NCBI GenBank assembly: GCA_942493105.1
Contig: OW818668.1
Location: 2,000,408 to 2,032,407, forward strand
Reading direction: 5' to 3'
Length of the DNA stretch: 32,000 nucleotides
Origin: an uncultured Erysipelotrichaceae bacterium
Lineage (GTDB): Bacteria > Bacillota_I > Bacilli_A > Erysipelotrichales > Erysipelotrichaceae
Part shown: one piece after another, positions 1 through 32,000 of the stretch
Layout of the letters: each line of letters opens with the position of its first letter
How positions within the stretch are numbered: position 1 is the first letter of the stretch
The notes under the pieces: model-generated
Seen by the model: only the letters and a program-made list of their open reading frames with translations
What the model was told of the DNA's origin: nothing
The model's database searches: none
Made by a program: the position numbers and the translations under genes

Positions 1-1
1 A

Positions 2-1411
2 TTTAGAATCACAGATTCTAAAACCATAGAATTTGAAGACAGTTGGAAAGCCTATATCTCCAATCCTGAAAATTCAGCCAACTTAACCCAAACTTTAAAA
101 TCTTATAAGGAAAGTAAATTCTTTCTATGCTTAAACAACAGCAGTGTGATCTATCGCGATATGGTTGTTCCAAAAGCCAGTCCTCGCTATCTTACTGCCT
201 TGATTCGTCATGAACTAACGCATACTTTAAATCTTAGCAATGATTTTCTAATGGATTATACAATTTTAGGAGATACTTTAAGTAATGGCAAAAAAATGCA
301 GAAGATCCTTGTCGCAACCATACTGGCCTCAAATCTAAACGAGATCCTAGAATACTTTGAAAAGATCGGTCTACAGATTTCTAAAGTCGATGTTTCACTA
401 AACAGTCTTATGAAATATGTCGACATCACAAAAATTGCCAGTAAAGAAAAAAACACTTTGATAACAGACATCAGTTCAAATTCGATTCGTCAGTATTTAT
501 TTGAAAAAGGTAAATACAGCTATTACAGAACAACCAAAATCACAGCTTATCAAGAATCAGAGGAACAACTTAGTTTAGAAAGTACAACCGAAATCATAGA
601 AAAAATGCTTCAATTTTCTTTATCTCTGGGTCAAAATTCTGGTATTGATCAAATCTACCTGTTTGGATCTTATCCTAAAATCGAACATCTTAAAATTTAT
701 ATGAATGAAACCCTTAATGTTGATACACAGGTCATTTCTAGACCCAAAATCCTACATGAGACCAAACGCAAACCATTCAATCATGTTTTTATCTATGCTT
801 TAGGATTACTCTTTTCACAACGCTTCAAACGTAAAAAAGACATCAATTTGATATCACCGTATAATGTCTTTTACTCTAAAAGCGCAAATGCCATCAACTT
901 TGATGCGATCTATAATTCTTTAGCCTTTGGATTAGGTTATCTTGCTTTATTTGGAATCGTCATCACGACTCTTCAAACCAATGCCGTCAATGCCAACATT
1001 AAAAAAATCAATGATTATTTTAATCGTCCTGACATCATACAAGCTTTAAGCGAAATCTCTGAAATGAAGGCCACGATTGCTTCACTTAATGAGATCACAA
1101 AGGAGCTCGATAGTATTCAACTTGTCCTTGACAGTATCCCCCGCTATACCGATCTTAAAATTCAAGATCTGATCTTGATCAAACCTACAGGTGTTGATTT
1201 TAGTAAAATTGCCTTTATTGATAATGTCATTACGATTTCAATCATAGCAGAAGACCCAAGTATGATTTATGAATATGTACTAGAACTTAGTGAAGTAGAA
1301 ACCTTTAGTAAGGTAACCTATACCAGTTATCAAATGGAGACCAATTCCAAAAAATATACATCAGAGATTCATTTGACATTAAGCGAGGAAACTAGCCATG
1401 AAAATAACTAA
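2..1411 (+). CDS. pilM: Type IV pilus assembly protein: PilM-like actin-fold domain fused to a PilN-like segment; 5' end lies outside the window
   Basis: The frame is open from nt 2 with no stop before the track's GTG at 146 (FRITDSKTIEFEDSWKAY...), so the gene is cut by the window edge. The N-terminal part resembles PilM (IYLFGSYPKIEHLKIYMNETLNV). It is followed in the same ORF by DINLISP (nt 839-859, like the PilN INLLP motif), one TM helix (LAFGLGYLALFGIVITTL) and a coiled-coil/periplasmic-type tail. Confidence 0.6.
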   Translation, partial: FRITDSKTIEFEDSWKAYISNPENSANLTQTLKSYKESKFFLCLNNSSVIYRDMVVPKASPRYLTALIRHELTHTLNLSNDFLMDYTILGDTLSNGKKMQKILVATILASNLNEILEYFEKIGLQISKVDVSLNSLMKYVDITKIASKEKNTLITDISSNSIRQYLFEKGKYSYYRTTKITAYQESEEQLSLESTTEIIEKMLQFSLSLGQNSGIDQIYLFGSYPKIEHLKIYMNETLNVDTQVISRPKILHETKRKPFNHVFIYALGLLFSQRFKRKKDINLISPYNVFYSKSANAINFDAIYNSLAFGLGYLALFGIVITTLQTNAVNANIKKINDYFNRPDIIQALSEISEMKATIASLNEITKELDSIQLVLDSIPRYTDLKIQDLILIKPTGVDFSKIAFIDNVITISIIAEDPSMIYEYVLELSEVETFSKVTYTSYQMETNSKKYTSEIHLTLSEETSHENN

Positions 1412-2045
1412 AAAAGACATCATGTATCTGAAGTGGCTTGGTCTATTTTTGGGCATCTATGTCTTTTGGACTTACTTATGGTTACCCATGAGTACAACAT
1501 TGAGTACTAAACAAGTTCAGCTTCAAGAACTTGAAACTCGATATATGGTCGCTGAACAAACGATACCGACACGAAATACGGTTAAAAATCTAGAGATGGA
1601 TGCGAAAGCAAAAGCCAAACTCAAATTCGAACAATTCTTTGATGTGCTTACACCGGCTCAAACAGAAGCAATCTTAGTTCCCATCATCAAAGCACATCGA
1701 GCTAAAATAAGTTACTTTCAAGTTTCTGATGCACAAGTCGTCGTACCTGAAACTACATTGAAACTTGAAGAACAACTTAGCTACAAAATCAAAGAATTGA
1801 TTGATCTCTACAACAATATGACCACACAAGATCCTAAGCTTCCGATCACTCAGTCTCAACTGCTAAAAACACAGATCACGTATTTGGTCGATGTATCTTT
1901 TGAAGACTATAAAGCTTTATTAAAGACCATTGATGATATGGAAGTAACGATCCTGCTTTCATCTTCTGAGTATGATTTCAATGATAAGGTTGCAGAAATG
2001 GTATTTGATATTTATTCTATAGAAAAAATAGATTTCGTCCAATAA
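1398..2045 (+). CDS. pilO: PilO-like bitopic pilus alignment protein
   Basis: It overlaps the upstream gene by 14 nt. It has an N-terminal TM helix (WLGLFLGIYVFWTYLWL), a coiled coil (KQVQLQELETRY) and a C-terminal globular part. It sits between pilM/N and pilB. Confidence 0.5.
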   Translation: MKITKKDIMYLKWLGLFLGIYVFWTYLWLPMSTTLSTKQVQLQELETRYMVAEQTIPTRNTVKNLEMDAKAKAKLKFEQFFDVLTPAQTEAILVPIIKAHRAKISYFQVSDAQVVVPETTLKLEEQLSYKIKELIDLYNNMTTQDPKLPITQSQLLKTQITYLVDVSFEDYKALLKTIDDMEVTILLSSSEYDFNDKVAEMVFDIYSIEKIDFVQ

Positions 2046-2137
2046 GAAAATCTTGATCATCTAAAATGTCCCATTATTTCATAAAGGCGTTTTTTGATGT
2101 AAAATGAAGCTTAGAAAACAAACACAGAGGTCCGTTT

Positions 2138-3796
2138 ATGAAGCATGCATCCCTAGAAGAAATGCTCGTCAATGAAAAGATCATTACTCAAGCTCAATTA
2201 GAAGAAGTCAATCTGATTCAGAAAGAAACAGGTCAGGCTACTTTTTATATCATCCTAGATCATCAGTTTGCCAAAGAAAAAGATGTTTTAAGAATCCTTG
2301 CTAAAAGTCTAAAAATGGATTTTGTTGACAACCTCATCAACAACATCAACACAGATGTGATACGTTCTTTTCCACAACAATTGGCTCAAAAATATAAAAT
2401 GTGCCCTTTAAGAGTTCATGAAGGAACCCTTACATTGGCTACCAGCAATCCATTTAACGTTACCGCAATAGAAGACATCAGTATGCTGATTGGACTCTCT
2501 ATCAACACAGTATTGTCTACCAAGACCGATATTGAAGTAGCCATCGATCGTCTTTATACAAAACGCAGTGAAAAGAATGAGCAAGGTGAAGACATCGCCA
2601 ATGAAGGTGATGAAGCTGAAAACGAAGCAACCGTAGAAACATCATCTGTAGTTAGGATCGTAAACAATCTGATCATCGATGCGTATAAAGTCAATGCCAG
2701 TGATATCCATATTGAACCAGAAGCCAACTTTACCAGAGTACGATTCAGAGTTGATGGTGATCTAATAAAGCATATCGATTTCGATAAAGAAAAACACTCT
2801 TTGATTTCTACCCGCATCAAGATCTTATCTGGCCTTAACATCGCAGAAAAACGCTTGCCTCAAGATGGCAGTTTCCAATTCAACCATGACTTTAAAAAAA
2901 TAGACATCCGAGTATCTACCTTACCAACCCCTTATGGCGAAAATATCGTCATGCGTCTTTTAGGGGCTGATCAAAACATCGAGTATTCATTGTCTGGTTT
3001 AGGAATTTCTCCCGCAACGATCATGACCATTGAGAAAGCCATTCGTGTTCCTCATGGGATCATTTTGGTCACAGGACCTACCGGTTCAGGTAAGACCACG
3101 ACCTTATATTCGATCTTAGCGAAATTAGCAGTTCCTACCAAAGCCATAAAGACCGTTGAAGATCCCATAGAACGAAAATTTGAAGGCATCACTCAAGTTC
3201 AAGTCAACCAAAAAGCTGGTTTGACTTTTGCGGCTGGTCTACGTTCAATTTTACGTCAAGATCCTGATATCATCATGATCGGTGAGATTCGTGATACAGA
3301 AACCGCAGAAATCGCCATCAGATCTGCCATTACCGGTCACTTGGTCTTATCGACCATCCATACCAATGATGCTTTATCTTCAGTCATACGTTTGGTCGAT
3401 ATGGGCATTGAGCCTTTTAAAGTAGGATCCTCATTGGTCTGTATTATTTCACAACGTTTGGTTAAAAAGATCTGTGTCCACTGTAAGAAAAAAGTTGACA
3501 TAAGCACAACTGAAGCTCGTTTACTCGCGACTGATTTAACCTATGTGTATGAAGGTGCAGGTTGTCCAAAATGCAACAATACCGGATATAGCGGCCGCTT
3601 AGCTGTCTTTGAGATCGTCTTGATTGATGGACACCTAGAAGATTTGATTTCTCGTGGTGCTTCATTAGAAGACCTTAGAAACTATGCTAAAGAGAAGAAG
3701 ATCCCAATGTTGAGAGATGAAGTTATGAACTATGTTCAAATTGGAACAACTACTGTAGAAGAAGCCTTACGTATCTTATATAATGTTGAAAACTAA
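2138..3796 (+). CDS. pilB: Type IV pilus extension ATPase PilB (GspE/PilB family)
   Basis: N-terminal T2SSE_N-type domain. Walker A GPTGSGKTTT, Asp box, Walker B DPDIIMIGEIRD, His box LSTIHTND. Tetracysteine C-x2-C ... C-x2-C (CVHCKKK ... CPKCNNTG). RBS AGAGG 7 nt upstream. Confidence 0.9.
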   Translation: MKHASLEEMLVNEKIITQAQLEEVNLIQKETGQATFYIILDHQFAKEKDVLRILAKSLKMDFVDNLINNINTDVIRSFPQQLAQKYKMCPLRVHEGTLTLATSNPFNVTAIEDISMLIGLSINTVLSTKTDIEVAIDRLYTKRSEKNEQGEDIANEGDEAENEATVETSSVVRIVNNLIIDAYKVNASDIHIEPEANFTRVRFRVDGDLIKHIDFDKEKHSLISTRIKILSGLNIAEKRLPQDGSFQFNHDFKKIDIRVSTLPTPYGENIVMRLLGADQNIEYSLSGLGISPATIMTIEKAIRVPHGIILVTGPTGSGKTTTLYSILAKLAVPTKAIKTVEDPIERKFEGITQVQVNQKAGLTFAAGLRSILRQDPDIIMIGEIRDTETAEIAIRSAITGHLVLSTIHTNDALSSVIRLVDMGIEPFKVGSSLVCIISQRLVKKICVHCKKKVDISTTEARLLATDLTYVYEGAGCPKCNNTGYSGRLAVFEIVLIDGHLEDLISRGASLEDLRNYAKEKKIPMLRDEVMNYVQIGTTTVEEALRILYNVEN

Positions 3797-3800
3797 ACTA

Positions 3801-3827
3801 AAAGTGCCAAAAATGGCACTTTTATTC
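3801..3827 (+). terminator. Rho-independent terminator after pilB
   Basis: Hairpin AAAGTGCCA-AAAA-TGGCACTTT followed by a T-rich run. Confidence 0.7.
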
Positions 3828-3920
3828 TTATTATCAGAATTTGCTTTTAATTTGAGCATAATGGTGGTAAGTTAAAATCGAGAATGGTAAAGTAACTTTA
3901 CTAAAAAGGAGAATATTCAT

Positions 3921-4700
3921 ATGGACATTAAATTTCAAAAGCTTAGACGTTTTAACTTAATCATGGGTCTATTTCATTTAGTTCAAGGGGTAGCCATGTT
4001 GTTTCTGGCAACCAGTGTGATTCAAAAAATCGCAGCATTTCAACCTACAGTCGTTCAGTATTTCTTACAATTCAATTTAGCAACACAATCTTTGGAACCA
4101 GCCGTTAAAGATTTGTTCCAGTTGCCCTTTGGCATCTTGGTTGCCAGTTTCTTATTGATTTCAGCGCTTGCACATGGTTTGATCTATCTCAGCGGTGATA
4201 AATACATCAATGATCTAAAGAAAGGCATCAATCAATTCCGTTGGTTTGAATATGCTTTCAGTTCTTCCATCATGATCGTCTTGATTGCTACCCTATTTGG
4301 CGTTTACGATATTGGCTCACTTGTTTTAATTTTCTTGGTCAATGCAGCCATGAATCTGTTTGGTTTAGATATGGAACTCATCAATGCCGGAACTAAAAAA
4401 GAAAAAGTAAACTGGGGTCCATTTATTTGGGGTTCAGTCGCAGGCTTAGCACCTTGGATCGTCATCTTATTGTATATGTTTGGCTCTGGTAATTTCGATA
4501 TGACCCCATGGTTTGTATGGGCCATCGTCGGGACCTACTTCGTTGCCTTCAATACCTTCCCCATCAACATGATCCTGCAATACAAACGTGTTGGAAAGTG
4601 GAAAGATTACCTCTACGGAGAACGTGTCTATATCATCTTAAGTTTAGCTGCTAAATCGATCTTGGCTTGGTTGGTTCTGTTTGGAGCCATGCAGCCTTAA
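3921..4700 (+). CDS. Heliorhodopsin (7-TM retinal-binding protein, inverted-topology rhodopsin family)
   Basis: 259 aa with 7 predicted TM helices. Motifs match my recollection of heliorhodopsin 48C12 along the whole length: FNLIMGLFHLVQG, NQFRWFEYAFSSSIMIVLIA, GERVYIILSLAAKSILAW. Schiff-base Lys K245 (nt 4653-4655), counter-ion Glu E110 (nt 4248-4250), His19 and His85 are present. RBS AAGGAG 9 nt upstream, with terminators on both sides. Confidence 0.8.
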   Translation: MDIKFQKLRRFNLIMGLFHLVQGVAMLFLATSVIQKIAAFQPTVVQYFLQFNLATQSLEPAVKDLFQLPFGILVASFLLISALAHGLIYLSGDKYINDLKKGINQFRWFEYAFSSSIMIVLIATLFGVYDIGSLVLIFLVNAAMNLFGLDMELINAGTKKEKVNWGPFIWGSVAGLAPWIVILLYMFGSGNFDMTPWFVWAIVGTYFVAFNTFPINMILQYKRVGKWKDYLYGERVYIILSLAAKSILAWLVLFGAMQP

Positions 4701-4715
4701 TCTTATGTTTATACA

Positions 4716-4742
4716 AAGGATGTCTTAGGCATCCTTTTTTTC
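4716..4742 (+). terminator. Rho-independent terminator after the heliorhodopsin gene
   Basis: AAGGATG-TCTTAGG-CATCCTT followed by a T run of about 8. Confidence 0.75.
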
Positions 4743-4841
4743 ATAATAAATAACGTTATGAATTTGTTGTCTGAAATTATTTATGATTCAGTTGAAATAA
4801 GAATAAGCGCTTTGAAGTATAATGAAGTCGAGGTATTTCTC

Positions 4842-5147
4842 ATGGAAAACATGGAACTGATTTGTTTCAACATCATATCAAATGCTGGTTCAGCTAAATC
4901 TTCTTTCTTAGATGCTTTAAGTGCCATCAAAATCAAACAGTTTGATTCAGCGAAATCAAAACTAAAAGAAGGCGAACATTATCTTAGAGAAGCCCACAAG
5001 ACTCATATGGGCATCATCTCGCAAGAAGCCAGTGGTATCAAAACCGAATTCTCACTCTTACTGATGCATGCGGAGGATCAAATCAATACCGCTGAGATCA
5101 TTAAGATCCTAGTCGATGAATTGATTCAACTGTATCCAAAAACATAA
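4842..5147 (+). CDS. PTS lactose/cellobiose-family EIIA component (orphan)
   Basis: Three-helix EIIA-Lac/Cel pattern (ELICFNIISNAGSAKSSFLDAL ... EAHKTHMGIISQEA ... LLLMHAEDQ). I prefer the ATG at 4842 (GAGG 8 nt upstream) over the track start at 4758. No EIIB or EIIC is nearby. Confidence 0.75.
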   Translation: MENMELICFNIISNAGSAKSSFLDALSAIKIKQFDSAKSKLKEGEHYLREAHKTHMGIISQEASGIKTEFSLLLMHAEDQINTAEIIKILVDELIQLYPKT

Positions 5148-5169
5148 AAAGCGACTCAAGTCGCTTTTT
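5146..5169. terminator. Bidirectional terminator shared by the convergent EIIA and helicase genes
   Basis: A5-AGCGAC-TCAA-GTCGCT-T5. The helicase stop codon TGA lies in the hairpin loop. Confidence 0.65.
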
Positions 5170-6469
5170 GTTTGTTTCTATGTCCATTTTGATAATTAGG
5201 TTTAGGACCCTCTTTTTTAAATGAAGCTGATGGATGTGGTTTTTGACGATGGAAGCGGGCTGGATCTTTATCCCCGAATTTCTTATCGACCGCTGCAGGT
5301 TTACTGGTAAAGACAGGCTCTGTCGGTCTGATACGATGACCACGCGGACTGAAAGGATGGTCATGAGTAATGGGGATCGACTTATTGATGAGCTTTTCAA
5401 TGTCTCTTAATAAGCCTCTTTCTTCTTCATCACAGAAAGATATGGCTGTACCACCAAGTCCTGCACGTCCTGTTCGTCCAATACGATGAACATAGGTTTC
5501 AGACACTTCAGGCAGATCATAAATCAACACATGGCTCAATTCATCGATATCCAATCCTCTGGCAGCGATGTCGGTTGCGACCAGAATTTTTGTTTTTCTG
5601 TCCTTAAAGGATTTCAAGGCAGCTTGTCTTGCATTTTGAGATTTGTTCCCATGAATGGCTAAAGCAGGCAAACCAGAGATCACCAGCGCTTTAACGATTT
5701 TGTCAGCACCATGTTTGGTTCTAGAGAAGACCAATACAGATTCAATATCTAAGGTTTTAAGCAGATGGATCAATAAATGGATCTTATCAGGTTTATTGAC
5801 GAAATAGAGCTGTTGATTGATCGTATCTACAGTAGAGGCAACAGGTGTTACTTCAACTTTAACTGGATTTTTTAAGATAGAATTGGATAATATGGCGATT
5901 TCTTTAGGCATAGTAGCTGAAAAGAACATCGTTTGTCTCACATGAGGCAAATATGAAATGATCTTACGTACATCATGGATCATCCCCATATCCAACATCA
6001 TATCTGCTTCATCCAAAACAAAGTATTTCACATGTTCAAGATGAATGAATTTCTGATTGATCAAATCAAGTAAACGACCTGGTGTAGCGACTAAAATATC
6101 AACGCCTCTAGCCAATTCATCGGTTTGAGGACGCTGAGAAACGCCACCATAGATCGCAATGGTCCTGGAATTTAAGTACTTCCCATAGGTCTTAAAACTG
6201 TCTTGGATTTGAATGGCCAATTCTCTGGTCGGTGCTAAAATCAAAGCTTGGATCTTTCTTGGTGTTTTGGATGCTCCGCTTAAGCCTTGAAGTATAGGAA
6301 TCGCAAATGCTGCAGTTTTTCCTGTGCCGGTTTGGGCAGTTCCTAAAAGATCTTTGCCTTCTAATAAAGGACCAATCGCTTGGGCCTGGATGGGTGTTGG
6401 GTCTTTATAACCTTCTTCTTTGAGTGCCCGTTGTATCGGGGCGATGATGTTTAAATTTTCAAATTGCAT
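5156..6469 (-). CDS. DEAD-box ATP-dependent RNA helicase (RhlE/CshA-like) with basic C-terminal tail
   Basis: Q motif, AQTGTGKTAAF, PTRELA, DEAD, SAT, HRIGRTGRAG. I prefer the ATG giving MQFENLNI (AAGGA RBS) over the track's GTG at 6487. Confidence 0.9.
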   Translation of the reverse strand: MQFENLNIIAPIQRALKEEGYKDPTPIQAQAIGPLLEGKDLLGTAQTGTGKTAAFAIPILQGLSGASKTPRKIQALILAPTRELAIQIQDSFKTYGKYLNSRTIAIYGGVSQRPQTDELARGVDILVATPGRLLDLINQKFIHLEHVKYFVLDEADMMLDMGMIHDVRKIISYLPHVRQTMFFSATMPKEIAILSNSILKNPVKVEVTPVASTVDTINQQLYFVNKPDKIHLLIHLLKTLDIESVLVFSRTKHGADKIVKALVISGLPALAIHGNKSQNARQAALKSFKDRKTKILVATDIAARGLDIDELSHVLIYDLPEVSETYVHRIGRTGRAGLGGTAISFCDEEERGLLRDIEKLINKSIPITHDHPFSPRGHRIRPTEPVFTSKPAAVDKKFGDKDPARFHRQKPHPSASFKKEGPKPNYQNGHRNKQKAT

Positions 6470-6564
6470 TTTTTCCTTATGACTCACTTCTGATGTCTGG
6501 GCAAAAGCCCATGATACTTTAACACATTTATGCCCATAAGTATCGTTTTAGGTCAAATAAGCCC

Positions 6565-7131
6565 TTATTCTCTGAAACATATCCCCTTTTGATCCATGGA
6601 TTCAATGATGGCCAAAGACTCAAGAAGATAACCTTTTTCTCTTAAGCTGGCCCCGCCTTCCTGAAATCCCTTTTCGATGACGATCCCGATCCCAACAACT
6701 TCAGCGTGGGCTTGATGGACCAAATCAATCAGACCATTCACAGCTTCTCCTTTGGCCAAGAAATCATCTATGATCAATATTCGCTCATTTTCATGAATAA
6801 ATGACTTATTGACTTGAACGATCGAAGTCTTATTTTTAGTATAAGAATGAATAAGCGTACTGTAGACAAGATGATGTTTGACTTCACCTTTTTTCGCAAA
6901 CACGACAGGCACTTTAAAATATTGGGCTGCGATAACTGCGATCGCAATACCTGATGCTTCTATGGTCAAGATCTTATCGACCTTTGATCCACCAAAGCGC
7001 TCATAAAAAGTTGCCCCAATTTCATTAAGAAGTTCAACGTCAATTTGATGATTGAGGAAACTGTCTACTTTTAAGATATTACCTGGGTATACTTTTCCTT
7101 CAGATAGAATTTTCTCTTTCAATGTTTTCAT
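6565..7131 (-). CDS. xpt: Xanthine phosphoribosyltransferase
   Basis: Collinear with Bacillus Xpt ([13 protein letters not shown] ... [13 protein letters not shown] ... [11 protein letters not shown]). Confidence 0.9.
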
Positions 7132-7307
7132 ATGAACCTCTTAGATTCATTTTAAACGAATATTATAAAAAAACTAGAGTTTCATTTTGAAGCTTTCCTT
7201 ATGTTTCAATCTTTGAGTCAATTTGTCCAAGGAAATCTGATTCATACATATTATTTACTTACACTCTATACAAGCAAAAATAGGTGTGCTACAATACTTT
7301 CAGTATA

Positions 7308-7343
7308 GGTCCTTTAAATCAAGACGAGAGCTTGATAAGGTAC
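7308..7343 (+). promoter_or_regulatory. Putative PyrR-binding anti-antiterminator hairpin in the pyrP leader
   Basis: GGUCCUUUAAAUCAAGACGAGAGCUUGAUAAGGUAC has a lower stem CCUU/AAGG, an upper stem AUCAAG/CUUGAU and a purine-rich GAGAG loop. This resembles the Bacillus pyr leader motif UUUAA..CAG.CCAGAGAGGCUG.GAAGG as I recall it. Confidence 0.55.
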
Positions 7344-7362
7344 GATTTAAACCTTCAACTAG

Positions 7363-7393
7363 GGGTCCTTTATACAGAGGGACCCTTTTTTTT
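7363..7393 (+). terminator. Attenuator terminator in the pyrP leader
   Basis: 8-bp stem GGGTCCTT / AGGGACCC with a 7-nt loop, followed by T8, located 43 nt before the pyrP ATG. Its 5' arm repeats GGTCCTTTA from the PyrR hairpin (7308-7316 vs 7364-7372). AAGGUAC at 7337-7343 could alternatively pair with it as an antiterminator. Confidence 0.7.
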
Positions 7394-7435
7394 GAAAAAA
7401 ACCGGGACTATACGAAACTCAAAAGGAGAAAGAGT

Positions 7436-8758
7436 ATGAAAGACATTGTGCATGGTTATTTGCCGGATGAGAAGCCCCCGCTAGGGAAGCTGCTTGTTTT
7501 CGCCCTTCAACAGATTCTGGTTATGTTTCCAGCGACCGTCTTGGTTGCCTTACTGACTGGTTTCCATGTTTCCACCACGATTTTCGCTTCCGGTTTTGCA
7601 ACGCTTTGCTTTATTTTTATCACCAAAGGTAAGATTCCGCTGTATTATGGATCAAGTTTCTCGTATATCGCAGCCATCGTAGGGATCACTGGTGCCAAAT
7701 TTGGTACACCAGCACCTGATGCGTTGATTTCAGCTGCCCAGTTTGGGATCATCATGTCGGGTTTAGTTTCGATCGTAGCCGGTGTGATCGTATCTCGTTT
7801 TGGATTAGATAAAATTGAAAAAGTCTTGCCGCCTTCCGTAACTGGATCCATTGCGATCGTCATTGGGATCTCACTTGCTGCTACAGCTGTTACCAATGCG
7901 GGCAGTAATGGTGGAGGCGCAGTTACCAACATCAACTGGACCGCAGCCCTCATCACCTTATTCGCAACCATTCTGTTCTCAGTTTATCTCAAAGGGGTAT
8001 GGGCACAATTGCCGATCCTATTGGGAATCTTGGTTGGTTACGCTGTTAGCTTTGGTTTAGGTATGGTTGACTTATCCCAAGTGTTGGCTGGAAACATCAT
8101 TCAGGCTCCACACTTTACCTTACCCGACTTTACCGCATGGAATGCTGTGTTTGCCATCATGCCGATTGCGATCGCAACCATTCCTGAATCTACTGCACAT
8201 TTATTCCAATTAGATATTTATGTCAATGACTTAGCCAAGAAAAAAGGCAAGCCTCCAGTGAAGATTGCAGAAAAACTAGGATTGAATTTGATTGGGGATG
8301 GAGTAGGCGATATCGTATCTTCCTTGTTTGGTGGACCTGCTGGAACCAATTACGGTGAAAACTTATCCACAATGGCCATCACAAAGAACTTCTCAGTATG
8401 GGTCTTAGGTGCTGCAGCCATCATTACGATGATCATCTCCTTCTTGTCTCCATTAACGAACCTCGTCTTATCGATTCCTTCATCCGTCATCAACGGAGCT
8501 TGTATCTATCTGTTTGGGATCATTGGTGCACAAGGTGTCGCCATCATGATCGAAAGAAAAGTCGATATGTTCAGTTCTAAGAATCTAGCCGTCATCGCTG
8601 TTATCTTGACCATCGGTTTAGGTGGTAGTTACGGTTATCCAGGTGGAATGATTCCTTTGTTTGGAGGCAATTTCCCAGCCATCGCTACAGCGTCTGTTGT
8701 AGGGATCTTATTGAATCTTGCGTTGTCCTTTAAGAAAGATACGACAACAGTAGAATAA
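7436..8758 (+). CDS. pyrP: Uracil permease (NCS2/uracil-xanthine permease family)
   Basis: Polytopic NCS2 pattern (LQQILVMFPATVLVALLTG, PESTAHL, GENLSTMAITK). The ATG at 7436 has AAAGGAG upstream. The track's extension from 7286 is the regulatory leader. Confidence 0.8.
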   Translation: MKDIVHGYLPDEKPPLGKLLVFALQQILVMFPATVLVALLTGFHVSTTIFASGFATLCFIFITKGKIPLYYGSSFSYIAAIVGITGAKFGTPAPDALISAAQFGIIMSGLVSIVAGVIVSRFGLDKIEKVLPPSVTGSIAIVIGISLAATAVTNAGSNGGGAVTNINWTAALITLFATILFSVYLKGVWAQLPILLGILVGYAVSFGLGMVDLSQVLAGNIIQAPHFTLPDFTAWNAVFAIMPIAIATIPESTAHLFQLDIYVNDLAKKKGKPPVKIAEKLGLNLIGDGVGDIVSSLFGGPAGTNYGENLSTMAITKNFSVWVLGAAAIITMIISFLSPLTNLVLSIPSSVINGACIYLFGIIGAQGVAIMIERKVDMFSSKNLAVIAVILTIGLGGSYGYPGGMIPLFGGNFPAIATASVVGILLNLALSFKKDTTTVE

Positions 8759-8760
8759 TC

Positions 8761-8787
8761 CAAACCCCTTCGGGGGTTTTTTTATTG
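8761..8787 (+). terminator. Rho-independent terminator after pyrP
   Basis: AAACCCC-TTCG-GGGGTTT followed by a T run. Confidence 0.8.
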
Positions 8788-8852
8788 GTCTTTTTAATCA
8801 ACCTTCCCAACTTTATAAGTTATAATTAATCCATGTTAAACGAGGTTCACAC

Positions 8853-10652
8853 ATGAGTCAAAAAGAAGTATTGCTTCGCAGTCAGGTCCCAGTTGAATTA
8901 ACTTGGGATACCGCATCTATTTTCGCAGATGATACATCTTGGGAACAGTCTTTTAAAGCAGCAGAAGATGCTCTTCAAACGGCCGCATCTTTCAAAGGTA
9001 AATTAACTGCTTCCCCCAAAGCCTTACTGAAGGCACTAGAGTACCGTAATCACGTCATTCAACTGGTTGAGCACTTATACAGCTATGCTCACTTAAAGAG
9101 CGATGTGGATACATCAAATGCCCTATACCTTGGTTTTCAAGGCAGAGCACGTAGTTTATATGGAAAGCTTGCTTCAGAGTTAAGTTATTATGATACAGAA
9201 CTCTTAGAAGCAGATGAAGCAGTGGTTAGATCTTACCTACAAGAAGATGCTCTAAAGATCTATGCCCATGAATTTGAGATCTTATTTAAACGCAGAGCTC
9301 ATATCTTAAGTGATAAGGAAGAAAACATTTTAGCCTTGGCTTCTGAAGTCTTAGGGGCTTCTGGTCAGATCTTCTCGATCCTCAACAATGCAGATCTGAA
9401 GTTGCCTCAAATCAAAGGTGAAGACGGGACTCCTGTTCAATTGTCTCAGGGAAGATATGGCTTATTCCTTGAATCAAAACAACGTGACGTCAGAAAAGAT
9501 GCCTTTAAAGCGATGTATGCGACTTATGGAGCCTTCAAGAATACCTTTGCGGCAACCTTATCCACCAACATCAAGTCCCATAACTTTAATTCTAAAGTAC
9601 GTCACTTCAATAGTGCCCGTGAAGCTGCTTTGTTTTCAAATCATATTCCGGAAAGCGTTTATGATGCCTTGGTCAGTGCGATCCACGAAGGCTTACCTTT
9701 ATTGCATAAATATGTATCCTTACGCAAGAAAGTACTTAAGCTAGATGACTTAAGGATGTATGACTTATATGTCCCAATGGTTGACGATGTTGACTTGAAG
9801 TTTACCTATGATGAAGCCAAAGAAGTCATTCTAAAGGCTCTTTCTGTCTTAGGTGAAGATTATGTCTCCCATTTAAAAGAAGCCTTTGAGAACCGCTGGA
9901 TCGACGTCCTAGAGAACACTGGAAAGCGTTCAGGTGCTTACTCTTCCGGCAGTTATAACACCAATCCTTTCATTTTGCTCAACTGGCAAGATAACTTAGA
10001 TAATGTCTATACTTTAGCTCATGAACTGGGTCATTCGATCCATTCTTATTACACCAGAAAGAATCAACCTTTCATCTATGGAGACTATTCGATCTTTGTG
10101 GCAGAAGTCGCTTCCACAACCAATGAGAATTTATTGACGGCTTATTTATTAAAAACCTATAAAGATCCCAAGATCCAAGCCTACATCATCAATCATTATC
10201 TGGATGGGGTCAAAGGAACAGTCTACAGACAAACTCAGTTCGCTGAATTCGAACATTTCATTCACCAAGCTGATTCTGAAGGGATTGCACTCACTTCAGA
10301 TGCCTTAAGTGAAAAGTATGATGCGATAAATAAGGCCTATTATGGACCTGAAATGACTTATGATGAAGAGATTGCCCATGAATGGGCACGTATCCCCCAC
10401 TTCTACTACAACTATTATGTTTATCAATATGCGACTGGATTCTCAGCCGCCAGTGCTTTAGCCTATAAGATCTTAAATGAAGGTGAAATTGCGGTTACAA
10501 ACTATCTGAACTTCCTAAAAGCTGGATCCAGTGTCACACCGATTGATGCCCTAAAGATTGCGGGCGTTGATATGTCCAGCAATCAGGCCACATTAGATGC
10601 CTTAAAGCTCTTCAAACAAAGATTGGATGAATTCGAAAACTTGATCAAATAA
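8853..10652 (+). CDS. pepF: Oligoendopeptidase F (M3B metallopeptidase)
   Basis: 599 aa with HELGH zinc motif (TLAHELGHSIHSYY) and a downstream Glu ligand region (FVAEVASTTNE). Confidence 0.9.
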   Translation: MSQKEVLLRSQVPVELTWDTASIFADDTSWEQSFKAAEDALQTAASFKGKLTASPKALLKALEYRNHVIQLVEHLYSYAHLKSDVDTSNALYLGFQGRARSLYGKLASELSYYDTELLEADEAVVRSYLQEDALKIYAHEFEILFKRRAHILSDKEENILALASEVLGASGQIFSILNNADLKLPQIKGEDGTPVQLSQGRYGLFLESKQRDVRKDAFKAMYATYGAFKNTFAATLSTNIKSHNFNSKVRHFNSAREAALFSNHIPESVYDALVSAIHEGLPLLHKYVSLRKKVLKLDDLRMYDLYVPMVDDVDLKFTYDEAKEVILKALSVLGEDYVSHLKEAFENRWIDVLENTGKRSGAYSSGSYNTNPFILLNWQDNLDNVYTLAHELGHSIHSYYTRKNQPFIYGDYSIFVAEVASTTNENLLTAYLLKTYKDPKIQAYIINHYLDGVKGTVYRQTQFAEFEHFIHQADSEGIALTSDALSEKYDAINKAYYGPEMTYDEEIAHEWARIPHFYYNYYVYQYATGFSAASALAYKILNEGEIAVTNYLNFLKAGSSVTPIDALKIAGVDMSSNQATLDALKLFKQRLDEFENLIK

Positions 10653-10678
10653 AAAAGCGAAATTTCTTCGCTTTTTTT
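10651..10678. terminator. Bidirectional terminator between convergent pepF and rimO
   Basis: A6-AAGCGAA-ATTTC-TTCGCTT-T5. It abuts both stop codons. Confidence 0.75.
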
Positions 10679-11975
10679 ACGCTTTAACTTCTCCATACAA
10701 ATCATAGTCATCATTTCTAAGAATGTTTACTTTCACAAACGAACCGATCTTTAAGGGTTGATCGGATGTAAAAACGACTTCCCCATCGATTTGATCTGGG
10801 GCATAATGGATCGAACGACCACGATAGACATTGGTTCCTCTGTCTTTAGAATCGATCAAAACTTCTAAGTTTGAACCAATCATGGCTTTGATCTTTTCTT
10901 CTGAGATCTTTGCCTGTAAATCCATGACTTGTAGGAGTCTTTCTTGTTTCTCTGTTTCCGAACAGCTGTCTTTCATGAAGTAAGCCGGGGTATCTTCTTC
11001 AAGGGAATAGGCAAAGGCACCTAAACGATCAAATTTGATTTCTTGAATGAAATCAAGCAAGGTTTGAAACTGTTTTTGTGTTTCACCAGGGAATCCTACG
11101 ATCACCGTGGTTCTTAAGATGGCTTGTGGAAACACGTCACGTATCTCTGAAATCACATGTCGTATATCTTCGACTGTTCCTTTACGCGCCATTGCCTTCA
11201 GAAGGTCATTGTCTGCGTGCTGGATGGGAATATCAAAGTATGGGATAACTTTATCACAAGCCTTCATATCCATCAGTAAAGCCCTAGAAACGGCATTAGG
11301 ATACATATATAAGATACGGATCCATTTTAAACCAGGCAACGCATTGAGATCCTTCAAGAGCGATCCTAATTGGTTGGATCCTTGGTCTTCCATGTATCGA
11401 GTGGTATCTTGAGCGATGAGGACCAATTCTTTCACACCTTGTAGGATCAAATGTTGAGCTTCTAGTAATAACTCTTCTTTGGGATACGAATTCAAAGGTC
11501 CTCGAATCAATGGGATCGCACAGTATGTACAACGGTTAGAACAGCCTTCTGCGATCTTCAAATAAGCCGTATGGGCTTTCTTTGAGATTAGACGTTCCAT
11601 CTTTCCATAAGATCCGATGATTTCTGTTTCTAAGACTTCGCTTAAGATCTCATCGAGATGATTGTATTCAGAGACACCGATAAAACGATCGACTTCTGGA
11701 AGTTCTTTGATCAAATCTTCTTTATATCGCTGTGAAAGACAACCGATGACGATCAGTTTCTTTAAGTTCTTTTGTTTATATTCTGCCATATCGAGGATCG
11801 TGTTGATGCTTTCCTCTTTGGCAGGATTGATAAAACCACAGGTATTAACGAAGATGGCGCTTGCTTCATCAAGTGATTTGGTCAAAGTATGCCCATTGGC
11901 TTTAAGTAAGCCCATGACTCTTTCTGAATCCACCTGATTTTTACTGCAGCCTAGTGAAATAAAACCTATTTTCAT
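10677..11975 (-). CDS. rimO: Ribosomal protein S12 methylthiotransferase RimO (radical SAM MTTase)
   Basis: MKIGFISLGCSKNQVDSE N-terminal Cys cluster, radical-SAM CSNRCTYC, C-terminal TRAM domain. I prefer the start at 11975, one nt after the upstream TAA, over the track start at 12038. Confidence 0.85.
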   Translation of the reverse strand: MKIGFISLGCSKNQVDSERVMGLLKANGHTLTKSLDEASAIFVNTCGFINPAKEESINTILDMAEYKQKNLKKLIVIGCLSQRYKEDLIKELPEVDRFIGVSEYNHLDEILSEVLETEIIGSYGKMERLISKKAHTAYLKIAEGCSNRCTYCAIPLIRGPLNSYPKEELLLEAQHLILQGVKELVLIAQDTTRYMEDQGSNQLGSLLKDLNALPGLKWIRILYMYPNAVSRALLMDMKACDKVIPYFDIPIQHADNDLLKAMARKGTVEDIRHVISEIRDVFPQAILRTTVIVGFPGETQKQFQTLLDFIQEIKFDRLGAFAYSLEEDTPAYFMKDSCSETEKQERLLQVMDLQAKISEEKIKAMIGSNLEVLIDSKDRGTNVYRGRSIHYAPDQIDGEVVFTSDQPLKIGSFVKVNILRNDDYDLYGEVKA

Positions 11976-11976
11976 C

Positions 11977-12756
11977 TTAGTACTTCGGATTCTTAACATC
12001 TTTATACGTATATTTGATGTGTTTACGTTGGCGTCCAAAGATGATCCAAGGCAAGTATTCGATCAGCCATACGATTCCAACCAAGACGATCGTAAAGAAG
12101 ACATAGCCCGGATTCCCAAACATTTGTTCAAAGATGACCAGTGGTGATCCAGGAGACGGATAATTCATAAAGAAGAAGTTTGTATCAAATGCTTTATTGA
12201 AATAATAGAGACCAAAGCATAAGATAAGGTGAATGATGAACACCATAGGTAAATTCTTATAATTAGGCTTTAGTTCTCCTGAGAAAACCAACATCACAAT
12301 GAAGGCGATCAAACAGCCATGAGCCAAAAAGCTTTGAATCGATTGGAAATTAAACAACGGTAAAATCAACCAATCCGCAAAAATCAAAGCCATCAGTGCC
12401 CCAACGATTCCTAAGGCATATAAAGATTCCTTGGCTATTTTATTTTTAGTGAAGGCATAGATCAAAATCGTGAATTCTGTGAAACCACATAAATGAAAAG
12501 GCAAATACTCCAGTCTATATCTTCCCATGATGAGATAGGTCACTTGTCTAAATACTTCCATGGAGATGATGAAGATCGCAAAACCTTTTTTAAATTGGGT
12601 CCTAGATGAACTTCTCATCGATCTATACGATAATGACACCCCAATGATGATCAATAATAAAACCCCCAACCAAATCAAATGCGGTGTTGAATAATAATCA
12701 ATGCCCATGCCTTGAGGAACATTATAAAGATCATAGAAGAATGTGCTGAAATCCAT
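11977..12756 (-). CDS. Polytopic integral membrane protein (YwaF/TIGR02206-like, function unknown)
   Basis: About 7 TM helices. The family assignment is from memory of N-terminal and overall topology only. RBS GGGGAGG. Translationally coupled to rimO. Confidence 0.4.
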   Translation of the reverse strand: MDFSTFFYDLYNVPQGMGIDYYSTPHLIWLGVLLLIIIGVSLSYRSMRSSSRTQFKKGFAIFIISMEVFRQVTYLIMGRYRLEYLPFHLCGFTEFTILIYAFTKNKIAKESLYALGIVGALMALIFADWLILPLFNFQSIQSFLAHGCLIAFIVMLVFSGELKPNYKNLPMVFIIHLILCFGLYYFNKAFDTNFFFMNYPSPGSPLVIFEQMFGNPGYVFFTIVLVGIVWLIEYLPWIIFGRQRKHIKYTYKDVKNPKY

Positions 12757-12781
12757 AGAAGGACCTCCCCTGTTTGTTTTA

Positions 12782-12810
12782 AGTTTACCTAAAAGATGAG
12801 TGCTTGTAAA
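12782..12810 (-). promoter_or_regulatory. Putative sigma-A promoter for the membrane-protein/rimO operon
   Basis: On the minus strand: TTTACA, 17 nt spacer, TAAACT. Confidence 0.4.
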
Positions 12811-12825
12811 TGAGTTTGTGAAACC

Positions 12826-12849
12826 AAAGAAAAACCTGTCAGAGACAGG
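12826..12849 (-). terminator. Terminator of the tRNA operon
   Basis: Minus strand CCTGTC-TCT-GACAGG followed by TTTTTCTTT, just after tRNA-Phe. Confidence 0.65.
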
Positions 12850-12861
12850 ATTTCAAGTCAG

Positions 12862-12937
12862 TGGTGGTTCCGGCCGGAATTGAACCGGCGACACCTTGAT
12901 TTTCAGTCAAGTGCTCTACCTACTGAGCTACAGAACC
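12862..12937 (-). tRNA. tRNA-Phe (GAA), CCA encoded
   Basis: Cloverleaf read by hand. Anticodon loop CUGAAAA, T-loop GGTTCAATTCC, acceptor GGTTCTG/CGGAACC. Confidence 0.9.
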
Positions 12938-12938
12938 A

Positions 12939-13015
<77 letters not shown>

Positions 13016-13041
13016 ATAAGGAAATGAACTGGCAATTAAAA

Positions 13042-13118
<77 letters not shown>

Positions 13119-13149
13119 ATAAATAAGTAACCAAAACTTCGAGTAAAGA

Positions 13150-13238
13150 TGGCGGAGGAAGTGGGATTCGAACCCACGCATGCTTTCACATCTGCTGGTT
13201 TTCAAGACCAGTCCCTTAAACCGCTTGGGTATTCCTCC
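13150..13238 (-). tRNA. tRNA-Ser (UGA), long variable arm
   Basis: Anticodon loop CUUGAAA, long extra arm, discriminator G, CCA encoded. Confidence 0.9.
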
Positions 13239-13249
13239 ATTGTTAGAAA

Positions 13250-13326
<77 letters not shown>

Positions 13327-13331
13327 ACATT

Positions 13332-13408
13332 TGGTAGCGGGAGTCGGATTCGAACCGACGACCGACCGGGTATGAACCGATTGCTCTAGCCAACTGAGCT
13401 ATCCCGCC
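13332..13408 (-). tRNA. Elongator tRNA-Met (CAU)
   Basis: Anticodon loop UUCAUAC. Acceptor GGCGGGA/TCCCGCT fully paired, so it is not an initiator. Confidence 0.85.
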
Positions 13409-13421
13409 ACAAATTTTAAAC

Positions 13422-13498
13422 TGGTCGGGATGACAGGATTTGAACCTGCGACCCCTTGATCCCAAATCAAGTGCACTACCAAGCTGTGCTACATCCCG
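13422..13498 (-). tRNA. tRNA-Pro (UGG)
   Basis: Anticodon loop UUUGGGA, 5' CGGGATG acceptor. Confidence 0.9.
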
Positions 13499-13517
13499 AT
13501 GTATGATGGTAATAAAA

Positions 13518-13594
13518 TGGCGCGCCCAGCAGGAGTCGAACCCGCAACCCTTTGATCCGTAGTCAAATACTCTATCCAATTGAGCTATGGGCGC
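13518..13594 (-). tRNA. tRNA-Arg (ACG)
   Basis: Anticodon loop CUACGGA. Confidence 0.9.
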
Positions 13595-13626
13595 AATGTG
13601 GTGCTTGGACAACACAAGTGCAAACG

Positions 13627-13713
13627 TGGTGGGGATGAAGGGACTTGAACCCTTACGATGTTGCCATCAACGGATTTTAAGTCCGTTGCGTCTGCCTATT
13701 CCGCCACATCCCC
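13627..13713 (-). tRNA. tRNA-Leu (UAA), long variable arm
   Basis: Anticodon loop CUUAAAA, long extra arm. Confidence 0.9.
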
Positions 13714-13716
13714 AAT

Positions 13717-13790
13717 TGGAGGTTCCTGTCGGAATCGAACCGACGGTCACAGAGTTGCAGTCTATTGCCTTACCACTTGGCTAAGGAACC
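13717..13790 (-). tRNA. tRNA-Cys (GCA)
   Basis: Anticodon loop CUGCAAC. Discriminator U73, typical of tRNA-Cys. Confidence 0.9.
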
Positions 13791-13809
13791 GTCTAAACGG
13801 TGCCTTCTA

Positions 13810-13838
13810 ATTATAACCAAGGGACCTCTAAAATGCAA
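13810..13838 (-). promoter_or_regulatory. Strong sigma-A promoter of the tRNA operon
   Basis: Minus strand TTGCAT, 17 nt spacer, TATAAT, ending 19 nt before tRNA-Cys. Confidence 0.65.
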
Positions 13839-13905
13839 GAATAAAAAAAGACTTTAAAAAGAAAAACAAACAGGATTCAACTTATCACTTTTTGTTAATG
13901 ATAAT

Positions 13906-13937
13906 GTGAGAAAAAGACACGGATTTCTCCGTGTCTT
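13906..13937 (-). terminator. Terminator of the pot operon
   Basis: Minus strand AAGACACGGA-GAAA-TCCGTGTCTT followed by TTTTCTC. Confidence 0.8.
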
Positions 13938-13945
13938 ACAAACCT

Positions 13946-14983
13946 TTAGTCAGCCTTGACGCGAGTCCACTTGTCAGGCAAGATGGAAACTAGTTCAGGG
14001 GAGTAGGCATGCACTTCGTCTAGCGGATTGTTTAAACGAGGGGCATAAGCAGGATTATTGAAATAAACCCCGCCTTCAGAAGTGACTGCTTCAAAAGCAG
14101 AAACGACCGGGGAAGTATAGCCAACATATTCAGTATTCTTTAATGCAACATCATCACGAAGCATGTAGTTGATCCATTTGTGAGCCAAGTCGACGTTCTG
14201 AGAATTTGTCGGGATGACCATGGAGTCAGTCCACAAATTTGTACCTTCAGCAGGGACAAAGAAGTCCATATCTGGGTTTTCAGACAAGACATATGCTGCA
14301 TCACCTGAGAAGTCAACGGCCAAGTCTTTTTCGCCATTGATCATGTTGTCGATCAAAGTTTCATCGATATATACAGGATTGGTTTTATCATCCATGTCTT
14401 GTAGCCAGTTGAAAGCTTCTTCGATTTGAGCAGTATCGGTCGTATTGATCGAATAACCCAAAGATTTATACGCCATCATAAAGGCATCACGAGCAGAATC
14501 ATAAACATAAACACGATCTTTGTATTTCACATCTCTTAAAACATTCCAACCTTGAGCTTCAAGATCAGCTTTATCAACCACAGTCTTATTGAAGATGATC
14601 CCAATGTTACCATAGAAATAAGGCACACTATACTGATTGTTGGGGTCAAAAGGACGATTCAACATCCCAGGATCAACATTTTTAAGATTGGTGATCTTGG
14701 AAAGATTGATCTTTTGGATCTTGCCTTCCGCAATCAAACGTTCAACCATGTGATCTGTAGGAACCAAGATGTCATATTTTTCTCCGGACTGGAGTTTGGT
14801 ATACATCAATTCATTGGAATCATAGGTATCATAAATAACATGTACATTGTATTCTTTTTCAAAATCAGCAATGACTGAAGCATCAATATATTCACCCCAA
14901 TTGAAGACCTTTAAAGTCTTTTTTGCGGTAGTACAAGCGGTGAGGGTTCCGATAAGCAGGAATAGGATGAGTAATTTTTTCAT
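13946..14983 (-). CDS. potD: Spermidine/putrescine ABC transporter substrate-binding lipoprotein (distal paralog)
   Basis: Lipobox LIGTLTAC. PotD-family pattern (KVFNWGEYID, YDILVPTDHMV, YFYGNIGIIFN). Confidence 0.85.
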   Translation of the reverse strand: MKKLLILFLLIGTLTACTTAKKTLKVFNWGEYIDASVIADFEKEYNVHVIYDTYDSNELMYTKLQSGEKYDILVPTDHMVERLIAEGKIQKINLSKITNLKNVDPGMLNRPFDPNNQYSVPYFYGNIGIIFNKTVVDKADLEAQGWNVLRDVKYKDRVYVYDSARDAFMMAYKSLGYSINTTDTAQIEEAFNWLQDMDDKTNPVYIDETLIDNMINGEKDLAVDFSGDAAYVLSENPDMDFFVPAEGTNLWTDSMVIPTNSQNVDLAHKWINYMLRDDVALKNTEYVGYTSPVVSAFEAVTSEGGVYFNNPAYAPRLNNPLDEVHAYSPELVSILPDKWTRVKAD

Positions 14984-15018
14984 AGATAGAAGTATCTACC
15001 TCCTTGAGTTGAATGCTT

Positions 15019-16050
15019 TTAATTCGCTTTCACTTTGACCCATAGGTCAGAAATGATTTTCTTTATGGATTCGTCATATTTGAAGACTTCATCTTTAGGA
15101 TGATCTAGGCGTGGTGAATACGCATCTAATCCTTCAAATTCAGTATCTCTTAAGGTTTCATATACACTTAGGATCGGGGATGAATAACCTACATAGACAC
15201 TGTTGAGTTCAGCGACTTCAGGGCTCAACATAAAGTTGATCCATTTGTGTGCCAAATCAGAAACTTTTGTGGTCTTTGAGATCACCATATTGTCGATCCA
15301 GAAGTTAGTTCCCTGTTCAGGAACATAATAGGCCATATCTGGATTTTCCATCGTGATATAAGCCGCATCACCTGAGTAAACCATGGCGATGGCTTTGTTG
15401 CCTTGGATCATGTTATCGATGACATCATCGGTCGCATAGACCGGATCCATCGTATTATCCAAGGTTTCTAGCCAATCATAGGCTGCATCAAGCTGAGCTT
15501 GAATTTTAGTATTGGCTGAAAATCCTAAAGCTTTAAGGGCAACCATGAAGGCATCCCGTTCTGAATCATAGACATAGATTTGACCTTTATAGGTGGTGTC
15601 TCTTAAGATTTCCCATCCTTGATTCAAATCTTCTTCATCGACGATCGTGGTGTTGTAGATCAGACCCACATTGCCCCAAAAGTAAGGGACACTGTACGTA
15701 TTCTCTGGATCAAATCCCCAACCTTTTAAACCCGGGATGATACCATCTGCATTGGGCAACTTTGAGAAATTCAATGGTTTCAATCGATCTTCTTGGATCA
15801 AACGTTGAACCATATAATCTGAAGGAACCAATACGTCATACTTTTCACCACTAAGCAGTTTTGTATACATGGCTTCGTTGCTTTCAAACATGTCGTAAAT
15901 CACTTCACAATCAAATTCTTTTTCAAATGCTTCGATGACCGTTTCGTCAATGTAGGCCCCCCAACTAAATACTTTCAGGGTTGGCTTACCCGTTTGGCAT
16001 CCGCTCAGCGCTAAACCCGCCAGCAGTATGCTAAACACTATTTTTTTCAT
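15019..16050 (-). CDS. potD: Spermidine/putrescine ABC transporter substrate-binding lipoprotein (proximal paralog)
   Basis: Lipobox LALSGC. Collinear with the neighbouring paralog, roughly half or more identical by eye. Confidence 0.85.
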   Translation of the reverse strand: MKKIVFSILLAGLALSGCQTGKPTLKVFSWGAYIDETVIEAFEKEFDCEVIYDMFESNEAMYTKLLSGEKYDVLVPSDYMVQRLIQEDRLKPLNFSKLPNADGIIPGLKGWGFDPENTYSVPYFWGNVGLIYNTTIVDEEDLNQGWEILRDTTYKGQIYVYDSERDAFMVALKALGFSANTKIQAQLDAAYDWLETLDNTMDPVYATDDVIDNMIQGNKAIAMVYSGDAAYITMENPDMAYYVPEQGTNFWIDNMVISKTTKVSDLAHKWINFMLSPEVAELNSVYVGYSSPILSVYETLRDTEFEGLDAYSPRLDHPKDEVFKYDESIKKIISDLWVKVKAN

Positions 16051-16847
16051 TCAGCACCTCTCAGTTCTTTCTTTTTTAACATAGGCAACAAGTTTACGAT
16101 CAACAACACGATCGTGATGATGACGACCAAGATGGTCGACAAGGCATTGATCGTAGGATTGATACGCTTGCTCATCGTATAAACCAGAATCGAGATGTTT
16201 TTGACCCCGTTTCCAGATACGAAGTAAGATATGACGAAGTCGTCAAACGACATCGTGAAGGCCAACAGCGCTCCAGAGATCACACCCGGCATAATCAGCG
16301 GGACAATGACCTTTGATAAGGCTTGGGCTGGGGTTGCGCCTAAATCCATGGCAGCTTCAGTAATATCAGGATCTAGACCACGAAGTTTAGGCAATACGGT
16401 TAATATGACGTAAGGGGTAGAGAAGATAATATGCGCAACCAACATGGTCATCATCCCCTTTTCAATCGATAAAGAAGAAAACAAAAGCATGAGTCCGATC
16501 GCAGTTACGATTTCAGGATTAAGAATCGGAAAGTTATTGACGTTGATGATGAGTTCACGAATGATCTTGCGGCTCTTTGAGATACCAATGGCTGTTAAGG
16601 TACCCACCACAGTAGAGACAAAGGTGGAAAGCAGCGCAACAACTAAGGTCACATAAATGGCACCCATCATTTCACGATTGTTAAACAAAGCGGTATACCA
16701 CTGAGTTGAGAATCCGGCCCACGAAGTCAACGAACGAGAGTCATTGAATGAGAAGACCATCAGACTGGCAATCGGTGCATAGAAGAACAACAAGACTCCG
16801 GCAATCAATAAGACTCGAATCCAAGTACGGCGTTTTGAACCTACCAT
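16047..16847 (-). CDS. potC: Spermidine/putrescine ABC transporter permease PotC
   Basis: 6-TM BPD-type permease with EAA loop (EAAMDLGATPAQAL). 4-nt overlap with potD. Confidence 0.85.
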   Translation of the reverse strand: MVGSKRRTWIRVLLIAGVLLFFYAPIASLMVFSFNDSRSLTSWAGFSTQWYTALFNNREMMGAIYVTLVVALLSTFVSTVVGTLTAIGISKSRKIIRELIINVNNFPILNPEIVTAIGLMLLFSSLSIEKGMMTMLVAHIIFSTPYVILTVLPKLRGLDPDITEAAMDLGATPAQALSKVIVPLIMPGVISGALLAFTMSFDDFVISYFVSGNGVKNISILVYTMSKRINPTINALSTILVVIITIVLLIVNLLPMLKKKELRGAE

Positions 16848-17692
16848 TTGTTGCCTCCTTGTGCTTCTTGAACAATGTCTTTGTCCATTTTACGTGTCAT
16901 ATACATCGATAGCATGATGATCATCGCCATGATCAGGGAGATCGCAGAACCAAAGTTCCACTCTCCAACAGTAATAAATTGATTTTCGATGAGGTTACCA
17001 ATCAACATATATTGGCCTCCTCCTAAGAACTTAGGAATAATGAAGGTGGATACAGCAGGCAAGAACACTAAGGTTACGCCTGAGATCACGCCTGGCAAAG
17101 ACAAGGGGAAGGTGATCCGCATAAAGGTTTGACGAGTATTGGCCCCTAAATCAAACGAAGCATCGATCACTGCTTTATCCATCTTCGCCAATGACGTATA
17201 AATGGACAGAATCATAAACGGTAAGAAGTTATAAACCATCCCTAAGATGACCGCAAAATCGGTATACATCATTTTGATGGGACCCACATTGATCGACTTC
17301 AGGAAAGTATTGATGAGACCTGCATCAGATAGAATACTGATCCAAGCATAGGTACGTACCAACATATTGATCCACATCGGAATGGTGACCAGAAGCATCA
17401 ACAAGGTCTGCCAGCGTTCATCGACATTGGCGATGACATAGGCAATTGGATACCCAATCAAGATGCACACAAAGGTCGTAACCAAGGCAACTTGAATCGA
17501 TTTCAATAAGACTTTGATGAAGACGGGGTCAAAGAATTTCCCGAAGTTATCCAGTGTAAACTGAAAGCCCATGACACTGTTTCCATGTGTCGTAAAAGCA
17601 TACAAGACGATCAAGATCATCGGTACGACGATAAACAAAGTCATCCAGACCAAATATGGTCTGACAAGATTCGCAAAGACTCTCATGATCAA
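16841..17692 (-). CDS. potB: Spermidine/putrescine ABC transporter permease PotB
   Basis: BPD-type permease with EAA-like loop ([14 protein letters not shown]). Overlaps potA by 4 nt and potC by 7 nt. Confidence 0.85.
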
Positions 17693-18729
17693 TACCCTAA
17701 ACGATACATGATATGAATGTCTTCAGGAAAGAAGTGTAAACCGACTTCTTGACCAATGGCCGCATTGTCGGTGGTGTGGATGATGAACTCACGATAAGGG
17801 GTCTCTACGACGATTTCGAAGTGGACTCCTTTGAAAAGACTGGATTGAACGATGCCTCTGATTTTACCCATTTCAACCGGCACGATGTCGATGTCTTCAG
17901 GACGCAATACAATATCGACGGGCGCCATTTCACTGAAACCAGAATCGATGCATTCAAATTCCTGATCATCGAAACGAACGCGATAATCTCCGACCATATT
18001 GCCTTCCATCAGATTGGATTCCCCAATGAAATCTGCAACGAAACGATTTTCTGGTTCATTATAGATGTCAGTTGGTGTTCCAATCTGCTGAATTTCACCG
18101 TTGTTCATGACGACGATGGTATCCGACATGGTCAAAGCTTCTTCCTGATCATGGGTGACATAAATGAAGGTAATGCCAACTTCTTGCTGGATTTTTTTAA
18201 GCTCATGCTGCATTTCTTTACGCAACTTGAGATCAAGTGCCCCTAAAGGTTCATCAAGCAGAAGGACCATAGGTTCATTGACCAAGGCTCTAGCAATCGC
18301 AACACGTTGTTGCTGACCGCCAGACATCAATGTAACCGGACGCTGTTCATACCCTTCTAAACCAACCAGTTTAAGCATACGGGTAACTTTTTGCTTGATC
18401 GTATTTTTATCTTGCTTTTTGATGTTGAGTCCAAAGGCAATATTATCATATACATTCATGTGAGGAAACAAAGCATATCTTTGGAAGACCGTGTTGATTT
18501 CTCGCTTATACGGGGGCACATTGCTGATTTCGATCCCATCGAAGATGACCTCGCCTTCTGTCTGAGATAAAAATCCTCCCAAAATACGCAGTAAGGTTGT
18601 CTTACCGCAACCGGAAGGTCCCAGTAAGGTCACAAACTCATTCTCATGAATGACGAGGTTGATGCCTTTGAGGACCAAGGTCCCATTGAATTCTTTAACG
18701 ATGTTTTTAAATTCGATTAGTTGTCTCAT
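17689..18729 (-). CDS. potA: Spermidine/putrescine ABC transporter ATPase PotA
   Basis: Walker [10 protein letters not shown], signature LSGGQQQR, Walker B LLLDEP, C-terminal TOBE-like domain. Confidence 0.9.
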
Positions 18730-18738
18730 GTGGTGCTC

Positions 18739-19272
18739 CTAGAAGATCGGTGGGGTACTGACCCATACTACACTGGCTTTACTGTCACTGTCGTTTTTTA
18801 AGTAATGGCTATGAGTTCCTTTGACGTAGAAGGTTTGCCCTTTCTTTAAGGGAAATTCTTTGCCGTCTTGGATCAGTCTTAACTTACCGCTAAGCACATA
18901 ACCAAATTCTTCACCACCATGAGGCGGTACTTCAAAGGATGATTGATGAGGCAAAACCTCAATTAATAAGGGCTCCATGACGTTCTTTTTGGCGTTAGGG
19001 ACGATCCAGTGTAAGATACTTCCGTCTTTTTCATCTATAAAAAAATCATTCTGAGAAAAGACAATCTTTTCATCGATGTCTTCTTGAAAGAATTGAGCTA
19101 AACTAAGTCCCAAGGCACCCGCAATATCGCCTAAAGTGGCAATGGAAGGTGAAGTCAGATCTCGCTCTAATTGCGAGATGAAGCCTTTGGTCAATTCAGT
19201 TCGGCTAGCCAGTTCATCCAAGGTCATGTTATTTTTGATGCGCAAACGATTTATGCGTCGACCAATGTTCAT
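18739..19272 (-). CDS. XRE-family HTH regulator with C-terminal cupin domain (PuuR-like), first gene of the pot operon
   Basis: N-terminal HTH_3 (IGRRINRLRIKNNMTLDELASRTELTKGFISQLERD). C-terminal cupin (HGGEEFGYVLSGKL...G.TFY). Confidence 0.8.
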   Translation of the reverse strand: MNIGRRINRLRIKNNMTLDELASRTELTKGFISQLERDLTSPSIATLGDIAGALGLSLAQFFQEDIDEKIVFSQNDFFIDEKDGSILHWIVPNAKKNVMEPLLIEVLPHQSSFEVPPHGGEEFGYVLSGKLRLIQDGKEFPLKKGQTFYVKGTHSHYLKNDSDSKASVVWVSTPPIF

Positions 19273-19284
19273 GAGAGCCTTTCT

Positions 19285-19325
19285 TGTTTAGTAGCAGTAA
19301 ACAAATAATATGTTTTTACTAAACA
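19285..19325 (-). promoter_or_regulatory. Candidate operator: four TGTTTA/TAAACA half-sites in the 5' UTR of the regulator-pot operon
   Basis: Plus strand TGTTTA-N7-TAAACA-N7-TGTTTT-N3-TAAACA. The outer 9-mers TGTTTAGTA and TACTAAACA are exact reverse complements. It lies between the -10 box and the RBS. Confidence 0.4.
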
Positions 19326-19330
19326 GGAAT

Positions 19331-19358
19331 ATTATACAAAAAAATCCTGCTTATGCAA
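19331..19358 (-). promoter_or_regulatory. Sigma-A promoter of the regulator-potABCDD operon
   Basis: Minus strand TTGCAT, 16 nt spacer, extended -10 TGTATAAT. Confidence 0.6.
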
Positions 19359-19380
19359 GAACTTTGTTCATTATTTACAT

Positions 19381-19404
19381 AAAAAAAGAGATCAGTATGA
19401 TCTC
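19381..19404 (-). terminator. Terminator after trxA
   Basis: Minus strand GAGATCA-TAC-TGATCTC followed by T7. Confidence 0.8.
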
Positions 19405-19414
19405 AATCTTTAGG

Positions 19415-19723
19415 TTATAGGGCTCTGTTGATCAAAGCAGCTAATTGGGCTTTTTGTTGAAAACCAACAACTTTACCAACGGGCTCACCATCTTTGAATA
19501 AAATCAAAGTCGGGATCGACATGACACCAAAGCTTTGAGCAACTTCAGGTGTAGCATCGACATCTAATTTAATGATGTTTGCCTTGCCTTCATATTCTTT
19601 AGATAATTGTTCCAAGACAGGTGCAATCATCTTGCACGGTCCACACCAATCGGCATAGAAATCAACCAGAGTTACTCCTGATTGGATAGCGCTTTTGAAT
19701 TCTGTTGAATTGACAACTTTCAT
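19415..19723 (-). CDS. trxA: Thioredoxin
   Basis: 102 aa, active site WCGPCK, RBS GGAGG. Confidence 0.95.
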   Translation of the reverse strand: MKVVNSTEFKSAIQSGVTLVDFYADWCGPCKMIAPVLEQLSKEYEGKANIIKLDVDATPEVAQSFGVMSIPTLILFKDGEPVGKVVGFQQKAQLAALINRAL

Positions 19724-19778
19724 AGTTTAATACCTCCACATGAATTTAGTATAGCACAAGATTTATTTAATGCATGGC

Positions 19779-20663
19779 TTATGACTGATTCAGAATATAT
19801 TTATGAATGATCGCAGCGACACCATTTTGAGTATTGGTCAAGGTTACTTCTGAAGCTACTTTTTTGACCTCATCTTCTGCATTGCCCATAGCGATGCCTC
19901 TTTGGAATGCTTGGATCATGGCAGTATCATTTTGAGAATCACCGACGGTCATGACTTCATCGACTTTGATCTCATGAAGGGCCATGACTTGATGGATCCC
20001 TGTTAGTTTTGTAATACCTTTAGGTGCCCCATCGATGAACAGATCTCCAACATGCATGAGTTCTAAATCATCCCCAAGCAGTGTTCTAAGTTGAGGTTCA
20101 ACTTTCAAGATTTTTGGACCAATATGCGCAAATCCAACTTTTTGATATTCCCCAACAACATCTTCGATACTCTTAAGCATTCTTAAGTGACTCGATCTTA
20201 AGAAACCAAATAGCTGAAGAAAATTAAATCTCTTGAAGATGAATCCAAAGTAAGGCAAGATCTTATTTATGGTTTGATAGAGAGCTCTGATGGGAACCAA
20301 TTCTTTTGGAGTATAGAAAGATAAACCATGGGCTGAAGATAAAATCAACTGTAGGTGAAGTTCCTTAGCAACCACAAAAGCCTTCTGAGCCGCTTTGGTG
20401 GAAATGACCCCATTGGTTTGTTGTTTCTTATTGGTGATGTCATAGAGAGACTGTCCATTGTTGGTGACCAAATAACCACCATACTTATCCATTTGAAGTT
20501 CCATAGCATACATTAAAGTAGAATCGATACCTCGACCTGTTGCTAGAATCACTCGGACTCCCATCTCCTGCGCCTTAAGAATGGCTTCCTTATTTTCAGA
20601 GGAAATGGTTTTTGTATTGGAAAGTAAGGTACCATCCAAATCACTGACGAATAATTTAATCAT
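19779..20663 (-). CDS. Cof-type HAD-IIB sugar-phosphate phosphatase
   Basis: Motif I FVSDLDGTLL, motif IV GDSQNDTAM. I prefer the ATG at 20663 (MIKLFVSDLDGT), which overlaps the nagB stop by 8 nt, but the track start at 20687 is not excluded. Confidence 0.75.
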   Translation of the reverse strand: MIKLFVSDLDGTLLSNTKTISSENKEAILKAQEMGVRVILATGRGIDSTLMYAMELQMDKYGGYLVTNNGQSLYDITNKKQQTNGVISTKAAQKAFVVAKELHLQLILSSAHGLSFYTPKELVPIRALYQTINKILPYFGFIFKRFNFLQLFGFLRSSHLRMLKSIEDVVGEYQKVGFAHIGPKILKVEPQLRTLLGDDLELMHVGDLFIDGAPKGITKLTGIHQVMALHEIKVDEVMTVGDSQNDTAMIQAFQRGIAMGNAEDEVKKVASEVTLTNTQNGVAAIIHKYILNQS

Positions 20664-21387
20664 TGAGTAAACGGGCTGCTTCCTCATCCAAGACTAAAAC
20701 TACATTTGGATGTTTTTGAAGGATGGTGCAAGGCACTTCTTCGCGAATCTTGCCTTGAATCATTTCTTTGATCGCTAATGCTTTCTTATTTCCTGTCGCA
20801 ATCAAAACGATTTTTCTAGCCGACATGATTTCAGTAATGCCCATTGATACAGCATATCTGGGCACTTCATCTAGGCCACTAAAGAAACGGGCATTATCAA
20901 GTCTGGTTTCTTCTTTTAAGCCAACCACATGCGTGGTCGAATCAAATGATGTTCCTGGTTCATTAAAGCCAATATGTCCATTAGAACCCATCCCTAAAAC
21001 CAAAACATCGAGTTTGGCTGCTAAAACTGAAGCACTATACGCATCTGCTTCGGATTTCAAATCATCCTTATGAACTTCGGGGATATGGATCTGATGGCGC
21101 GGACAATCGATATAATCAAACAAGTGTTCATTCATAAAAGTCATGTAACTTTGAAGATGACCTTTAGGCAATCCAACATATTCATCCAGATTATACGTTG
21201 TCACATGCTGATAAGTCGTCTTATTTTTGACATGGTCTTCAACCAAACGAGCATATAACCCTATCGGTGAAGATCCTGTCGCTAAACCTAATGCAATCGG
21301 ATGGTCGACTTTGATGATATCTTTAAGGATCTCAAAAGCTTTTTGGCTCACTTCATCGTAAGTCTTGTATACAAAAATCTCAAACAT
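20656..21387 (-). CDS. nagB: Glucosamine-6-phosphate deaminase
   Basis: LGLATGSSP, NLDEYVGL, LGMGSNGHIGFNEPG. RBS AAGGAG. Confidence 0.9.
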   Translation of the reverse strand: MFEIFVYKTYDEVSQKAFEILKDIIKVDHPIALGLATGSSPIGLYARLVEDHVKNKTTYQHVTTYNLDEYVGLPKGHLQSYMTFMNEHLFDYIDCPRHQIHIPEVHKDDLKSEADAYSASVLAAKLDVLVLGMGSNGHIGFNEPGTSFDSTTHVVGLKEETRLDNARFFSGLDEVPRYAVSMGITEIMSARKIVLIATGNKKALAIKEMIQGKIREEVPCTILQKHPNVVLVLDEEAARLLND

Positions 21388-21396
21388 AATTTCTCC

Positions 21397-22299
21397 TTAT
21401 TGAATTTCGCAGTTTTGCGGAACTCGGGCTGTTAGCCATTTAGGTCGCATGATAAATTTGTATTCTTTTAGATGATAGACTTCCCCATCGATTTGAGAAG
21501 CAATTGGCTCTAGTGTCCTTATTTCTAAGGCATCAGCTTTATAAAAATGAGCTTGCTTTTCATGGATATGCGTTCCAAACATATACTTAGGCAATAATCT
21601 TAAGATGGTCCACAAATCACAATAATCGACCAGACATACATCAAACAATCCATCTTGCACAGAAGCATCTGGTGTTGGTTTAAAGCCTCCTCCATAGAAT
21701 TTCCCATTCATAACGGCACATAAGATCATCTCATGAACGGTTGTTTTTCCATCTAATGTCAGATGAAGTTCTACAGGTGCTCTTTCTTTTAAAGTCAAGA
21801 ATAAACTAACGATATAGACCAATTTTGAAGGTAAAGGTAGTTTTTTACCTACCTTTTGTGCTTTGATGGTTACTTTCGCATCTAGTCCCATGGTCGTACA
21901 GTTATGAAAACGCAAGCCGTTGGCTTCACCAATATCGATTTGGACATTGCGCCCTTCGATGGTTTGAATCAAGATATCTTTGAGTGATTTTAAATCTTTA
22001 GGATATTGGAAACTACGGGTAAAATCATTACCTGTACCCGATGGAATAACAGCCATCGGCACACCTTCTTGAAGGCCATTCAAGACTTCATAGGCTGTTC
22101 CATCTCCCCCGCATGCATACACAGTCACATCATCTTGAACGCTGTATTGAGCAGCCAATTGTGTTGCATGACCATTCCCCGTGGTCATAAGGATCTGATA
22201 TTCATTTTCGCGATTGGCGAAGTAAGCATGGATCCAGGGCACGAGCTTTGATGAGCGGCCATGACCTGAAACTGGGTTGATGATAAAAATGTGTTTCAT
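21397..22299 (-). CDS. Diacylglycerol-kinase-fold lipid kinase (DagK/YegS family)
   Basis: IINPVSGHG, ACGGDGT, IPSGTGNDF motifs of the DAGK catalytic domain. Confidence 0.75.
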   Translation of the reverse strand: MKHIFIINPVSGHGRSSKLVPWIHAYFANRENEYQILMTTGNGHATQLAAQYSVQDDVTVYACGGDGTAYEVLNGLQEGVPMAVIPSGTGNDFTRSFQYPKDLKSLKDILIQTIEGRNVQIDIGEANGLRFHNCTTMGLDAKVTIKAQKVGKKLPLPSKLVYIVSLFLTLKERAPVELHLTLDGKTTVHEMILCAVMNGKFYGGGFKPTPDASVQDGLFDVCLVDYCDLWTILRLLPKYMFGTHIHEKQAHFYKADALEIRTLEPIASQIDGEVYHLKEYKFIMRPKWLTARVPQNCEIQ

Positions 22300-22320
22300 A
22301 TGGGGTCCCTTTTATTTATA

Positions 22321-23463
22321 TTATACGGTAAAGACGACCTGTCCTTTGACATAGGTTGCTAATACCATGTAATCCTGATCTAAAACGGTCAAATCAGCCT
22401 CATAATGCGTTTGAATCTTGCCTAATCGATCTGAAACCCCTAAAACTTTAGCAGGATTGATCGTGGTTGCATTTATGGCACTTACTTCATCGACAAAAGC
22501 ATTCTCAATCAAATTTCTTAATCCGAGATTATACGGTAAAGTCGATCCAGCTAAGGTATTGGTATCCGCAATATAAGCACTTCCATTAGGCCGGATATCG
22601 ATGGCTTGTCCGCCAAATTCATAACGGCCAGCCTCTAGTCCTTTCGCACATAAAGAGTCAGTGACCATCACACAATGATCCTTGCCTTTGGCTTTAAACA
22701 AGATATTGATGGCTGGCCAACTGACATGATTTCCATCACTGATGATTTCAGCATAAGCCTGACCAAGATTCAAAGCTGCACCTACCATACCTGGTTCTCG
22801 ATGGTTAAATGCACTCATTCCATTATAGGTATGGGTAAAACCACTGGCTCCATTGGCAAACGCAAACATGGCCTGTTGATATGTTGCCCCTGAGTGACCT
22901 AAGTTGACCGCAACTTTGTGTTGACTCAAATATCGAATCAATTCAAGCTGATCATCTTTCTCAGGTGCTAAAGTAATCACTTTGATTAAGCCATTTGCTG
23001 CTTTTTGATAGGCAATGAACTGATCAACACTTGGTTTAACTATAAAGGGTTCAGGTTGAGCCCCTTTAAAGGCAGCATTGATATAGGGACCCTCAAAATG
23101 AATACCGGCAATTCGTGCTCCTTTAAAAGGGGTTGATTCTAGTGTAGCCACATTCTTCAATGCTTCCGTTAAAATCGCTTCAGTTTGTGTCACTGTTGTA
23201 GGACATATTGAAGTCAATCCTTCTTTAGGAGCCTGTTGTAGCCAATTTTTAAGTCCTTCACTGGTTGCTTCATTGGTATCAAAACCAAAAGCACCATGAC
23301 AGTGCGTATCAATAAAACCAGGATATATTCTATGATTACCATAATCAACATCAGCTTTCTTGGTTCCATAAGGCCAAATCGCAACGATCAAATGATCTTT
23401 GACTTCAATTTGAGCACTGACCCAATGTTCTACGATCCAAATACGTTTACTTTGAATTATCAT
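22321..23463 (-). CDS. nagA: N-acetylglucosamine-6-phosphate deacetylase
   Basis: GFIDTHCHG, HFEGPYIN, HSGATY, metal-ligand His/Asp pattern of amidohydrolases. RBS AAGGAG lies inside the ygiQ 3' end. Confidence 0.9.
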   Translation of the reverse strand: MIIQSKRIWIVEHWVSAQIEVKDHLIVAIWPYGTKKADVDYGNHRIYPGFIDTHCHGAFGFDTNEATSEGLKNWLQQAPKEGLTSICPTTVTQTEAILTEALKNVATLESTPFKGARIAGIHFEGPYINAAFKGAQPEPFIVKPSVDQFIAYQKAANGLIKVITLAPEKDDQLELIRYLSQHKVAVNLGHSGATYQQAMFAFANGASGFTHTYNGMSAFNHREPGMVGAALNLGQAYAEIISDGNHVSWPAINILFKAKGKDHCVMVTDSLCAKGLEAGRYEFGGQAIDIRPNGSAYIADTNTLAGSTLPYNLGLRNLIENAFVDEVSAINATTINPAKVLGVSDRLGKIQTHYEADLTVLDQDYMVLATYVKGQVVFTV

Positions 23464-25261
23464 GTGGTCTCCTTTGAGGCAATGGCCTGATCAGACAATG
23501 TTTACCAAAACCAACCAAATCTAATCGATTGGCTTGTTTAAGTGCTTCAAATACCAAATGCTGATTCTTAGGATTTGCATATTGCATCAAGACTCTTTGT
23601 AGTGTCTTGTCTTTAACGGTTTTAGCGACATAGATTTTTTCATTGGTGAAAGGATCTATTTCAGTATAATACATGCAGGTACTCGCTGTAAAAGGCGTTG
23701 GATAAAAGTCTTGGACTTGTTGGGGCTGATGGCCTATCTTTTTTAGATACAAAGCCAATTCTACCGCATCTTTTAGAGAAGATCCCGGATGAGATGAAAT
23801 CAAATAAGGCACCAGATACTGGTCCTTATTAAACTGTTTATTTTTAGCTTCATATTTCTTAACAAATTTATCATACAACTCAAAAGATGGTTTACCCATT
23901 TTTTCCAAGACACGATTAGAAACATGTTCAGGGGCAACTTTAAGTTGACCTGAGATATGATACTGAATCAATTCATCAAAGAAGGTTTCATCTTGATCAA
24001 ACACAAGATAATCATAACGAATGCCTGATCGAATAAAAACTTTTTTAATTTTCGGAATGGCTCTAAGTTGTCTTAACGCATCTAAATATTTTGCATGACT
24101 GACTTCAAGTTGATTGCAGGCTTTAGGATGTAGACAATCTTTGAACTTACAGGTTCCTAAAGTTAATTGTTTCTGACAGCTGGGTTGATGAAAATTCGCT
24201 GTAGGTCCTCCAACATCATGGATATATCCTTTAAAATTAGGCATATGTGTTATCTTTGTGGCTTCTTCAACCAAAGACGGAGTACTTCGTGAAGTGATCA
24301 TTCTTCCTTGATGCTGAGTAATGGCACAGAAATTACATGAACCAAAACATCCCCGATTGGAGATCAATGAGAACTGAACTTCTTCTATGGCTGGGATATT
24401 GGTATAAGAAGGATGAAATTTTCGTTCAAAGGGCAATGCATAGACCCAATCCATTTCAGCTTGAGTCAAGGCAAAGGCCGGTTTGTTTTGAATGATGCGA
24501 ACATTCCCGTAGGTTTCAACCAATGGTAGTCCTGTAAAGGCATCTGTATTGCGATACTGAAGTAAGAAGCTTTCAGTATATTTGGCTTTACTTTCTTTGA
24601 CTTCTAAAAACGAAGGCAAGATGATGGCTTTGTCTGGATTTTCTTTGGTTTTTGTTTTCCAGACAGTGCCTCTTAAATAGGTGATCTCATCAATAGGAAT
24701 ATTGGCTTTTAAGGCATCCGCAATCTCAACGATGATGTTTTCAGCCATTCCATACACCAAAAGATCAGCTGTAGAATCCATCAAGATCGATGATCTGACT
24801 TTATCATCCCAATAATCATAATGACTCATCCGACGAAGTGAAGCCTCAATACCACCGATGATGATGGGTGCTTTAGGATGGATCTTACGAATCCATTGAC
24901 TATAAACGATGGTAGCACGATCAGGGCGTTTGCCCATGACTCCATTATCGGTATAATAATCTTTATCACGATGTTTACGATTAACGGTATAATGATTGAC
25001 CATAGAATCAATATTGCCTGCACTGACCAAATAAGCTAAATTCGGCATTCCATATTGAGTCAAATCTTCATCCTTGTGCCAATCTGGCTGCGCACAAATA
25101 GCGACGCTATACCCATGGGCTTCTAAGACTCTACCGATTATAGCGGTTCCAAAAGACGGATGATCGACATAGGCATCCCCACTGATCAAGACAAAATCGA
25201 CTGTTTCCAGTCCTCTTTCAAGCATGTCTTTTTTATTTATGGGAAGAAAGGCCATGGTCAT
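23447..25261 (-). CDS. ygiQ: YgiQ-family (UPF0313) radical SAM protein
   Basis: N-terminal FLP...SGDAYVDHPSFG, radical-SAM CFGSCNFC. The start is ambiguous between ATG at 25261 and 25255; the track uses TTG at 25264. Confidence 0.8.
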   Translation of the reverse strand: MTMAFLPINKKDMLERGLETVDFVLISGDAYVDHPSFGTAIIGRVLEAHGYSVAICAQPDWHKDEDLTQYGMPNLAYLVSAGNIDSMVNHYTVNRKHRDKDYYTDNGVMGKRPDRATIVYSQWIRKIHPKAPIIIGGIEASLRRMSHYDYWDDKVRSSILMDSTADLLVYGMAENIIVEIADALKANIPIDEITYLRGTVWKTKTKENPDKAIILPSFLEVKESKAKYTESFLLQYRNTDAFTGLPLVETYGNVRIIQNKPAFALTQAEMDWVYALPFERKFHPSYTNIPAIEEVQFSLISNRGCFGSCNFCAITQHQGRMITSRSTPSLVEEATKITHMPNFKGYIHDVGGPTANFHQPSCQKQLTLGTCKFKDCLHPKACNQLEVSHAKYLDALRQLRAIPKIKKVFIRSGIRYDYLVFDQDETFFDELIQYHISGQLKVAPEHVSNRVLEKMGKPSFELYDKFVKKYEAKNKQFNKDQYLVPYLISSHPGSSLKDAVELALYLKKIGHQPQQVQDFYPTPFTASTCMYYTEIDPFTNEKIYVAKTVKDKTLQRVLMQYANPKNQHLVFEALKQANRLDLVGFGKHCLIRPLPQRRPHDNSK

Positions 25262-25283
25262 CAAAAAAGTCGCAAAGCGACTT
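25262..25283 (-). terminator. Hairpin plus T6 directly after pduL and abutting the ygiQ start
   Basis: Minus strand AGTCGC-TTT-GCGACT-TTTTTT followed by GATG. It overlaps the pduL stop codon. Confidence 0.5.
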
Positions 25284-25863
25284 AACCTACGATCACTTCA
25301 CCCCAGGATTCACCTGAGAGACCAGCCGCATTGGCTTCATCGGTATCAATGTGCATAGCTGGCGCAAATTTTTCACTGATACGAATCACAACATCTCCAA
25401 AAATCGTGCTTCTTTCATTGGCTCCGACTTTAACACTAACGATCTGTGAATTCTTGACTCCGAAAAGTTCAGCTGCTTCTGGGGTTAAATGTATATGACG
25501 TTTAGCCGCGATCAAACCTTTATTTAAAGTAACAGAACCTGCAGGACCAACCAAAGTGATGCCTAAAGTACCTTCTATGTTTCCTGATTCACGAACCATC
25601 GCAACTGCACCTAAAGTCCTCGCATCCGTTAAAGAAACTTCGACTTGCGAAGCATTACGGCAAGGACCTAAAATCGTCACATTCTTGATGGTTGATTTAG
25701 GACCTACCAAGTCAACTTTTTCTTCTGATGCATACTGTCCGGGCTGAGACAGATCTTTTTTGTTGTGTAAAACAGCGCCTGCTCCAAACAATGTTTCTAG
25801 ATCAGCTTGGGTGACATGGGCATGTCTTGCGGAAATCTCAACCAATACTTTTTTGTCGTTCAT
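25282..25863 (-). CDS. pduL: Phosphate acyltransferase PduL (propanoyl/acetyl)
   Basis: Two PduL repeats (ISARHAHV ... AKRHIHL). ATG at 25863 with AAGAGG RBS. The track's upstream extension is rejected. Confidence 0.85.
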   Translation of the reverse strand: MNDKKVLVEISARHAHVTQADLETLFGAGAVLHNKKDLSQPGQYASEEKVDLVGPKSTIKNVTILGPCRNASQVEVSLTDARTLGAVAMVRESGNIEGTLGITLVGPAGSVTLNKGLIAAKRHIHLTPEAAELFGVKNSQIVSVKVGANERSTIFGDVVIRISEKFAPAMHIDTDEANAAGLSGESWGEVIVG

Positions 25864-25887
25864 GTATATACCTCTTTTAACGTTTCT

Positions 25888-25916
25888 ATTATACTGATTT
25901 CCCTTCAACTTTACAA
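25888..25916 (-). promoter_or_regulatory. Sigma-A promoter for pduL
   Basis: Minus strand TTGTAA, 17 nt spacer, TATAAT. Confidence 0.55.
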
Positions 25917-25995
25917 TGAGGGGGCTTAACTTGTTTATCTTTGTATACAAGCTCAATGAAAACATTTATAATAAGTTTCAGGAGGAATTAGTCCC

Positions 25996-26934
25996 ATGCC
26001 TTTAGTTTCAACCACAGAAATGTTTAAAAGAGCCTACGAGGGAGGCTACGCCATCGGTGCATTCAACGTCAACAATATGGAAATCGTACAAGCGATCGTT
26101 GAAGCCGCCAATGAGCTGAAATCACCCGTTATTTTGCAAGTGTCCAAAGGTGCAAGAGATTATGCCAAACCAGTTTATTTAACTAAATTGGTAGAAGCAG
26201 CTTTATTGGACAGTAATATTCCCATTGCTTTGCATTTGGATCACGGCGATTCATTTGAAACCTGCAAAGCTTGTATCGACTCTGGATTCACATCCGTCAT
26301 GATCGATGGCTCACATTTGAGCTTAGCCGATAACATTGCTTTGACCAAAAGAGTTGTCGAATATGCCCATGCTCATGATCCATACATCACTGTTGAAGGT
26401 GAACTTGGACAATTGGCCGGTGTTGAAGATGACATCAATGTTGCCCATCACAGCTATACCAACCCAGATGATGTCGTAGAATTCGTTACGAAGACTGGTT
26501 GTGATTCCTTGGCCATTGCCATCGGAACAAGCCACGGTGCTTTCAAATTCAAACCAGGTGTAAAACCTCAACTTCGTTTCGATATCTTGGAAGAAGTTGC
26601 TCGTCGTTTGCCAAACTTCCCAATCGTTCTTCATGGTGCATCCAGTGTTTCTCAAGAATATGTCAAAACCATCAACGCCAATGGTGGTAATATGGCCGAT
26701 GCCATCGGTATCCCTGAAGAAATGCTTAGACAAGCTGCTCGTTCAGCCGTCTGCAAGATCAACATCGACTCCGATTTACGTTTAGCCATGACAGCTGGTA
26801 TCCGTGAGGTCTTCTTCGCAAAACCAGATGTCTTCGATCCTAGAACGTACCTTAAAGTTGGTCGTAAGAATGTAAAAGATGTTGTTTCTCATAAAATCAG
26901 AGAAGTCTTAGGATCAGAAGGAAAAGCTTGGTAA
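25996..26934 (+). CDS. fba: Class II fructose-1,6-bisphosphate aldolase
   Basis: GAFNVNN, HLDHG, zinc-ligand His pattern, LHGASS. Confidence 0.9.
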   Translation: MPLVSTTEMFKRAYEGGYAIGAFNVNNMEIVQAIVEAANELKSPVILQVSKGARDYAKPVYLTKLVEAALLDSNIPIALHLDHGDSFETCKACIDSGFTSVMIDGSHLSLADNIALTKRVVEYAHAHDPYITVEGELGQLAGVEDDINVAHHSYTNPDDVVEFVTKTGCDSLAIAIGTSHGAFKFKPGVKPQLRFDILEEVARRLPNFPIVLHGASSVSQEYVKTINANGGNMADAIGIPEEMLRQAARSAVCKINIDSDLRLAMTAGIREVFFAKPDVFDPRTYLKVGRKNVKDVVSHKIREVLGSEGKAW

Positions 26935-26936
26935 AA

Positions 26937-26968
26937 AATAAAGGTGATTCAAATGAATCACCTTTTCT
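26937..26968. terminator. Bidirectional terminator between fba and the convergent small ORF
   Basis: AAGGTGATTC-AAAT-GAATCACCTT flanked by A- and T-runs. Confidence 0.8.
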
Positions 26969-26969
26969 T

Positions 26970-27161
26970 TTATTTCTTTTTAGGATCAACTTCAACTAAG
27001 TCTTGTGCTAAATCGTCTAACAGAATTCCATAATCCGCATGCGGTTCTTGGATGTGACCTTCAGGTAAAGGCACACCATCTGTTAGAGGTTGCCCATAGA
27101 TTCGAATCTCATCCAATGTTTTCGGGCTTGATTTCTTTTTAGGTTGTTTTGGTTTATTCAT
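26970..27161 (-). CDS. 63-aa hypothetical protein with Lys-rich termini and an acidic core
   Basis: Strong RBS AAGGAG 7 nt upstream, its own promoter and its own terminator. No family recognised. Confidence 0.55.
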   Translation of the reverse strand: MNKPKQPKKKSSPKTLDEIRIYGQPLTDGVPLPEGHIQEPHADYGILLDDLAQDLVEVDPKKK

Positions 27162-27198
27162 GATTATCTCCTTGTTGATTGGTCATCTTTATAAGCAC

Positions 27199-27227
27199 AT
27201 TATATGTTTTTTTACTTGAATATACAA
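27199..27227 (-). promoter_or_regulatory. Sigma-A promoter for the 63-aa ORF
   Basis: Minus strand TTGTAT, 17 nt spacer, TATAAT. Confidence 0.5.
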
Positions 27228-27243
27228 AGCGAATGCAATGTAT

Positions 27244-27270
27244 AAAAAAACTCTACAGATAACTGTAGAG
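27244..27270 (-). terminator. Terminator after tRNA-His
   Basis: Minus strand CTCTACAG-TTAT-CTGTAGAG followed by T7. Confidence 0.8.
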
Positions 27271-27283
27271 TTTTGCGTACAAA

Positions 27284-27361
27284 TGGGGCGACCGACGGGG
27301 CTCGAACCCGCGAGTGTCGGAGCCACAATCCGATGCGTTAACCAACTTCGCCACGACCGCC
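27284..27361 (-). tRNA. tRNA-His (GUG) with encoded G-1 and CCA
   Basis: Anticodon loop UUGUGGC. An extra 5' G sits opposite the C73 discriminator. Confidence 0.85.
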
Positions 27362-27382
27362 ATACTCTTTGTGCGCCGTTTA

Positions 27383-27411
27383 ATTTTAACCTAAAAGAAG
27401 GCGCTTGTAAA
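27383..27411 (-). promoter_or_regulatory. Sigma-A promoter for tRNA-His
   Basis: Minus strand TTTACA, 17 nt spacer, TAAAAT, immediately after the coaX stop. Confidence 0.5.
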
Positions 27412-27413
27412 GA

Positions 27414-28181
27414 CTAAACTTGATGAGTGCGTCGATCGATCTCAAAGAGACCATCATTGAGTAAAAAAGGTTCAAATTTAAATTCTGAAAGATAAGGATA
27501 AACCACGTTTGAGAAGCCACCTGTAACGATCTTTGTACAATTGTGGCCCAATTCTTTGGCCATTCGTTCTGCGATCCCAATGACTGAATCAATGTGTCCA
27601 TACATTAAACCAGACTCCATCGCATGTATGGTATCTTTACCGATAACGGTTTTGGGGACTTCAATGGCAATTTGAGGCAAATGCGGAATAAACGAAGACA
27701 AGGCATCGCGACTGATCTTAATGCCAGGCAAGATGACTCCGCCTTCAAAGACAAAGTCTTTGCTTAGAGCACTGAGTTTGGTTGCGGAACCTAGGTCAGC
27801 GATCACACATGGCAAATCGTATTTAGCCAAAGCTCCATAACTGGTTGCAATAAAATCTGCTCCAATATCACTAGGTTGAGTTAGTTTGACTTCAAAATCT
27901 TTAACCGTATCTAAAGAACAATTTTTTCCTTCTATGGCTAATATTTCTTCAACTAAGTTAAAAAACGTTGCGGTTACTTTAGGGACTACCGAACTTAAGA
28001 TAAAGCGTTTGATCTTAAGTTTATCTTTTAAAGGATACAGTTCAAATGTGACCCACTGGGTATAATAGACCAATACATCTTCTTTGATTGTTTCATAACG
28101 CTGATCAAATATTATTTTTTTATGTTTGTCATAACAAACAACGACGATATTTGAATTCCCGATGTCAATGGTAAGTAGCAT
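27414..28181 (-). CDS. coaX: Type III pantothenate kinase
   Basis: MLLTIDIGNSN phosphate-1 motif, ADLGSATK, GGF. No Shine-Dalgarno upstream (see findings). Confidence 0.9.
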   Translation of the reverse strand: MLLTIDIGNSNIVVVCYDKHKKIIFDQRYETIKEDVLVYYTQWVTFELYPLKDKLKIKRFILSSVVPKVTATFFNLVEEILAIEGKNCSLDTVKDFEVKLTQPSDIGADFIATSYGALAKYDLPCVIADLGSATKLSALSKDFVFEGGVILPGIKISRDALSSFIPHLPQIAIEVPKTVIGKDTIHAMESGLMYGHIDSVIGIAERMAKELGHNCTKIVTGGFSNVVYPYLSEFKFEPFLLNDGLFEIDRRTHQV

Positions 28182-28187
28182 AGGTCA

Positions 28188-28196
28188 ATTATACCA
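28188..28196 (-). promoter_or_regulatory. Extended -10 element (TGGTATAAT) 6 nt upstream of the coaX ATG
   Basis: The minus strand reads TGGTATAAT-TGACCT-ATG. The A of the ATG falls at the expected transcription start position. Confidence 0.4.
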
Positions 28197-28198
28197 TA

Positions 28199-28221
28199 AG
28201 AAAAACCGGGTTTTACCGGTT
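28199..28221 (-). terminator. Terminator of the Tad-like operon
   Basis: Minus strand AACCGG-TAAAAC-CCGGTT followed by TTTCTT. It overlaps the stop codon of the TadE-like gene. Confidence 0.5.
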
Positions 28222-28551
28222 CATCGGCCGTGTGATCAATTGAATCATCGCGGACTTTTCATAATTAAGCAAAGGAATGCTTAACGGATAACTAACTTTG
28301 ATAGAATAACGCTTGGTCAGTTCATCTTGAGTGATGGTAGAAGAACAGAAACTGCATTGAATAGGATGATTTTGAATCAACAACGCAACAGATTCGTCAT
28401 AACGATTTTGATGTTCAATAAGCGCTAAAATCGTTTCTCCAAAAAGTCTGGCTTGATTCTGTGATAAGATCACTTGCGTAAAACTCATGCCCAAGATCAC
28501 AAACATCATACCAAACAGAAAGACCATACCTAATTCAAATGCCCCTTTCAT
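28213..28551 (-). CDS. TadE-like minor pilin / pseudopilin
   Basis: 112 aa. N-terminus MKGAFELGMVFLFGMMFVILG has a short charged start, a Glu, then a hydrophobic helix. Its ATG overlaps the stop of the flp-like ORF (TAATG). Located downstream of tadC-flp. Confidence 0.5.
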   Translation of the reverse strand: MKGAFELGMVFLFGMMFVILGMSFTQVILSQNQARLFGETILALIEHQNRYDESVALLIQNHPIQCSFCSSTITQDELTKRYSIKVSYPLSIPLLNYEKSAMIQLITRPMNR

Positions 28552-28697
28552 TAGCTGTTAGAGGTCATTTGAGCCCACTGCGCCGATAAAGTTTCCTGCA
28601 TCGTTGTTTTAAATCCTTCTGAGAATACAATCATTCCAGTTGCGATCACGGTTACGACCAATACCAATCCATACTCTTCAAAAAATGCTTTCATCAT
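28551..28697 (-). CDS. flp: Flp-family pilin candidate (47-48 aa), absent from the supplied ORF track
   Basis: Hand translation: MMKAFFEEYGLVLVVTVIATGMIVFSEGFKTTMQETLSAQWAQMTSNS. EYGL followed by about 20 hydrophobic residues is the Flp core. GGAGGTGAG directly upstream contains the tadC stop codon TGA. Either of the two tandem ATGs (28697 or 28694) may be used. Confidence 0.65.
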   Translation of the reverse strand: MMKAFFEEYGLVLVVTVIATGMIVFSEGFKTTMQETLSAQWAQMTSNS

Positions 28698-28698
28698 C

Positions 28699-29454
28699 TC
28701 ACCTCCTTTCAAACATCGTCATCAAGACACTCATCATGGCACTTAGGAAAACCAAAGTCACTCCAATTAACGGGATCATCCCTAACCATTGGCTGATCAT
28801 CAATTGCTTTTGTTTGGCATATTGACGTTCTTGCCTTAGCCACTTGGAAGTCGATGCAATCATTCGATTAAACTGTCTTGAGGCATCTTGTTGGCCTGTG
28901 TTTTCAAATCTATACAACCACTTCATGGCTCTTTGAATCTCAGAAAGCTCCAATCGGCTCATAAACGCTGTATATGAGCTCAATCTTCCAGGTTGCGAGA
29001 GTAATCTCTGATGCAGTAACTTGAGTTCTGAACGAAGATACAAAGGTGCTTGAGGGATCGAACACTCTATAGCTTTGATGACCGTATTGTTTTGAAGCAA
29101 GATTTGAAGCTGTCTCAAATAAATCGGAAACTGATAGCGGATCAGATCAGACTGTCGTTTGACTTCAGATTTCAAAGAGAACCAAGGGCTGACATAGATC
29201 AATAAGATCAAGCTAATAAACAACAGATCAAATTGAATTGAATTGACCCAGACTAAGGTAATCATCCAAGCCCAACGAACTTGATGACTTCGTCTATACC
29301 TCCTTCTTTGCCACAAACTGGGGTTTTCCTTTTCTAAAATCCAAAAATAATGAATAAGTTTAGCATCTGATAAACGACTGATCCAAGGTTCCAAAATAGG
29401 ATCAAGGGCAATCCAACTCAAGAGAATGATCCAATGAAGAACTATATTTTCCAT
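28699..29454 (-). CDS. tadC: TadC-like platform protein (T2SS-F domain)
   Basis: N-terminal TM helices, a cytoplasmic helical T2SSF-like region (IRYQFPIYLRQLQILLQNNTVIKAIE ... EIQRAMKWLYRFENTG) and a C-terminal TM pair. Confidence 0.6.
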   Translation of the reverse strand: MENIVLHWIILLSWIALDPILEPWISRLSDAKLIHYFWILEKENPSLWQRRRYRRSHQVRWAWMITLVWVNSIQFDLLFISLILLIYVSPWFSLKSEVKRQSDLIRYQFPIYLRQLQILLQNNTVIKAIECSIPQAPLYLRSELKLLHQRLLSQPGRLSSYTAFMSRLELSEIQRAMKWLYRFENTGQQDASRQFNRMIASTSKWLRQERQYAKQKQLMISQWLGMIPLIGVTLVFLSAMMSVLMTMFERR

Positions 29455-30248
29455 ATTTCCTCACGTTCTTCGATCCATCGCTTAGATAGTAGATTTTGAA
29501 CTACAGCAATCGTAATCTGAATCATCAACATAAAGATCAGTAATGCCATATCCGTTAAGTTCATTTGAGCTTGTAAGCCTGTTTTCTTGAGCATGGATTG
29601 ACTGAAATAAGCAATGAACAAGGCAAAGATACTTAAGAGAATAATGCGGTTTCTTTGTTGTTTCTCCATTTGTTTGAACAGTAAAGTATCTTCGGCCCAT
29701 TCTTCAATATCATCTTGAATGATATCTAAACTTAAACCATAATCATGCGTTCCAAATAATTCGACTGCGACCATCAAATGAATCAAATTCCCAATGACAA
29801 AATGAGGATATGATTTTAGAAAAAACAACGCCGAATGATTTAGATCTTTACCTTGTTCAAGATCATTGATCCAAGCTAGAACCGATTCTTTAAGCTTACC
29901 TTTGATCAGATCTTGACTCTCGGTAAAACTGAAGTAGATCTTAGGATGATGTTTAAACAGAGCCAGAACTTGTTGAAAAAAATCAATCATCATATAGAAA
30001 TCTGTTTCTTGTCTTTTATAGATCTCTTCAGTAATGGAAAACCAGATCCCTAATCCAAATGCACTGGTCATGATGATAAGTTGATTGATGATACCTAGAC
30101 CTAATAAGTATCCAAGAATATAAAAAACAAAAACCGACACTAGTCCAAACAGACCGTGTTGAGTCAACCAGATCCAGCGTCTAGGTTTCACGATGGATAC
30201 CTTTATTCGGCAATTCATCAAAACTAAGCTCTGGATTCTTCTCATCAT
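29442..30248 (-). CDS. tadB: TadB-like platform protein (T2SS-F domain)
   Basis: Same architecture as tadC. The start is uncertain: the track ATG overlaps tadA by 68 nt, and an in-frame GTG at 30191 would overlap by 11 nt. Confidence 0.55.
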   Translation of the reverse strand: MMRRIQSLVLMNCRIKVSIVKPRRWIWLTQHGLFGLVSVFVFYILGYLLGLGIINQLIIMTSAFGLGIWFSITEEIYKRQETDFYMMIDFFQQVLALFKHHPKIYFSFTESQDLIKGKLKESVLAWINDLEQGKDLNHSALFFLKSYPHFVIGNLIHLMVAVELFGTHDYGLSLDIIQDDIEEWAEDTLLFKQMEKQQRNRIILLSIFALFIAYFSQSMLKKTGLQAQMNLTDMALLIFMLMIQITIAVVQNLLSKRWIEEREEIWKI

Positions 30249-31170
30249 CTTTATAAATCAAGATCGTCTTGGGTTTAAAATGTTCATCCAAGTGATAGTA
30301 CACTAATTCTCTGATTTTCCTTCGTATGCCTTTGGATGAGCTTTGAATTTCAATATGAAGCCCAAAATCAAGTGTGGAATGAACAAGAGCCAATAGATTG
30401 GTGTTTGTGACATCCACTTCAGGCATCATATGCATTAAACGCTGAGGAATCGCACTGGCATTTTCCGCATGAACCGTACTTAAGACACTGGCTCCTGTCG
30501 AACAGCTTTGAATCAGTTGCATGACTTCCCTACCTCTGACTTCAGACACACATATCCAATCCGGTCTTTGTCTTAAGGCTGCTTTTATAGCAGCCTCATA
30601 ATCAAATAAAGGGCTGATTTTGATCATTACGTGATCTTTATGCGGATGAATCTCACCATAGCGCAACTCTAGGCTATCTTCGATCGTTATGACACGCTGA
30701 TAAGCTGGAATACTTTTCATCAGATACTTTACCAATTCTGTTTTACCGCTGCCAGGCAAACCACTGATCAAGATATTTGATCGAGCTTTGATGGCATCCT
30801 TAAGTAACTCGATGACCCATGCAGGTGCATAATTCTTCATCATCAGATCACTGATTCTTAATAACGCTGGTGTCTTACGGATTGAAATGCTTAAGCCACT
30901 GCGACAAACACTCTGATGAAGCATACTAATGCGCAATTCTTTGGTTTCGGCTTCTAGGATAGGCGAACTGATATTGAAAGGCAAATTGACATAATTTGCG
31001 ATCTTATAAGCAAAGGCCTGCATAAACTCATGCGCAGTAAATGGTTCAATCGGATATCTTCCTTTTTCTAGATGATCGACCCAACACTGTTTACCGTTAT
31101 AGTTGATGTCGGTTATTTGATCATCTCTAACCCAAGGGCTTAATATCCCAAAATCAAAGTCATCGTTCAT
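30181..31170 (-). CDS. tadA: TadA/CpaF-type secretion ATPase (VirB11-like)
   Basis: Walker A GLPGSGKTE, Asp box ITIEDSLEL, Walker B RQRPDWICVSEVRG, His box LSTVHAEN. At 329 aa it is short for CpaF. Confidence 0.8.
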   Translation of the reverse strand: MNDDFDFGILSPWVRDDQITDINYNGKQCWVDHLEKGRYPIEPFTAHEFMQAFAYKIANYVNLPFNISSPILEAETKELRISMLHQSVCRSGLSISIRKTPALLRISDLMMKNYAPAWVIELLKDAIKARSNILISGLPGSGKTELVKYLMKSIPAYQRVITIEDSLELRYGEIHPHKDHVMIKISPLFDYEAAIKAALRQRPDWICVSEVRGREVMQLIQSCSTGASVLSTVHAENASAIPQRLMHMMPEVDVTNTNLLALVHSTLDFGLHIEIQSSSKGIRRKIRELVYYHLDEHFKPKTILIYKDDEKNPELSFDELPNKGIHRET

Positions 31171-31858
31171 GAAGCACCTTGATCAACGCAGTACCTTCAA
31201 TCAAAATACTTTCTTGGTCTGCATTTTGACCAGAACTTGGAGTTATGATGAGATCCCCCAATTCAATGGCTTTGGTCAAGAGTGATACTTGATCTTGATT
31301 GAGTGCAATCAACATCAACTTAGGATAATCTGTTGCCTTTTCAAGTTCTTTTCCATTTTTATCTTTAAGACTTAATATTCTAACATTACTGATCAATCGA
31401 TCCACGACTGTCAATCGATTGTGTAAGATTGAAATATACAGATCAACTTTTTGATAGGGTTGCAGTGTATTTCCTGAGGTCATTTTTAAATCGACATCCA
31501 ACGCATAGACCACTTGGTTATCCAACAATAAAAGACTTGGGGAATCCTTAGCCTCTTGGATGGATTCAACCATTGAATCATAGATAAAACTACCCTGTGG
31601 GATCTGTGATCGAATCAGTGTGTATTTGCCGATTAGATCTTTGATATCTAGTACGATAGAGGTTTGCAGATAAGCTTTGGGAACCTTGATCATCACGATG
31701 TCTTTTTCACTGATCAATGTCCTGGGTTGTAGCACATTGGCAGCTATAGGTACATCCACCAGGTCTAAGCGTTGATCGACATAAATCTTTGATCCCAAAT
31801 ATGCAATACCGCAAAGTGCTGCTGCCAATAAACCCAATATGATTCTATTCGATTTCAT
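31160..31858 (-). CDS. cpaB: CpaB/RcpC-like Flp pilus assembly protein
   Basis: N-terminal TM anchor. SAF-like segment (VPIAANVLQPRTLISEKDI) and RcpC-like C-terminal region. Overlaps tadA by 11 nt. Confidence 0.6.
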   Translation of the reverse strand: MKSNRIILGLLAAALCGIAYLGSKIYVDQRLDLVDVPIAANVLQPRTLISEKDIVMIKVPKAYLQTSIVLDIKDLIGKYTLIRSQIPQGSFIYDSMVESIQEAKDSPSLLLLDNQVVYALDVDLKMTSGNTLQPYQKVDLYISILHNRLTVVDRLISNVRILSLKDKNGKELEKATDYPKLMLIALNQDQVSLLTKAIELGDLIITPSSGQNADQESILIEGTALIKVLHER

Positions 31859-32000
31859 GTTCTACCTCGATCATGGTTTCTTCTGCTTTTAAATTCAACT
31901 CAAAAAGCGATCCTATATCTGTCGCTTCGATTCTAATCCTTAATGCGAGCGGATCTGAAATAAAACCCATCAGATCGATTTTATAGATGACTGATTTTTG
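31845..32000 (-). CDS. 3' end (51 codons) of an unidentified gene running off the right edge; first visible gene of the Tad-like operon
   Basis: Open frame from nt 32000 to TAG at 31845-31847 (..QKSVIYKIDLMGFISDPLALRIRIEATDIGSLFELNLKAEETMIEVEHEIE). It overlaps the cpaB start by 14 nt. It was too short and partial to appear in the ORF track. Confidence 0.4.
   Translation of the reverse strand, partial: QKSVIYKIDLMGFISDPLALRIRIEATDIGSLFELNLKAEETMIEVEHEIE

Follow-up and report, generated by a model that had tools for sequence, protein, structure and literature searches.

The founding heliorhodopsin (HeR), 48C12, comes from a freshwater actinobacterial fosmid (PDB 6SU3, 6SU4, 6UH3 and 9LJJ). TaHeR, from Thermoplasmatales archaeon SG8-52-1 (PDB 6IS6, 7U55 and 7CLJ), is the best solved relative of the protein described here, with 44% identity. 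Several HeRs bind a partner protein: AbHeR binds glutamine synthetase (PMC9529153), TfHeR a photolyase (PMC9769723) and OcHeR an ABC exporter (PMC11109279). Ten recurrent partner classes have been defined (PMC11109279), namely glutamine synthetase (GS), NAD+ synthetase, photolyase, MerR, TerC, ABC transporter, SDR, alpha/beta hydrolase, DUF2177 and DUF2238. The physiological role of HeRs is still open.

The HeR gene analysed here, heR, lies in a window of 32 kb, by which we mean the whole stretch of DNA examined. None of the ten partner classes flanks it, its neighbours being PilB and a PTS EIIA, and heR falls in the 'helR alone' group of PMC11109279. Our main explanation, which we regard as very probable, is that heR encodes a functional HeR of an Erysipelotrichaceae-like monoderm bacterium, the function itself being predicted.

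Family identity, fold and retinal pocket

The gene is defined as follows:

3921..4700, + strand: heR coding sequence, heliorhodopsin of 259 aa (ORF, profiles, PDB alignments and AF2 model)

The ORF starts with ATG and comprises 259 codons, and its G+C content is 39.9%, versus 39.8% for the window. The product matches the Pfam Heliorhodopsin profile PF18761 over its entire length (profile positions 1-242 of 242, E=4.2e-94, 314.9 bits for a cut-off of 26.7). With the NCBIfam equivalog NF038020, "heliorhodopsin HeR", it scores 290.4 bits for a cut-off of 100, so that the NCBI pipeline would assign it this name. No match to PF01036, the type-1 microbial rhodopsin family, was detected in the product by Pfam scan at E<=0.01. 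Sequence matches in the PDB were TaHeR (6is6, E=8e-59), Cv06 (9vfc, E=1.2e-50) and 48C12 (6su3, E=1.6e-44).

An AlphaFold2 (AF2) model, computed from a 30-sequence alignment of the clade, displays seven transmembrane helices (pLDDT 80.5, pTM 0.80). Helix 2 runs on into a short helix at residues 92-100, and between helices 1 and 2, residues 43-67 form the long beta-hairpin typical of HeRs, with strands 43-52 and 57-67. The ten best Foldseek matches of this model were HeR structures throughout (TM 0.78-0.90), and the predicted fold superposed on the TaHeR crystal structure 6is6 with TM 0.87/0.90. The first matches outside the family were type-1 rhodopsins, with TM of at most 0.63. The original prediction had proposed an end-to-end match to the HeR family: the PF18761 profile is covered from end to end, and both profiles, the TaHeR and 48C12 alignments and Foldseek all agree on this identity. 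Positions 3921-4700 are a genuine, intact heliorhodopsin gene under selection. It is a routine member of a large family that automatic annotation names correctly: an identical protein is present in NCBI, homologues with 78-80% identity bear the name "heliorhodopsin HeR" there, and our search returned 5062 homologues at E<=1e-10.

The motifs SLAAKS and RWFEY contain Lys245 and Glu110, respectively, and the product has just two histidines, at positions 19 and 85. Fifteen residues were mapped by alignment onto 48C12, whose numbering is given in brackets: H19 (H23), Q22 (Q26), S81 (S76), H85 (H80), R107 (R104), E110 (E107), N141 (N138), M144 (M141), E152 (E149), F210 (F206), N211 (N207), Y230 (Y226), E234 (E230), S241 (S237) and K245 (K241). 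Fourteen of them do not vary in the 30-sequence clade alignment, and the remaining one, N211, is conserved to at least 90%; the four columns highlighted by the original prediction (Lys245, Glu110, His19 and His85) show no variation among these 30 members and correspond to 48C12 K241, E107, H23 and H80. K245 also aligns with the Schiff-base lysine of TaHeR (K238; 6is6). As judged by these alignments, the retinal pocket is intact, with a predicted Schiff-base Lys245 in helix 7 and a single counterion, Glu110, in helix 3. It also retains the pair formed by His19 and His85 and a polar network with Ser81 and Ser241.

Lys and Arg residues are distributed very unevenly, with 16 on the N-terminus and connecting segments 2, 4 and 6 versus 2 on the opposite face. 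From this charge distribution, the N-terminus is predicted to be cytoplasmic and the C-terminus outside, the inverted topology by which the family is defined. At the two natural colour-tuning positions of HeRs (PMC7807009), the protein carries Met217, at the 48C12-Q213 position, and Ala244, which precedes the lysine. Since TaHeR has the same Met/Ala pair, we predict by analogy that the heR product absorbs green light, with a maximum near 540-545 nm.

A lateral fenestration motif, present in most HeRs, has been described (bioRxiv 10.1101/2025.11.27.691015, Kornilov et al. 2025), consisting of an aromatic pair at 162/206, G169, non-bulky residues at 166/210 and N207 (48C12 numbering). Alignment to 9vfc and 6su3 shows that it is complete in heR (F168/F210, G175, S172/P214 and N211); the fenestration is thus predicted from the sequence motif, and the carotenoid site is a proposed one. 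The complete motif would fit an energy or ion device, either a light-gated proton transporter like the viral V2HeR3 or a two-antenna harvester using scavenged xanthophylls. Proton transport has been reported in a viral HeR, and most HeRs have been proposed to bind exogenous xanthophylls, the uptake of which is possible in monoderm cells (bioRxiv 10.1101/2025.11.27.691015). However, the HeRs that transport belong to a viral subfamily in which the carotenoid-site motif is missing, and carotenoid binding by HeRs rests on docking and motif statistics (bioRxiv 10.1101/2025.11.27.691015). The closest solved relatives of heR are TaHeR and 48C12. The original papers of 2018-2019 reportedly found no transport for either of them. 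We therefore consider an energy or ion device very unlikely and retain a photoreceptor-like HeR acting on a partner, as developed below, as the preferred reading.

Transcription unit and genomic neighbourhood

The elements surrounding heR are the following:

2138..3796, + strand: type IV pilus assembly ATPase of the PilB/GspE family, at the end of a pilM-pilO-pilB run (PF00437, MshEN; context only)
3799..3824, + strand (minus strand also scored): pilB intrinsic terminator, hairpin AAAGTGCC...GGCACTTTT followed by a T run (terminator scan)
3885..3893, + strand: inferred extended -10 of heR, TGgTAAAGT (conservation in nine syntenic relatives)
3887..3901, no strand assigned: palindrome GTAAAGTAACTTTAC, perfect over 15 bp, which overlaps both the -10 and the probable start of transcription
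3908..3911, + strand: ribosome-binding site GGAG within AAAAAGGAGAA, 9 nt before the ATG (AAAGGAG kept in relatives)
4715..4737, + strand: heR intrinsic terminator, 10-bp stem AAAGGATGTC...GGCATCCTTT then TTTTTC (terminator scan)
4842..5147, + strand: orphan lactose/cellobiose-type PTS EIIA, revised start (PF02255; context only)
5144-5171: terminator of the EIIA gene, shared with a convergent DEAD-box helicase gene (terminator scan)

Between positions 3500 and 5300, 6 terminator-like sites were found versus 1.0 expected from shuffles. Those on either side of heR are the same elements as the terminators previously placed at 3801-3827 and 4716-4742. The spacer between pilB and heR was aligned for nine syntenic relatives. 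It begins with the conserved pilB terminator, the hairpin of which is kept in 8 of the 9, continues with a divergent region and ends with a strongly conserved block, AATGGTAAAGTAnnTTTACTAAAAGGAG, directly before the start codon. The sequence TGgTAAAGT is the most conserved block of this intergenic alignment, with diverging flanks; it is absent from the list of our sigma-70 scan, which requires a -35. From its consensus and conservation alone, we infer that it is the extended -10 promoter of heR. The outer 5-bp arms of the overlapping palindrome (GTAAA/TTTAC) are kept in 7 of the 9 relatives. The palindrome may be an operator, or its conservation may merely be that of the promoter and leader. 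No second copy of the promoter motif or palindrome occurs in the 32-kb window (0.06 chance matches expected), and with the palindrome unique in the window there is no sign of an operator common to heR and its neighbours. An Rfam search of the heR leader returned chance-level matches only and no regulatory RNA.

Because of the conserved pilB terminator and the conserved promoter block of its own, heR appears to form its own transcription unit, transcribed alone between two terminators. The gene had been taken as monocistronic from the outset, and the flanking terminators together with the conserved promoter uphold this. The pilB terminator insulates heR from the pilus operon, and pilB is not counted as part of the heR unit. 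The same arrangement would hold more widely: an upstream gene was called at 71 related loci, where 49 of the 50 same-strand upstream gaps were of at least 45 bp, and the HeR genes of this clade are, as far as gene spacing indicates, generally stand-alone.

The upstream ATPase carries PF00437 (E=2e-125) and an MshEN domain and scores below the NCBIfam equivalog cut-offs. The downstream EIIA gene matches PF02255 (E=7.5e-30); Pfam scans of the window detected neither EIIB nor EIIC. The start of the EIIA gene is probably the ATG at 4842 (101 aa) and not 4758, because conservation in the closest relative is limited to residues 28-129. Besides the pilus genes, EIIA and the helicase, the window contains xpt, a nucleobase permease, PepF, radical-SAM enzymes, a tRNA array, nagA/nagB, fba, coaX and a second T2SSE ATPase. 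Its sole ABC transporter is a pot-like importer located 9 kb from heR on the opposite strand.

The original prediction had suggested that heR feeds a light signal to PilB or to the orphan EIIA, and thereby into surface behaviour or carbon signalling. The three genes are indeed physically adjacent on the same strand, and known HeRs regulate both soluble and membrane partners by direct binding. Furthermore, the order pilM-pilO-pilB-HeR recurs in loci L002-L005, L022 and L025 and in the metagenomic contig L085, with PilB identity down to 76%. However, wherever enough flanking sequence is available, these syntenic loci have retained the DEAD-box helicase, xpt and pepF as well, and in L004 and L022 the miaB-like and TMEM164 genes are present too. 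Since unrelated housekeeping genes are co-conserved throughout this block, from pilM through TMEM164, the pilB-HeR adjacency reflects general synteny.

Outside this block the association is lost. A pilB homologue was found within 10 kb of HeR in only 6 of 80 related HeR loci, and none within this distance at the other 70-odd. Conversely, HeR is absent downstream of pilB in four of the five metagenomic contigs that carry a 73-89% identical pilB with downstream sequence. In these four (L081-L084), the pilM-pilO-pilB run, with 73-74% identical PilB, is followed by a convergent unrelated gene in place of HeR, and their PilB is about as close as that of the syntenic L022. On the other side, HeR is separated from EIIA/DEAD by other genes in L002, L004 and L005; in L002 one of them is of the ThrE_2 family, and EIIA has no match there at all. 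Among the 137 genes directly adjoining 76 related HeR genes, 129 Pfam families are represented, none of which occurs more than 6 times. The commonest are methylglyoxal synthase (MGS, 6), SelO (5), DUF429 (5) and T2SSE (5), the largest groups being lineage-specific, and the 25 commonest families, with at least 2 members each, include none of the PTS. Neither BLAST clustering of the ten nearest genes nor Pfam revealed a clade-wide neighbour partner. The pilus and PTS genes are also missing from the ten recurrent operon partners of HeRs (PMC11109279), and at our locus the conserved terminator and the separate promoter stand between pilB and heR.

The neighbourhood is thus not conserved beyond the closest relatives, where it travels as a whole block, and the proposed coupling of light to the type IV pilus or to PTS signalling did not survive this comparison; we regard it as highly improbable. 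The pilus ATPase and EIIA adjoin heR by lineage-specific synteny only, and this position is no evidence that the pilus is under light control. Their adjacency is unfit as a functional lead for HeR, and the heR locus offers no partner to test; the gene adds one unlinked stand-alone copy to the more than 5000 detectable homologues.

Relatives, chromophore supply and mode of action

The loci closest to heR, with 86-96% identity, are syntenic and belong to MAGs that bear the title Erysipelotrichaceae bacterium (phylum Bacillota). As far as can be told, the host is a monoderm, its envelope type being deduced from taxonomy. Among the 80 loci retrieved, proteins with 72-85% identity occur in Erysipelotrichaceae, several Clostridia families, Anaerolineae, Dehalococcoidia and MAGs labelled Thermotogae, and cultured anaerobes among the carriers include Proteiniclasticum ruminis, Fusibacter bizertensis and Alkalibacter rhizosphaerae. 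The names of many of these MAGs and isolates point to anoxic, often dark habitats (anaerobic reactors, groundwater, sediment and rumen), and most carriers appear to be strict anaerobes.

The dN/dS values of heR versus its relatives range from 0.02 to 0.08, indicative of strong purifying selection at the codon level. Between phyla-level groups of HeR relatives dS is saturated. That protein identity levels off at about 75-80% is therefore a sign of strong constraint, irrespective of any contribution from horizontal transfer. A neighbour-joining tree of the 80 HeRs, drawn without support values, is star-like, with Erysipelotrichaceae in several groups. Recent horizontal transfer is not claimed from this tree, which has no support values, with dS saturated between phyla. 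No phage carriage was found, and plasmid carriage was limited to two distant cases with 52-58% identity.

Known carotenoid-cleaving oxygenases, which form retinal, need O2, and for this reason the carriers may be unable to make retinal. Should this be true, the clade would depend on retinal or xanthophylls that it scavenges. When the main ORFs of the 32-kb window were scanned with Pfam, neither a phytoene synthase or desaturase nor a lycopene cyclase or Blh was detected, confirming the earlier observation that no carotenoid or retinal gene lies there, and no such genes are among the 25 commonest neighbour families of the 76 related HeR genes.

These negative results could also speak for a light-independent role in this anaerobe lineage, in which the protein would be a retinal-free membrane protein or the sensor of another ligand. 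MAG names hinting at dark anoxic habitats make a light-sensor role less self-evident: relatives with 72-85% identity occur in MAGs whose names refer to anaerobic reactors (AnMBR), sediments and deep groundwater (HGW, CROMO), and some are found in anaerobes in culture, among them Proteiniclasticum ruminis and Fusibacter. Yet the habitats are read from isolate names only, and monoderm cells can scavenge retinal and carotenoids. The clade shows no variation at the Lys, the Glu, the two His or the residues of the ring pocket, and, together with the low dN/dS, this is the pattern expected from selection for retinal photochemistry. A light-independent role is, in our view, extremely improbable. A broader proposal would see in these proteins an unusually constrained anaerobe HeR clade (72-85% identical) that would depend on scavenged retinal or xanthophylls and could serve as an alarm in which light at the surface stands for exposure to oxygen, or that could have a light-free function; we consider it unlikely. 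The cultured anaerobic carriers make both the origin of the chromophore and light sensing in anaerobes testable.

Returning to a functional, retinal-binding HeR, the following sequence of events can be proposed by analogy with described members of the family. The heR product would bind all-trans retinal through a Schiff base at K245, with E110 as counterion. After photoisomerisation, the Schiff-base proton would move internally only, towards the His19/His85 region, and a late intermediate would persist for about a second, with no ion pumping. Light-dependent regulation would then be exerted through direct binding to another protein. The partner in this clade would be encoded elsewhere than beside heR, and the chromophore would be provided by genes outside the 32 kb or by the environment. 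Such light-dependent partner binding is, by analogy, the most likely mode of action of the heR product.

Comparison with known heliorhodopsins and type-1 rhodopsins

TaHeR resembles the heR product in length (259 aa), in the RWFEY counterion motif and in the S-L-x-A-K-S Schiff-base motif. It differs in its archaeal host and in several insertions, heR having 7 additional residues in the extracellular beta-hairpin (43-49), 2 at loop 160-161 and 3 at 189-191. Two substitutions were also noted, Pro214 and Phe168 of heR being Ala and Tyr, respectively, in TaHeR.

The functionally named residues of 48C12 are all kept in heR, and the predicted model aligns with the 48C12 structure at TM 0.80-0.84; identity is only about 39%. 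At one of the colour-tuning positions, 48C12 has Gln213 where heR has Met217; this position accounts for a 5-9 nm shift of the absorption maximum in other HeRs (PMC7807009). Cv06 of Chromera velia (PDB 9VFC) carries at the proposed carotenoid site the sequence F-N-T-F-P, which is identical in heR. The proline of this motif is common to heR and Cv06, whereas it is replaced by alanine in 48C12 and TaHeR. Cv06 differs from heR in being eukaryotic and longer (317 aa), with longer termini and loops.

AbHeR, TfHeR and OcHeR belong to the same family but are encoded in an operon with their partner (OmrDE in the case of OcHeR), in contrast to the monocistronic heR. The type-1 rhodopsins (bacteriorhodopsin family, PF01036) share with heR the seven helices and the retinal Schiff base in helix 7. 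Their fold is only distantly similar (TM about 0.55-0.6, identity about 10-15%), and while they carry an Asp pair and have their N-terminus outside, heR has a single Glu counterion and the opposite predicted orientation.

Palindromes upstream of heR

The upstream regions of heR, the heliorhodopsin (HeR) gene, were compared between the window and retrieved loci holding related genes (L010/L012/L016-L018/L020, L028/L032/L035/L038 and L064-L074). Every HeR lineage compared carries its own conserved palindrome shortly 5′ of heR. The palindrome conserved in the lineage of the window overlaps the inferred extended -10 promoter element of the gene:

3887-3901, palindrome GTAAAGTAACTTTAC, overlapping the heR -10 element

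The conserved palindrome near the 5′ side of heR in a second Erysipelotrichaceae HeR lineage is GCAATTTAATTGC, while a GCACTTAAGT-type palindrome is conserved close upstream of the gene in two further HeR lineages. These lineage-specific palindromes may be operators, and we consider them as candidates for binding by regulators.

Other genes of the window

Several other features of the window were annotated as follows:

4758-5147 (as listed), orphan PTS EIIA gene, lactose/cellobiose type
7132-7435, divergent xpt-Xan_ur permease intergenic region, 300 bp
10677-12756, minus strand, bacterial TMEM164-family protein (PF14808, E=1.5e-40) and MiaB-like gene
12862-13790, minus strand, tRNA array, ten genes (Phe, Met x4, Ser, Pro, Arg, Leu, Cys)
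27284-27360, minus strand, single tRNA-His
30181-31170, minus strand, second, shorter T2SSE-family ATPase (PF00437, E=1e-30)

The EIIA probably starts at ATG 4842, giving 101 aa, and its score is far under the NCBIfam cut-offs (84 bits vs 137). It has its own terminator, common to the convergent helicase gene, and neither EIIB nor EIIC was found within the 32 kb window. Between xpt and the Xan_ur permease gene (7132-7435), no purine riboswitch was found at Rfam thresholds, and the PyrR-binding-site gave only a weak sub-threshold match (7307-7395, 24.7 bits vs 54). The permease ORF is listed from GTG 7286; its real start is probably near residue 51 (MKDIVHGY).

The MiaB-like radical-SAM methylthiotransferase gene lies directly downstream of the TMEM164-family gene with a 62-nt overlap, and the pair is kept in three related loci (L001, L004 and L022). 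The four Met tRNAs of the array were assigned by their CAT anticodon, and some are probably initiator and Ile2 species. A 103-aa ORF (13304-13615) overlapping the array is probably spurious. Around the second T2SSE-family ATPase, the four surrounding ORFs had no Pfam match; this region (28213-31858, minus strand) may represent a further system, of pilus, competence or Tad-like type.

heR in other genomic contexts

A gene encoding a HeR 58% identical to that of the window is carried by a 10.5-kb mobilizable Lactococcus petauri plasmid, with IS6 transposase, recombinase and MobC/relaxase genes close by:

L127 (NZ_CP141705.1) 5592-6368, heR

Thus, stand-alone heR can travel on mobile DNA in Bacillota. 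Thermotogae/Thermotogaceae possess an outer toga. HeR genes 75-76% identical were found in MAGs carrying these labels (L042, OY763325.1, 3.98 Mb, and L054), and a HeR of Mesotoga infera has already been expressed (PMC7807009). These occurrences sit awkwardly with the view that HeRs are restricted to monoderms.

In six loci, all belonging to one lineage (L010, L012, L016, L017, L018 and L020), a methylglyoxal synthase gene adjoins the 3′ side of heR on the same strand, at matching positions:

L010 5622-6005, same strand as heR, methylglyoxal synthase (PF02142)

This adjacency is reminiscent of the glyoxalase/glutaredoxin links to HeR described in Actinobacteria by Bulzu et al.

Follow-up and report, generated by a model that had tools for sequence, protein, structure and literature searches.

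A class III leader on the subunits and its removal by an A24 aspartic peptidase are regarded as universal, defining traits of type IV pili and of their kin, the T2SS pseudopili, the Com and Tad pili, and the archaella, and every type IV filament studied so far requires this removal prior to assembly (PMC10191384). The leaders normally differ in length and end in Gly or Ala, the −1 residue being “invariably Gly or Ala” (PMC10191384). What, then, is to be made of a pilus-assembly locus whose pilin-like proteins begin almost at the hydrophobic helix itself? The question is raised by a seven-gene cassette in the stretch of DNA analyzed here (the window), 32,000 nucleotides from an uncultured Erysipelotrichaceae bacterium, in which an initial annotation had noted two such proteins, a candidate Flp pilin with Lys where Gly(−1) is expected and a second protein encoded directly downstream. 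No description of the cassette was found in the literature on leaderless or peptidase-independent pilins, on DUF4320, or on the Erysipelothrix tad locus or prepilin peptidase. We tentatively interpret the locus as a compact, vertically inherited Tad-like (type IVc-like) filament cassette of monoderm Erysipelotrichaceae whose subunits have lost the class III leader.

The cassette is a small pilus-assembly operon on the minus strand that is conserved across the Erysipelotrichaceae and consists of gene X, a CpaB-like gene, a TadA-like ATPase gene, a TadB/TadC-like pair, an Flp-like gene, and the gene for a 112-aa protein. Gene X runs off the right edge of the window, which holds its 3′ end (31845..32000, partial translation ...DPLALRIRIEATD...ETMIEVEHEIE*); in relatives, the protein has about 121-124 aa, with an N-terminus of M-K-[G/S] followed by a TM helix and a C-terminal motif E-[ET]-M-I-E-V. 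A full-length orthologue lies at 6476-6850 of locus L012, the closest relative (Flp-like protein 96% identical), which carries rnfCDGEAB beyond the position of the window’s right edge, where a tadV gene had been considered as something that would count against an unusual pilin. The next gene (31160..31858, minus strand) encodes a CpaB/RcpC-like protein of 232 aa, assigned by profile matches, with an N-terminal TM segment and SAF and RcpC-like domains. It matches TIGR03177 at E 6e-13, with 48.5 bits against a curated cut-off of 71, and the Pfam families RcpC (4e-4; 20.6 vs 28.8 bits) and SAF (1e-3), both below cut-off; its orthologue in L002 / E. inopinata has a precomputed PF16976 match, and the gene is missing from a subset of relatives. 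The short secretion ATPase of 329 aa (30181..31170, minus strand; Pfam T2SSE 1e-30) belongs to the TadA/CpaF/VirB11/FlaI class. We describe it as a T2SSE protein of the CpaF/TadA class, although in PDB comparisons A. fulgidus GspE (5e-22), FlaI (5e-17), and VirB11 (2e-16) score equal to or better than CpaF (2.5e-16).

Two polytopic membrane proteins follow on the minus strand, a TadB-like protein (29442..30248, exact start uncertain) and a TadC-like platform candidate (28699..29454). The TadB-like protein alone had no family match in Pfam and curated profile searches; its operon position is kept in about 75 loci, and hhalign relates its family to the TadC-like one (probability 91%, E 1e-6), so we treat the two as paralogues. 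For the TadC-like protein, T2SSF is the top Pfam family, with E 0.024 in the window and matches in 6 of 29 orthologues (best 0.0023), all sub-threshold. Searches of the PDB with both platform profiles returned nothing relevant, and a single-sequence AF2 model of the TadC-like protein (pLDDT 51) was too low in confidence for use. A PHROGs search returned generic ATPase families only, and no gene for a TadZ/CpaE ParA-like localization ATPase was found in the seven-gene cassette. Of the window’s proteins, the CpaB-like protein and PilB had no exact database match, and PilO matched only on a 1.4-kb contig. The operon ends at a terminator-like hairpin with a T-run (28203..28222, minus strand) that overlaps the stop codon of the 112-aa gene.

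The absence of a leader from the Flp-like protein is no miscall. The gene (28551..28694, minus strand; stop codon TAA at 28553-28551) encodes 47 aa, MKAFFEEYGLVLVVTVIATGMIVF..., and has two consecutive ATG codons at 28697-28695 and 28694-28692, followed by AAA (Lys) at 28691-28689; the product reads (M)MKAFFEEYGLVLVV... and the protein begins MKAFFEEYGLV. The ATG at 28697 is an alternative start that would add one Met, and the second ATG occupies the conserved start position, 7 nt past a GGAGG Shine-Dalgarno sequence (28702..28706, minus strand). This Shine-Dalgarno sequence sits within the last codons of the TadC-like gene, whose TGA stop (28701-28699) falls between it and the first ATG. The start codon adjoins the Lys codon in 77/77 species-level loci (ATG 63, TTG 5, GTG 3, ATA 5, CTG 1), a GGAGG or GGGGG always stands the same distance upstream, and in several of them (e.g., L046, L061, L069, L026, and L052) an in-frame stop lies 1-4 codons upstream. 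The initial annotation had therefore been right to describe a candidate almost without a leader and lacking Gly(−1). A Flp prepilin leader with a G/XXXXEY site is absent from all 77 loci, there being no Gly before EY and no room for a leader, and no conserved upstream start with a Gly-containing leader was found among them. The annotation had also dismissed a TTG at 28712-28710 as a start, and indeed this codon directly precedes the Shine-Dalgarno sequence, would read through it in frame as KGGE, and is unconserved as a start. Alignment of homologous small ORFs, which it had proposed, shows that the short Gly-less N-terminus is conserved, with KAFFEE[YF]G in 108/108 database homologues; position 3 is Ala in 77/77 loci of this Erysipelotrichaceae subfamily. 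Five-residue “leaders” such as MDAIK, MDDLK, and MSCIK were considered as a variable, cleaved leader and rejected as gene-calling artefacts, because they are confined to loci with ATA, CTG, or TTG at the conserved start, in which the caller picked a GTG inside GGGGGTG.

Is the 47-aa protein an Flp pilin? Sequence comparison gives moderate support for homology. Aligned by hhalign with Caulobacter-type Flp (probability 64%, E 6.5e-5), the Flp-like family places EYGL on EYGL, such that E7-Y8-G9 falls on E5-Y6-G7 of mature Caulobacter Flp and Lys occupies the place of Gly(−1), the same register as first proposed for the window’s protein and here moderately supported. Three close homologues (P0017, P0024, and P0042) carry the JGI name Flp pilin. 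The window’s own protein had no Pfam match to Flp_Fap (PF04964) at E<=10, distant leaderless members match Flp_Fap (E 0.014-0.08) and Flp1_like (PF16982; E 1e-3 to 1e-2) below threshold, and a search of the PDB by sequence with the Flp-like profile gave no pilin match. Cleavage after the invariant Gly9 (MKAFFEEYG|L) was also considered and rejected, since in the alignment Gly9 falls on G7 of the mature Flp, and nothing in the minor pilin corresponds to this Gly.

The second protein, minor-pilin-like and likewise leaderless, has 112 aa (MKGAFELGMV..., 28213..28551, minus strand), and its ATG (28551-28549) overlaps the Flp-like stop by 1 nt (TAATG). It starts M-[K/R] and has Glu6 in 75/75 loci, so that its short N-terminus stands as originally described; the Gly of the MKG start is not invariant, position 3 being G in 61, A in 9, L in 2, and S, Q, and M in 1 each. 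The motifs QAR, EHQNRYD, and CxxC are also conserved. The resemblance noted earlier between the two N-termini is real, although the gapped alignment drawn for it (K-AFFEEYG vs KG-AF-ELG) gives way to a gap-free one, M1-K2-x3-x4-x5-E6, in which M1-K2 and E6 are shared and residue 2 of the 112-aa protein is K or R. A hydrophobic helix is present in both subunits, and the maximal possible leader is M-K-A or M-K-G, with Glu then at +3. An AF2 model of the 112-aa protein (pLDDT 84) has a helix at 2-48, a second at 53-61, and three strands, which, by modelled topology only, would make it a pilin-like lollipop; Foldseek against the PDB returned nothing below E 0.1 and no known pilin. The label “TadE-like” does not hold, as neither the protein nor its orthologues matched TadE (PF07811) at E<=10, and no Flp match was found either. 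DUF4320 (PF14208) matches the family at 12.7 bits (E 0.14) and 13.7 bits (E 0.066), below the Pfam gathering threshold of 25 bits.

The same kind of N-terminus recurs outside the subfamily. A profile search with the Flp-like family recovered leaderless relatives only, among them the distant cassettes L008, L009, L142, and L143, which hold several pilin-like genes each, with starts of the form M-[K/R]-x-x-x-[E/Q]-E-Y-G; these include proteins of 136 and 261 aa with large C-terminal domains. Position 3 in the distant pilin-like proteins is I, D, E, K, or M in 6/16, and in one protein (P0153, MGKFIEEYG) the Lys has moved by one residue and the second Glu preserves the i, i+4 spacing. Judged from these comparisons, the leaderless start appears to be a property of the whole system, not of a single gene. 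Divergent versions of the cassette were found on mobile-element-like DNA. Separately, IMG/VR contig L141 carries one true leaderless pilin-like ORF beside recombinases; the three other viral-contig matches were rejected as chance.

If the subunits were processed in the usual way, which enzyme would do it? The initial annotation had seen no prepilin peptidase gene in the operon, and this extends to the relatives: no A24 peptidase was found in the window, nor in or within +/-10 kb of the cassette in about 85 related loci. Likewise, the precomputed tables for L002-L009 and L142-L145 list no PF01478, a scan of 1.3 Mb of cassette flanks gave no ORF with GxGDxK, and no PilD was found within 10 kb of pilB in relatives. 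The window itself also contains pilMN-pilO-pilB (T4aP/Com genes, 146-3796), and related T4aP loci (L093-L095) keep canonical prepilins (MISNQKG|LTLLE and NRKG|FTMLE). Because a T4aP locus with canonical prepilins exists in the lineage, a prepilin peptidase is almost certainly present somewhere in the genome, and because the T4aP pilins retain Gly at −1 and Glu at +5, pilin leaders in this lineage are not generally shortened.

The initial annotation had named three possibilities, namely unprocessed use, trimming by another enzyme, and a peptidase encoded elsewhere. The reading we favor, at a confidence somewhat short of even, is that the pilins of the cassette are used unprocessed. Both subunits, the major one of 47 aa and the minor pilin-like one of 112 aa, would be made as M-K-(hydrophobic helix) and would insert N-in, with Lys2 and the free N-terminus as the sole positive-inside signal; extraction and polymerization by the TadA-like ATPase and the TadB/TadC-like platform would then follow without prior peptidase cleavage. 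Met1 would be kept, since a following Lys protects it from methionine aminopeptidase. Lys2 may be neutralized across one turn of the helix (i, i+4) by the invariant Glu6, and E7-Y8 would take the role of E5-Y6 in canonical Flp filaments. This reading is favored because the leaderless trait spans a broader clade where residues other than Gly or Ala often occupy position 3; such residues, in 6/16 of the distant proteins and 5/75 of the minor pilins, are a poor fit to a −1 residue. The fixed N-terminal length also suggests a functional N-terminus, given the usual variation in the length of class III leaders. Within the Tad pilus of Caulobacter, E5 forms hydrogen bonds to Y6 and to a backbone atom of neighboring subunits, not to the N-terminal amine (PMC11067988), so that nothing obvious in this packing speaks against two additional residues at the N-terminus. 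With slightly more reserve, we propose a filament clade that polymerizes Met-Lys primary products and needs no prepilin peptidase, an intrahelical Lys2-Glu6 pair replacing leader removal. The clade would be chromosomal and vertically inherited in the Erysipelotrichaceae. Held with the same reserve is the corollary that it would give the type IV filament superfamily its first member independent of a peptidase.

Counting against unprocessed use, Lys at −2 and Ala or Gly at position 3 resemble a trimmed ...K-G| site. The main rival, a serious one if on balance doubtful, is that M-K-A and M-K-G are three-residue class III leaders, perhaps present on gene X as well; an A24 PilD/ComC that is encoded elsewhere and serves the T4aP or Com pilins would cut after Ala3 or Gly3, and each mature end (FFEEYG... 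and AFE...) would have Glu at +3. All 77 Flp-like proteins of the subfamily have Ala at position 3, and 70/75 minor pilins have Gly or Ala there, as is typical of leader ends (PMC10191384), and gene X starts mostly with MKG or MKS; yet residue 3 is S, Q, L, or M in five minor pilins, and the distant leaderless cassettes add D, E, I, K, or M. The related T4aP prepilins (QKG|LTLLE and RKG|FTMLE), together with pilMN-pilO-pilB in the window, imply that a prepilin peptidase is encoded in the genome, but no cassette has a linked one. Natural archaeal leaders usually have 6-12 residues, and the archaeal A24 enzyme PibD cleaves engineered leaders of 3-4 residues (PMC4187195). With a cut after Ala3, Phe would become residue +1, which it also is in T4a pilins, but E-Y would then fall at +4/+5 in place of the canonical +5/+6. 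The constant length in 77 species and in paralogues is likewise unexpected for a discarded segment, and we know of no natural three-residue bacterial leader. Under either reading, unprocessed use or a cut at such a minimal leader, the cassette represents a variant new to the biology of type IV filaments.

The remaining explanations fare worse. The 47-aa protein could be a small membrane subunit, or a Sec-type signal peptide that frees a short peptide, within a secretion or DNA-transfer ATPase module that makes no filament. We regard this as unlikely, even though no protein of the window has an above-threshold Flp, TadE, or T2SSF match, the PDB gave no pilin by sequence or fold, and the ATPase resembles VirB11 and TrbB as much as CpaF. 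Conservation of the 47-aa protein is highest in the N-terminal helix, which is near-invariant, and low at the C-terminus, a pattern that looks like that of a pilin and is the opposite of that expected for a signal peptide. Moreover, its E-Y-G motif aligns with that of Flp, paralogues in relatives share the N-terminal module while their C-terminal domains differ, and the distant members give the sub-threshold Flp1_like and Flp_Fap matches noted above. The predicted lollipop-like fold of the 112-aa protein, the CpaB-like gene, and the TadB/TadC-like paralogous pair also argue for a filament. Trimming of the N-terminus by a different enzyme seems more improbable still. Loss of Met1 alone to an aminopeptidase would give Lys1 ... 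Glu5, with Glu at +5 in both proteins, and a Lys-specific cut after Lys2 would give AFFEEYG, the exact canonical Flp register; against this, the cassette holds no candidate protease, methionine aminopeptidase is, as a textbook matter, inactive before Lys, and to our knowledge trimming by a non-A24 enzyme has no precedent among type IV filaments. Least credible by far is an annotation artefact hiding a true upstream start and a normal Gly-containing leader: some database entries do carry 4-32 extra N-terminal residues, but these extensions begin either within the upstream gene or at a GTG that is part of the Shine-Dalgarno sequence, are unconserved, lack the G/XXXXEY spacing, and conflict with the in-frame stops found 1-4 codons upstream in several species and with the start position kept in every locus.

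The closest known system is Tad/Flp (type IVc; Caulobacter CpaA-F/PilA, Aggregatibacter Flp-Tad, and Bifidobacterium Tad). Like Tad, the cassette has (i) a short single-helix major subunit, with 45-47 residues vs 45 in mature PilA and E-Y-G-L near the N-terminus; (ii) a CpaF/TadA-class ATPase, two paralogous platform-like proteins, and a CpaB/RcpC-like protein; and (iii) a gene for a pilin-like protein immediately downstream of the major-subunit gene. Unlike Tad, its pilin has Lys in place of Gly(−1) and no leader, there is no linked TadV/CpaA, TadZ, TadD, TadG, and a secretin are missing, and divergence keeps the platform, CpaB, and pilin sequences below curated family thresholds. The Tad-like loci of Clostridia with Flp1_like (PF16982) or DUF4320 (PF14208) proteins encode leader-bearing pilins and a CpaA-type peptidase, and all matches of the cassette to these families fall below gathering thresholds. 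The canonical tad operon of Bulleidia extructa, a different locus, begins with tadV (PMC12786226). Archaeal pili and archaella (PibD, FlaK, and EppA substrates) are similar in that the cassette ATPase is at least as close to GspE/FlaI as to CpaF and that [K/R] plus a small residue precedes the hydrophobic helix; however, archaeal leaders are always A24-dependent, whereas the cassette has a leader of <=3 residues at most and no linked peptidase. The T4aP/Com pili of monoderm bacteria belong to the same filament superfamily and their pilins, unlike those of the cassette, keep canonical leaders; their peptidase would be the likeliest processing enzyme of the cassette subunits, if processing occurs.

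If the subunits are indeed used unprocessed, leader processing would not be mechanistically required for membrane extraction and polymerization, and the cassette would offer a natural minimal assembly model of seven genes with a 47-residue subunit. If M-K-[A/G] is cleaved instead, it would be the shortest natural leader known to us, and the substrate range of bacterial prepilin peptidases would be widened to include Ala at −1 and Glu at +3. Because pilin-finding software depends on the class III leader, a filament class of this kind would be invisible to current pilin predictors, and it would belong to a host family, the Erysipelotrichaceae, that spans animal pathogens (Erysipelothrix) and gut commensals.

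On the minus strand, the region around the pilin start reads ...GAAAGGAGGTGAGATGATGAAAGCATTTTTTGAAGAGTATGGA..., with a GGAGG Shine-Dalgarno sequence at 28706-28702, the TGA stop of the upstream gene at 28701-28699, and two ATG codons (28697-28695 and 28694-28692) followed by a Lys codon; re-reading this strand showed that the initial annotation had transcribed it correctly. The product is (M)MKAFFEEYGLVLVVTVIATGMIVFSEGFKTTMQETLSAQWAQMTSNS, a 47-aa Flp-like protein, and the last base of its TAA stop (28553-28551) is also the first base of the ATG of an ORF for a 112-aa protein that begins MKGAFELGMVFLFGMMFVILGM.... A word-indexed protein search returned 108 homologues of the pilin, all from Erysipelotrichaceae-type sources, and KAFFEE[YF]G is present in 108/108. 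Some database entries have extra N-terminal residues; therefore, the start was checked at the DNA level. A genomic scan with one genome per species gave 80 loci, which take in Erysipelothrix inopinata, E. tonsillarum, E. urinaevulpis, Traorella, Massilicoli, Copranaerobaculum, and many MAGs, and the motif could be located in 77. In all 77, a start codon directly precedes the Lys (ATG 63, TTG 5, GTG 3, ATA 5, CTG 1), with GGAGG or GGGGG at a fixed upstream distance, and the second ATG of the window occupies this conserved position, with GGAGG 7 nt upstream of it. The short, Gly-less N-terminus that had been proposed is thus real. The 112-aa gene starts with M-[K/R] and has Glu6 in 75/75 loci, its start abutting or overlapping the pilin stop, and its residue 3 is G in 61, A in 9, L in 2, and S, Q, or M in 1 each.

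Upstream of the pilin, also on the minus strand, lie genes for a CpaB/RcpC-like protein (31858-31160), a 329-aa T2SSE ATPase (31170-30181; Pfam 1e-30) whose best matches among solved structures are A. fulgidus GspE, FlaI, VirB11, and CpaF, and two polytopic membrane proteins (30248-29442 and 29454-28699) that are mutual paralogues (hhalign 91%). The only family signal of the second is a sub-threshold T2SSF match, recurring in 6/29 orthologues (best E 0.0023). The window edge cuts a further gene, gene X, so that only its 3′ part (31845-32000, minus strand) is included. In L012, the locus of the closest relative (96% identical pilin), it encodes 124 aa (MKGIMMAVGLFVL..., at 6476-6850); therefore, the cassette comprises seven genes. 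The initial annotation had allowed for a tadV gene just past the right edge, and judging from L012 nothing tadV-like lies there; rnfCDGEAB precedes gene X instead. Gene X proteins are typically 106-130 aa, with an N-terminal M-K-[G/S], a TM helix, and a conserved acidic C-terminal motif, E-[ET]-M-I-E-[VE], and have no match in Pfam or NCBIfam; homologues in distant cassettes measure 157 aa (L008) and 128 aa (L009). About 75 species-level loci keep this gene order. In L016-L021, L041, L046, L047, L050, L051, L055, and L058, there is no CpaB-like gene and the ATPase gene follows gene X directly; the CpaB-like gene is therefore either dispensable or supplied from elsewhere. In many relatives, the operon adjoins coaX at a conserved chromosomal place, which suggests vertical inheritance with no recent transfer. 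A lone tRNA-His gene (27284-27360, minus strand) lies just downstream of coaX, and a cluster of ten tRNA genes at 12862-13790 (minus strand) comprises Phe, four Met by CAT anticodon (some of which may be initiator or tRNA-Ile2), Ser, Pro, Arg, Leu, and Cys.

The earlier observation that the operon has no prepilin peptidase gene was borne out for every cassette. The Pfam annotations precomputed for loci L002-L009 and L142-L145 contain no Peptidase_A24, and a six-frame search for GxGDxK (which we take to be the A24 active-site motif), a heuristic motif search rather than an HMM test, returned nothing plausible in 1.3 Mb (the window and ±10 kb of at least 80 cassettes) or in the distant loci. The window does carry pilMN, pilO, and pilB, a T4aP module (146-3796, plus strand) encoding a PilM-PilN fusion (421 aa), a PilO/T2SSM-like protein, and PilB. 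Relatives with a 74% identical PilB encode PilC and canonical prepilins just upstream (L093-L095, 4300-11650): MISNQKG/LTLLE, NRKG/FTMLE, and QNKNG/VALIT, the last a 494-aa pilin-like protein. Because of this module and these prepilins, the lineage would need an A24 peptidase; PilD was not found within 10 kb of pilB in relatives with the T4aP locus. The prepilins also serve as an internal control, since they show that T4aP pilins of this lineage have retained normal leaders. Directly downstream of pilB is a full-length heliorhodopsin gene (3921-4700, plus strand; PF18761, E 4e-94).

We tentatively favor, at somewhat below an even chance, the reading that the cassette subunits function as primary translation products. 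Met1 would be retained, because methionine aminopeptidase is inactive on a Met followed by Lys; Lys2 and the N-terminal amine would supply a positive-inside signal, and Lys2 would presumably be neutralized by the invariant Glu6 (i, i+4). Homologue P0153 fits this pairing, as its Lys is at position 3 and its Glu7 keeps the spacing. E7-Y8 would act as E5-Y6 does in the Caulobacter filament, where E5 hydrogen-bonds Y6 and a backbone atom of neighbors, not the N-terminal amine (PMC11067988). In favor of unprocessed subunits, besides the lack of a linked peptidase, are (i) an N-terminal length constant in 77 species and among paralogues, (ii) the leaderless property being common to the whole clade, and (iii) the variation of residue 3: 6/16 distant pilin-like proteins have D, E, I, K, or M there, and 5/75 minor pilins have S, Q, L, or M. 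The initial annotation's unusual filament variant is thereby partly supported: it is the leading reading, but unproven.

Possible, if doubtful, is that the subunits carry minimal class III leaders of three residues, M-K-A and M-K-G, which the T4aP/Com peptidase removes. In Erysipelotrichaceae, residue 3 is Ala in 77/77 Flp-like proteins and Gly or Ala in 70/75 minor pilins, with Lys at -2; leaders terminate in Gly or Ala (PMC10191384), and engineered 3-4-residue leaders are cut by PibD (PMC4187195). After such a cut, both proteins would have Glu at +3, and the major one would begin with Phe (+1).

That the cassette makes no filament at all is improbable, although the family evidence that the window proteins are pilins is weak: they match none of Flp_Fap, Flp1_like, and TadE in Pfam, and the Flp-like profile matches no PDB sequence. 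The indirect evidence is consistent with pilins. The N-terminal 24 residues of the Flp-like protein are almost invariant and its C-terminus varies, which is a pilin pattern. An exhaustive profile search gave 17 clusters, all with M-K-x-[FLS]-x-E-E-[YM]-G from residue 1, the more distant ones giving sub-threshold matches to Flp1_like (E 1e-3 to 1e-2) and Flp_Fap (E 0.014 to 0.08). Against a Caulobacter-type Flp alignment (hhalign probability 64%, E 6.5e-5), E7-Y8-G9-L10 falls on E19-Y20-G21-L22 (E5-Y6-G7-L8 of mature PilA), a register that agrees with the proposed Lys in place of Gly(-1) and in which the protein would equal mature Flp plus two N-terminal residues. JGI names three homologues "Flp pilus assembly pilin Flp" and labels many 47-aa proteins (among P0005-P0045) "DUF1697 family", probably a mis-annotation because the Pfam match is sub-threshold (E 0.0036, 18 bits versus a cut-off of 24.4) and lies over the TM helix.

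Among known systems, the Tad/Flp type IVc pilus comes closest, and the cassette resembles it in outline, with a short helical subunit bearing E-Y, a CpaF-class ATPase, a CpaB-like protein, and a TadB/TadC-like pair paralogous to each other as TadB and TadC are. Unlike Tad, it has no G/XXXXEY prepilin, linked TadV, or TadZ, and its proteins fall below curated family thresholds; therefore, we do not count it as a Tad member. The tad operon in Bulleidia (Erysipelotrichales) is a different locus of 13 genes, tadV first (PMC12786226). Literature searches returned no account of leaderless or peptidase-independent type IV pilins, nor of this cassette.

Besides genes for an ATPase and a fused platform-like protein of 490-544 aa, distant loci L008, L009, L142, and L143 carry homologues of the 112-aa protein and gene X, together with several paralogous pilin-like genes. 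The latter share an M-[K/R]-x-x-x-[E/Q]-E-Y-G module on differing C-terminal domains (36, 57, 61, 98, 136, and 261 aa), a hallmark of a pilin set. Divergent leaderless-pilin loci (L008, Logan ERR11570228; L143/L144, SRR8925784/71; L009, SRR35032023; L142, SRR29213552; L141, IMG/VR UViG 2889557958_000003) include some whose surroundings look like a mobile element or phage: L008 has dUTPase, SSB, and NrdD with an intein nearby, and L143/L144 have dUTPase, FHA, PP2C, and a Ser/Thr kinase. In L142 and L009, the neighbors are a resolvase and surface proteins of very large size (1165-1366 aa, Ig/fn3-like), and in L141 one pilin-like ORF (MKAFLEEYGIIII...) lies beside serine recombinases.

The 112-aa ORF ends at a terminator-like hairpin (28222-28203, minus strand). 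Its family model (pLDDT 84) has a predicted lollipop topology, with an N-terminal helix of 47 residues, a second, short helix, and a sheet of three strands; Foldseek against PDB gave no match below E 0.1. Its EHQNRYD motif (residues 46-52) and C-x-x-C pair (C66, C69) are invariant across 22 homologues, suggesting a disulfide or metal site in the head domain.

Trimming of the N-terminus by another enzyme is quite improbable. An annotation artefact is hardly credible as the source of the short N-terminus, since a conserved in-frame start farther upstream, for which the initial annotation had left room, is excluded across the 77 loci: upstream in-frame translation is not conserved, and several loci (L026, L028, L032, L046, L052, L061, and L069) have a stop 1-4 codons upstream. 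The apparent leaders MDAIK, MDDLK, and MSCIK were rejected; they coincide precisely with loci that have ATA, CTG, or TTG as the conserved start, at which the gene caller resorted to a GTG within the Shine-Dalgarno sequence. Public databases thus hold spurious 4-residue extensions (MDAI-, MSCI-, MDDL-). In six Erysipelothrix-type species, the start is apparently ATA (L063, L065, L081, L086, L087) or CTG (L085), at about locus position 10001 or otherwise as listed for each locus.

Adhesion and DNA uptake are both candidate functions of the putative filament. Under either surviving reading, unprocessed subunits or a minimal leader, the family breaks the class III signal-peptide rule.

Follow-up and report, generated by a model that had tools for sequence, protein, structure and literature searches.

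A leaderless, Flp-like small protein as a candidate subunit of a divergent Tad-like system in Erysipelotrichaceae

A 47-codon frame on the minus strand, at positions 28551-28694 of the window (the whole 32,000-nucleotide stretch of DNA from an uncultured Erysipelotrichaceae bacterium that was analysed here), is a genuine gene under strong purifying selection. We consider it fairly probable that its product (MKAFFEEYG...) serves as major subunit in a Tad-like (type IVc-like) filament of divergent type. The subunit would be made without a leader, and the filament would be built by an operon of seven genes inherited vertically within the Erysipelotrichaceae. The designation of the gene as Flp-like, leaderless and pilin-like draws on its sequence, its conservation, its Shine-Dalgarno and start signals, and a helix model.

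The gene occupies a 147-nt gap in which an earlier note on this DNA had placed a Flp-type pilin gene of 47-48 codons, and both sequence and conservation bore out that the gap is not empty. Read on the minus strand, positions 28551-28697 give MMKAFFEEYGLVLVVTVIATGMIVFSEGFKTTMQETLSAQWAQMTSNS followed by a stop codon, and positions 28551-28694 give the 47-aa product MKAFFEEYGLVLVVTVIATGMIVFSEGFKTTMQETLSAQWAQMTSNS. The conserved start is the second ATG (28694), hence the protein has 47 aa and starts with MK; the first ATG (28697) is an alternative that would yield 48 aa, so that the shorter of the two proposed lengths stands and the longer is kept only as that alternative. The codon preceding this Lys was ATG in 64, TTG in 5, ATA in 5, GTG in 4 and CTG in 1 of 79 related loci, i.e., a start-capable codon was directly before the Lys in 79/79, and in several related loci an in-frame stop was found immediately 5′ of the start. 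From these two observations it follows that there is no leader. Upstream in-frame starts (the TTG at 28712, and GTG codons leading to 'MDAIK' forms) were rejected, since they lie within or abut the Shine-Dalgarno sequence and in-frame stops are present in several loci. The Shine-Dalgarno sequence itself, AAAGGAGGTGA (minus strand, 28709-28699), is perfect and extended, and AAAGGRGG is kept at equal spacing in related loci. The upstream gene (28699-29454) ends in ...AGG AGG TGA, and its stop codon makes up the final 3 nt of this sequence, as the earlier note had read it; the distance from GGAGG is 4 nt to the first ATG and 7 nt to the second. At the other end, the last A of the TAA (28553-28551) is the first base of the ATG of a 112-codon gene (28213-28551), and the TAATG overlap described earlier was confirmed in the sequence. 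The small gene is translationally coupled to both neighbours. An Rfam search of the region returned no RNA family.

A 47-codon open frame in such a gap is not improbable by chance, so that the proof of the gene is its conservation. Relatives formed 108 clusters at 90% identity and were present in 93 species genomes, every named one of which belongs to the Erysipelotrichaceae; without exception the gene had its place in the operon of seven genes described below. The comparison of reading frame and synonymous bias among related genomes, proposed in the earlier note, came out in favour of a gene: the 43-codon core had zero indels, pS was 0.76 and pN 0.19, and the median pN/pS was 0.25 in the gene frame, whereas the two frames obtained by shifting gave 1.2 and 2.1. 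Synonymous sites were saturated among the relatives. The entropy of the codon third position was 1.40, compared with 0.38-0.54 at positions 1 and 2, and in the N-terminal 24 codons, where the protein is nearly invariant, the third-position entropy was 1.33. The Shine-Dalgarno sequence, the start and the stop overlap were also kept across related loci. With a mean identity of 70%, compared with 52% for the ATPase, the small protein is the most conserved of the operon. The gene had been described as unlisted, and automated callers had been expected to miss it; the first is not generally so and the second is wrong for public data, as the public gene calls already include it under the NCBI name 'hypothetical protein'.

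The operon has seven genes, is flanked by rnf genes and coaX, and lies on the minus strand. About 80 loci have in common the order of a ~120-aa membrane protein, a CpaB-like protein, an ATPase, two T2SSF-like paralogs, the small gene and a ~110-aa protein. The 3′ end of the first gene (31845..32000) is cut by the window edge, and its C-terminus, ...EETMIEVEHEIE, matches the 127-aa protein of locus L005; the product of this gene has ~110-130 aa with one N-terminal membrane helix, and in most loci the gene is found 5′ of the CpaB-like one. The 232-aa CpaB/RcpC-like protein (31160..31858) has SAF and RcpC domains (TIGR03177 pilus_cpaB at 6.4e-13, under the cut-off; RcpC at 4.4e-4), and its E. inopinata ortholog reached 34.1 bits with Pfam RcpC, above the cut-off of 28.8. 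The 329-aa secretion ATPase (30181..31170) falls in the TadA/CpaF-FlaI-VirB11 branch: it matched Pfam T2SSE at 1.2e-30 and, among NCBIfam models, TIGR03819 (TadA family) at 2.3e-34 and VirB11 at 3.4e-35, both under the equivalog cut-offs, and its PDB relatives were archaeal GspE2 (5e-22), FlaI (5e-17), VirB11 (2e-16) and CpaF (2.5e-16). Next come two polytopic membrane proteins that resemble platform paralogs. The TadB-like one (29442..30248) has ~258-268 aa (its start is uncertain by ~10 codons; 258 aa as called on L082), and T2SSF was matched by 7/24 of its orthologs (best E = 2.2e-6) and not by the window copy. The TadC-like one (28699..29454) has 251 aa, and again 7/24 of its orthologs matched T2SSF, at best with E = 4e-4. 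For the window copy E was 0.024; neither of the two window copies rose above noise. When the two platform families were compared with each other by hhalign, the probability was 90% (E = 1.5e-6). Where the 112-aa gene ends, a hairpin that resembles a terminator and has a T-run (28203..28222) is the likely end of the operon, before coaX. Both a TadA/CpaF-type secretion ATPase and an RcpC/CpaB-family protein are encoded here, and judged by these profile matches the operon, with its T2SSF-like paralogous pair, is a Tad-like one. The earlier placement of the small gene inside such an operon held. Of the genes of Tad loci, tadV is absent from the locus and its surroundings, and tadZ/cpaE is absent as well.

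The small protein looks like a Tad pilin in several respects. Its N-terminus, M-K-A-F-F-E-E-Y-G, is followed by a hydrophobic segment, and the EYGL and hydrophobic helix noted earlier are present in the sequence: E6, E7 and G9 are invariant and Y8 nearly so, and after EYGL comes a hydrophobic stretch of ~16 residues (LVLVVT.IA.GMI.F in the family). The C-terminal third is amphipathic, with F28, K29 and W40 invariant. The AF2 model of the 47-aa protein is a single helix of residues 2-45 (pLDDT 91). There are 45 residues after MK, and the mature Caulobacter Tad pilin PilA also has 45, with EYGL at positions 5-8. When a broad family profile was searched against 177,635 PDB sequences, the top match was PilA (8u1k) at E = 0.036, a borderline value, and hydrophobic helices align easily, with E7-Y8 of the small protein opposite E5-Y6 of PilA; 8u2b was at E = 0.31. 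A narrow family profile found no pilin among PDB sequences, neither 8u1k nor 8u2b, BLASTP against Caulobacter PilA gave nothing, and Foldseek with the single-helix model gave no matches. The search with Flp/Fap models suggested by the earlier note went against it: Flp_Fap (PF04964) had no match at E <= 1 on the window protein and matched 1/46 members (E = 0.034), Flp1_like (PF16982) matched 1/46 (E = 0.014), and the gathering scores of 32.2 and 33.5 bits, respectively, were far from reached. Distant members had weak matches to Flp1_like (0.001-0.01) and to Flp_Fap (0.014-0.08; 13-16 bits), and those to Flp1_like covered nearly the whole model, well below 33.5 bits. A scan of the peptide with NCBIfam models likewise gave no Flp match. 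In a plasmid search for Flp sequences there were 3 matches, all from Phyllobacterium. Hence 'Flp-type' was right only in part: in EYGL, the hydrophobic helix, the size and the helix model the protein is like PilA, its borderline best PDB match, but the Flp models were not reached and a leader with Gly at -1 is absent.

Like the Flp/Fap pilins (PF04964; Caulobacter PilA 8u1k, Aggregatibacter Flp1), the small protein is tiny and all-helical, with Glu-Tyr-Gly-Leu and a hydrophobic helix of ~20 residues, and the two have a common operon context of a TadA-branch ATPase, a TadB/TadC-like pair and a CpaB/RcpC-like protein. Unlike them, it lacks both a leader of ~14-25 residues and Gly at -1; two Glu residues stand side by side in it, and its C-terminal part has an invariant Trp. 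With the Flp1_like proteins of Firmicutes tad loci and with the pilins that Imam et al. 2011 (PMC3244431) called 'Flp-like' it shares small size and Gram-positive tad-like operons; in those of PMC3244431, however, the signal is cleavable, Gly stands at -1 and Tyr is absent from +6, whereas the present protein has retained the Tyr and has no leader.

Distant relatives that start with MK[ASI]F/SxEE[YM]G adjoin ATPases 42-43% identical to that of the window. The distant loci encode several proteins of 36-258 aa, all starting with M-[KRQ]-x-x-x-E/T-E-Y/N-G, and in one of them a 136-aa protein shares the VKSFLEEYG N-terminus with the adjoining 61-aa protein. A shared N-terminal module on proteins of many sizes is what sets of major and minor pilins show. 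An exhaustive search of representatives (E <= 1e-3) gave 17, of which 16 were small with the M-K start motif; the 17th (P0117), an unrelated repetitive protein, was discarded. In a homolog search with the broadened alignment, the best 120 of 310 matches listed were all close relatives. Neighbours of the same ATPase clade accompany the relatives on unrelated contigs, which are Firmicutes-like and possibly mobile. We tentatively extend the proposal, with less confidence than we have in the single locus, to a separate clade of type IV filament systems of the Tad-like kind, in which all pilins would be leaderless (M-K/R-x-x-x-E at the usual mature N-terminus) and assembled without a prepilin peptidase, and which would be core in the Erysipelotrichaceae.

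In the preferred reading, translation starts at the ATG at 28694 behind the strong Shine-Dalgarno sequence, the protein would be inserted in the membrane so that Met-Lys faces the cytoplasm, and the ATPase and the two platform proteins would extract the subunit and stack it into a helical fibre. Glu6/Glu7 may take the role of pilin Glu5, and the C-terminal amphipathic third (F28, K29, W40) would form the filament surface. The subunit would be made essentially 'pre-processed', unlike canonical Flp; cleavage of a leader would probably be unneeded, or at most 1-3 residues would be removed by an enzyme encoded elsewhere.

The 112-aa protein (MKGAFE...; minus strand, 28213..28551), whose start overlaps the stop of the small gene, bears on which product forms the filament. 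M1 and E6 are invariant and K2 nearly so in its family, so that it begins with M-K-x-x-hydrophobic-E like the small protein, and its model, a helix of residues 2-48 plus a 3-stranded sheet (pLDDT 86), is pilin-like in outline. The earlier note had called this gene TadE-like, and that label was not supported: TadE (PF07811) matched 0/24 orthologs, and the M-K-G-A-F-E start does not fit the G/XXXXE signal. DUF4320 was weakly matched in 9/24 orthologs (best 0.0068), Foldseek against the PDB returned only insignificant matches to ribosomal proteins and no significant pilin, and hhalign aligned the small and 112-aa families in register from residue 1 with a probability of only 31%. One could therefore argue, as we think with little likelihood, that the small protein is an unpolymerised single-pass membrane component (e.g., an assembly or anchoring factor) and that any filament consists of the lollipop-like 112-aa protein. 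This would agree with the lack of a leader and of a peptidase, with a conservation above that of the ATPase, as is commoner in core machinery than in the exposed subunits of a filament, with the helix-plus-sheet model of the 112-aa protein, and with the proposal by Imam et al. of TadE-like structural subunits in some Gram-positive tad loci (PMC3244431). However, EEYG, the hydrophobic helix and the length match Tad pilins, the same N-terminal module is found on proteins of many sizes in related loci, as in pilin sets, the gene occupies the place of flp in tad operons, and it has the strongest Shine-Dalgarno sequence, which fits a high-copy product; the conservation could also be explained if helical Tad pilins are almost all packing surface. 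We prefer to see the small protein as the major subunit, and the 112-aa protein is then probably a minor, second or tip subunit. Type IV pilins with the class III signal peptide (IPR012902) likewise have an N-terminal hydrophobic helix with a conserved Glu near the N-terminus, and one locus combines a common N-terminal module with differing C-terminal parts, the neighbour here having the 'lollipop' model.

These pilins differ from the present proteins in the leader, which here has shrunk to the initiator Met, or to MK/MKA, and in the A24 peptidase, none of which is linked. A leader ending in Gly (G/XXXXEY) is absent: the protein starts M-K-A-F-F-E-E-Y, and residue -1 is Lys or Met. A review of the field (PMC10191384) gives Gly or Ala 'invariably' as the last residue of pilin leaders and places processing before assembly, and Lys or Met at -1 is without precedent in that review. 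A scan of ORFs of at least 120 aa for the TadV-type A24 motif (GxGDxK) found none in the window or in 87 loci with flanks up to 8-10 kb, and PF01478 was absent among the called genes of the distant ATPase loci. A prepilin peptidase can be encoded away from the locus, as in MSH loci (PMC6668835), and by analogy the missing peptidase could simply mean that its gene lies elsewhere. A further alternative, which we hold to be less likely still than a membrane component, is therefore an ordinary Flp prepilin whose very short leader (MK or MKA) is removed by a TadV/ComC-type peptidase encoded elsewhere, leaving a standard Flp pilin. Cleavage after K2 would give AFFEEYGL..., an exact XXXXEY that aligns with E5-Y6 of PilA, and this register fits the small protein only when counted from Ala3; cleavage after A3 would make Ala the last residue of the leader, and the product of the next gene starts with MKG. 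Peptidases can work in trans (PMC6668835), and comG loci in Erysipelotrichales (PMC12786226) and a separate canonical tad locus in E. rhusiopathiae (PMC4968806) have been described. Against such processing, -1 would be an invariant Lys, neither Gly nor Ala, and position 3 lacks the constraint expected of a cleavage site, as the small family has A, T, S, I or M there and the 112-aa family G, A, S, Q or L. Furthermore, the Glu would fall at +4/+5 or +3/+4 in the small protein and at +4 or +3 in the 112-aa protein, and both would have Glu5 only if Met alone were removed; in addition, no Flp model was matched and no peptidase motif lies near any of the 87 loci.

Archaeal type IV pilins and archaellins, with their very short class III leaders, offer another comparison, as the best solved relatives of the window ATPase are archaeal GspE2 and FlaI. 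FlaFind-type archaeal sites have Lys at -2 and a small residue at -1, and the small protein would resemble them if it were cut after position 3. Position 3 is, however, not limited to Gly/Ala/Ser across the family, the host is a bacterium, and no FlaK/PibD-type peptidase was seen nearby.

That the product is an unrelated small hydrophobic peptide (toxin, bacteriocin or PSM-like) or a fragment of the DUF1697 family is very improbable. The protein is indeed small and hydrophobic, a single member of 46 had a weak match to PSMbeta (Pfam), and 45/46 had weak Pfam matches to DUF1697 (PF08002; E about 0.002-0.004); JGI gives the name 'DUF1697 family' to many clusters and 'Flp pilus assembly pilin Flp' to few. 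The DUF1697 score is, however, 18 bits against a cut-off of 24.4, and it spans 38 of the 137 profile positions of a soluble domain; membership was rejected on these grounds, and in our judgement the hydrophobic segment resembles that domain by chance. In about 80 genomes the gene keeps its place and its translational coupling, on unrelated contigs the relatives are again accompanied by this ATPase clade, and no immunity or export genes were seen. Finally, a chance open frame in an intergenic spacer, for which one could cite that 47 open codons in 147 bases are not rare and that no HMM names the peptide, is already refuted by the conservation pattern, i.e., a pN/pS well below that of the other frames at saturated synonymous sites, the near-invariant N-terminus over variable third positions, the lack of indels and the kept Shine-Dalgarno sequence, start and stop overlap.

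Searches of the literature on leaderless or peptidase-independent pilins, on DUF4320 and on Tad/Flp in Erysipelotrichaceae turned up no account of this locus; the tad locus of Bulleidia (PMC12786226) and ERH_0825 of E. rhusiopathiae (PMC4968806) are different, canonical ones. Gram-positive tad-like loci with no recognisable prepilin were noted by Imam et al. (PMC3244431), and prepilin cleavage after Gly/Ala is regarded as a universal step by which type IV pilins are defined, and PilFind and IPR012902 rely on it (PMC10191384). If the preferred reading is true, unprocessed subunits can make up a filament of this superfamily; it would also explain why such loci seem 'pilin-less' to motif-based searches. 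The proposal of a whole clade, if true, would do away with one of four components held to be universal to the type IV filament superfamily, and it would contradict the definition of a type IV pilin by its class III signal peptide. The recurrent misannotation as 'DUF1697 family' is corrected, and the missing subunit would be supplied for a machine that is core to the Erysipelotrichaceae, to which gut commensals and Erysipelothrix, a genus of animal pathogens, belong.

On the minus strand, 28551-28697 translates as MMKAFFEEYGLVLVVTVIATGMIVFSEGFKTTMQETLSAQWAQMTSNS*, and the sequence reading bore out the elements that the earlier note had described around this small gene. The upstream 251-codon gene ends in ...AGG AGG TGA at 28699, and the segment AAAGGAGGTGA (28709-28699), whose last three bases are that stop codon, is an extended Shine-Dalgarno (SD) sequence. 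Two ATGs lie 4 and 7 nt 3' of its GGAGG, and the final A of the small gene's TAA (28553-28551) is also the A of the ATG that opens a 112-codon gene (28213-28551). Since an open frame this long could well arise by chance, relatives were sought. Homologs of the peptide fell into 108 clusters (66-98% identity, 47-52 aa if correctly called), and in a scan of one genome per species the gene was present in 93 genomes. In the 80 loci fetched, all titles naming a taxon below phylum were Erysipelotrichia, the carriers including Erysipelothrix tonsillarum, E. inopinata, E. urinaevulpis, Traorella, Massilicoli and Copranaerobaculum. Conservation of the frame in related genomes, proposed earlier as a check, was found: a 43-codon core had no indels across 82 distinct DNA versions, with pS 0.76, pN 0.19 and a median pN/pS of 0.25, as against 1.2 and 2.1 in the two shifted frames. 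Over codons 1-24 the protein hardly varies, and third-position entropy is near saturation (1.33, with 0.27 at position 1 and 0.08 at position 2). Related loci keep the SD as AAAGGRGG, and they also keep the junction at which the small gene's stop codon overlaps the next start (TAATG, TGATG or ATGA). On this sequence evidence the small gene is almost certainly real and translated. The gene itself is not a discovery, because public gene calls already include it, contrary to the claim that it was unlisted and that callers with length cut-offs would miss it. Its homologs are publicly named 'hypothetical protein', in a few cases 'Flp pilus assembly pilin Flp' and in many 'DUF1697 family'. The JGI label on many homologs, 'uncharacterized protein (DUF1697 family)', is due to a Pfam match that is reproducible but sub-threshold (18 bits against a cut-off of 24.4, over 38 of the 137 positions of a soluble domain), and this naming is likely a propagated misannotation. 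In the library searched, no paper described this locus or leaderless pilins.

The codon right before the invariant Lys was ATG in 64 loci, TTG in 5, ATA in 5, GTG in 4 and CTG in 1, with none other, and all of these are start-capable in table 11. Since this holds throughout, and since several loci have an in-frame stop 1-3 codons upstream, the product is predicted to be a 47-aa protein, M-K-A-F-F-E-E-Y-G-L..., starting at 28694 in the window. Longer database forms ('MDAIK...', 'VLLSRYLKGGE...') were rejected, gene callers having chosen a GTG or TTG that lies within the SD or directly abuts it. ATA stands in the place of ATG in the related loci L053, L057, L073 (E. tonsillarum), L077 and L078, and CTG in L076, in every case at a normal SD distance, which would imply initiation at rare start codons; there, gene callers choose the SD-embedded GTG instead.

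The small gene (28551-28694) is the sixth of seven minus-strand genes whose order is identical in about 80 loci. The first (31845-32000, cut by the window edge) encodes a protein of ~110-130 aa with one N-terminal membrane helix; in the window and in two related loci (L005 4467-4850; L068 4511-4843) it has no Glu near its start and no Pfam match. The second product is CpaB/RcpC-like (TIGR03177, 6.4e-13, under its cut-off), and an ortholog exceeds the Pfam RcpC threshold. The third is an ATPase (30181-31170; T2SSE, 1.2e-30) whose solved relatives are archaeal GspE2, FlaI, VirB11 and CpaF. Genes four and five, TadB-like (29442-30248) and TadC-like (28699-29454), encode polytopic proteins with T2SSF matches in some orthologs (best 2.2e-6 and 4e-4). 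The alignment of the two families by hhalign (90% probability, E = 1.5e-6) makes them probable paralogs. The longest TadB-like ORF overlaps the 3' end of the ATPase gene by 68 nt; its start is uncertain, calls on near-identical contigs beginning 10 codons downstream (258 aa). The seventh product is of ~110 aa (112 codons in the window), and a terminator-like hairpin overlaps the stop codon of this last gene. The operon has the architecture of a Tad locus but lacks tadV, tadZ and a secretin. It is flanked by rnf genes and coaX in a housekeeping neighbourhood, and appears to be vertically inherited. Nearby, a single tRNA gene (27287-27360, minus strand) lies between coaX and a 63-codon ORF (26970-27161, minus strand; MNKPKQPKKKSSPK...) without a Pfam match, and a perfect 11-bp hairpin (26940-26965) with T-runs on both strands, between this ORF and a plus-strand class II aldolase gene, looks like a bidirectional terminator. 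Ten further tRNA genes are tightly arrayed at 12865-13790 (minus strand).

The claim that the product is a Flp-type pilin stood in part. It has the EYGL motif, and its AF2 model (46 sequences) is a single helix over residues 2-45 (pLDDT 91). The mature Caulobacter Tad pilin PilA (PDB 8u1k) has 45 residues and starts ATAIEYGLIV..., and the small protein after Met-Lys also has 45. When a broadened-family profile was compared with 177,635 PDB sequences, this pilin was the best match (E = 0.036), with E7-Y8-G9-L10 opposite E5-Y6-G7-L8, and a second Tad pilin ranked fifth. The Flp-family HMM check did not come out in its favour, as Flp_Fap and Flp1_like each matched 1 of 46 family members (E = 0.034 and 0.014). 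BLASTP against PilA gave no match, and Foldseek found no pilin with either the small-protein or the 112-aa model. The protein may work like a Flp pilin, but it fails the tests by which that family is defined (a match to the HMM, a leader ending in Gly, linkage to TadV), and we do not file it as a Flp member.

In canonical Flp prepilins the leader is at least a dozen residues long, its last residue is Gly, and TadV cleaves it off ahead of XXXXEY (PMC3244431); a recent review states that Gly or Ala is without exception the last residue of type IV pilin leaders (PMC10191384). The small protein, in contrast, lacks a leader. If the mature protein began at Ala3, XXXXEY would be matched perfectly, but Lys would stand at -1. 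If it began at Phe4, the leader would end in Ala and that of the 112-aa neighbour would be MKG; against this register, relatives also have T, S, I, M, Q or L at position 3. Glu falls at +5 in both proteins only if Met alone is removed. The ORFs of the window and of 87 related loci contained no A24 peptidase motif, nor did PF01478 occur among the called genes of distant loci. A peptidase encoded elsewhere in the genome may still act on the protein; in other systems peptidases work in trans (PMC6668835), and in E. rhusiopathiae a canonical tad locus exists separately (PMC4968806). That the protein is truly unprocessed and peptidase-independent is a tentative reading, which we hold a little short of even.

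A profile search run exhaustively over 1.8 billion representatives returned only 17 proteins at E <= 1e-3, 16 of them small proteins with an MK[ATSIM]-x-x-EE-[YM]-G start (a few called with upstream extensions); the other was unrelated and repetitive. Several of the distant relatives gave weak matches to Flp1_like (0.001-0.01) or Flp_Fap (0.014-0.08), and all five distant members with genomic context adjoin an ATPase resembling the N-terminus of the window's (42-43% identity in L085 and L089). Such systems lie on metagenomic contigs outside the Erysipelotrichaceae set (L085 4112-5191, L088 8365-10204, L089 7069-12117), with fused proteins of platform size (about 505-545 aa), and in L085 a 128-aa protein similar to the first operon product precedes the ATPase. 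Their surroundings include very large Flg_new surface proteins and genes for resolvase, SSB or HU, and these systems may be carried by mobile elements. The distant loci hold sets of proteins of 36-258 aa that all start M-[KRQ]-x-x-x-[ET]-E-[YN]-G, and in one set a 136-aa and a 61-aa protein have the common start VKSFLEEYG/MKSFLEEYG. The pattern is that of major and minor pilins, in which one N-terminal module is set on many C-terminal bodies.

The main rival is that the small protein is a non-polymerised membrane component and that the filament is made of the 112-aa protein. Features of the 112-aa neighbour also speak for the small protein as a pilin: M1 and E6 are invariant and K2 nearly so, and its model (pLDDT 86) combines an N-terminal helix of 47 residues with a short helix and a sheet of three strands. 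Against it, hhalign placed the two families in register, without significance. The small protein is the best conserved of the operon, with a mean identity of 70%; the ATPase has 52% and the other products 29-37%. Such conservation suits a subunit made up almost wholly of packing surface, and suits a non-polymerised component equally well. We consider it rather probable that the small gene encodes the major filament subunit of a Tad-like machine, and its strong SD, flp-like position and translational coupling are consistent with a high-copy structural product. The protein would insert with Met-Lys in the cytoplasm, its hydrophobic helix crossing the membrane and its amphipathic C-terminal third facing outward; the ATPase and the TadB/TadC-like pair would raise the subunits into a helical fibre, in which Glu6/7 may neutralise Lys2 or a neighbouring N-terminus, and the fibre would be built with no need for leader cleavage.
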